From a virus (lineage: Duplodnaviria > Heunggongvirae > Uroviricota > Caudoviricetes): a stretch of DNA of 8,860 nt. Positions within the stretch are counted from its first letter, which is position 1. Every line of letters begins with the position of its first letter. The stretch lies in the IMG/VR virus record IMGVR_UViG_2698536312_000010; one strand, written 5' to 3'. The position numbers and the translations under genes were made by a program. Shown piece after piece: positions 1-8,860 of this stretch. The notes below the pieces were generated by a model. It had not been told where the DNA came from, ran no database searches, and was given only the letters and a program-made list of their open reading frames with translations.

Positions 1-1
1 A

Positions 2-157
2 CTGGTTGTCTGGAGATTCAGGGGGCCAGTCTACGGACATTTTCTGCCTGTGGACCAGGAAAGTGCACGGGTGCTTTCCACTCCCATGAAGCCCGGCAAT
101 CCGCGCAGATACAGTAATAAACGAACTGACAGCAGTAAGATGGAGCGTTTCTTTTGA
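2..157 (+). CDS. 3' end of an upstream nin-region ORF, partial (runs off the window start); product unknown
   Basis: Frame 2 is open from position 2 to TGA at 155-157. The stop overlaps the TTG start of the next ORF (TTGA), the same start/stop overlap pattern seen at the next two gene junctions. No family recognised. Confidence 0.3.
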   Translation: MVVWRFRGPVYGHFLPVDQESARVLSTPMKPGNPRRYSNKRTDSSKMERFF

Positions 158-411
158 ACAACCAGACAATGACTTTTACCCCTGAACAATTGCGTAAACA
201 CGCGCAGGAAATGCTGCGTCATGCTGAACAACTCGAAAAAACGGGCATAACAAAAGACGCTATCCGTAAAGATATGGTACCCGCGCTTCGGGAACTGATG
301 CAGGCGAAGCATCGCGCACAGAAAGCAGTAGATGAGCTGGTGGACTGTGTGGCAGAGCTGGAAACCAGAGTCGGAAAGTTTGAAAAACTGGTGCAGGAGG
401 TGCTGCGCTGA
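154..411 (+). CDS. Small hypothetical phage protein (85 aa) immediately upstream of rusA
   Basis: ORF in the six-frame track. TTG start at 154 is preceded by GGAG at 142-145 at 8 nt spacing; an internal ATG at 169 has no Shine-Dalgarno. Stop TGA 409-411 overlaps the rusA ATG at 411. Protein is charged and probably helical; no recognisable motif. Confidence 0.55.
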   Translation: MNNQTMTFTPEQLRKHAQEMLRHAEQLEKTGITKDAIRKDMVPALRELMQAKHRAQKAVDELVDCVAELETRVGKFEKLVQEVLR

Positions 412-785
412 TGCGCCATGAGTTTATTTTACCTTATCCGCCGACGGTGAATACTTACTGGCGACGTCGTGACAACACATATTTTGTATCAAAAGCCGGT
501 GAGCGTTATCGCCGGGATGTGGCGCTTATTGTCCGTCAGCAGCGACTGAAATTAAGCCTGTCCGGAAGACTGGCGATAAAGATTATTGCAGAGCCACCGG
601 ATAAGCGCCGTCGTGACCTGGACAATATCCTGAAAGCACCACTGGATGCACTGACACATGCGGGAGTGTTAATGGACGATGAGCAGTTTGATGAAATCAA
701 TATCGTTCGTGGTCAGCCAGTATCTGGTGGACGTCTGGGGGTGAAGATTTACCCCATAATGCATGAAGAGCAGGTCAAAAAATGA
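411..785 (+). CDS. rusA: RusA-family Holliday junction resolvase (crossover junction endodeoxyribonuclease)
   Basis: 124-aa product with the RusA-type RRRDLDN motif and overall resemblance to E. coli prophage RusA as I recall it. Size and position in the nin region just upstream of Q are typical. Stop overlaps the Q start (ATGA at 782-785). Confidence 0.9.
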   Translation: MRHEFILPYPPTVNTYWRRRDNTYFVSKAGERYRRDVALIVRQQRLKLSLSGRLAIKIIAEPPDKRRRDLDNILKAPLDALTHAGVLMDDEQFDEINIVRGQPVSGGRLGVKIYPIMHEEQVKK

Positions 786-1797
786 AACTGGAAGATTTAC
801 CGAAATACTACTCCCCAAAATCCCCTTGCCTGACCGATGCATCGGCCTCAACGTCAAAAGATGCGCTGAGTATCACTGATGTGATGGCCGCGCAGGGCAT
901 GACACAGAATCGGGCTGAGATGGGGTTTTCTGCGTTCCTGGGGAAAATGGGCATCAGTATGAATGACAGGGCGCGGGCAACAGAATTACTGGCAGATTAT
1001 GCACTCAGTCGGTGCGATCGTGTGGCGGCGTTGAGAAAACTTCCGGCAGAAATAAAACCGGTAGTGATGCGCATTATGGCTTCGTACGCTTTTGANNNNA
1101 GAATCGGGCTGAGATGGGGGTTTCTGCGTTCCTTGGGAAAATGGGCATTAGTATGAATGACAGAGAGCGGGCAACAGAATTGCTGACAGAATATGCACTC
1201 AGTCGGTGTGATCGCGTGGCGGCGTTAAGAAAACTCCCGGCAGAAATAAAACCGGCAGTGATGCGTATTATGGCTTCGTATGCGTTTGAAGATTATGCCC
1301 GTAGCGCGGCGAGCAAAAAACAGTGCCCCTGCTGTCACGGAAAAAAATTTATTGAAAGCGAGGTTTTTACAAACAAGATCCAGTATCCGGATGGTAAGCC
1401 GCCGGTATGGGCAAAGTGTACGAAAGGTGTGTATCCGTCTTACTGGGAAGAATGGAAAAAAGTCAGAGAGGTGGTAAAAGTTGCCTGTCCGGAGTGTGGC
1501 GGAAAGGGTGAGGTTTCCACCGCCTGTAAGGATTGCCGTGGGCGTGGTGTCGCCATTCATCGTGAAGAGTCGGTAAAACGTGGTATGCCTGTTATCAGAG
1601 ACTGCCAGCGTTGTGGTGGTCGTGGCTATGAAAGACTACCATCAACGGAGGCATTTAATGCTATATGCGAGGTGACAAACCAGATAACACGCGCGTCATG
1701 GGAAAAAACAGTTAAGAAATTCTATGATGCGCTGGTGACCCGGTTTGATATTGAAGAAGCATGGGCTGAGCGGCAGTTAAAAAAGGTAACTAGGTAA
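782..1797 (+). CDS. Q: Late-gene antiterminator Q-like protein with DnaJ-type zinc-finger repeats; reading frame interrupted by a 4-N scaffold gap and a duplicated segment
   Basis: The 5' part (782-1095) and 3' part (1100-1797) encode the same protein. About 190 bp either side of the Ns (905-1095 and 1100-1290) are diverged copies of each other (roughly 92% identical by eye), which shifts the frame by 194 nt. The C-terminal half has CPCCHG, CPECGGKG, CKDCRGRG and CQRCGGRG motifs. The gene sits directly upstream of a pR'-like promoter. Confidence 0.75.
1096..1099. other. Scaffold gap (4 N) between two diverged copies of the same Q segment
   Basis: Literal nnnn, flanked by near-identical sequence on both sides. 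Confidence 1.
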
Positions 1798-1802
1798 CAA
1801 GG

Positions 1803-1830
1803 TTGATTTTTCCGGAATCTGTGGTAAATT
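1803..1830 (+). promoter_or_regulatory. Sigma-70 late promoter, pR'-like (-35 TTGATT, 16-bp spacer, extended -10 TGgTAAATT)
   Basis: TTGATT at 1803-1808 and TAAATT at 1825-1830 with TG at 1822-1823, located 6 bp after the Q stop. Resembles lambda pR' (TTGACT / TAAATT) as I recall it. Confidence 0.5.
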
Positions 1831-1878
1831 CGTCATAACGATGGGCGTTTTATGCCTGACGTTAGAAGAGTTTCTACA

Positions 1879-1902
1879 ACCCGCCGCCGAGCGGGTTTTT
1901 TA
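1879..1902 (+). terminator. Intrinsic terminator, tR'-like, about 50-70 nt downstream of the late promoter
   Basis: Stem CCCGC (1880-1884), loop CGCCGA, stem GCGGG (1891-1895), followed by TTTTTTAT. Confidence 0.55.
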
Positions 1903-2021
1903 TGACTGAAATCGCGTCAGTACAGTAAACGCGCTGGTGGCGGTGAATACCTGTCTTTCAGCTTGCTGGCTTTTTCGACAAGAGTTATTGGTGTGTCACG
2001 TTAACCGGAAAAGGAAAAGAC

Positions 2022-2219
2022 ATGCTAAAACAGCAGGATATGACAGAAACCGCCAGAGTGGTGTTTAATGAATTAAGCGTTACCGAACCGGCGACAGTCG
2101 GGGAGATAGCGCAGAATACTTACCTTTCACGCGAACGCTGCCAGTTAATACTGACCCAGCTGGTTATGGCGGGTCTGGCAGACTATCAGTTCGGTTGTTA
2201 CAGACGCCTTCCGCAGTGA
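2022..2219 (+). CDS. Small hypothetical protein (65 aa), possibly helix-turn-helix-like
   Basis: ATG at 2022 preceded by AAAGGAAAAG. The segment TVGEIAQNTYLSRERCQLILTQLVMAGL looks like an HTH, judged by eye only. An intrinsic terminator overlaps its stop. Confidence 0.5.
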   Translation: MLKQQDMTETARVVFNELSVTEPATVGEIAQNTYLSRERCQLILTQLVMAGLADYQFGCYRRLPQ

Positions 2220-2230
2220 AGGCTTTTTTA
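2206..2230 (+). terminator. Intrinsic terminator overlapping the stop of the 65-aa ORF
   Basis: Stem GCCTTC (2206-2211), loop CGCAGT, stem GAAGGC (2218-2223), then TTTTTTA. Confidence 0.5.
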
Positions 2231-2369
2231 TTTGTGGTAAATGGGCGGCTGGTGGGTGTTAGGGGCACCCACCAGCCATCTGCTCATGCGTTGGGTTCAC
2301 AAGCAAACCTCAGGCCCACTGCTTTGCGCAAAAGCAGAATGAGCCTATCAGAGACAGGCTTAATGATCC

Positions 2370-3428
2370 ATGCTTAATACTGTAAAAATATCCAGTTGTG
2401 AGTTAATCAACGCCGACTGCCTGGAATTTATCCGGTCGTTACCCGAAAATTCTGTTGACCTGATAGTCACGGACCCGCCGTACTTTAAAGTGAAGCCTGA
2501 GGGCTGGGATAACCAGTGGAAGGGCGACGATGATTACCTGAAGTGGCTGGACCAGTGTCTGGCGCAGTTCTGGCGGGTGCTGAAACCTGCCGGAAGTCTT
2601 TACCTGTTCTGTGGTCATCGCCTGGCATCTGATATCGAAATCATGATGCGTGAACGCTTCAGTGTGCTGAACCATATTATCTGGGCGAAGCCGTCCGGAC
2701 GCTGGAACGGATGCAACAAGGAAAGCCTGCGGGCGTATTTCCCCGCCACAGAGCGCATTCTGTTCGCGGAACATTATCAGGGGCCGTATCGTCCGAAAGA
2801 TGCCGGGTATGCGGCGAAGGGCAGTGCACTGAAACAGCATGTGATGGCCCCGCTGATTTCTTACTTTCGTGATGCGCGAGCTGCCCTGGGGATAACGGCA
2901 AAACAGATTGCAGATGCCACAGGAAAGAAAAACATGGTGTCGCACTGGTTCAGTGCCGGTCAGTGGCAGTTGCCGAATGAAAGCGATTATCTGAAATTAC
3001 AGGCGCTGTTTGCCCGGGTGGCAGAAGAGAAGCATCGGCGTGGTGAACTGGAAAAGCTCCACCACCAGCTGGTGGATACGTATACCTCACTGAACCGGCA
3101 GTATGCGGAGCTGCTGAGTGAATATAAACATCTGCGGCGGTATTTTGGCGTGACGGTGCAGGTGCCGTATACCGATGTGTGGACGCATAAACCGGTGCAG
3201 TTCTATCCCGGGAAACATCCGTGCGAAAAACCGGCAGAAATGCTGCAGCAGATAATCAGCGCTAGCAGTCGTCCGGGTGACCTGATTGCAGATTTTTTCA
3301 TGGGGTTGGGTTCGACAGTGAAAGCGGCACTGGCGCTCGGGCGTCGTGCAATTGGCGTTGAGCTGGAGACTGAACGTTTTGAGCAGACGGTTCGGGAAGT
3401 ACAGGATTTAGTCAGCCAGAACGGATGA
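2370..3428 (+). CDS. Beta-class DNA methyltransferase (N6-adenine or N4-cytosine), orphan
   Basis: 352 aa with DPPY (motif IV) near the N-terminus in VTDPPYF and an FxGxG AdoMet-binding motif (DFFMGLGST) near the C-terminus; this order is diagnostic of beta-class amino-methyltransferases. No restriction-enzyme partner in the window. Confidence 0.9.
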   Translation: MLNTVKISSCELINADCLEFIRSLPENSVDLIVTDPPYFKVKPEGWDNQWKGDDDYLKWLDQCLAQFWRVLKPAGSLYLFCGHRLASDIEIMMRERFSVLNHIIWAKPSGRWNGCNKESLRAYFPATERILFAEHYQGPYRPKDAGYAAKGSALKQHVMAPLISYFRDARAALGITAKQIADATGKKNMVSHWFSAGQWQLPNESDYLKLQALFARVAEEKHRRGELEKLHHQLVDTYTSLNRQYAELLSEYKHLRRYFGVTVQVPYTDVWTHKPVQFYPGKHPCEKPAEMLQQIISASSRPGDLIADFFMGLGSTVKAALALGRRAIGVELETERFEQTVREVQDLVSQNG

Positions 3429-3468
3429 TATTGAAGAATTAATTACGCGTCGTTATTATGCGGCTCCC

Positions 3469-3544
3469 GGCCCTTTAGCTCAGTGGTGAGAGCGAGCGAC
3501 TCATAATCGCCAGGTCGCTGGTTCAAATCCAGCAAGGGCCACCA
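3469..3544 (+). tRNA. ileZ: tRNA with CAU anticodon, Ile2 (lysidine) type; encoded 3' CCA present
   Basis: Manual cloverleaf: acceptor GGCCCTT/AAGGGCC, D-stem GCTC/GAGC, anticodon loop CTCATAA (CAT at 3502-3504), T-arm GCTGG-TTCAAAT-CCAGC, discriminator A, CCA at 3542-3544. Close to E. coli tRNA-Ile2 as I recall it. The symbol follows Stx-phage nomenclature and is not verified by search. Confidence 0.88.
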
Positions 3545-3644
3545 TCACAAACCGCCATTAGCTTATCAGGAAGAGCAGACGACACGATAACAGGGTTGTT
3601 GGTGCGGGGGCGGGTCCCCGATGGCGGTCCATTATCGGTATTCA

Positions 3645-3721
3645 GCGTTGTTAGCTCAGCCGGACAGAGCAATTGCCTTCTAAGCAATCGGTCACTGGTT
3701 CGAATCCAGTACAGCGCGCCA
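3645..3721 (+). tRNA. argO: tRNA-Arg (anticodon UCU, reads AGA/AGG); encoded 3' CCA present
   Basis: Manual cloverleaf: acceptor GCGTTGT/ACAGCGC with one G-U pair, D-stem GCTC/GAGC, anticodon stem ATTGC/GCAAT, loop CTTCTAA (TCT at 3679-3681), T-arm ACTGG-TTCGAAT-CCAGT, CCA at 3719-3721. The symbol is a guess from 933W-type naming (argN/argO). Confidence 0.88.
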
Positions 3722-3831
3722 TATTCATTCTTCCAGATTCCTTCCGGCAGAGCCTTATACTGAAATATACCTGGCTCAGGATATTGTTGAAAATATTTTA
3801 TGTTTGTCAAAAATAAAAGTTCTGTTAAGTA

Positions 3832-4185
3832 TTGATTGAGTGTTTGTTATACGGTCTAATGGTTTTTTCAGCATTAAATATTTATCATTCATATGGTGTG
3901 GGTAGAGTGAATATTGATGAGGCGTCGGGGTGTTTCATCCTTAGGCAGCGTATTGATATAGTCAATGCAGCACGAGCAAAGGCCTTCAGCCGTTTGACAG
4001 TTTTGTTCTGTACTCCTGATCGTCTTTCGGGAAGAGACGTTATTATTCTGAATAGTGATGCTATACAGAGGGTTTGCGATGAGTTCATGGTTGCTAATTC
4101 AGAATTATTTGCTCTTGTTCAGGAGTACAACAGAATAGCCAGGACCTGTGGTATGGATGAACTTCGGATTACTCATCTGGGGTAG
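3832..4185 (+). CDS. Hypothetical ORF (117 aa from TTG; 108 aa from first ATG at 3859) immediately after the tRNAs
   Basis: Open frame only; no convincing Shine-Dalgarno for either start and no recognisable motif. An antisense ORF (3885-4088) overlaps it. Position corresponds to where stxA begins in Stx phages, but the product does not resemble StxA. Confidence 0.3.
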   Translation: MIECLLYGLMVFSALNIYHSYGVGRVNIDEASGCFILRQRIDIVNAARAKAFSRLTVLFCTPDRLSGRDVIILNSDAIQRVCDEFMVANSELFALVQEYNRIARTCGMDELRITHLG

Positions 4186-4389
4186 ATACATATCTGGATT
4201 ATCACCTGTTACGGTAAAAAGTGATTGCTTACTGTTTTTGTGAATGGCATTGCAGCAGCCGGATAATGTCAGTGCTGGCTGACGGTGTGCTGGTGGCGGG
4301 TGTGGTGGTTGTTGCTTTCCCGTTGCTGAAAAAGAAAACGCCAGACTGTTAGCCGGGTATCAGTTAGCGGGAGAAATTTTTAAATACTT

Positions 4390-4611
4390 CACAATTCAGG
4401 CGGTTGACTGTTGTCTGGTTTGCGGGGAGTTTGTTAAAAGAAACTGGCATGGTGAATCCCCCTGTGCGGAGGGGCAATCAGCGAGTAGGTATATGGGATA
4501 ATCGCGGATTCAGGTGCTGGTACTGAATTCACCGGGAGGCACCCGGCACCATGCAATGGCACATAGCGCCACTCTCCAGCCCCTCTCCGGAGGGGCTGTT
4601 TATATTGATTT
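4390..4611 (+). repeat. Repeat family copy 1: candidate small-RNA gene with 5' hairpin and intrinsic terminator
   Basis: The stretch from GTTTGTTAAAAG (4429) to the terminator is near-identical to copy 2 and shares conserved blocks with copy 3. 5' hairpin CCCCT-GTGCGG-AGGGG at 4458-4473. Terminator stem AGCCCCTC (4577-4584), loop TCCG, stem GAGGGGCT (4589-4596), then GTTTATATTGATTTT. Confidence 0.8.
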
Positions 4612-4632
4612 TGTCAGATGTGAGTAAACTCC

Positions 4633-4968
4633 TTATGGACTTTGTTGTTTTAGTCCATAAGGACATATTTGCAGAGTGCAACGGTTATTAAAGCATTCAT
4701 TCAATACGTTATCTGTATTTGTAGGGCATTCCTGGCTGTTTTTGATTAAATTCCAGAATGTTTTATTGAATGGTACTACGTTGTAAATGGTTACAGGTAG
4801 CACTTTGTTATTGAGCATGATGCCTGTGTGAGTCAGTGTAAATATACTTTCAGGAGGTAAGAAAGCATCCGATTGATACCAGATTATTAATTTTATTTTA
4901 CTCCATATGACTGAAAAAGATATTCCGCATGATGGCTGGATAACTGTATCAATCACAATCCACTTCAT
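4633..4968 (-). CDS. Hypothetical cysteine-rich protein (111 aa) in AT-rich DNA, opposite strand to the phage late genes
   Basis: Only long ORF in this interval. Good Shine-Dalgarno on the minus strand (AAGGA, 6-nt spacer, ATG at 4968-4966). AT-rich upstream region with a TATACT -10-like hexamer (plus coordinates 5009-5014). C-terminal cluster of four cysteines ([26 protein letters not shown]). A 10-bp perfect stem-loop (4631-4662) spans the stop codon. No family recognised. Confidence 0.45.
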
Positions 4969-5236
4969 TTAGTTTCCTTGTTTATGCCTTGCTGGTGATG
5001 TTCTGAAAAGTATAAATGATATTTTTGAATGTAAACCATAGAGCAGAATTATTTTTCTGATGTTGTTTATTGTTTATTTAAATGCAGGGTGGTTTATATC
5101 TCGTCTTGTAGTTTATCCATGCATATCTGCTTGATAATCAGGTTTTTATTTAAGGTATGGTTTTGTGTTTTTTCTGTATTACATGTCAGGTATTTTAAAG
5201 AATTATTTTTCAGATGGTGGAAAGAACCATGGCATT

Positions 5237-5248
5237 TNNNNNNNNNNN
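5237..5248. other. Scaffold gap (12 N) immediately 5' of repeat copy 2
   Basis: Literal N-run; the sequence after it begins exactly at a conserved repeat block. Confidence 1.
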
Positions 5249-5421
5249 GTTTGTTAAAAGAAACTGGCATGGTGAATCCCCCTGTGCGGAGGGGCAATCA
5301 GCGAGTAGGTATATGGGATAATCGCGGATTCAGGTGCTGGTACTGAATTCACCGGGAGGCACCCGGCATCATGCAATGGCACATAGCGCCACTCTCCAGC
5401 CCTCTCCGGAGGGGCTTTTCT
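5249..5421 (+). repeat. Repeat family copy 2 (5' end hidden by the gap); near-identical to copy 1
   Basis: 5249-5415 matches 4429-4596 with two differences (caccatg to catcatg, and one C missing in the terminator stem). Sequence downstream of the terminator is unrelated to that after copy 1. Confidence 0.8.
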
Positions 5422-5475
5422 GTGCCGGATACATCACAGTTTCTGGAACCTTAGGTACTACAGTATCAGTCAGGG

Positions 5476-5484
5476 TGCTATATT
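5476..5484 (+). promoter_or_regulatory. Candidate extended -10 promoter (TGcTATATT) for a short independent transcript ending at the 5610-5637 terminator
   Basis: TG at 5476-5477 and TATATT at 5479-5484; no clear -35. The terminator lies about 120-150 nt downstream. Confidence 0.35.
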
Positions 5485-5609
5485 TTCAGATGTGATGAAA
5501 GCCTGTCAGCAGGCAGGGCGTATCGGAAATGACCCAGTAGAGAAAACGTTGACTCAGATACCGGTGCTGAGTTACCGGGAAACCGGCATCACATGACCGC
5601 TATCCTTCC

Positions 5610-5637
5610 AGGCCCATCCGCTCCGGTGGGCCTTTTT
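5610..5637 (+). terminator. Intrinsic terminator (GC-rich hairpin plus T5)
   Basis: Stem GGCCCA (5611-5616), loop TCCGCTCCGG, stem TGGGCC (5627-5632), then TTTTT (5633-5637). Confidence 0.5.
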
Positions 5638-5676
5638 ACTGCAGAAAACAGGTTCCCCGTTAAATGCTATGTTGCT

Positions 5677-5908
5677 CACAATTCAGTAAGTTGACAGTTG
5701 CCTGTCAGACTGGGCATTTGTTAAAAAAATTTCGCATGGTGAATCCCCCTGAGCGGAGGGGCGACTGGTGACGGTATAATCTCTGATTATCAAAACGAGA
5801 ATGACGCGGGTTTAGTGGCACCGGGCTGAACTCACCGGGAGGCACCCGGCACCATGTGCATGATGATACAGATACGCGGCTTTAGCCCCTCTCCGGAGGG
5901 GTTTTCTT
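5677..5908 (+). repeat. Repeat family copy 3: diverged copy with the same conserved ends and a different core
   Basis: Shares CACAATTCAG, GTTGAC-GTTG-CTG, TTTGTTAAAA, GCATGGTGAATCCCCCTG-GCGGAGGGGC, TCACCGGGAGGCACCCGGCACCATG and the terminator hairpin (CCCCTC-TCCG-GAGGGG, 5886-5901, then TTTTCTT) with copy 1. The intervening core sequences are unrelated. Confidence 0.75.
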
Positions 5909-5913
5909 GTGGG

Positions 5914-5943
5914 CAAAAAAAGCCCGCGCTGGGAGACGCGGGC
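5914..5943 (-). terminator. Possible minus-strand intrinsic terminator facing the N gap
   Basis: Hairpin GCCCGCG-CTGGGAGA-CGCGGGC (5922-5943) preceded on the plus strand by A7 (5914-5920), which is a U-run on the minus-strand transcript. Confidence 0.35.
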
Positions 5944-5973
5944 GGCAAGGAATAAACAATAAAACGTGAAGTA

Positions 5974-6164
5974 NNNNNNNNNNNNNNNNNNNNNNNNNNN
6001 NNNNNNNNNNNNNNNNNNNNNNNNNNNNNNNNNNNNNNNNNNNNNNNNNNNNNNNNNNNNNNNNNNNNNNNNNNNNNNNNNNNNNNNNNNNNNNNNNNNN
6101 NNNNNNNNNNNNNNNNNNNNNNNNNNNNNNNNNNNNNNNNNNNNNNNNNNNNNNNNNNNNNNNN
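5974..6164. other. Scaffold gap (191 N) immediately upstream of the nanS-p start
   Basis: Literal N-run. Six-frame ORFs crossing it are artefacts. Confidence 1.
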
Positions 6165-6182
6165 TCCCGGCCGGGAGGATTC

Positions 6183-8036
6183 ATGGCATTTAAACACTAT
6201 GACGTGGTCAGGGCGGCATCGCCGTCAGACCTTGCGAAACGACTGACACAAAAACTGAAGGAGGGCTGGCAGCCGTTTGGTAGTCCGGTGGCCATAACCC
6301 CTTATACCCTGATGCAGGCGATTGCAGCAGAAGGTGATGTGGTCGTCAGTGGTGCAACTGAGCCGGAGTGGTACTACGTCATCGTACTGGCCGGGCAATC
6401 CAATGCCATGGCTTACGGTGAAGGTCTTCCGCTTCCGGATTCATACGATGCGCCCCATCCGCGCATTAAGCAACTGGCCCGTCGTAACACAGTGACTCCC
6501 GGTGGTGAAGTATGCGTATTTAACGACATCATTCCTGCTGACCATTGTCTGCATGATGTTCAGGATATGAGTACGATTAACCATCCCCGGGCTGACCTGA
6601 GCAAAGGGCAGTACGGCTGTGTCGGACAGGGCTTACATATTGCCAAAAAACTGCTTCCGTATATCCCTAATAATGCGGGGATCCTGCTGGTACCATGCTG
6701 TCGTGGTGGTTCGGCATTCACCCAGGGCACGGAGGGGACATTCAGCGAGTCCACGGGGGCCAGTCAGGATTCGGCTCGCTGGGGAGTGGGTAAGCCGTTA
6801 TATCAGGATCTGCTTTTCCGCACGAAGGCAGCATTGCAGAAAAACCCGAAAAACGTTTTGCTGGCGATATGCTGGATGCAGGGGGAATTCGATATGACGA
6901 ATGCCAGTTACGCCCAGCAGCCAGCAGCATTTCTTGCAATGGTACAGCAGTTCCGTGCTGACCTTGCCGGGCTGGCGGCGCAGTGTCACGGTGGAAGTCC
7001 GGCATCAGTCCCCTGGATTTGTGGCGACACGACATACGCGTGGAAACAAGAACACGGTACGCAATATGAAGTGGTATATGGTGCATATAAAGGTAAAGAA
7101 TCCCAGCAGATTTATTTTGTTCCCTTTATGACCGATGGTAGCGGAGTTAATACACCGACAAACAACCCGTCAGAAGATCCTGATATTGCCGGGTCTGGTT
7201 ATTACGGTTCGGCATCCCGAACGAACAAAAACTGGGTATCATCAAATCGCCCGACGCATTTCAGCTCATGGGCGCGTCGTGGCATTATTCCCGATCGTAT
7301 GGCAACTGCTATTCTGAACGTAGCCGGTCGCACCTTAGCCTTCATTAGTGGTAAGGCACCGGAAATCAAACCCTCGCCCGGCGGCGACACGCCATCGGGG
7401 CCGTCTGAAGATGCATCCATACGCACAATCTCCCTGTTGCCGACAGCCGGAGACGCTGCTGCGCAGGGCTGGAGCATTAAGAATGGCGGAGTTCAGTTGT
7501 CAGATGGTGTATTTAAGATCACCAAGCAGAGCAATAAAGCCTGGTCCCTGACGCGCCCGGTGGATGACGCAGTCTCCCTGCTGACACGGGGTGGCAGACT
7601 GAGCTGTAAGTTTCGACTGTCAGGCGCACTGACCACCAACCAGTTCGGTCTGGGAATTTATCTGTATACCGATGTAGCGTTACCTGACGTCGTGGCGATG
7701 ACCGGGACTGGTAACCCGTTCCTGATGTCGTTCTTCACCCAGACCACAGACGGCAAACTGAATCTGATGCATCACAAGAAAGCAGGAAACACAAAGTTGG
7801 GCGAGTTCGGGAATTACAGTAACGACTGGCTGACGCTGGAGCTGGTGTTCACCGCCGGCAGTGCCACGGTTACTCCGAAACTGAATGGAGTGGCTGGCCC
7901 GGCATTCCAGGTCATAAAAGACAGTCTGACACTGGGGCTGAATGCGCTGACGCTGACGGATATTACCAAAAATGCAGCGTATGGCGTTGAGATAGAAAGT
8001 CTGGTGCTGGAGATAAATGCACCGGCATCATCATAA
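6183..8036 (+). CDS. nanS-p: Prophage sialate O-acetylesterase, NanS-p type (DUF1737 N-terminus plus SASA/SGNH esterase domain)
   Basis: 617 aa. The N-terminus MAFKHYDVVRAASPSDLAKRLTQKLKEGWQPFGSP matches the DUF1737-type start and VLAGQSNAMAYG carries the GQSN catalytic-serine motif of SASA esterases, both from memory. GGGAGGA sits upstream of the ATG. Position between the toxin-cargo slot and holin S is the canonical one in 933W-like phages. In-frame upstream sequence is open into the gap, so the true start could lie within it. Confidence 0.88.
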   Translation: MAFKHYDVVRAASPSDLAKRLTQKLKEGWQPFGSPVAITPYTLMQAIAAEGDVVVSGATEPEWYYVIVLAGQSNAMAYGEGLPLPDSYDAPHPRIKQLARRNTVTPGGEVCVFNDIIPADHCLHDVQDMSTINHPRADLSKGQYGCVGQGLHIAKKLLPYIPNNAGILLVPCCRGGSAFTQGTEGTFSESTGASQDSARWGVGKPLYQDLLFRTKAALQKNPKNVLLAICWMQGEFDMTNASYAQQPAAFLAMVQQFRADLAGLAAQCHGGSPASVPWICGDTTYAWKQEHGTQYEVVYGAYKGKESQQIYFVPFMTDGSGVNTPTNNPSEDPDIAGSGYYGSASRTNKNWVSSNRPTHFSSWARRGIIPDRMATAILNVAGRTLAFISGKAPEIKPSPGGDTPSGPSEDASIRTISLLPTAGDAAAQGWSIKNGGVQLSDGVFKITKQSNKAWSLTRPVDDAVSLLTRGGRLSCKFRLSGALTTNQFGLGIYLYTDVALPDVVAMTGTGNPFLMSFFTQTTDGKLNLMHHKKAGNTKLGEFGNYSNDWLTLELVFTAGSATVTPKLNGVAGPAFQVIKDSLTLGLNALTLTDITKNAAYGVEIESLVLEINAPASS

Positions 8037-8121
8037 AAAGTGAGCCAGCCAAATGGAAGGTATCGTTAAACTCACCGGTAGTGTCAGTGGGTCGTCTGAG
8101 ATGCCTGCATGAGTTATCAGA

Positions 8122-8151
8122 GCCATCAGTACTTAACTGGTGGCTTTTTTT
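8122..8151 (+). terminator. Intrinsic terminator between nanS-p and the holin gene
   Basis: Stem GCCATCAG (8122-8129), loop TACTTAA, stem CTGGTGGC (8137-8144) with one G-U pair, then T7 (8145-8151). Confidence 0.5.
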
Positions 8152-8186
8152 ATTGTTGTCAGCTTCCGGATAACGGGAGACGGGGT

Positions 8187-8402
8187 ATGTACCAGATGGA
8201 AAAAATCACAACAGGTGTGTCATACACCACGTCAGCGGTGGGAACGGGCTACTGGTTCCTGCAGTTGCTGGACAGGGTTTCCCCGTCTCAGTGGGCGGCA
8301 ATAGGCGTGCTGGGGAGTCTGCTGTTTGGGCTGCTGACATATCTGACTAACCTGTATTTCAAAATCAGAGAGGACCGTCGTAAGGCTGCACGGGGAGAGT
8401 AA
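8187..8402 (+). CDS. S: Class II holin (pinholin), phage 21 S21-like, with dual-start motif
   Basis: Product [71 protein letters not shown] resembles S21 as I recall it. Two Met codons (8187 and 8196) give the Met1/Met4 antiholin/holin arrangement. GGGAGA lies 6 nt upstream. The six-frame ORF starting at 8109 is an upstream extension that runs through the terminator. Confidence 0.85.
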
Positions 8403-8406
8403 TTCA

Positions 8407-8721
8407 ATGACTCAAAACTATGAACTGATTGTGAAAGGGATCCGCAATTTTGAGAATAAAGTTACGGTAACTTTAGCGTTACGGGACAAAAAACGCTTTG
8501 ACGGTGAAATTTTTGACCTGGACATCTCGCTGGACCGTGTTGAAGGTGCCGCGCTGGAGTTTTATGAGGCAGCAGCCAGAAGGAGCATCAGACAGGTCTT
8601 CCTGGATGTTGCTGCCGGGTTATGTGAAGGGGACGAGCTGTTGCCAGAAACGCGCCCCTGTTCAGAGGCGCGGTATACCATAAAAATTAACAGTTCTGAT
8701 AACTCGATTACGGGTTGTTAG
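8407..8721 (+). CDS. Small hypothetical protein (104 aa) inserted between holin and endolysin; YdfR-like by position and size
   Basis: GGAG 9 nt upstream of ATG 8407. A roughly 103-aa ORF of unknown function sits between the holin and lysozyme genes in Qin-type cassettes (ydfR), from memory; sequence identity is not verified. Confidence 0.55.
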   Translation: MTQNYELIVKGIRNFENKVTVTLALRDKKRFDGEIFDLDISLDRVEGAALEFYEAAARRSIRQVFLDVAAGLCEGDELLPETRPCSEARYTIKINSSDNSITGC

Positions 8722-8776
8722 CTTTTTGCAGTTGGCTTTCCAGTATCTTTCATTGGTAGCATCCTGATAAATATCC

Positions 8777-8860
8777 ATGAGCGCAAAAATCAAATACGGC
8801 CTGTCAGCTGCTGTTCTGGCGCTGATTGCAAAATGGCATCTGAATCGATCGCAGTTTGGC
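8777..8860 (+). CDS. R: Start of the probable endolysin gene (partial; runs off the window end)
   Basis: MSAKIKYGLSAAVLALI resembles the N-terminus of E. coli prophage lysozymes (M-AKI-YGLSAAVLAL) as I recall it. Only 28 codons are visible, there is no clear Shine-Dalgarno, and the sequence after LALI departs from what I remember. Confidence 0.4.
   Translation, partial: MSAKIKYGLSAAVLALIAKWHLNRSQFG

What the first reader, a model, noticed from the sequence alone, without database searches (positions are those of the whole stretch)
3722..6182. The Stx cargo slot carries no stx genes but AT-rich cargo with several autonomous small transcription units
The flanking order (Q, pR'/tR', methylase, tRNA-Ile2, tRNA-Arg, then cargo, then nanS-p, S, R) matches Stx2-converting phages, where stxAB lie between the tRNAs and nanS-p. 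Here that 2.4 kb holds no StxA/StxB-like ORF. It contains a 117-aa ORF, a 28-43 codon hydrophobic peptide ORF, three copies of an sRNA-like repeat each with its own terminator, a promoter/terminator unit at 5476-5637, and a minus-strand 111-aa cysteine-rich ORF with its own Shine-Dalgarno. This slot is where lambdoid phages carry lysogenic-conversion genes expressed on induction, so unannotated content here is a prime candidate for a new function. Two assembly gaps fall inside it, so content is incomplete.
Basis: partly seen in the sequence, partly recalled or inferred. Interest (0 to 1): 0.72.

Follow-up and report, generated by a model that had tools for sequence, protein, structure and literature searches.

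The report
Known prophage cargo, stitched scaffold
The "empty Shiga-toxin slot" of this E. coli prophage holds already catalogued regulatory cargo (the RpoS-stabilising protein IraL, STnc100-family small RNAs, two small proteins of unknown function), and its crowded layout arises because the draft assembly joined the slots of two different prophages end to end.

Summary
Almost all of it is already catalogued.

- **The 111-aa minus-strand ORF** is 100% identical to IraL of E. coli CFT073, a characterised RssB anti-adaptor that stabilises RpoS.
- **The three "sRNA-like repeats"** are STnc100 (Rfam RF02076, 120-161 bits). This is the Hfq-bound sRNA EcOnc27 that also follows stx2B in phage Sp5.
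- **The unit at 5466-5639** is a diverged STnc100 paralogue that keeps the family's structure.
- **The hydrophobic peptide** is a DUF3927 protein.
- **The "117-aa ORF"** is most likely a 92-aa gene (3907-4185, phrog_2873). It is under purifying selection, and RefSeq does not annotate it in the four genomes carrying this allele that I inspected. Its function is unknown.
- **A convergent minus-strand sRNA** of the EcOnc08/21/42 type ends at 5916.

The interval is a scaffold chimera. Positions 3722-5237 and 5249-6182 are alternative cargos of two prophages. Closed genomes run from 5237 straight into nanS-p. Sibling draft assemblies show 5249-8860 contiguous with its own tRNA array. None of 5,426 complete genomes has both parts in tandem. 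The 191-N gap hides about 145 nt of ordinary leader sequence.

Verdict: ordinary and already known. The residual interest lies in the 92-aa orphan gene and in tandem arrays of STnc100 paralogues.

The parts
3469..3544 (+). tRNA-Ile2 (anticodon CAT; ARAGORN calls it Met). It is the upstream border of the slot.
   Evidence: It is annotated tRNA-Ile (ileZ) at the same position in 042, JJ1886, CFT073 and Sakai.
3645..3721 (+). tRNA-Arg (TCT), the last backbone element before the cargo.
3907..4185 (+). A 92-aa protein gene with a GTG start. It belongs to PHROG family phrog_2873, is predicted to be a two-helix hairpin, and has no known function.
   Evidence: The UC4315 orthologue (L009 3571-3849) has the same start and stop with no indels. 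It shares 60% aa identity, with dN/dS 0.27 against about 1 in the other frames and 25/23/44 differences by codon position. Upstream of the GTG, the alignment has frame-breaking indels. phrog_2873 scores 194.8 bits, with no Pfam, NCBIfam or PADLOC match. AlphaFold2 gives pLDDT 85. Only 19 cluster representatives exist among 1.84 billion proteins; every named source is Escherichia, Shigella or Citrobacter.
4221..4352 (+). A 43-aa hydrophobic peptide of the DUF3927 family (PHROG label 'TciB-like').
   Evidence: Pfam PF13064 scores 95.6 bits against a cut-off of 25. phrog_1470 matches. RefSeq annotates it as WP_000562553.1 at the same place.
4418..4607 (+). STnc100-family sRNA gene, copy 1. It has its own terminator at 4577-4598, and a conserved upstream box starts near 4389.
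   Evidence: RF02076 scores 132.4 bits against a gathering score of 47. The terminator is and the alignment.
4633..4968 (-). iraL, which encodes an RssB anti-adaptor that stabilises RpoS. It is antisense to the phage late transcript.
   Evidence: It is 100% identical (111/111) to the CFT073 potB-island protein WP_000871291.1, which is IraL of PMC4045071. It shares 62% identity with K-12 IraM. NCBIfam NF007393 scores 162 bits against a cut-off of 121. It matches PDB 8TWD (IraM) at E = 9e-32 over residues 1-78.
4969..5237 (-). The iraL promoter and leader region (29-35% G+C). The inferred -35 is TTTACA (5035-5030), the inferred -10 is TACTTT (5012-5007), and the inferred TSS is near 5000. The last 9 bases (5229-5237) are the start of a nanS-p gene, where this contig ends.
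   Evidence: 256 of 260 bases are identical to the CFT073 iraL upstream region. The sequence was read. The paper's construct boundary of +33 relative to the TSS fits an ATG 32 nt downstream of 5000 (PMC4045071); this placement is an inference. The junction is shown.
5238..5248 (.). An 11-N scaffold join between contigs that come from two different prophages.
5249..5427 (+). STnc100 copy 2, cut at its 5' end by the contig start. It is the first element of the second prophage's slot.
   Evidence: RF02076 scores 120 bits. Positions 5249-5402 are 99% identical to 4429-4582. In UTI89 and L012 it sits directly after tRNA-Arg with its full 5' region.
5466..5639 (+). A diverged STnc100-family paralogue with its own terminator at 5610-5633.
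   Evidence: RF02076 scores 30.1 bits, below the gathering score of 47, with E = 4e-5 on the local search. Every helix of the model is kept with changed sequence. RNAalifold shows compensatory pairs. It is present in 673 of 5,426 complete genomes as two alleles (100% and 90.6%) and is never annotated there.
5705..5914 (+). STnc100 copy 3, the most canonical copy. Its conserved upstream box starts near 5676.
   Evidence: RF02076 scores 161 bits. Its position is the same as STnc100/EcOnc27 after stx2B in Sakai Sp5, which scores 207.7 bits.
5916..5973 (-). The 3' end (seed CCUUGCC plus terminator 5943-5922) of a convergent minus-strand sRNA of the EcOnc08/21/42 and EPEC PP6 type. Its 5' part lies in the gap.
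   Evidence: 48 of 53 positions are identical to the EPEC RIL-seq sRNA E2348C_1409.E2348C_1408.IGR. The EcOnc08/21/42 northern probe matches the sibling sequence inside the gap (28 of 31 locally, 30 of 35 over the full length).
5974..6164 (.). A 191-N gap. Sibling assemblies and UTI89 have 145 nt here: the 5' part and promoter region of the minus-strand sRNA, a plus-strand hairpin, and the nanS-p leader. No ORF is hidden.
6165..8036 (+). The nanS-p leader (6165-6182) and the nanS-p gene (6183-8036, 617 aa; DUF1737 + SASA esterase + DUF6645). It is the downstream border of the slot.
   Evidence: Pfam matches are. It is 100% identical to L012, L013 and L014. The leader is shared with UTI89 and Sakai.

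Best explanation
The interval is the moron slot between the Q-dependent late promoter/tRNA array and nanS-p. Stx phages carry stxAB at this position. As it stands in the window, it is a scaffold concatenation of the slots of two resident non-Stx lambdoid prophages.

**Slot A (3722-5237)** is the widespread module '92-aa phrog_2873 protein, DUF3927 peptide, STnc100, iraL'.

**Slot B (5249-6182)** is 'STnc100, diverged STnc100 paralogue, STnc100, convergent EcOnc08/21/42-type sRNA, nanS-p leader'.

**How it works.**
- Shown for an identical protein elsewhere: iraL faces against the late transcript and is read from its own promoter in the lysogen. IraL binds the adaptor RssB and blocks delivery of RpoS to ClpXP, so RpoS is raised during growth.
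- Shown for homologues: the STnc100 genes are Hfq-binding sRNAs ending in intrinsic terminators.
- Inferred: the STnc100 genes are expressed from their own promoters.
- Inferred: the paralogues share a conserved scaffold and differ in two hypervariable stretches, which probably set different target sets.
- Shown for the EPEC homologue: the convergent minus-strand sRNA pairs with targets such as the cfa 5'UTR through a CCUUGC seed.
- Inferred from orientation: on induction, Q-modified polymerase reads through all plus-strand units, adding the two small proteins to the late transcript.
For: **Identity of the parts.**

**Literature.**
- IraL function and TSS: PMC4045071.
- IraM-RssB structure: PMC10844676.
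- Convergent Hfq-bound sRNAs in the moron site, and EcOnc27 at about 235/247 nt with Hfq dependence: PMC4104026.
- STnc100 = EcOnc27 = sRNA103: PMC12711010.
- EPEC sRNA with cfa and tir chimeras and its seed motif: PMC8550237.

**Chimera.**
- Closed genomes skip 5238-6181.
- UTI89 is colinear with 5249-6402.
- Sibling drafts are 100% identical to 5249-5973 and 6165-8860, with their own tRNA array upstream and 145 nt in place of the gap.
- In those siblings, slot A continues into another nanS-p allele.
- 0 of 5,426 complete genomes have the tandem.

**Each slot exists on its own at 99-100% identity.**
- Slot A: the full module is in 042, CFT073, JJ1886 and EPEC PP5; its first 504 nt recur at 80% coverage or more in 1,183 genomes.
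- Slot B: 353 genomes, including UTI89, S88 and IHE3034.
Against: - No transcript data exist for this strain.
- The promoters of the STnc100 copies are not defined. The consensus scan found none in front of them, so their autonomy rests on homologues.
- The physical linkage in the source genome was inferred from sibling assemblies and closed genomes, not from reads of this isolate.
- Mosaic slots that mix elements of A and B do exist. PCN033 has STnc100, unit 2, STnc100, iraL, so recombinant layouts are possible in principle.
- The roles of the 92-aa protein and of DUF3927 remain unknown.
Confidence: 0.85

Rival explanations
1. The tandem layout is real. In this strain one prophage slot carries slot A followed by slot B, for example after recombination between STnc100 copies or nanS-p starts, and the N-runs only mark short unresolved stretches.
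For: STnc100 repeats and nanS-p 5' ends are shared between prophages and could mediate unequal recombination. Closed genomes do show long multi-copy slots: UC4315 has five STnc100 copies, and PCN033 mixes unit 2 with iraL.
Against: - No complete genome among 5,426 has it.
- The left contig stops 9 nt into nanS-p, and the next contig starts inside the repeat shared with copy 1. This is the signature of repeat-bounded contigs.
- Sibling assemblies place the 5249-8860 block behind its own tRNA array and place slot A in front of a different nanS-p allele.
- The Q gene shows the same kind of overlapped join.
Confidence: 0.06
2. One reading: the slot carries uncharacterised lysogenic-conversion functions that are new to biology.
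For: - The 92-aa gene is conserved under purifying selection and has no family annotation beyond 'unknown'.
- It is not annotated in the four RefSeq genomes inspected that carry this allele.
- DUF3927 has no tested function.
- Physiological targets of STnc100 are barely known.
Against: - Every element is 99-100% identical to sequence present in hundreds to thousands of sequenced E. coli genomes, and each belongs to a catalogued family.
- The largest ORF is a characterised protein.
- Nothing about the arrangement is specific to this window except the assembly artefact.
Confidence: 0.1
3. The ORF at 3832/3907-4185 is not a gene. It is chance open frame in AT-rich spacer or part of a non-coding RNA.
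For: PGAP leaves it unannotated in 042, JJ1886, CFT073 and E2348/69. There is no convincing Shine-Dalgarno before the GTG (sequence). No Pfam or NCBIfam family matches.
Against: - The frame, start and stop are conserved at 72% nucleotide identity without indels.
- dN/dS is 0.27 against 0.84-1.11 in the other frames, and substitutions are in excess at third codon positions.
- The divergent 92-aa allele is annotated as a protein in NCBI records such as WP_042054068.1.
- AlphaFold2 gives a confident helical hairpin.
Confidence: 0.1

Closest known systems
IraL of uropathogenic E. coli CFT073 (Hryckowian et al. 2014, PMC4045071), a paralogue of K-12 IraM
   Same: The protein is 100% identical. The context is the same (tRNA array, DUF3927, STnc100, iraL, nanS-p). 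The upstream region is 256/260 identical.
   Different: Nothing detectable. RefSeq names it 'IraM'. It shares 62% identity with K-12 IraM. [quoted passage not shown]
STnc100 (Rfam RF02076) = EcOnc27 (EHEC Sakai) = sRNA103 (EDL933)
   Same: Three copies score 120-161 bits. They have the same helices and terminator, and the same position just upstream of the convergent sRNA and nanS-p as in Stx2 phage Sp5.
   Different: The copies differ from the Sp5 copy in two hypervariable stretches. The unit at 5466-5639 keeps the structure but falls below the family threshold.
EcOnc08/21/42 (Sakai Sp4) and the EPEC PP6 sRNA E2348C_1409.E2348C_1408.IGR
   Same: The strand is minus and convergent with STnc100. 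The 3' 53 nt are 48/53 identical to the EPEC RNA, including the CCUUGC seed and terminator. The EHEC probe matches the sibling sequence.
   Different: Only the last roughly 58 nt lie in the window; the rest falls in the N-gap.
Anti-sRNAs AsxR and AgvB (Tree et al. 2014; Rfam RF02703, RF02702)
   Same: It occupies the same slot and is an sRNA convergent with STnc100, upstream of nanS-p.
   Different: There is no Rfam match. Only the terminator end aligns with AsxR. The homologues are about 180-271 nt rather than 51-60 nt.
Stx2-converting phage Sp5 / 933W-type late region
   Same: The order is Q, tRNA-Ile/Arg, moron, STnc100, convergent sRNA, nanS-p, lysis genes.
   Different: There is no stxAB. 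The moron is iraL plus small genes in slot A, and slot B has no protein moron at all.
PasD1/PasD2 of EPEC (Pearl Mizrahi 2021; Zhu, Shabalina and Storz 2026 preprint)
   Same: It is a prophage sRNA just upstream of the esterase gene and is reported to be structurally related to STnc100.
   Different: The PasD probe sequence is absent from the window and from the sibling loci, even allowing 6 substitutions.

Membership tests
IraM/IraL/RssC anti-adaptors | Sequence membership: the NCBIfam NF007393 model above its cut-off, and identity to a characterised member. | tested here: met
   It scores 162 bits against a cut-off of 121. It is 111/111 identical to CFT073 IraL and 62% identical to K-12 IraM.
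IraM/IraL/RssC anti-adaptors | A PmrD-like N-terminal domain as in the IraM-RssB crystal structure. | tested here: met
   phmmer against PDB 8TWD_A gives E = 9e-32, with residues 1-78 aligned end to end. The fold description comes from PMC10844676. This was tested by sequence only; no model was built.
IraM/IraL/RssC anti-adaptors | Binds RssB and stabilises RpoS. | not testable with these tools
   This is shown for the identical CFT073 protein in PMC4045071.
STnc100 (RF02076) | A covariance-model score at or above the gathering score of 47 bits. | tested here: met
   4418-4607 scores 132.4 bits, 5238-5427 scores 120, and 5705-5914 scores 161.
STnc100 (RF02076) | The same threshold, applied to the unit at 5466-5639. 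| tested here: not met
   It scores 30.1 bits (E = 4e-5 locally). It is therefore filed as a diverged relative, not as a member.
STnc100 (RF02076) | A conserved secondary structure supported by compensatory changes. | tested here: met
   RNAalifold on 13 copies predicts 35 pairs, 17 of which have a double change that keeps the pair. Unit 2 contributes compensatory changes in the closing helix. The alignment is from MAFFT and was not fitted to the structure.
STnc100 (RF02076) | An Hfq-bound, discrete transcript. | not testable with these tools
   This is shown for the Sp5 copy, EcOnc27 (Hfq CRAC; northern about 235/247 nt), in PMC4104026.
AsxR/AgvB anti-sRNAs (RF02703/RF02702) | A covariance-model match. 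| tested here: not met
   There is no hit at E <= 1 in the window or at E <= 10 in the complete UTI89 copy. The Sakai control gives AsxR at 88.1 bits.
AsxR/AgvB anti-sRNAs (RF02703/RF02702) | A position convergent with the plus-strand sRNA, between the moron and nanS-p. | tested here: met
EcOnc08/21/42-type sRNA | Sequence match to the experimentally detected RNAs. | tested here: met
   48/53 positions match the EPEC RNA 3' end. The northern probe matches 28/31 locally (30/35 over its full length) in the sibling sequence, with minus-strand sense.
Stx-converting phage | stxA and stxB between the tRNA array and nanS-p. | tested here: not met
   tblastn of Stx2A/B finds nothing in 3722-6182. The resolved gap sequence in the siblings holds no ORF.
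DUF3927 (PF13064) | A Pfam model score above the gathering score. | tested here: met
   It scores 95.6 bits against 25.
PasD sRNAs | Presence of the PasD core sequence (northern probe target). | tested here: not met
   There is no match with up to 6 substitutions in the window, L012, L003 or L010.
Known anti-phage defence systems (PADLOC) | Any protein model match for the three slot proteins. | tested here: not met
   0 families at E <= 0.01.

The most novel reading that the evidence does not exclude
The most novel reading has two parts.

**A diversifying sRNA cassette system.** The STnc100 genes in this slot may form a diversifying cassette system. Closed genomes carry head-to-tail arrays of up to four or five paralogues (UC4315, PCN033, UTI89). 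The paralogues share a rigid, covarying scaffold but differ almost completely in two internal stretches. Prophages could thereby shuffle 'programmable' Hfq sRNAs with different host targets, much as AsxR and AgvB vary their 5' ends.

**An overlooked moron gene.** Alongside this, the 92-aa phrog_2873 helical-hairpin gene is found by DNA match in about a quarter of complete E. coli genomes. It is unannotated in the four RefSeq genomes inspected that carry this allele. It may be an overlooked moron that acts with IraL or DUF3927 on host regulation.
Probability: 0.2. Interest if true: 0.45.

Novelty: already known. Interest (0 to 1): 0.15.

Why it matters
There are three practical lessons.

- **N-runs in draft prophage regions.** They can signal concatenated alternatives rather than missing sequence, so 'unusually rich' slots in such scaffolds should be checked against closed genomes.
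- **Annotation gaps in this slot.** In the RefSeq genomes inspected, IraL is named IraM and STnc100 and its diverged paralogue carry no annotation. A spurious antisense pseudogene is called across the STnc100 copy in the five of these genomes that show it. The 92-aa gene is omitted in the four that carry this allele.
- **Biology.** Non-Stx relatives of Stx phages use the toxin slot for host regulators: an RpoS stabiliser and Hfq sRNAs. This was already known in outline from work on EHEC, EPEC and UPEC.

Tried and rejected
- **AsxR/AgvB identity for the minus-strand sRNA.** Rejected. There is no Rfam hit although the Sakai control scores 88 bits, and only the terminator aligns.
- **PasD, PasA or PasB identity for any unit in the window.** Rejected. 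The probe sequences are absent. PasC lies after the esterase in EPEC PP5, which carries slot A.
- **The 5466-5639 unit as a protein-coding or promoter/terminator cassette of a new kind.** Rejected in favour of a diverged STnc100 paralogue.
- **Function for the 92-aa protein.** Pfam, NCBIfam, PADLOC, a PDB sequence profile, and Foldseek against PDB and viral models gave nothing significant. The hits were only generic helical hairpins with E >= 0.3. A full HMMER scan of 1.84 billion representatives found just 19 relatives, all 'hypothetical'. An IraP-like anti-adaptor idea was considered, but no sequence support appeared in the NCBIfam or Pfam scans.
- **A PhoP-box search upstream of iraL.** This was considered by eye only. 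The K-12 iraM upstream region does not align with this one, which is consistent with the different regulation reported for IraL.
- **A sigma-70 consensus promoter for the STnc100 copies.** The scan found none. A TTAAAT box about 10 nt upstream of the conserved CACAATTCAG fits the northern size of EcOnc27, but this is inference.

Full report
**1. What is in the sequence**

The window is the late-regulatory region of an E. coli lambdoid prophage. It contains, in order:
- RusA (411-785);
- antiterminator Q, split by a 4-N join;
- a 65-aa ORF;
- a DNA methyltransferase (2370-3428);
- tRNA-Ile2 (CAT, 3469-3544) and tRNA-Arg (TCT, 3645-3721);
- the interval in question;
- nanS-p (6183-8036; DUF1737 + SASA esterase + DUF6645);
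- holin and a DUF1327/YdfR protein.

These assignments rest.

The slot has 12 terminator-like hairpins against 2.1 +/- 1.6 in shuffles. No Stx-like sequence exists: tblastn with Sakai Stx2A/B finds nothing in the slot. Low G+C applies only to 3600-5250 (29-45%). The stretch 5250-5970 is about 50%.

**2. Identity of each element**

*The 111-aa minus-strand ORF (4633-4968).*
- It is 111/111 identical to WP_000871291.1 in the potB-island prophage of CFT073.
- That protein is IraL, shown by Hryckowian et al. (PMC4045071) to bind RssB and stabilise RpoS during logarithmic growth.
- It is 62% identical to K-12 IraM.
- It passes NCBIfam NF007393 (162 bits against 121).
- It matches the crystallised IraM domain (PDB 8TWD) over residues 1-78 at E = 9e-32.
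- The five cysteines lie mostly in the less conserved C-terminal tail.
- The 260 nt upstream are 256/260 identical to CFT073.

*The 43-aa hydrophobic ORF (4221-4352).* It is Pfam DUF3927 (95.6 bits) and phrog_1470, 'TciB-like'.

*The three repeats.* They are STnc100, Rfam RF02076, at 132, 120 and 161 bits against a gathering score of 47.
- In Sakai phage Sp5 the same family (207.7 bits) lies 75 nt after stx2B and is followed by the convergent AsxR and nanS-p.
- That copy is EcOnc27, an Hfq-crosslinked sRNA of about 235/247 nt (PMC4104026 supplement). The EcOnc27 probe matches it exactly. It is called sRNA103 in EDL933 (PMC12711010).

*The 'promoter/terminator unit' at 5466-5639.*
- It scores only 30.1 bits for STnc100. 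The alignment nevertheless keeps every helix with different bases.
- In an independent MAFFT/RNAalifold analysis of 13 copies, 17 of 35 pairs show compensatory change, and this unit contributes several in the closing helix.
- It occurs in 673 of 5,426 complete genomes, in two alleles, and is never annotated there.
- I therefore call it a diverged relative of STnc100, not a member.

*The minus-strand terminator (5943-5922).* It closes an sRNA whose last 53 nt are 48/53 identical to the EPEC RIL-seq sRNA 'E2348C_1409.E2348C_1408.IGR'.
- That RNA has the seed CCUUGC and 767 chimeras with the cfa 5'UTR. It is listed as a homologue of EHEC EcOnc08/21/42.
- The EcOnc08/21/42 northern probe matches the sequence that fills the window's gap in sibling assemblies, with minus-strand sense.
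- It is not AsxR or AgvB by Rfam or by alignment.

*The '117-aa ORF'.*
- A divergent copy in strain UC4315 (72% nucleotide identity) conserves a 92-codon frame from GTG 3907 to the same stop without indels.
- The sequence upstream of the GTG has frame-breaking indels.
- dN/dS is 0.27 in frame against 1.11 and 0.84 in the other frames. Differences by codon position are 25/23/44.
- It belongs to phrog_2873, function unknown (194.8 bits).
- It has no Pfam, NCBIfam or PADLOC match.
- It is predicted to be a two-helix hairpin (pLDDT 85), with only generic structural neighbours.
- It has just 19 cluster representatives among 1.84 billion proteins. Every named source is Escherichia, Shigella or Citrobacter, and every name is 'hypothetical'.
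- PGAP does not annotate it in 042, JJ1886, CFT073 or E2348/69.

**3. The interval is a scaffold chimera**

- In closed genomes JJ1886 and AF39, window 1100-5237 aligns colinearly and is followed immediately by 6182-8658. Window 5229-5237 (ATGGCATTT) is the nanS-p start codon region that appears again at 6183-6191.
- Window 5249-5973 and 6165-6402 are colinear with UTI89 (99.7%), where this block directly follows tRNA-Ile/Arg/Arg.
- An exact-protein look-up of this NanS-p found sibling draft assemblies: GCA_001253895.1, GCA_001252175.1 and GCA_001252135.1.
  - They are 100% identical to 5249-5973 and 6165-8860.
  - They have 145 nt and no N where the window has 191 N.
  - They run upstream, without interruption, into their own three-tRNA array.
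- In those same assemblies, the block identical to window 3692-5237 continues into a different nanS-p allele, or into a 57-aa DUF1737 stub cut by an IS3-family element.
- No complete genome among 5,426 covers at least 80% of 3722-5972 in one place. Slot B is found whole in 353 genomes. Slot A's full module is in 042, CFT073, JJ1886 and EPEC PP5, and its first 504 nt recur at 80% coverage or more in 1,183 genomes.
- The second contig starts inside the 154-nt segment shared at 99% with copy 1. This is typical of contigs that break at repeats.
- The Q gene shows the same symptom at its 4-N join.

So the 'two gaps' do not hide cargo. The first is a false join. The second hides about 145 nt of conserved leader, which also occurs upstream of nanS-p in Sp5.

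**4. Mechanism**

Shown for identical or homologous molecules elsewhere:
- IraL blocks RssB-mediated delivery of RpoS to ClpXP.
- STnc100/EcOnc27 and the EcOnc08/21/42-type RNA are Hfq-associated sRNAs.

Inferred here:
- iraL is expressed in the lysogen from its own promoter. The candidate is -35 TTTACA (5035-5030) and -10 TACTTT (5012-5007). This puts the ATG about 32 nt from the start site, in line with the +33 boundary used in PMC4045071.
- The plus-strand small genes and sRNAs are additionally read through by Q-modified polymerase on induction.
- The STnc100 paralogues share a scaffold and differ in two hypervariable stretches (alignment A5, columns about 103-146 and 201-232). These stretches may set target specificity.

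**5. Comparison and novelty**

Everything in the interval is 99-100% identical to sequence in hundreds to thousands of sequenced E. coli genomes, and it falls into catalogued families. Slot A is the CFT073/042/JJ1886/EPEC-PP5 module. Slot B is the UTI89/S88/IHE3034 module and the Sp5 post-stx backbone. The finding is therefore already known, apart from the unknown functions of phrog_2873 and DUF3927 and the poorly defined targets of STnc100.

Real closed genomes do hold tandem STnc100 arrays. UC4315 has five copies, four of them head to tail. PCN033 has STnc100, unit 2, STnc100, iraL. This is the most interesting residue, and I did not find it described explicitly in the papers read.

**6. Verdict**

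- Observation: partly confirmed. The features are real; the single-slot premise is false.
- Interpretation: partly supported. The slot is right and there is no stx, but the cargo is not new.
- Interest: 0.15.

Noticed in passing
window 906-1095 and 1100-1289 (4 N at 1096-1099): The same segment of the antiterminator Q gene appears twice at 92% identity on either side of a 4-N run. This is another scaffold join of contigs from two prophage alleles, and it breaks the Q reading frame in the window.
   Followed up: partly
window 4434-4562 (-); L001 5716-5841; L003 5009-5134; L004 5331-5456; L007 13270-13395; L010 5701-5826: RefSeq/PGAP annotates a partial 'hypothetical protein' pseudogene on the strand opposite to STnc100, while the sRNA itself is not annotated. 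It looks like a spurious call that has been propagated by protein homology.
   Followed up: partly
L009 (UC4315) 2167-2379 and 4139-5118; L015 (PCN033) 1263-1920: Closed genomes hold tandem arrays of STnc100 paralogues in this slot: five copies in UC4315, four of them head to tail, and STnc100, unit 2, STnc100, iraL in PCN033. The copies share a covarying scaffold but have two hypervariable stretches.
   Followed up: partly
window 4380-4400 and 5667-5690; alignment A5 columns 3-22: A conserved TTAAAT...TCACAATTCAG box lies about 30 nt upstream of the Rfam STnc100 model start. A 5' end there would fit the roughly 235-nt northern size of EcOnc27 better than the 206-nt model. The conserved TTGAC(A/T) further downstream may therefore be inside the RNA rather than a -35 element.
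   Followed up: no
window 4577-4640: STnc100 copy 1 and iraL are convergent, with only 25 nt between the sRNA's end and the iraL stop codon. Read from the iraL side, the shared hairpin lacks a T-run. iraL transcription may therefore run antisense into the sRNA gene.
   Followed up: no
L009 (UC4315) 2756-3849: The divergent allele of the 92-aa gene sits 90 nt downstream of a 241-aa helix-turn-helix (AraC-like) gene in the same slot. This suggests the small gene travels as a cassette with different neighbours.
   Followed up: no
L010 (EPEC E2348/69 PP5) 5001-8400: EPEC prophage PP5 carries slot A, and PasC lies just after the esterase (the probe matches exactly at 8373-8397). In the EPEC RIL-seq tables, the iraL mRNA (E2348C_1245) forms chimeras with Spot 42 (11 reads), and it has low RNA-seq counts.
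   Followed up: partly
window 8037-8186: The short nanS-p-to-holin spacer carries a strong plus-strand hairpin plus T-run (about 8121-8150). No Rfam family and no PasA or PasC probe matches there. In EPEC the corresponding spacer is 447 nt and encodes PasA on the opposite strand.
   Followed up: partly
window 3469-3544: ARAGORN labels this CAT-anticodon tRNA as Met.
   Followed up: yes

Follow-up and report, generated by a model that had tools for sequence, protein, structure and literature searches.

STnc100-family small-RNA genes in a lambdoid late region: four tandemly oriented units with a covarying, pseudoknotted 5' domain

The STnc100 small-RNA gene family (Rfam RF02076) has been catalogued before in the late regions of enteric lambda-like prophages. 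One member, EcOnc27 (sRNA103), lies downstream of stx2B in EHEC and is transcribed and Hfq-associated (PMC7873438, PMC12711010); Northern blotting and Hfq-CRAC support it, and effects on fimZ and espA have been reported, their mechanism being unclear (PMC7873438). EDL933 carries 11 STnc100 copies, most of which are transcribed according to RNA-seq; six of the 11 have a ribosome coverage value >1, meaning more footprints than transcript reads, and its copy STnc100_4 is Northern-positive (PMC5331693). One EDL933 copy adjoins stx2, and variation in the stx2-adjacent copy has recently been tied to clinical outcome (PMC12711010). In LT2, the STnc100 promoters show RpoD ChIP-exo signal (PMC10794520). 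The literature contains no validated direct target for any STnc100 member.

The best experimental model is a diverged relative, PasD (PasD1/PasD2 in EPEC E2348/69; EcOnc13 in EHEC), for which a Northern blot, Hfq-dependent stability and RIL-seq targets are on record. In EPEC, PasD is abundant and Northern-confirmed, its Hfq-dependent stability was reported in a delta-hfq strain, and its RIL-seq chimeras form via the 3' part of the RNA; its seed, UGUGAG, is the only one mapped in a relative and lies in the 3' linker before the terminator (PMC8550237). The same prophage zone harbors AgvB (RF02702) and AsxR (RF02703), which are Hfq-associated and form convergent dyads with STnc100-type units; they lie on the opposite strand, measure 51–60 nt, and are variable at the 5' end but conserved at the 3' end (PMC4104026). 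Lambda 6S RNA and StxS are further short terminated late-region transcripts of lambdoid phages, running from PR' to tR'. They start at the late promoter beside Q and carry a qut site, and Q-modified polymerase has to transcribe past their terminators. StxS is an Hfq-binding sRNA (PMC7873438).

We analyzed a viral DNA stretch of 8,860 nt (IMG/VR record IMGVR_UViG_2698536312_000010), referred to here as the window. Its genes include RusA, Q, an N6/N4 methylase, tRNA-Ile2, tRNA-Arg, DUF3927, IraM, a SASA (NanS-p) esterase and a holin. A sequence-only reading had described three same-strand repeats, each with a 5' block, an internal block and a 3' hairpin plus U-tract, and had proposed a small-RNA family of lambdoid prophage late regions. 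The Rfam covariance-model scan that it suggested assigned all three copies to RF02076: copy 1 at 4418–4607 (132.4 bits), copy 2 at 5238–5427 (120 bits) and copy 3 at 5705–5914 (161 bits). The matches are full-length (model positions 1–206), with E-values from 1e-27 to 5e-37 and scores well above the curated gathering score of 47 bits. A repeat finder agreed, recovering the 5' and internal blocks in copies 1, 2 and 3 at essentially the coordinates given by that reading. Each unit ends in a terminator-like hairpin followed by a T tract, and a terminator scan found 11 such sites where 1.5 were expected. The STnc_100 qPCR primers of PMC12370729 match copy 1 exactly at 4449–4468 and 4521–4540. That the repeats are copies of the STnc100 gene family is, in our judgment, virtually certain; they are real and they are not new.

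A diverged fourth unit, missed by the sequence-only reading, lies on the plus strand at 5466–5639. Its RF02076 score of 30.1 bits (E 4e-5) is below the gathering score, so we refer to it as STnc100-like. All units contain the consensus STnc100 helices, namely the closing helix, the CCCC/GGGG hairpin, P4, the CCGGG/CCCGG hairpin and the terminator. The window holds four tandemly oriented STnc100-family genes, three canonical and one diverged. They occupy the 'moron' zone between Q with the tRNAs and the esterase/lysis genes, and lambdoid late-region genes flank them on both sides.

The canonical RNAs are predicted to start at the first base of helix P1, on the plus strand. For copy 1, the RNA spans 4447–4607 (Rfam, MFE fold and covariation), with P1 at 4447–4454/4547–4554, P2 at about 4458–4474, P4 at 4506–4513/4523–4530 and P5 at 4532–4546; a pseudoknot pairs 4477–4482 with 4516–4521, and the 3' part comprises a linker, which is a candidate seed, at 4555–4576 and a terminator at 4577–4598 with its U tract. 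Copy 2 (5249–5427, predicted RNA from about 5267) is 99% identical to copy 1 over 154 nt; it differs by one C>U change in P1, which gives a G-U wobble, and by a terminator stem 1 nt shorter. Copy 3 (5734–5914) has P1 at 5734–5741/5850–5857, P4 at 5808–5815/5826–5833, P5 at 5836–5850, a pseudoknot between 5765–5770 and 5819–5824, a linker at 5858–5883 and a terminator at 5884–5903 with its U tract. Unit 4 (annotated to 5641) has a predicted RNA from about 5489 with P1 GAUGUGAUG/CAUCACAU, P2 GCCUG/CAGGC, P4 GACUCAG/CUGAGU, P5 CCGG-GAAA-CCGG, a pseudoknot GUAUCGG/CCGGUGC and a terminator at 5610–5633.

The conserved structure was assessed across 62 distinct homologues, with the partner strands slid as a control. 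In the family structure, 85.4% of cells were paired versus 40–50% with slid partners; the covariation score was 0.256 versus at most 0.117, and 185 double-sided changes were observed versus 34–73. P1, P4 and the newly recognized loop pairing (the pseudoknot) all covary. The test of compensatory changes that the sequence-only reading had proposed supports a conserved RNA structure. Taken alone, the pseudoknot was 79% paired versus 11–46%, with a score of 0.498 versus at most 0.166. An alignment-free comparison gave a duplex energy of −10.1 kcal/mol for cognate strands versus −6.3 kcal/mol for non-cognate strands, and 0 of 10,000 permutations were as low. The pseudoknot is also kept, with other sequences, in unit 4 (duplex −8.8 kcal/mol), in PasD1/2 and in 933W EcOnc27, all of which lie outside the alignment.

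Thermodynamic predictions gave the same architecture with one exception. The MFE fold of copy 1 yields P1, P2, P4, P5 and the terminator (z −3.08), leaving the linker mostly unpaired, and that of unit 4 reproduces the family architecture (z −2.72). For copy 3, the full-length MFE structure (−63.3 kcal/mol, z −1.03) differs from the family fold, which is predicted at −59.7 kcal/mol before −9.9 kcal/mol is added for the pseudoknot; the 5' domain folded alone adopts the family structure (−46.8 kcal/mol). The constrained fold with the pseudoknot and the isolated 5' domain are thus both consistent with the family fold.

These results refine several structural details proposed earlier. The CCCCT/AGGGG hairpin exists, and its four C-G pairs are invariant in the homologues; its U-A pair is not conserved, that A being A, U or C. 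GGTGAAT had been offered two alternative partners, ATTCA and ATTCACC. Both are present in the sequence, and covariation favors the pairing of GCAUGGUG (4447–4454) with CACCAUGC (4547–4554), that is, P1, while 4508–4512, the first of the proposed partners, belongs to P4. The core of copy 3 had been called unrelated to those of copies 1 and 2, which was an overstatement: alignment fails for no more than about 35 nt and a 16-nt insertion, and the remainder of the core is helix P4 and the pseudoknot strand, changed in a compensatory way. The variable core makes up the inside of a closed, pseudoknotted 5' domain in which the variable parts change together so that pairing is maintained.

Candidate promoters precede copies 1 and 3. 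The upstream region of copy 1 (4389–4446, plus strand; block TCACAATTCAG..GTTGACT) contains a candidate −35 TTGTCT at 4411–4416, a TG at 4432–4433 and a −10 T(T)AAAA(G) at 4434–4440, with a predicted start at G4447. That of copy 3 (5676–5733, plus strand; TCACAATTCAG..GTTGACA) contains TTGCCT at 5698–5703, TG at 5719–5720 and T(T)AAAAA at 5721–5727, with a predicted start at G5734, and its arrangement is identical in NU14 and in 933W before EcOnc27. The block of copy 1 recurs before copy 3 and before the NU14 homologue of copy 2, which has a full promoter; in the window, the promoter of copy 2 is lost in an 11-N gap. The upstream region of copy 1 aligns with the PasD promoter TTGACT-17-TTAAAA, and the mapped PasD 5' end, the G of GCAUGG, coincides with the predicted start of the units. 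In 84 of 164 distinct upstream regions, the −10 element keeps its place, at −17 to −14 with respect to GGTG. A generic sigma-70 promoter scan did not call the proposed unit promoters; the assignment is based on the alignment to PasD and on this positional conservation.

Among the described systems, STnc100/EcOnc27 shares with the window units the helices, the promoter block, the slot between tRNAs or stx and an esterase gene, and the dyad with a convergent short RNA. Identity to the 933W unit is only 66% for copy 3 and 56% for copy 1, and the differences extend to the insert, P4, pseudoknot, linker and terminator sequences; any targets would accordingly not be the same. The window contains no stx genes, unlike the EcOnc27 locus. 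PasD1/PasD2 have the same architecture, pseudoknot included, the same 5' start at GCAUGGUGAAUCC and the same slot after DUF3927 and before an esterase or holin. Their RF02076 scores (41.4 and 37.7 bits) lie below the gathering score, whereas copies 1–3 lie above it, and they have a P2 of CCUC-CUUG-GAGG, their own P5 region, a long U-rich linker with UGUGAG and their own terminator. We considered whether the window units are themselves PasD and rejected this, as the alignment shows another P2, P5 and linker and lacks the GGCUGCGCA terminator; they are canonical STnc100. In contrast to lambda 6S RNA and StxS, the units follow the methylase and tRNA genes, possess candidate promoters of their own and share no sequence with those RNAs.

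The sequence-only reading had suggested that the repeats may belong to the anti-sRNA or sponge class, in which a unit would sequester or destabilize a core-genome sRNA via its variable region, in the manner of AgvB on GcvB or AsxR on FnrS. The genomic zone and the Hfq-crosslinking screen are the same as those of the anti-sRNAs (PMC4104026), STnc100 units form dyads with anti-sRNAs, and pairing of the variable regions with sRNAs is possible in principle. Against this, the RF02702 and RF02703 models have no match in 3700–6200 at the gathering score or even at E<=1; the search works, since the AsxR model finds its 933W member at 88 bits. The units measure about 155–180 nt, their 5' end is the most conserved part and they have a structured 5' domain, unlike the 51–60 nt of AgvB and AsxR. 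Of the PasD RIL-seq entries examined, most are mRNAs or intergenic regions, and the literature reports sponge activity for no member of the STnc100 family. Nor is the notion of a swappable core as the targeting region supported, since the core lies inside a helix-closed, pseudoknotted domain and the PasD seed lies in the 3' linker. The units do not belong to the AgvB/AsxR class, and we regard a sponge function as quite improbable.

A convergent sRNA-like element, of which the 3' part lies on the minus strand at 5915–5973 (terminator 5943–5922, terminator scan), is the dyad partner of copy 3; its 5' part is masked by a 191-N gap. Its position matches that of AsxR in 933W, where AsxR is the convergent antisense neighbor of the STnc100 unit. 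The full sequence, taken from NU14, matched no Rfam family at threshold. AsxR, AgvB and Esr41 were each tried as its identity and rejected, the best match, OmrA-B, reaching 25 bits and so falling short of the cutoff of 40. The element is homologous to an EPEC RIL-seq sRNA candidate. It is a positional analogue only of AgvB/AsxR and matches neither family.

The units might instead be cis-acting elements of the late operon, with an aptamer-like, polymerase-binding or protein-binding domain controlling its own terminator as a riboswitch-like attenuator or an antitermination signal, or mainly stacked terminators insulating the lysis genes. The P1-closed, multi-helix, pseudoknotted domain with invariant junction nucleotides, followed by a terminator, would suit such a role, as would the position between the late promoter and the esterase/lysis genes. 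In copies 1–3, the 3' strand of P2 equals that of the terminator, making an antiterminator-like alternative possible, and terminator 5' strands pair with P2 at −9.7 kcal/mol versus −6.8 kcal/mol for shuffled strands. However, only 29 of 112 units show this identity of the P2 and terminator strands, without covariation with P2 variants, and terminators and linkers are freely swapped among cores. Candidate promoters of the units' own sit at a fixed distance; downstream of copy 1 comes the convergent gene iraM and downstream of copy 3 the convergent sRNA-like element, in neither case a regulated ORF; and homologues accumulate as discrete, Hfq-associated RNAs with trans partners. A cis-acting role appears improbable to us.

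Remnants of a degraded protein-coding gene, or mobile-element ends, were also weighed. In RefSeq, short pseudogenes labelled 'hypothetical protein, incomplete' overlap homologous units on the opposite strand. Against this, ribosome coverage was low in five of the 11 EDL933 copies (PMC5331693), unit lengths fall into all classes modulo 3 (64/61/40 among 165 distinct units), no frame is open in more than 70 of these 165, and the substitutions are compensatory for RNA helices. As for mobile-element ends, the units form direct repeats, a candidate promoter and a terminator-like hairpin framing each of them. We give this origin almost no credence.

The 5' cores and 3' tails reassort among homologues, as the idea of a modular family had anticipated: 30 core types and 46 tail types occur in 58 combinations, with four-gamete squares, and some homologues (e.g., L019 and L035) join an STnc100 5' domain to a PasD-like tail. 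A recognizable terminator lies within 110 nt in only about two thirds of homologue tails, and the U tracts are short or interrupted (UGUUUAUAUU, UUUUCUGUG, UUUUCUUGU), weaker than classical Hfq-binding terminators. The homologues are found in phage and prophage contigs and in >25 genera. Throughout these genera, about 35 nt in the 5' domain never change; GGUGAAUCCCCC..GGGGC and UCACCGGGAGGCACCCGGCACC are exact in >25 Enterobacterales genera, and the surrounding helices vary only in compensatory ways. This invariance exceeds the needs of a passive scaffold and hints at an unrecognized partner or function. It is conceivable, though unlikely, that the 5' domain is a recognition module for a conserved partner such as a protein, RNA polymerase or a small ligand.

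The arrangement of the units in the window calls for caution. N-runs of 4, 11 and 191 bases interrupt the stretch, and copy 2 starts exactly at the 11-N run (5238–5248); the bases ahead of this run (ATGGCATTT from 5230) form the beginning of a nanS-p/DUF1737 gene, as at 6183. Positions 3400–6000 are contiguous in none of 5,426 complete E. coli genomes. Because of this gap, the nanS-p start and the genome count, the adjacency of copies 1 and 2 is probably a scaffold join; of the three-copy array proposed earlier, copies 2 and 3 stand together and the junction with copy 1 was found in 0 of the 5,426 genomes. We consider it likely that the three-copy array is an assembly artefact, with contigs of two or more prophages chained by the scaffolder: the contig ahead of copy 2 breaks off after 9 nt of nanS-p, and a 190-nt duplication (92% identical) within Q flanks the 4-N run and makes Q exactly 194 nt longer than in relatives. 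Even so, 353 complete genomes carry 5249–5973 (copy 2, unit 4 and copy 3) as one contiguous stretch at 99.7%, units often occur elsewhere as tandem pairs or triplets (14 of 116 viral loci, and also phage vB_EcoS-640R1), and the N-runs could be deliberate masking instead of gaps. An artefact would touch adjacency only, leaving the identity of the units aside, and would agree with the explanation below.

With moderate confidence, we favor the reading that the units are independent sRNA genes acting in trans through Hfq. Each unit would be transcribed separately from its sigma-70 promoter and would end at an intrinsic terminator of its own, the resulting RNA measuring about 155–180 nt. The first roughly 110 nt would form a compact domain in which P1 closes around the hairpins P2, P4 and P5 and the pseudoknot pairs the P4 loop with the 6–7 nt that follow P2; beyond this domain would come a linker, variable and single-stranded, and then the terminator hairpin. 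Discrete transcripts, which the sequence-only reading had predicted, are borne out for homologues only (Northern blots of EcOnc27, PasD and STnc100_4), and the Hfq association is likewise borne out for EcOnc27 and PasD only (Hfq-CRAC; RIL-seq). By analogy with PasD, EcOnc27/sRNA103 and EcOnc13, we infer that the RNAs bind Hfq and base-pair in trans with host and prophage mRNAs via the variable 3' linker, and possibly also via the variable insert. Because their linkers are unlike those of PasD and EcOnc27, we can name no target. The 5' domains may be reassorted with the 3' seed/terminator modules through recombination at the invariant blocks. In the lysogen, the four terminators would presumably also keep transcription from running on into the lysis genes before Q acts.

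For the window, the practical outcome is a correct label together with the caution that part of the array is probably a product of scaffolding. STnc100-type RNAs rank among the most abundant small RNAs that prophages contribute to pathogenic E. coli, and the pseudoknot, the conservation of about 35 nt and the 5'/3' reassortment provide concrete experimental handles, suggesting the likely place of the seed and mutations with which the fold could be tested. If the 5' domain does prove to be a recognition module, STnc100/PasD RNAs would combine a constant effector-binding domain with exchangeable guide/terminator modules, or would represent a cis-acting regulator of late transcription.

Three repeat units lie on one strand between 4390 and 5910, and all carry the blocks named in the sequence-only reading. 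A repeat finder recovered two blocks common to copies 1–3, the 5' block of 87 nt and the internal block of 31 nt. Over 154 nt, copies 1 and 2 share 99% identity, and the three-way alignment contains the invariant segments GCATGGTGAATCCCCCTG.GCGGAGGGGC and TCACCGGGAGGCACCCGGCA.CATG. Every unit is closed by a terminator-like hairpin and a T tract; 11 such sites were found in 4300–5973, in comparison with 1.5 expected. An Rfam scan, which that reading had proposed, returned full-length matches to STnc100 (RF02076; gathering score = 47) for copy 1 (4418–4607, 132.4 bits), copy 2 (5238–5427, 120 bits), and copy 3 (5705–5914, 161 bits). The repeat and these matches are far above chance. The three-copy, same-strand repeat with shared blocks is confirmed by the repeat finder, the alignment, and the Rfam matches; the observation is real, but the adjacency of the copies, the number of units, and the nature of the "core" need correction.

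The element is already known, as the curated Rfam family STnc100, as the EHEC copy EcOnc27/sRNA103, and within the PasD superfamily, and hundreds of sequenced genomes hold identical or near-identical copies. In EDL933, 11 STnc100 copies are annotated and most are transcribed, with a ribosome coverage value above 1 in six of the 11 and Northern blot confirmation of one (PMC5331693). The stx2-adjacent copy is the Hfq-crosslinked sRNA EcOnc27, alias sRNA103, whose overexpression increases the fimZ and espA transcripts (PMC7873438, PMC12711010). STnc_100 was detected in STEC outer-membrane vesicles, and the published qPCR primers match copies 1 and 2 exactly (PMC12370729). RpoD ChIP-exo signal is present at STnc100 promoters in Salmonella LT2 (PMC10794520). 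A 2026 preprint concluded that STnc100 and the EPEC sRNAs PasD1 and PasD2 share a common ancestor (doi 10.64898/2026.05.13.724894). Against the STnc100 model, PasD1 (37.7 bits) and PasD2 (41.4 bits) score just under the threshold, and they resemble STnc100 in occupying the same slot, 3' of DUF3927 and ahead of the esterase or holin. PasD is abundant and Northern-confirmed, has reported Hfq-dependent stability, and forms RIL-seq chimeras with many mRNAs via a UGUGAG seed (PMC8550237). The earlier proposal of a prophage sRNA family with Hfq-associated members stands. Its tentative assignment to the sponge or anti-sRNA class does not: the units fail the membership tests for the short anti-sRNAs AgvB and AsxR, and we found no positive evidence for such a role.

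Homologues were collected by a pattern on the two invariant blocks (120 viral and 92 genome loci), and 64 non-redundant units from these loci plus window copies 1 and 3 were aligned. The structure tested comprises helices P1, P2, P4, and P5 of the 5' domain, which P1 closes, and a pseudoknot; partners slid by 1–3 columns served as the control. In the specified structure, 85.4% of cells hold standard pairs (slid partners, 40–50%), the covariation score is 0.256 (at most 0.117), and 185 cells are changed on both sides (34–73). All outer four pairs of P1 and six of the eight pairs of P4 covary. P2 and P5 are invariant in the aligned set, partly because the units were collected by the invariant-block pattern, and they change in a compensatory way in PasD and in unit 4, a diverged unit between copies 2 and 3.

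We detected a new pairing between the 6–7 nt directly 3' of P2 and the P4 loop, which crosses P4 and therefore constitutes a pseudoknot. The 5' and P4-loop strands are AUCAGC/GCUGGU in copies 1 and 2, CUGGUG/CACCGG in copy 3, and CCAGUC/GACUGG, GCUAGG/UCUAGC, AAUGAC/GUCAUU, or GAUACC/GGUAUC in other homologues, with double-sided changes at all six pairs. For the pseudoknot alone, 79% of cells are paired (slid controls, 11–46%), and the covariation score is 0.498 (at most 0.166). In an alignment-free test, the cognate duplex had −10.1 kcal/mol versus −6.3 for non-cognate strands, and a value this low was reached in 0 of 10,000 permutations. The pairing is also kept outside the alignment, in unit 4 (GUAUCGG/CCGGUGC), PasD1 and PasD2 (AAUGAUC/GAUCAUU), and 933W EcOnc27 (CUGGUG/UACCAG). 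The 2026 preprint (doi 10.64898/2026.05.13.724894) does not mention a pseudoknot.

The minimum-energy fold of copy 1 is the family fold (z = −3.08). The full-length MFE structure of copy 3 differs from it (z = −1.03); its 5' domain folded alone adopts the family structure, and the family fold imposed as a constraint (−59.7 kcal/mol) and the pseudoknot (−9.9 kcal/mol) are together more stable than the MFE (−63.3 kcal/mol). The "spacer" between copies 2 and 3 is a diverged STnc100-family member (5466–5639; 30.1 bits, below the gathering score; E = 4e-5 locally). This unit 4 (window 5466–5641) has a different sequence, in which compensatory changes preserve every helix and the pseudoknot: P1, GAUGUGAUG/CAUCACAU; P2, GCCUG/CAGGC; P4, GACUCAG/CUGAGU; P5, CCGG-GAAA-CCGG; and its own terminator at 5610–5633. 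Its minimum-energy fold is the family architecture (z = −2.72). Separately, the 3' strands of P2 (CGGAGGGGC) and of the unit's own terminator have the same sequence (4458–4474 versus 4577–4598; likewise in copies 2 and 3), which makes P2 a possible alternative partner for the terminator 5' strand. The identity occurs in only 29 of the 112 homologues with a recognisable terminator, without covariation.

The 5' and internal blocks of the sequence-only reading are two strands plus the inner hairpins of one closed domain. The "swappable core" is no free targeting segment; most of it is P4 and the pseudoknot strand, changing only in compensatory fashion, and the unconstrained part between the two blocks is an insert of only 10–45 nt. 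A second variable region, the linker from P1 to the terminator, occupies 4555–4576 in copy 1 and 5858–5883 in copy 3, and the PasD seed sits in the equivalent linker. Specificity probably resides elsewhere than originally placed. Across homologues, 30 core types (5'-domain variants) and 46 tail types (linker-terminator variants) occur in 58 combinations, with nine cores joined to several tails, nine tails to several cores, and four-gamete squares present. The copy 3 core is found with the copy 1 tail, and STnc100 cores with PasD-like tails. These combinations indicate that the family is modular, as had been suggested, but not as conserved ends around a swappable core: the modules are the 5' domain and the 3' linker plus terminator, with the junction at an invariant block.

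The window contains N-runs of 4, 11, and 191 bases. The 4-N run (1096–1099) lies inside the Q antiterminator gene (782–1797), flanked by 190-nt segments (906–1095 and 1100–1289) that are 92% identical, and this Q exceeds the 822-nt Q of close relatives by exactly 194 nt. The partial duplication looks like unmerged contig ends of two Q alleles, suggesting a chimeric scaffold. Copy 2 starts at the first base after the 11-N run. The run is preceded by nine bases (ATGGCATTT, from 5230) that form the start-codon region of a nanS-p/DUF1737 gene and recur at the opening of the intact esterase gene at 6183. The region 3400–6000 was found as one piece in none of 5,426 complete E. coli genomes, versus 353 complete genomes holding 5249–5973 (copy 2, spacer, copy 3) contiguously at 99.7% identity. 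UPEC NU14 has the order Q, methylase, three tRNAs, copy 2, copy 3, DUF1737 remnant, and holin; relatives of the left contig have copy 1, iraM, and nanS-p. Based on the N-runs, the nanS-p start before the gap, and the genome counts, the copy 2–copy 3 pair is real, and the copy 1–copy 2 adjacency probably arose when a scaffolder joined two prophages. Elsewhere, pairs and triplets in tandem are common (14 of 116 viral loci), and two units precede iraM in phage vB_EcoS-640R1.

The flanking genes are RusA, Q, an N6/N4 DNA methylase, tRNA-Ile2(CAT), tRNA-Arg(UCU), DUF3927, IraM (minus strand), NanS-p (sialate O-acetylesterase), a P21-type holin, and YdfR. This location is the late-region "moron" zone of lambdoid prophages, and Stx phages carry stx in the same slot. 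Phage 933W has an STnc100 unit (208 bits) that begins 75 nt 3' of stx2B and is directly abutted by the convergent anti-sRNA AsxR (88 bits). According to reviews, at least eight Sakai prophages contain "dyads" made up of a longer sense sRNA plus a convergent anti-sRNA; these include EcOnc27 with AsxR and EcOnc06 with AgvB. Adjoining copy 3, a convergent sRNA-like element (5915–5973, minus strand; terminator 5943–5922; 5' part masked by the 191-N run) is a positional analogue of AsxR/AgvB in the published dyads. It is complete in homologue locus L003 (6168–6256, minus), is homologous to the EPEC RIL-seq candidate E2348C_1409.E2348C_1408.IGR, and matched no Rfam family at threshold.

Four further features of the window were observed. 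Between copy 1 and the start of the esterase gene, an IraM homologue (4633–4968, minus strand) forms a moron in reverse orientation; it matched nothing in Pfam, and RefSeq relatives annotate it as IraM, an anti-adapter and RpoS stabiliser. About 83 nt 3' of the stop codon of Q, a strong terminator-like hairpin with a T tract (1880–1904) is a candidate for tR' in the late promoter region; in related phages, this region gives rise to short transcripts of the StxS or 6S type. ARAGORN assigned 3469–3544 as tRNA-Met (CAT); the identical gene is annotated in RefSeq relatives as a tRNA-Ile of the ileZ type, which reads AUA after lysidine modification, as in phage 933W. Between tRNA-Arg and DUF3927, a 117-aa ORF that starts with TTG (3832–4185) lacks any Pfam match, is unannotated in close RefSeq relatives, and is probably not a gene.

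In a genome scan (loci L127–L206), exact copies of the two invariant blocks (12–14 nt) occurred in more than 25 genera of Enterobacterales, some of them in Erwiniaceae and Yersiniaceae (the genera include Escherichia, Shigella, Salmonella, Klebsiella, Enterobacter, Citrobacter, Kosakonia, Leclercia, Pantoea, Erwinia, and Rahnella). Some units are plasmid-borne; the Pantoea plasmid pAPP145_2 (L136/L142/L150) carries at least five. A degraded protein-coding gene was rejected as an explanation, as no conserved reading frame was found among 165 units, any one frame is open in at most 70 of them, and unit lengths fall in all classes modulo 3 (64/61/40).

As mapped by RNA-seq, PasD begins at the G of GCAUGG, downstream of TTGACT-17-TTAAAA. 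In the window units, the sequences aligned with this promoter are TTGTCT or TTGCCT, a 17–18-nt spacer, and TG-n-TAAAA(G/A); the starts predicted from them, 4447 and 5734, are each the first base of P1. Among 164 distinct upstream regions, 84 have their best −10 match beginning −17 to −14 from GGTG; a generic promoter scan did not call the window unit promoters. An alternative is cis-regulation, in which the aptamer-like domain controls its own terminator or the units are stacked terminators that act as insulators. This alternative draws its appeal from the architecture and the extreme conservation, but each unit has its own predicted promoter, convergent neighbours follow copies 1 and 3, terminators are freely swapped, and the P2/terminator strand identity is limited to a subset without covariation, leaving it a minority possibility.

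The best-supported interpretation is that the units are independent sRNA genes. Their transcripts would consist of a stable pseudoknotted 5' domain, a variable linker, and a terminator, and would work in trans together with Hfq, as has been shown for PasD and is indicated for EcOnc27. For the window variants, whose U tracts are short, we infer expression, Hfq binding, and targets. The remaining interest lies in the function of the family, together with the covariation-supported pseudoknot and the invariant core documented in this analysis.

Follow-up and report, generated by a model that had tools for sequence, protein, structure and literature searches.

STnc100 (RF02076) is a catalogued family of small RNAs that has been reported from prophages. 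PasD, a structural homologue of STnc100, is encoded directly upstream of a sialate esterase gene, and a BLAST search with PasD does not recover STnc100 (bioRxiv 10.64898/2026.05.13.724894). In EPEC E2348/69, the stability of PasD1 and PasD2 depends on Hfq, and RIL-seq identified targets of these RNAs (PMC8550237). A Northern blot of EDL933 revealed STnc100_4 (PMC5331693), EcOnc27/sRNA103 of E. coli O157:H7 is bound by Hfq and overlaps an STnc100 copy downstream of stx2B (PMC12711010), and STnc100 has been detected in outer-membrane vesicles (PMC12370729). PasD1/PasD2 and EcOnc27/sRNA103 are Hfq-dependent trans-acting sRNAs (PMC8550237, PMC12711010). The prophage anti-sRNAs AgvB and AsxR (RF02702/RF02703), likewise associated with Hfq, are encoded in the same niche close to the lysis genes of the lambdoid late region, but they belong to Rfam families different from STnc100; neither was detected at E up to 1 in the DNA analysed here.

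This DNA is a stretch of 8,860 nucleotides of a Caudoviricetes virus (IMG/VR record IMGVR_UViG_2698536312_000010; the window), the whole of which is the late region of a lambdoid prophage (Table 1). It contains three repeats, which follow the tRNAs and precede nanS-p on the strand of the late genes, and in which an initial annotation had singled out a 22-base block ending in ATG as resembling the nanS-p translation-initiation region. A cmscan search against Rfam 15 (206-position model, curated gathering score of 47 bits) showed that the repeats are full-length copies of RF02076, 'Gammaproteobacterial sRNA STnc100'. The full model was matched each time with E-values from 1e-26 to 5e-37, which is far beyond chance. 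The element is thus already known; it is a rediscovery of a catalogued prophage sRNA family and needs no follow-up as a new element. The block itself very likely forms the 3′ half of the core that is conserved in prophage small RNAs of the STnc100/PasD family.

Table 1. Features of the window. Positions count from its first nucleotide.
Feature	Position	Strand	Basis or remark
RusA	411-785		Pfam
Antiterminator Q, two pieces	ends at 1797		Pfam
DNA methylase	2370-3428		Pfam
Two tRNAs	3469-3544, 3645-3721		tRNA scan
DUF3927 gene	4221-4352		Pfam
STnc100 copy 1	4418-4607	+	cmscan 132.4 bits, E = 9.7e-30
Copy 1, closing helix, 5′ strand GCAUGGUG	4447-4454	+	pairs with 4547-4554; Rfam consensus, MFE fold
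Copy 1, candidate pseudoknot	4475-4488 with ~4514-4520		
Copy 1, hairpin CCGGG-AGGCA-CCCGG, holds Shine-Dalgarno-like GGGAGG	4532-4546	+	Rfam, MFE fold
Copy 1, closing helix, 3′ strand CACCAUGC	4547-4554 (flagged ATG 4551-4553)	+	Rfam, MFE fold, covariation
Copy 1, intrinsic terminator, 9-bp stem then T-run	4577-4606 (hairpin 4577-4598)	+	terminator scan, Rfam alignment
iraM-like gene	4633-4968	-	RefSeq name in near-identical locus L001
Start of second nanS-p paralogue, ATGGCATTT, 'A'-type leader, stops at contig end	5229-5237	+	repeat family D9
STnc100 copy 2	5249-5427 (match 5238-5427, 5′ end cut by 11-N join)	+	cmscan 120.0 bits
Copy 2, closing helix strands	5267-5274, 5367-5374		
Copy 2, hairpin	5352-5366		
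Copy 2, ATG	5371-5373		
Copy 2, terminator	5398-5416		
Decayed STnc100-like copy	5466-5639	+	cmscan 30.1 bits, E = 0.0015
STnc100 copy 3	5705-5914	+	cmscan 161.0 bits, E = 4.6e-37; MFE fold
Copy 3, closing helix strands	5733-5741, 5850-5858		
Copy 3, candidate pseudoknot	5762-5775 with ~5817-5824		
Copy 3, hairpin	5835-5849		
Copy 3, ATG	5854-5856		
Copy 3, terminator	5884-5903		
191-N scaffold gap	5974-6164		real sequence of 145 nt without STnc100 similarity
nanS-p leader, 'B' type	6165-6185	+	Shine-Dalgarno GGGAGG 6173-6178, 4-nt spacer, ATG 6183; outside the sRNA family
nanS-p (DUF1737, SASA sialate O-acetylesterase, DUF6645)	6183-8036	+	Pfam
P21-type holin, then DUF1327	8187-8402 (holin)		Pfam

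The window copies match the closing helix, both conserved hairpins and the terminator of STnc100, and their prophage setting is that reported for the family. There is no essential difference; the deviations are a G-U pair and a 1-nt deletion in copy 2 and a fourth copy that reaches 30 bits. With the scaffold gap filled, ~270 nt separate the model end of copy 3 from nanS-p downstream of it; pasD has been reported from this position, and in related loci copies in this position form a distance class of 225-226 nt between the end of the nhmmer match and the nanS-p ATG. The likeness to PasD is one of position, immediately upstream of the esterase gene, this being the only property compared, and copy 3 is no more than a possible PasD allele. 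EcOnc27/sRNA103 occupies an equivalent late-region slot between Q/tRNA/cargo genes and nanS-p (PMC12711010). The cargo there is a toxin, whereas the window has no stx genes and carries DUF3927 and iraM-like genes or nothing in their place.

Copies 1 and 2 are 99% identical over 154 nt. As had been described, they differ by a 1-nt indel (CCCC at 4581-4584 versus CCC at 5400-5402), and the codons following the ATG of copy 3 are unrelated. The indel lies in the 5′ arm of the terminator stem, which is shortened by the deletion in copy 2. The statement that every repeat reads CCGGGAGGCACCCGGCACC-ATG holds for copies 1 (4532-4553) and 3 (5835-5856), but not for copy 2 (5352-5373), which reads CCGGGAGGCACCCGGCATC-ATG; its single C>T change produces a G-U pair in the closing helix. 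The block of copy 1 is present as described, but the coordinates given for it, 4531-4552, were one base off and should read 4532-4553. The decayed copy, which lies between copies 2 and 3 and also shows up in the repeat families D3 and D5, stays below the gathering score and thus does not qualify for RF02076. Its hairpin now reads CCGG-GAAA-CCGG, followed by CAUCACAUG, and its own terminator is kept (5610-5633). Weak nhmmer matches are found at the position of this copy in the loci L002 and L003. In L125, a 1262-nt insertion (704-1965), possibly an insertion sequence, splits the decayed copy at about window position 5602-5606; outside this insertion L125 is 100% identical to the window.

The arrangement of the copies has to be read with the make-up of the scaffold in mind. 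The N-runs at 1097-1100 and 5238-5248 are joins of contigs that do not belong together. Both flanks of the 4-N join are 92%-identical copies of one 190-nt Q segment. The 11-N join is preceded by the first 9 nt of a second nanS-p paralogue, a sequence which in L001 continues as a complete esterase gene; the STnc100 copy after the join lacks the first 11 positions of the model. Positions 3429-5237 show the same order as L001 (tRNAs, DUF3927, one STnc100 copy, iraM and nanS-p) and are colinear with it, and positions 5249-5973 and 6165-8860 are 100% identical to L129, in which copy 2 directly follows the tRNAs. The window is probably a chimeric scaffold stitched from two related prophages, and the three-copy tandem would hence be partly a product of assembly. 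Most likely, the real arrays consist of one copy in one prophage and of two copies plus the decayed one in the other.

For the 191-N gap, the initial annotation had raised the possibility of a fourth copy of the repeat directly in front of nanS-p. In three IMG/VR loci (L124, L125 and L129), the sequences adjoining the gap on either side match the window at 100% identity and enclose 145 nt. The complete genome of E. coli H3 (L003) also matches both flanks, the 145 nt corresponding to L003 2856-3000. In all four loci this stretch is located between ...GTGAAGTA and TCCCGG.... It is unrelated to the repeats, as nhmmer at maximum sensitivity gave no STnc100 match in the 145 nt, and hence no fourth full copy is hidden in the gap.

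Some further features of the late region were recorded. RefSeq names nanS-p 'SASA family carbohydrate esterase'. At window 3545-3644 the middle tRNA is degenerate, and two tRNAs were detected; related prophages have three (Ile, Arg, Arg). The intergenic region between nanS-p and the holin gene (8037-8186), the slot to which Zhu et al. assigned the sRNAs PasA/PasC, closes with a strong 12-bp intrinsic terminator on the plus strand (8119-8147) and gave no Rfam match at E up to 1.

For a detailed characterization of the fold, family members were collected by scanning one genome per species with the pattern AATCCCCCNNNGCGGNGGGG, followed by confirmation with nhmmer. The pattern is loose and produced many chance matches outside Enterobacterales; only nhmmer-confirmed loci were kept. 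By this approach, 41 family loci from other genera were found, among them loci of Kosakonia, Pantoea, Superficieibacter, Enterobacter, Klebsiella, Raoultella, Salmonella, Citrobacter, Cedecea, Leclercia, Trabulsiella, Atlantibacter, Pluralibacter, Silvania and also Escherichia ruysiae. All 18 loci submitted to Rfam were assigned to STnc100 at or above the gathering score. Tandem arrays of three to five STnc100 copies occur in other genera as well (L103 894-2010 on the Pantoea sp. plasmid pAPP145_2, L100, L095, L076 and L064). In L103, copy L103a (1875-1992) is followed ~25 nt later by L103b (1748-1872), with no terminator between them.

Covariation was analysed in a MAFFT alignment of 51 distinct cores from ~15 enterobacterial genera. 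In the Rfam consensus, the 3′ strand CACCAUGC of the 8-bp closing helix pairs with GCAUGGUG ~100 nt upstream. All eight pairs of this helix showed compensatory changes on both sides, and 91% of the cells pair across the 51 sequences. For the CCGGG/CCCGG stem, 100% of the cells pair and two pairs are compensated (U-A and A-U variants). The observed pairing values were reached by none of 500 shuffles, and in a control with slid partner columns only 44-54% of the cells paired, the value for the closing helix being about 47%. The loop AGGCA is invariant in all 51 sequences. An unbiased mutual-information scan ranked the pair involving the A of the ATG (columns 8-142) first and the pair involving the T third. 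MFE folds of copies 1 and 3, which do not depend on an alignment, gave the same closing helix and hairpin as Rfam. Hairpin 2 was left out of the covariation counts, because the MAFFT alignment of the variable region is unreliable; by per-sequence folds it is present in nearly all members. The hairpins AAUCCCCC...GGGG and CCGGG-AGGCA-CCCGG are both found in all three window copies, and their loops and stems are invariant or compensated throughout the family. Each of the three copies also has the terminator of the family, a terminator-like hairpin followed by a T-run. The flagged block consists of a hairpin and the 3′ strand of the closing helix and is conserved structural RNA. The RF02076 matches and the covarying helix and hairpin bear out the part of the initial annotation that saw in the block an RNA-level signal, although it mentioned neither that the repeats form a catalogued family nor that the ATG pairs with a CAU ~100 nt upstream.

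Other identities of the hairpins were also considered. CsrA sites present the loop motif ANGGA in GGA hairpins; this identity was set aside, because the GGA of hairpin 1 varies within the family (A in 26 of 51 sequences) and the AGGCA of hairpin 3 does not fit ANGGA. For any likeness to a tRNA T-arm, the twister ribozyme or put RNA, no Rfam match was obtained.

The flagged ATG belongs to one strand of an RNA helix, in which it is complementary to the CAU upstream; as the initial annotation had rightly supposed, it is not a start codon. At its position ATG is found in only 4 of the 51 sequences, all of them from Escherichia; the other members have ACA, GCA, ACG, ATA and other triplets, each matching its own 5′ strand. 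The ATG is kept in all 16 distinct 3′ halves from E. coli and phage loci because the 5′ CAU is fixed in that lineage. An alternative is that the block is a genuine translation-initiation region, belonging to a small protein, a dual-function RNA or a leader peptide. All three copies do have the Shine-Dalgarno-like GGGAGG followed by ATG, and in copy 1 an ORF of 46 codons starts there. The peptides encoded by the 16 variants, however, are unrelated (among them MQWHIAPL, MCMMIQIR, MLYTEIRH, MLCRKSVV and MQEKECAC), the second codon of the E. ruysiae variant is a stop (M-stop), and the frames of copies 1 and 2 are shifted against one another. In the three window copies the 23 codons from the ATG run past the terminator without a stop, so that a terminated transcript would be a non-stop mRNA. 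The GGGAGG is made up of the 3′ part of the 5′ arm of the hairpin and its loop; it is held in a stable structure 11 nt from the ATG, and neither a conserved start and frame nor an accessible Shine-Dalgarno sequence at 5-9 nt was found. Ribosome profiling of EDL933 gave footprint-to-transcript ratios of 1.5-3.2 for 4 of 11 STnc100 copies, which would be in line with translation, but of 0-0.65 for the other seven; that study did not resolve multi-mapping among near-identical copies or protection by other proteins (PMC5331693). The ratios above 1 mean that some copies may associate with ribosomes. Translation from the repeat ATG is thus unlikely, and we regard the block as a true initiation region for any of these products as very improbable.

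Closely connected is the idea of a common ancestry or function of the block and the nanS-p leader, with the repeats as relics of duplicated nanS-p 5′ ends or with one regulatory signal carried by both. The leader indeed reads TCCCGGCCGGGAGGATTC-ATG at 6165-6185 as quoted, and the 8-mer CCGGGAGG followed by ATG occurs both there (6171-6185) and in the repeats. This 8-mer is all they have in common. Its chance expectation is 0.17 occurrences per window, which makes one extra CCGGGAGG unremarkable, and a GGAGG is to be expected ahead of any well-translated gene. Local alignment of the 70-nt leader with copies 1 and 3 returned the 8-mer alone, and 78-103 of 500 shuffles (16-21%) scored as well. 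The 'same CCGGG/GGGAGG/ATG arrangement' that had been seen in the leader was not confirmed: GGGAGG and ATG are separated by 11 nt in the repeats versus 4 nt in the leader, and the arms follow as CCGGG-loop-CCCGG in the repeats versus CCCGG directly succeeded by CCGGG, with no loop, in the leader. The fold of the leader is no more stable than that of shuffled sequences (-5.7 kcal/mol, z = +0.95), and when the 175 nt preceding nanS-p were searched with nhmmer at maximum sensitivity (--max, E up to 100), no similarity to STnc100 was detected. Leaders were also compared among 77 IMG/VR loci with an intact nanS-p start. A leader ending in ...GGTGGAAAGAACC-ATG, without the 8-mer, is present in 44 of them; ~29 are of the CCGGGAGG type, four read ...ACACGGGAGAAATTCG-ATG and one is of another kind, giving at least four types. 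In 74 of the 77 loci nanS-p does have an STnc100 copy upstream of it and in the same orientation, as shared ancestry might lead one to expect, but fusion of this copy to the gene was never seen; the nhmmer match ends 162-227, 624 or >700 nt before the ATG. In all 41 family loci of other genera, moreover, no nanS-p homologue was found within 8 kb, and the block is invariant there. The combination of homology and co-occurrence with nanS-p that would mark a nanS-p leader was not found. The block has no detectable homology to the nanS-p initiation region, the likeness being no better than chance. Common ancestry or function is largely refuted and, to our mind, extremely improbable; the proposed relics of nanS-p 5′ ends are contradicted by the leaders without the 8-mer as well as by the loci without the gene.

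The sRNA core to which the block is assigned is organized as follows. Each copy folds into a multi-branched core closed by a helix of 8-9 bp, with GCAUGGUG as the 5′ and CACCAUGC as the 3′ strand. This helix encloses a CCCC/GGGG hairpin, which is separated by a variable segment from a second hairpin, and then the invariant CCGGG-AGGCA-CCCGG; it is followed by ~25-30 variable nucleotides and an intrinsic terminator. Judging from consensus matches, each copy probably has its own sigma-70 promoter with the -10 element just upstream of the closing helix, in which case the 5′ end of the RNA would be locked into this helix. A probable role of the folded core is that of a stable scaffold, and the variable stretch together with the U-tail of the terminator would be the part that binds Hfq and pairs with targets. 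A simple stabilizing role leaves the strong conservation of the core, with its invariant loops, unexplained.

In 48 members from many genera, -10-like hexamers (TAnAAT, often preceded by TG) cluster 5-15 nt upstream of the helix, which suggests one promoter per copy and a transcript starting at the helix. A sigma-70 scan revealed no convincing promoter directly upstream of the window copies, and the best -35/-10 combination of the E. coli copies is ambiguous. An 18-nt motif, TTCAG-N4-TTGAC(A/T)GTT, which includes a -35-like hexamer, precedes copies 1 (4395-4412) and 3 (5682-5699). It is also present at 3985-4002, inside a 117-codon ORF with no Pfam match, and is followed there by a terminator-like hairpin (4021-4039).

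The copies could instead act mainly in cis on the phage late transcript, as terminator cassettes or as signals for processing or stability, in the interval from the Q-dependent late promoter to nanS-p plus the lysis genes. Their location is compatible with this, as all of them lie on the late-gene strand between Q/tRNAs and nanS-p/holin. Q-modified polymerase reads through intrinsic terminators, and would thus pass the one at the end of each copy; some copies of the Pantoea plasmid array succeed each other with no terminator at all. The -10-like elements directly upstream of each core in many genera speak against such a role, and few of the 41 loci from other genera have a detectable homologue of the window's Q, holin or RusA within 8 kb. 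Furthermore, members of the family are discrete Hfq-dependent RNAs in uninduced lysogens (PMC8550237, PMC5331693). We consider a mainly cis-acting function improbable; it would in any case be compatible with action of the small RNA in trans.

The core of this small RNA may contain an additional interaction. The loop of hairpin 2 can pair with a complementary stretch of about 14 nt that follows hairpin 1; in copy 1 this would involve CAGC around 4478-4481 and GCUG around 4514-4517. The same positions can pair in 50 family members from L005-L122, the pairing sequences differing between genera (e.g. CCAG/CUGG, AAGCCACA/UGUGGCUU, UUAACC/GGUUAA and ACUGGAUA/UAUCCAGU). The mean duplex energy was -9.2 kcal/mol with a member's own sequence versus -6.1 kcal/mol with mismatched partners, and none of 5000 permutations was as good. 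With 37 dissimilar representatives, which corrects only partly for relatedness, this was the case for 0 of 10,000 permutations. These data suggest a covarying pseudoknot in the STnc100 core, which we regard as a lead. It is absent from the Rfam consensus and is not mentioned in the 2026 preprint on the Pas sRNAs (bioRxiv 10.64898/2026.05.13.724894). The loops AGGCA and, in the first hairpin, UNNGCGG are invariant across ~15 genera. It is conceivable, if doubtful, that the core is a dedicated platform, whose exposed GGGAGG would act as a Shine-Dalgarno mimic for the 30S subunit or as a protein site and whose variable arms would be exchangeable guides. If true, such a binding platform could explain the ribosome footprints in EDL933 without any translation.

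For work on these prophages, the likely chimeric scaffold is a warning against reading STnc100 copy number or tandem layout from this window. The RefSeq records of the closest genomes lack these RNAs; in place of one copy they show a spurious pseudo-CDS on the minus strand, annotated as a partial pseudogene ('hypothetical protein') opposite the unannotated sRNA (L002 5009-5134 and L003 2138-2263). In ribosome profiling, the ATG together with GGGAGG may mislead ORF callers and readers of the data. Finally, the wide distribution of the family, the promoter signal of each copy and the candidate pseudoknot may be of help to those studying STnc100.

Follow-up and report, generated by a model that had tools for sequence, protein, structure and literature searches.

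The minus-strand ORF in the late region of a lambdoid prophage is iraL, an already characterized RssB anti-adaptor gene

The minus-strand open reading frame (ORF) at 4633-4968 of the analysed stretch of viral DNA (8,860 nt, hereafter the window) is almost certainly iraL, a prophage-borne gene that has already been characterized. The finding is real yet ordinary, the gene being known. IraL binds RssB and stabilizes RpoS in exponential phase (Hryckowian et al. 2014, PMC4045071). Gene identity, promoter, prophage context and fold could all be established on the window itself; for RssB binding and RpoS stabilization we rely on the literature, where the identical protein was studied in CFT073 and Shigella sonnei. 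Coordinates are collected in Table 1.

Results

Identity of the minus-strand ORF

Compared with iraL of uropathogenic E. coli CFT073 (WP_000871291.1, c1429; L004:18465-18800), the ORF shows 0 differences over 336 nt and the two proteins are identical. The similarity extends to the neighborhood: positions 3700-5237 are 99.3% identical to the CFT073 potB prophage, with which they are colinear, and 99.7% identical to the corresponding DNA of E. coli 042. We delimited iraL as Hryckowian et al. 2014 did (PMC4045071), that is by at least 95% nucleotide identity across 100% of the CFT073 iraL coding region, by a promoter and upstream region that carries the mapped start and has at least 96% identity to that of CFT073, and by location in a horizontally acquired lambdoid prophage of the potB-island type instead of the iraM locus adjacent to e14. 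The window possesses each of these features, and nothing that we found contradicts the identification.

Among protein family models, NCBIfam NF007393 ("anti-adapter protein IraM"), the model of the IraM/IraL/RssC anti-adaptors, recognizes the window protein with 162 bits against a cut-off of 121, over residues 1-110 of 111. In current Pfam-A, hmmscan left it unmatched at E<=0.01 and even at E 10, PmrD (PF11183) included, and K-12 IraM and the O157 variant were likewise unmatched at E 10. Because Pfam is empty here, the identification rests on NCBIfam, PDB and direct DNA identity. Precomputed tags, unlike the direct hmmscan, give PF11183 for every homologue. The PHROG match of the protein is phrog_4407, a family without assigned function.

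The gene lies in an AT-rich island (4620-5236), where the sequence-only reading had noticed it as the only long ORF; it is the longest one there. GC content is 0.327 in the island and 0.345 in the ORF, against 0.493 in the whole window. When the island was shuffled by mononucleotides, an ORF of at least 111 aa appeared in 20 of 5000 shuffles (0.4%), the mean longest ORF being 51 aa. For iraL, the Nei-Gojobori dN/dS ratio was calculated against two diverged alleles, the O157 variant (0.119) and K-12 iraM (0.155). The frame is under strong purifying selection.

Of 5426 complete E. coli genomes, 1446 (~27%) carry the island by megablast, and in them an annotated anti-adapter protein adjoins a DUF1737/SASA esterase. 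A more sensitive DNA search separated three classes: the present allele (at least 90%), the O157:H7 allele (~78%) and chromosomal iraM (~70%).

Table 1. Features of the window, in order of position (nt)
Feature	Position	Strand	Basis or remark
RusA	411-785		window gene order
Antiterminator Q	1114-1797		window gene order
N6/N4 DNA methyltransferase	2370-3428		window gene order
tRNA-Met + tRNA-Arg	3469-3721		window gene order
ORF of unknown function, 117 aa	3832-4185	plus	phrog_2873, E 3.8e-70
DUF3927 peptide	4221-4352		window gene order
STnc100-family sRNA element, copy 1	4418-4607	plus	Rfam RF02076, 132 bits vs gathering score 47
Intrinsic terminator of STnc100 copy 1	4577-4598	plus	terminator prediction
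Perfect hairpin spanning stop codon, 12 bp, 10-nt loop	4630-4663	minus	arms 4630-4641 and 4652-4663
iraL coding sequence, 111 aa + stop, RssB anti-adaptor IraL	4633-4968	minus	ATG start; ORF list
C-terminal tail, codons 79-111, C81-P-x9-C92-x4-C97-x4-C102-P-Y-G + IraL-type 4-residue extension (QQSP)	4636-4734	minus	alignments
PmrD-like beta-barrel + helix, RssB-binding domain, codons 1-78	4735-4968	minus	phmmer, AF2 model, Foldseek
5' UTR, 33 nt; transcription start 5001	4969-5001	minus	published CFT073 5'-RACE end mapped onto window
Shine-Dalgarno AAGGA	4975-4979	minus	6 nt ahead of ATG
-10 element TATACT, sigma-70 iraL promoter	5009-5014	minus	7 nt upstream of mapped start
AT-rich iraL upstream regulatory region	5015-5237	minus	ends at start of truncated esterase gene (ATGGCATTT, 5229-5237, plus strand)
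STnc100 copy 2	5238-5427		98% identical to copy 1
STnc100 copy 3	5705-5914		Stx2c-phage type, 86% identical
NanS-p-type SASA esterase	6183-8036		window gene order
P21-type holin	8109-8402		window gene order
DUF1327 protein	after holin		window gene order

Promoter and translation signals

The start site was taken from published mapping and not from a consensus scan. The 5'-RACE end of CFT073 iraL mRNA is ACATCACCAGCAAGGCATAAACAAGGAAACCA (PMC4045071). Its first 30 nt are exactly window positions 5001-4972, and 31 of 32 nt agree overall, the mismatch being the SNP at 4971. A RACE end at 5001 falls 7 nt downstream of TATACT, so this hexamer, previously proposed from the letters as a -10-like element, is confirmed as the -10 of a sigma-70 promoter. 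A generic sigma-70 consensus scan missed the promoter because its -35 is weak. The predicted ribosome-binding site is also in place, at 4979-4975.

From the ATG up to 5237 the window and CFT073 differ at four positions (4971, 5002, 5159 and 5216). Two of them adjoin signals, 5002 being promoter position -1 and 4971 lying in the spacer between Shine-Dalgarno sequence and ATG; both are common to E. coli 042. Within 5015-5237 the differences are only those at 5159 and 5216. The upstream region has been reported as at least 96% conserved across all iraL-carrying genomes (PMC4045071).

The 3' end of iraL and its convergent neighbor

A stem-loop was foreseen across the stop codon of iraL. It is present, with a perfect stem of 12 bp where 10 bp had been read; within it, CCTTATGGAC (4662-4653) is paired with GTCCATAAGG (4640-4631), and the TAA stop codon lies inside the 3' arm. 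The local fold has -17.5 kcal/mol, and among hairpin-type repeats of the window this one belongs to the two longest. A perfect inverted repeat of equal length, 12 bp, occupies 2247-2277 (GGCTGGTGGGTG / CACCCACCAGCC, 7-nt loop) just upstream of the methyltransferase gene.

We considered two roles for the iraL hairpin and rejected both. As an intrinsic (Rho-independent) terminator it lacks a U-tract, the sequence after the stem being GAGUUUACUCAC, and its stem is not conserved; no terminator-like site was predicted on the minus strand within 4350-5450. As a conserved RNA element it is contradicted by related alleles. Arm changes are uncompensated in the 89% (L008) and 76% (L005) alleles, whose local folds reach -4.8 and -7.5 kcal/mol, respectively, and the 3' arm is absent altogether from the O157 variant (75%) and from K-12 iraM. 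We regard the hairpin as an allele-specific feature of iraL and of uncertain significance; at most, it may stabilize the 3' end of the mRNA.

Beyond the stop codon, iraL faces the terminator of STnc100 copy 1, just as the sequence-only reading described, and 25 nt separate the 3' end of the gene (4633) from the 3' end of the STnc100 match (4607). This arrangement invites the proposal that convergent transcription or antisense pairing with STnc100 adds a significant layer of control, either by iraL read-through antisense to STnc100 or by collision of polymerases. The short distance agrees with it, as do the missing intrinsic terminator prediction on the iraL strand and the persistence of the convergent pair in 6 of 6 loci examined (window, CFT073, 042, the O157 Stx2c phage, L005 and L008), which include loci with protein identity of 75-76%. 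Furthermore, sRNAs in convergent pairs were described by Tree et al. 2014 for the same moron site. On the other side, the covariance models of AsxR (RF02703) and AgvB (RF02702) gave no match at E<=1 in window positions 4380-5260 or in L003 positions 5750-6650, and we therefore reject an anti-sRNA of the AsxR/AgvB type at the 3' end of iraL. The conserved linkage could merely reflect insertion of a moron beside a pre-existing late-region element, and K-12 iraM has no STnc100 partner by blastn. Altogether, we regard a significant control layer of this sort as unlikely.

In a 2026 preprint STnc100 is presented as a prophage sRNA with a relationship to PasD, and iraL goes unmentioned there. Equating STnc100 with StxS, the RpoS-activating pR' transcript, is not supported when judged by position: STnc100 of the Stx2c phage is downstream of stxB and StxS is made Q-proximally. 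The STnc100 partner could, however tentatively, couple iraL expression to the read-out of the late promoter. We weighed this coupling jointly with the metal or redox module proposed below for the cysteine-rich tail, and the joint reading seems to us possible, if rather doubtful.

Fold and RssB-contact residues

With phmmer, the window protein matches PDB 8TWD_A (IraM residues 1-78) at E 9e-32. An AlphaFold2 model of IraL was built from 16 homologues. It has a block pLDDT of 76-93 over residues 1-78, with strands in 2-66 and a helix in 69-77, and falls below 50 over residues 81-111. The sequence-only reading had proposed that a signal peptide is absent; in the model, residues 2-11 form the first strand of the barrel. 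Foldseek superimposes the model on 8TWD_A, the IraM of the RssB complex (78 columns, TM 0.90, rmsd 1.3 A), and the next-best matches are three PmrD structures, 4HN7 first. The predicted domain is thus an antiparallel beta-barrel of the PmrD type with a C-terminal helix, as is the published fold of IraM (Brugger et al. 2023, PMC10844676).

Fourteen IraM residues contact RssB, in clusters I-III (PMC10844676). When IraL is aligned to IraM, 10 of the 14 are identical (I4, I6, W22, K26, I42, C14, F18, W30, I61, Y62) and the remaining four are conservative replacements (T13S, L75I, H63N, I64V), so the contact clusters of IraM are represented in IraL.

IraL, IraM and other relatives

Both RefSeq and NCBIfam name the protein "anti-adapter protein IraM", and it shares 62% of its residues and the fold with K-12 IraM (YcgW/ElbA; PDB 8TWD), together with 10 of 14 contacts and the four-cysteine tail motif. 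One might therefore take the ORF for an ordinary IraM orthologue, the PhoP-induced anti-adaptor of Mg2+ starvation in K-12, which merely happens to sit in a prophage. The DNA speaks against it. An orthologue of IraM proper would be expected to match K-12 iraM at 95% or more of its nucleotides and to share the PhoP-responsive promoter region; the identity that we found is 70.6%, it is confined to the coding sequence (4649-4970), the promoter and 3' flank are non-homologous, and the genomic context differs, K-12 iraM being located beside e14. With homology limited to the coding sequence, unrelated flanks and another locus, the gene is not the IraM orthologue induced by Mg2+ starvation, despite its RefSeq name.

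Published work points the same way. There, iraL is kept apart from iraM as a group of its own without overlap, and the two differ in RssB-domain binding and in expression conditions (PMC4045071); the same authors give 58.9% protein and 67% nucleotide identity between CFT073 iraL and K-12 iraM, and the potB island as the location of the former. In CFT073, expression from the 5001 start is already reported to be constitutive in log phase and independent of PhoP. Induction of IraM follows Mg2+ starvation, whereas IraL is active in log phase without stress (PMC10844676, PMC4045071); two-hybrid assays detected binding of IraM to both domains of RssB and of IraL only to the N-terminal one; and IraL has four extra C-terminal residues. 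We consider the IraM reading very improbable and retain the identification as iraL.

The window and CFT073 share, besides the coding sequence, the -10 element, the Shine-Dalgarno sequence and the 5' UTR (31 of 32 nt of the RACE sequence), a flanking block made of tRNA, DUF3927, STnc100, iraL and the esterase start. They differ in the two SNPs next to signals (5002, 4971), in the Q gene, which is another one in the window, and in the DNA methyltransferase gene, which the window has in addition. In the CFT073 prophage the esterase is truncated; the window has a full-length esterase, separated from iraL by additional STnc100 copies.

PmrD (4HN7, 2JSO, 2RQX) is a more distant relative. It is likewise a small beta-barrel (TM 0.69-0.73 on its structures) and, like IraM, binds the receiver domain of a response regulator (PMC10844676). 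It has 14-21% identity, however, and its target is PmrA, not RssB; at ~85 residues, it has no counterpart of the 30-residue four-cysteine tail.

Diverged iraL-like alleles were seen at L003:6001-6324, in an O157:H7 Stx2c prophage, and at positions 3001-3336 of L005-L007, behind the gene of the Shiga toxin B subunit and upstream of a NanS-p esterase. Alleles of this kind in Stx2 phages (WP_001303568.1, O157:H7 strain 7.1_Anguil; P0005) have 75-76% protein identity to the window protein and occupy the same slot between late-region cargo and esterase, with STnc100 convergent. In contrast to the window gene, they follow stxB directly and are without the 12-bp hairpin. The 2014 IraL paper recognized only the two non-overlapping groups, iraL and iraM, and described iraL as under-represented in EHEC/STEC (PMC4045071). 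The Stx-phage alleles appear to be uncharacterized in the literature that we found.

The cysteine-rich tail

The four-cysteine cluster noticed at the C-terminus is real: it consists of C81, C92, C97 and C102, and a fifth cysteine, C14, is N-terminal. All of 18 close homologues retain the four tail cysteines; C14 varies among them. When 1.84 billion cluster representatives were searched with a profile, 93 matched, and the window protein was aligned with 46 homologues down to 20% identity. In these 47 sequences conservation reaches 100% at C81 and C97 and 97% at C92 and C102, and the best-conserved positions of the protein are W72 and the four tail cysteines.

In the structural work on IraM, residues 79-107 were removed as proteolytically unstable and "less conserved", and neither cysteine nor zinc was mentioned (PMC10844676). 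Our literature search found no paper linking the IraM/IraL family to metal binding. No recognizable zinc finger emerged from the tail: a tail-only profile searched against PDB gave a best, non-significant match at E 1.5 to a CCCH finger, and AF2 pLDDT of the tail is below 50. Its conserved pattern may hint at a structural metal or redox site. We propose, as the second half of the tentative joint reading given above, that the motif C-P-x9-C-x4/5-C-x4-C-P-Y-G could form a zinc-binding or redox-sensitive module that controls stability or activity of the anti-adaptor.

Prophage context

The gene order (Table 1) is that of the late-regulatory region of a lambdoid prophage, and the CFT073 counterpart is a complete lambdoid prophage. 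The ORF at 3832-4185 lies in another AT-rich stretch (GC 0.37-0.43); its DNA is conserved in CFT073 and 042, and RefSeq annotates no gene for it. This ORF may be another unannotated moron.

Right of the iraL upstream region, positions 5229-6182 contain in order a 9-nt esterase start (ATGGCATTT), an 11-nt N-run, STnc100 copy 2, a 277-nt spacer, copy 3, a 191-nt N-run and the full esterase. No complete E. coli genome in our collection reproduces this layout, and the joined BLAST pieces are not colinear. Similarly, the N-terminal part of Q is present twice in slightly different form (ORFs 782-1156 and 1114-1797), on both sides of a 4-nt N-run at 1096-1099, which is thus flanked by repeated sequence as is the N-run at 5238. 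The repeats beside N-runs, STnc100 and Q alike, may be real duplications or assembly joins; iraL is untouched by either.

Discussion

From its orientation and its own signals, the ORF had been supposed to be a moron expressed in the lysogen, perhaps of the immunity or exclusion class. The first part holds for the identical CFT073 gene, which has a mapped start and is detected by RNA-seq; homologues with a conserved frame exist, minus-strand transcription of CFT073 iraL has been published, and dN/dS across relatives stays at 0.12-0.16. The proposed class does not hold, since the product is an RssB anti-adaptor, a regulator of RpoS stability in the host. That the gene would instead serve the phage through superinfection immunity, exclusion or defence is suggested by position, opposite orientation and AT-rich composition typical of morons and by a PHROG family (phrog_4407) without assigned function, but the identical protein has a demonstrated host target in RssB (PMC4045071) and the literature searched reports no phage-resistance phenotype, which leaves this explanation with hardly any probability.

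Experimental knowledge of IraL comes from other strains. When iraL is deleted, CFT073 and Shigella sonnei both have less RpoS in log phase, and in CFT073 the half-life of RpoS drops by half, from ~5 to ~2.5 min (PMC4045071). [quoted passage not shown] The mRNA is up by 1.6 log2 at 37 C, and a fur mutant of CFT073 has higher IraL levels.

The most probable course of events, by a wide margin, is as follows. The iraL gene is a moron of the lambdoid late region, with the Q/tRNA block on one side and the NanS-p-type esterase and lysis genes on the other. A sigma-70 promoter of its own (-10 TATACT, start 5001) drives transcription to the left, opposite to the late operon, and with such a promoter the lysogen makes IraL while it grows normally. 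The PmrD-like beta-barrel at the N-terminus (residues 1-78) then binds RssB, an adaptor of the response-regulator type, and the bound RssB is stopped from handing RpoS (sigma-S) to the ClpXP protease. Longer-lived RpoS accumulates in exponential phase, and the general stress response of the host is armed in advance. We infer that RpoS is protected in the same way in the strain from which the window derives.

Taken together, what looked like a cysteine-rich orphan ORF is the published regulator iraL, and the lead is mostly closed; a sequence-only reader can correctly pick a lysogen-expressed moron and its -10 element. In growing cells the gene increases RpoS, and uropathogenic E. coli and Shigella are enriched for it; its association with some pathotypes is statistical (PMC4045071). 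Two points keep a modest residual value. One is the presence of iraL-like alleles in Stx2 phages directly behind Shiga toxin genes, always facing STnc100. The other is the set of near-invariant tail cysteines, unstudied in this family. If the tail is indeed a metal or redox module, it would link RpoS stabilization to the metal or oxidative status of the cell.

Follow-up and report, generated by a model that had tools for sequence, protein, structure and literature searches.

The question raised by this locus is what a short segment (5476-5637, plus strand), lying between two copies of the STnc100 repeat in a prophage, encodes, and whether it belongs with those repeats or stands apart from them. 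The segment was read in a window of 8,860 nt, which is the whole stretch of DNA that was analysed. From the letters by themselves it had been taken for a self-contained promoter-to-terminator unit that yields either a small RNA or a leaderless micropeptide, and that is distinct from the surrounding repeat family.

The unit and its surroundings in the prophage late region

The window represents the late region of an Escherichia lambdoid prophage. Its open reading frames include RusA (411-785), the Q antiterminator (1114-1797), a DNA methylase (2370-3428), a SASA/nanS-p-type esterase (6183-8036) and a P21-type holin (8187-8402), and it also encodes a DUF1327 protein, tRNA-Met and tRNA-Arg. The unit is encoded on the late-gene strand, after Q and before the lysis genes, and a matching context was observed in ATCC 11775, strain 4/2-1 and phage vB_EcoS-640R1. 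Three canonical STnc100 copies are recognised by Rfam on the plus strand of the window: copy 1 at 4418-4607 (132.4 bits), copy 2, the upstream neighbour of the unit, at 5249-5427, or 5238-5427 with the N-run at 5238-5248 included (120 bits), and copy 3, the downstream neighbour, at 5705-5914 (161 bits).

Runs of N are present at 1097-1100, 5238-5248 and 5974-6164. Copy 2 starts right after the second of these, and the first is flanked by near-duplicate sequences (about 900-1096 versus 1101-1290). The runs look like scaffold joins through repeats, and the order of copy 1 and iraM relative to the array of copy 2, the unit and copy 3 may therefore be unreliable; the array itself was confirmed in complete genomes. 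The iraM reading frame (4633-4968, minus strand) is 98% identical to an anti-adapter IraM annotated in RefSeq, and it directly follows an STnc100 copy, as it also does in strain 4/2-1 and phage vB_EcoS-640R1. Just downstream of copy 3, a convergent small-RNA-like unit was observed on the minus strand (5915-5968), whose strong terminator has its stem at 5943-5922, followed by T7. This unit agrees at 49 of 54 positions with the EPEC RIL-seq candidate 'E2348C_1409.E2348C_1408.IGR' (PMC8550237 Fig. S5), and its 5' end may be hidden by the N-run at 5974-6164.

The elements that the sequence-only reading had listed for the unit are all present where it had placed them. The segment begins with an extended -10, TGcTATATT (TGCTATATT, 5476-5484, plus strand), for which no usable or recognisable -35 was found. 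It ends with a Rho-independent terminator (5610-5637) that has its stem at 5610-5617/5626-5633 followed by U5; the core of this stem is GGCCCA (5611-5616)/TGGGCC (5627-5632), and the T-run occupies 5633-5637. The hairpin at 5610-5633 was also picked up independently by a terminator scan (9 pairs, 6 of them G-C, then TTTTT), which counted 12 terminator-like sites in the region around the unit compared to 2.1 expected. CCGG occurs at both 5561-5564 and 5575-5578, and a 33-codon open reading frame runs from the ATG at 5495 to the TGA at 5594-5596, with no purine-rich Shine-Dalgarno sequence in front of the ATG. The extended -10 is not significant as a motif alone, as TGNTATAWT occurs once in the window versus 0.55 expected, and at least once in 82 of 200 shuffles. 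The unit was judged real because of its comparative conservation and not because of this motif. A promoter-like site on the minus strand (5509-5482) was rejected as not real after its -35 was found to be destroyed in the second of the two haplotypes described below (haplotype B).

Homology to STnc100 and PasD and the shared fold

The Rfam model of STnc100 (RF02076) matches 5466-5639 over its full length (model positions 1-206 of 206) with 30.1 bits, which corresponds to an E value of 1.5e-3 for the window and 4.7e-5 in a local search. This score is below the RF02076 gathering threshold of 47 bits, while the flanking copies score 120-161 bits. To avoid reliance on a single marginal Rfam score, a covariance model (R1) was built from seven canonical STnc100 copies only, drawn from the window, ATCC 11775 and strain 4/2-1 with the candidate left out, and searches were performed with filters off. 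With R1, the unit scored 44.5 bits in the haplotype of the window (haplotype A; E of about 8e-11) and 48.3 bits in haplotype B. These values are about level with those of the validated EPEC small RNAs PasD2 (42.3 bits) and PasD1 (41.1 bits), which themselves score below the Rfam threshold (41.4 and 37.7 bits for the pair). By primary sequence the relationship is distant. BLAST searches of phages and E. coli genomes, in near as well as distant mode, returned only the two haplotypes of the unit and no bridge to STnc100 or PasD, and PasD has already been identified as a structural homologue of STnc100 that BLAST does not detect (bioRxiv 10.64898/2026.05.13.724894). When the four units of the window were aligned with MAFFT, helices P1, P4 and P5 came into register at a mean column identity of only 65%. 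A comparison of repeats confined to the window would not have revealed the kinship.

Weaker R1 hits of 13-21 bits were obtained on PR'-tR' units downstream of Q (window 1818-1912; locus L004, 5214-5309; locus L003, 3833-3916). These cover only the -10 and the terminator, and descent of the unit from a PR' leader was rejected. The corresponding unit of the window (1800-1905, plus strand) directly follows Q and consists of a PR'-like promoter (TTGATT...TAAATT), a short transcript and a strong terminator (CCCGCCGCCGAGCGGGTTTTTT). It occupies the position of a lambda 6S/StxS-type RNA, and its weak match to the STnc100 model likewise comprises the -10 and terminator only. A further covariance model (R2), trained on all three subfamilies, found additional low-scoring members of the superfamily (22-35 bits) at L130:5430-5621, from E. 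ruysiae, and on the minus strand at L167:1523-1642. Both keep GGGAGGCACCC and differ in the sequences of P1 and P2, and other diverged subfamilies therefore exist below the annotation thresholds.

The unit shows the family order of a closing helix P1, P2, P3, P4, P5, a linker and an intrinsic terminator, and the fold of minimum free energy of the single sequence (-53.2 kcal/mol, z = -2.15) agrees with this architecture. The 5' strand of P1 (AUGUGAUG, 5490-5497) pairs with 5587-5594 (CAUCACAU). Within this closing helix, P2 is the hairpin CCUGUC-AGCA-GGCAGG (5502-5517, pairs 5502-5507/5512-5517), and it is followed by the variable and mostly single-stranded P3 (5518-5549), which is unpaired in the minimum free energy and centroid folds and contains a purine-rich stretch (AGUAGAGAAAACG, 5536-5548) with the same letters in both haplotypes. 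Within P3, the sequence at 5519-5548 is unique to the unit. P4 is the hairpin GACUCAG...CUGAGUU (5551-5573, pairs 5551-5557/5567-5573), and P5 is CCGG-GAAA-CCGG (5575-5586, pairs 5575-5578/5583-5586), which aligns with the CCGGGAGGCACCCGG hairpin of the family. A C/U-rich linker of 15 nt (GACCGCUAUCCUUCC, 5595-5609), unpaired in the folds, separates P1 from the terminator. The internal hairpin CCGG-N10-CCGG, which had been proposed from the sequence, is not the pairing that the family supports: 5575-5578 pairs with 5583-5586 in P5, and 5561-5564 is located within the loop of P4.

In an alignment of 12 sequences from the three subfamilies, which was fitted to the covariance model, 98.3% of the cells are paired and 16 of the 37 pairs have changed on both sides. 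These include four of the eight pairs of P1 and four of the eight pairs of P4, the latter with 100% of its cells paired. When the pairing partners were slid by 1-3 columns as a control, only 0-2 pairs with changes on both sides were left, and none of 500 shuffles reached the observed values. Because this alignment is model-fitted, the comparison was repeated independently on 15 members, drawn from Escherichia, Phytobacter, Kosakonia and Enterobacter and aligned with MAFFT by sequence alone. RNAalifold found P1, P2, P5 and the terminator in this alignment too, and the candidate was in register.

Within the unit's own subfamily, where covariation is thin as there are two haplotypes only, the RNAs of A and B are separated by 11 substitutions and one 4-nt indel. 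Six base pairs are affected, and each of them is still a standard pair. In haplotype B, P2 reads UCUGCC-GGAA-GGCGGA; its three altered pairs are all still paired, one of them through a double change from C-G to U-A. In the terminator, haplotype B has the 4-nt deletion and two substitutions, and yet the stem forms again.

The shared fold and the covariance-model matches refute the view that sets the unit apart from the repeat family, and identify it as a diverged paralogue of the STnc100 repeats that flank it. Of the two products that had been suggested, the small RNA is the most likely. Our reading is that 5476-5637 is probably a strongly diverged and so far unannotated STnc100/PasD paralogue, a complete small-RNA gene that would be transcribed independently and whose product would be an Hfq-type base-pairing RNA with a seed of its own. 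This kind of prophage RNA is already known, and the subfamily itself appears to be undescribed. No RefSeq annotation was present under the unit among the matches listed, a full-text literature search with sequence strings from the unit returned no paper, and a literature search for a comparable ExPEC or prophage small RNA returned only HnrS, which is a different RNA of 66 nt.

Conservation of the unit and competing readings

Of 5,426 complete E. coli genomes, 673 (approximately 12%) carry the unit, which occurs in two haplotypes. Haplotype A accounts for 346 records at 99% identity or above, with the window identical, and haplotype B for 327 records at about 91%. ATCC 11775 has haplotype A (NZ_CP033092.2, around 2714157-2714327, minus strand), and NCTC86 has haplotype B. 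The unit was also found in E. albertii, in five induced-phage records and in 116 prophage contigs of IMG/VR, and the carriers among the matches listed are largely human extraintestinal and faecal isolates with a few STEC. Canonical STnc100 lies on both sides in 97 of the 116 IMG/VR contigs, at a fixed distance of about 137-140 nt upstream and 241-246 nt downstream, and ATCC 11775 and strain 4/2-1 carry the same array of STnc100, unit and STnc100 between Q/tRNA and holin. When the two array haplotypes are compared, identity over the unit, from the -10 to the T-run, is 91%, whereas the STnc100 copies on either side reach 74% and 68% and the spacers 65% and 77%. The unit is the best-conserved segment of its array. 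This high conservation could stem from recent horizontal spread instead of selection. The promoter-to-terminator unit that had been proposed is thus borne out as a conserved entity, and it is conserved as a unit in related prophages, the lack of which had been named beforehand as part of what would refute it.

Among 117 IMG/VR copies of the unit (loci among L005-L122), there are five in which unrelated sequence (GAGGTGTACTGGCAATAGCGG...) takes over after the position that corresponds to 5603, and the terminator is gone. The break may be a mobile-element insertion or a recombination breakpoint.

These broken copies count in favour of a reading in which the unit is a decaying and functionless STnc100 duplicate that owes its hairpins to descent, perhaps transcribed only as read-through from copy 2 or PR'. 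The same reading could draw on the score below the Rfam threshold, on the missing -35 and on the loss of GAAUCCCCC (P2) and GGGAGGCACCC (P5), two motifs that hardly vary among canonical members of different genera. The conservation pattern disfavours it, however, as the unit is the most conserved part of the array (91% versus 65-77%), its substitutions preserve every affected pair, both haplotypes have an intact -10 and terminator, and about 12% of complete E. coli genomes, as well as E. albertii, have kept it. We therefore consider decay to be unlikely.

The position of the unit allows another reading, in which it acts in cis on the late transcript, either as part of a terminator series that insulates the lysis genes in the lysogen or as an element for processing or stability. 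On the late-operon strand, four terminators follow one another between Q/PR' and holin, and the unit is part of this row; its location is constant in all loci examined. A terminator alone would nevertheless leave unexplained the conserved promoter element, the invariant single-stranded segments and the conserved multi-hairpin domain of 100 nt, which compensatory changes have preserved, and the relatives of the unit accumulate as discrete Hfq-associated RNAs. A cis-acting role in place of a small RNA is thus quite improbable, but the two roles do not exclude each other.

The remaining reading concerns the 33-codon open reading frame (5495-5596), which was judged non-coding. A dual-function RNA, or an mRNA that is leaderless or nearly so, for the 33-aa peptide MKACQQAGRIGNDPVEKTLTQIPVLSYRETGIT would fit the observations that the frame is open in both haplotypes, that its ATG is 4-6 nt from the predicted start, and that some EDL933 STnc100 copies have ribosome footprints with ribosomal coverage values of up to 3.2 (PMC5331693). 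The codon changes between the haplotypes, which with two haplotypes form a small and only indicative sample, are 5 non-synonymous and 2 synonymous, and they fall mostly in codons 3-8, where hairpin P2 is conserved. The AUG (5495-5497) is paired with 5587-5589 in P1, the UGA starts at the last base of the 3' strand of P1, and no Shine-Dalgarno sequence precedes the frame. An AUG frame at the same place extends for 8 codons in PasD2, 11 in copy 3 and 25 in copy 1. Pfam has no match to the peptide, and no gene is called at the site among the RefSeq genomes listed. Induced-phage records do contain automatic 'hypothetical protein' calls that overlap the unit, but these use other frames or strands and were disregarded. 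From the substitution pattern, the paired AUG, the variable length and the missing Pfam match, the micropeptide that had been offered as the second product is very unlikely, and a dual-function RNA that also gives the peptide is a small residual possibility.

Predicted transcript and relation to known prophage RNAs

The small-RNA reading places a promoter directly upstream of P1. The extended -10 is the same in both haplotypes although the 30 nt upstream have diverged, and in the Rfam and R1 alignments TGCTATATT aligns with the family TGTTAAAA(A) box just upstream of P1, a box that is itself shaped like an extended -10. The start of PasD2, as estimated from RNA-seq coverage in EPEC (NC_011601:741157; PMC8550237 Table S6), is the first base of P1. 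By homology to this estimated start, transcription of the unit is predicted to begin at A5490 ± 2 nt, which is 6-8 nt past the -10. The sequence-only guess of a start around 5491 agrees with this position, as it falls on the first base of the closing helix.

In a lysogen, sigma-70 RNA polymerase would initiate at about 5490-5492 from the extended -10 promoter and would stop at the intrinsic terminator, giving an RNA of approximately 148 nt (5490-5637, plus strand) that ends in the U-run. This RNA would fold into a multi-hairpin domain with P2, P4 and P5 closed by P1, followed by the 15-nt C/U linker and the terminator hairpin with its U-tail. By analogy with PasD1/PasD2 and EcOnc27/sRNA103, it would be bound by Hfq, and its linker, the purine-rich part of P3, or both would base-pair in trans with mRNAs of the host or the prophage. 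The linker GACCGCUAUCCUUCC is the candidate seed: it is a single-stranded C/U tract resembling an anti-Shine-Dalgarno sequence, it has the same letters in both haplotypes, and it occupies the position of the PasD seed UGUGAG. The P3 stretch at 5536-5548 could possibly serve as an Hfq distal-face site or as a seed. As the proposed seed is unlike those of the neighbours, the target set should differ as well. Within the window, the longest Watson-Crick complementarity to the RNA in a search for matches of at least 9 nt was 10 nt, between P2 and the esterase coding region; this is at chance level, and no cis target is therefore proposed. In the lytic cycle, polymerase that has been modified by Q and arrives from PR' would pass through the entire array and override the terminators.

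Several prophage RNAs resemble the unit in setting. StxS (PR'/tR'), HnrS, Esr41, AgvB/AsxR and PasA/PasC are short Hfq-associated RNAs with intrinsic terminators among phage late genes, which are expressed in lysogens and act on host mRNAs or small RNAs. They are unrelated to the unit in sequence and fold, and the Rfam models of AgvB, AsxR and Esr41 did not match it.

Close relatives are the canonical STnc100 RNAs (RF02076; EcOnc27/sRNA103 in EHEC). Eleven STnc100 copies are expressed in EDL933, one of which was verified by Northern blot (PMC5331693), the promoters of STnc100 in Salmonella are bound by RpoD (PMC10794520), and the copy adjacent to stx2 corresponds to the Hfq-binding EcOnc27/sRNA103, whose variants are statistically linked to the risk of HUS (PMC12711010). 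STnc100 and the unit share a niche in the late lambdoid region, with Q, tRNAs or stx on the upstream side and the lysis genes on the downstream side, the strand, a similar size, an own -10 directly upstream of P1 and a common order of the fold. They differ in sequence: P1 is AUGUGAUG/CAUCACAU in the unit and GCAUGGUG/CACCAUGC in canonical STnc100, and P2 is CCUGUC/GGCAGG versus CCCCU/AGGGG. In P5 the unit has a GAAA tetraloop where STnc100 has the near-invariant GGGAGGCACCC, so that the stem is kept and the motif is lost. The RNA of the unit is also shorter by about 30-40 nt, and its linker differs.

In canonical STnc100, GGUGAAUCCCCC...GGGG and CACCGGGAGGCACCCGGCACCA are almost unchanged from Escherichia to Phytobacter, Kosakonia and Enterobacter (loci L124, L125, L157, L160, L161, L166, L171 and L172), while P3, P4 and the linker vary. 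Conservation of these motifs, loops included, exceeds what a base-pairing scaffold needs, and this suggests a specific partner or a tertiary contact. Both near-invariant motifs, GGUGAAUCCCCC at P1/P2 and CACCGGGAGGCACCCGGCACCA at P5/P1, are absent in the unit, which has GAUGAAAGCCUG and UACCGGGAAACCGGCAUCA in their place. With GAAUCCCCC and GGGAGGCACCC lost, whatever these motifs bind may no longer be bound by the unit. One interpretation, which we regard as speculative and rather unlikely, is that the middle gene of the array is a neofunctionalised paralogue that has kept the scaffold, discarded GAAUCCCCC and GGGAGGCACCC, and gained a GNRA tetraloop in P5 and a new C/U-rich seed. If GAAUCCCCC and GGGAGGCACCC are the binding site for a partner of STnc100, the RNA of the unit would act by a mechanism unlike that of its neighbours, and might then be a pure Hfq base-pairing regulator or a sponge. 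If this interpretation were true, the array would be a natural experiment in the diversification of small RNAs through tandem duplication. Since the unit keeps the fold without the invariant motifs or the seed, it offers a natural contrast for studying the role of the motifs and the gain of targets by tandem paralogues.

In pathogenic E. coli, the RNAs of the STnc100/PasD family are abundant, associated with Hfq and encoded by prophages in multiple copies. The unit shows that the size and diversity of this family exceed what annotation at the Rfam threshold reveals. The third subfamily described here is invisible to BLAST, scores below the gathering threshold and occurs in roughly 12% of complete E. 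coli genomes, for the most part not in the EHEC and EPEC strains in which the family has been studied. Studies of copy number or association that count STnc100 by Rfam or BLAST overlook it.

PasD1 and PasD2 of EPEC E2348/69, homologues of EcOnc13, are another close parallel. They are abundant RNAs that were detected by Northern blot and turned up in Hfq RIL-seq chimeras (PMC8550237), they are 172-173 nt in length, similar to the unit, and they too lie just upstream of a SASA esterase or holin. Beyond the fold, PasD and the unit have no sequence similarity. PasD retains recognisable GAAUCCUCC and GGGAGGC motifs, both of which the unit has lost, and the PasD seed UGUGAG, which lies in the linker before the terminator (PMC8550237 Fig. 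S5), is absent from 5490-5637, where the proposed seed of the unit is placed alike. The two also differ in their carriers, as PasD is enriched in EPEC and EHEC, whereas the listed carriers of the unit are largely extraintestinal and faecal isolates with a few STEC.
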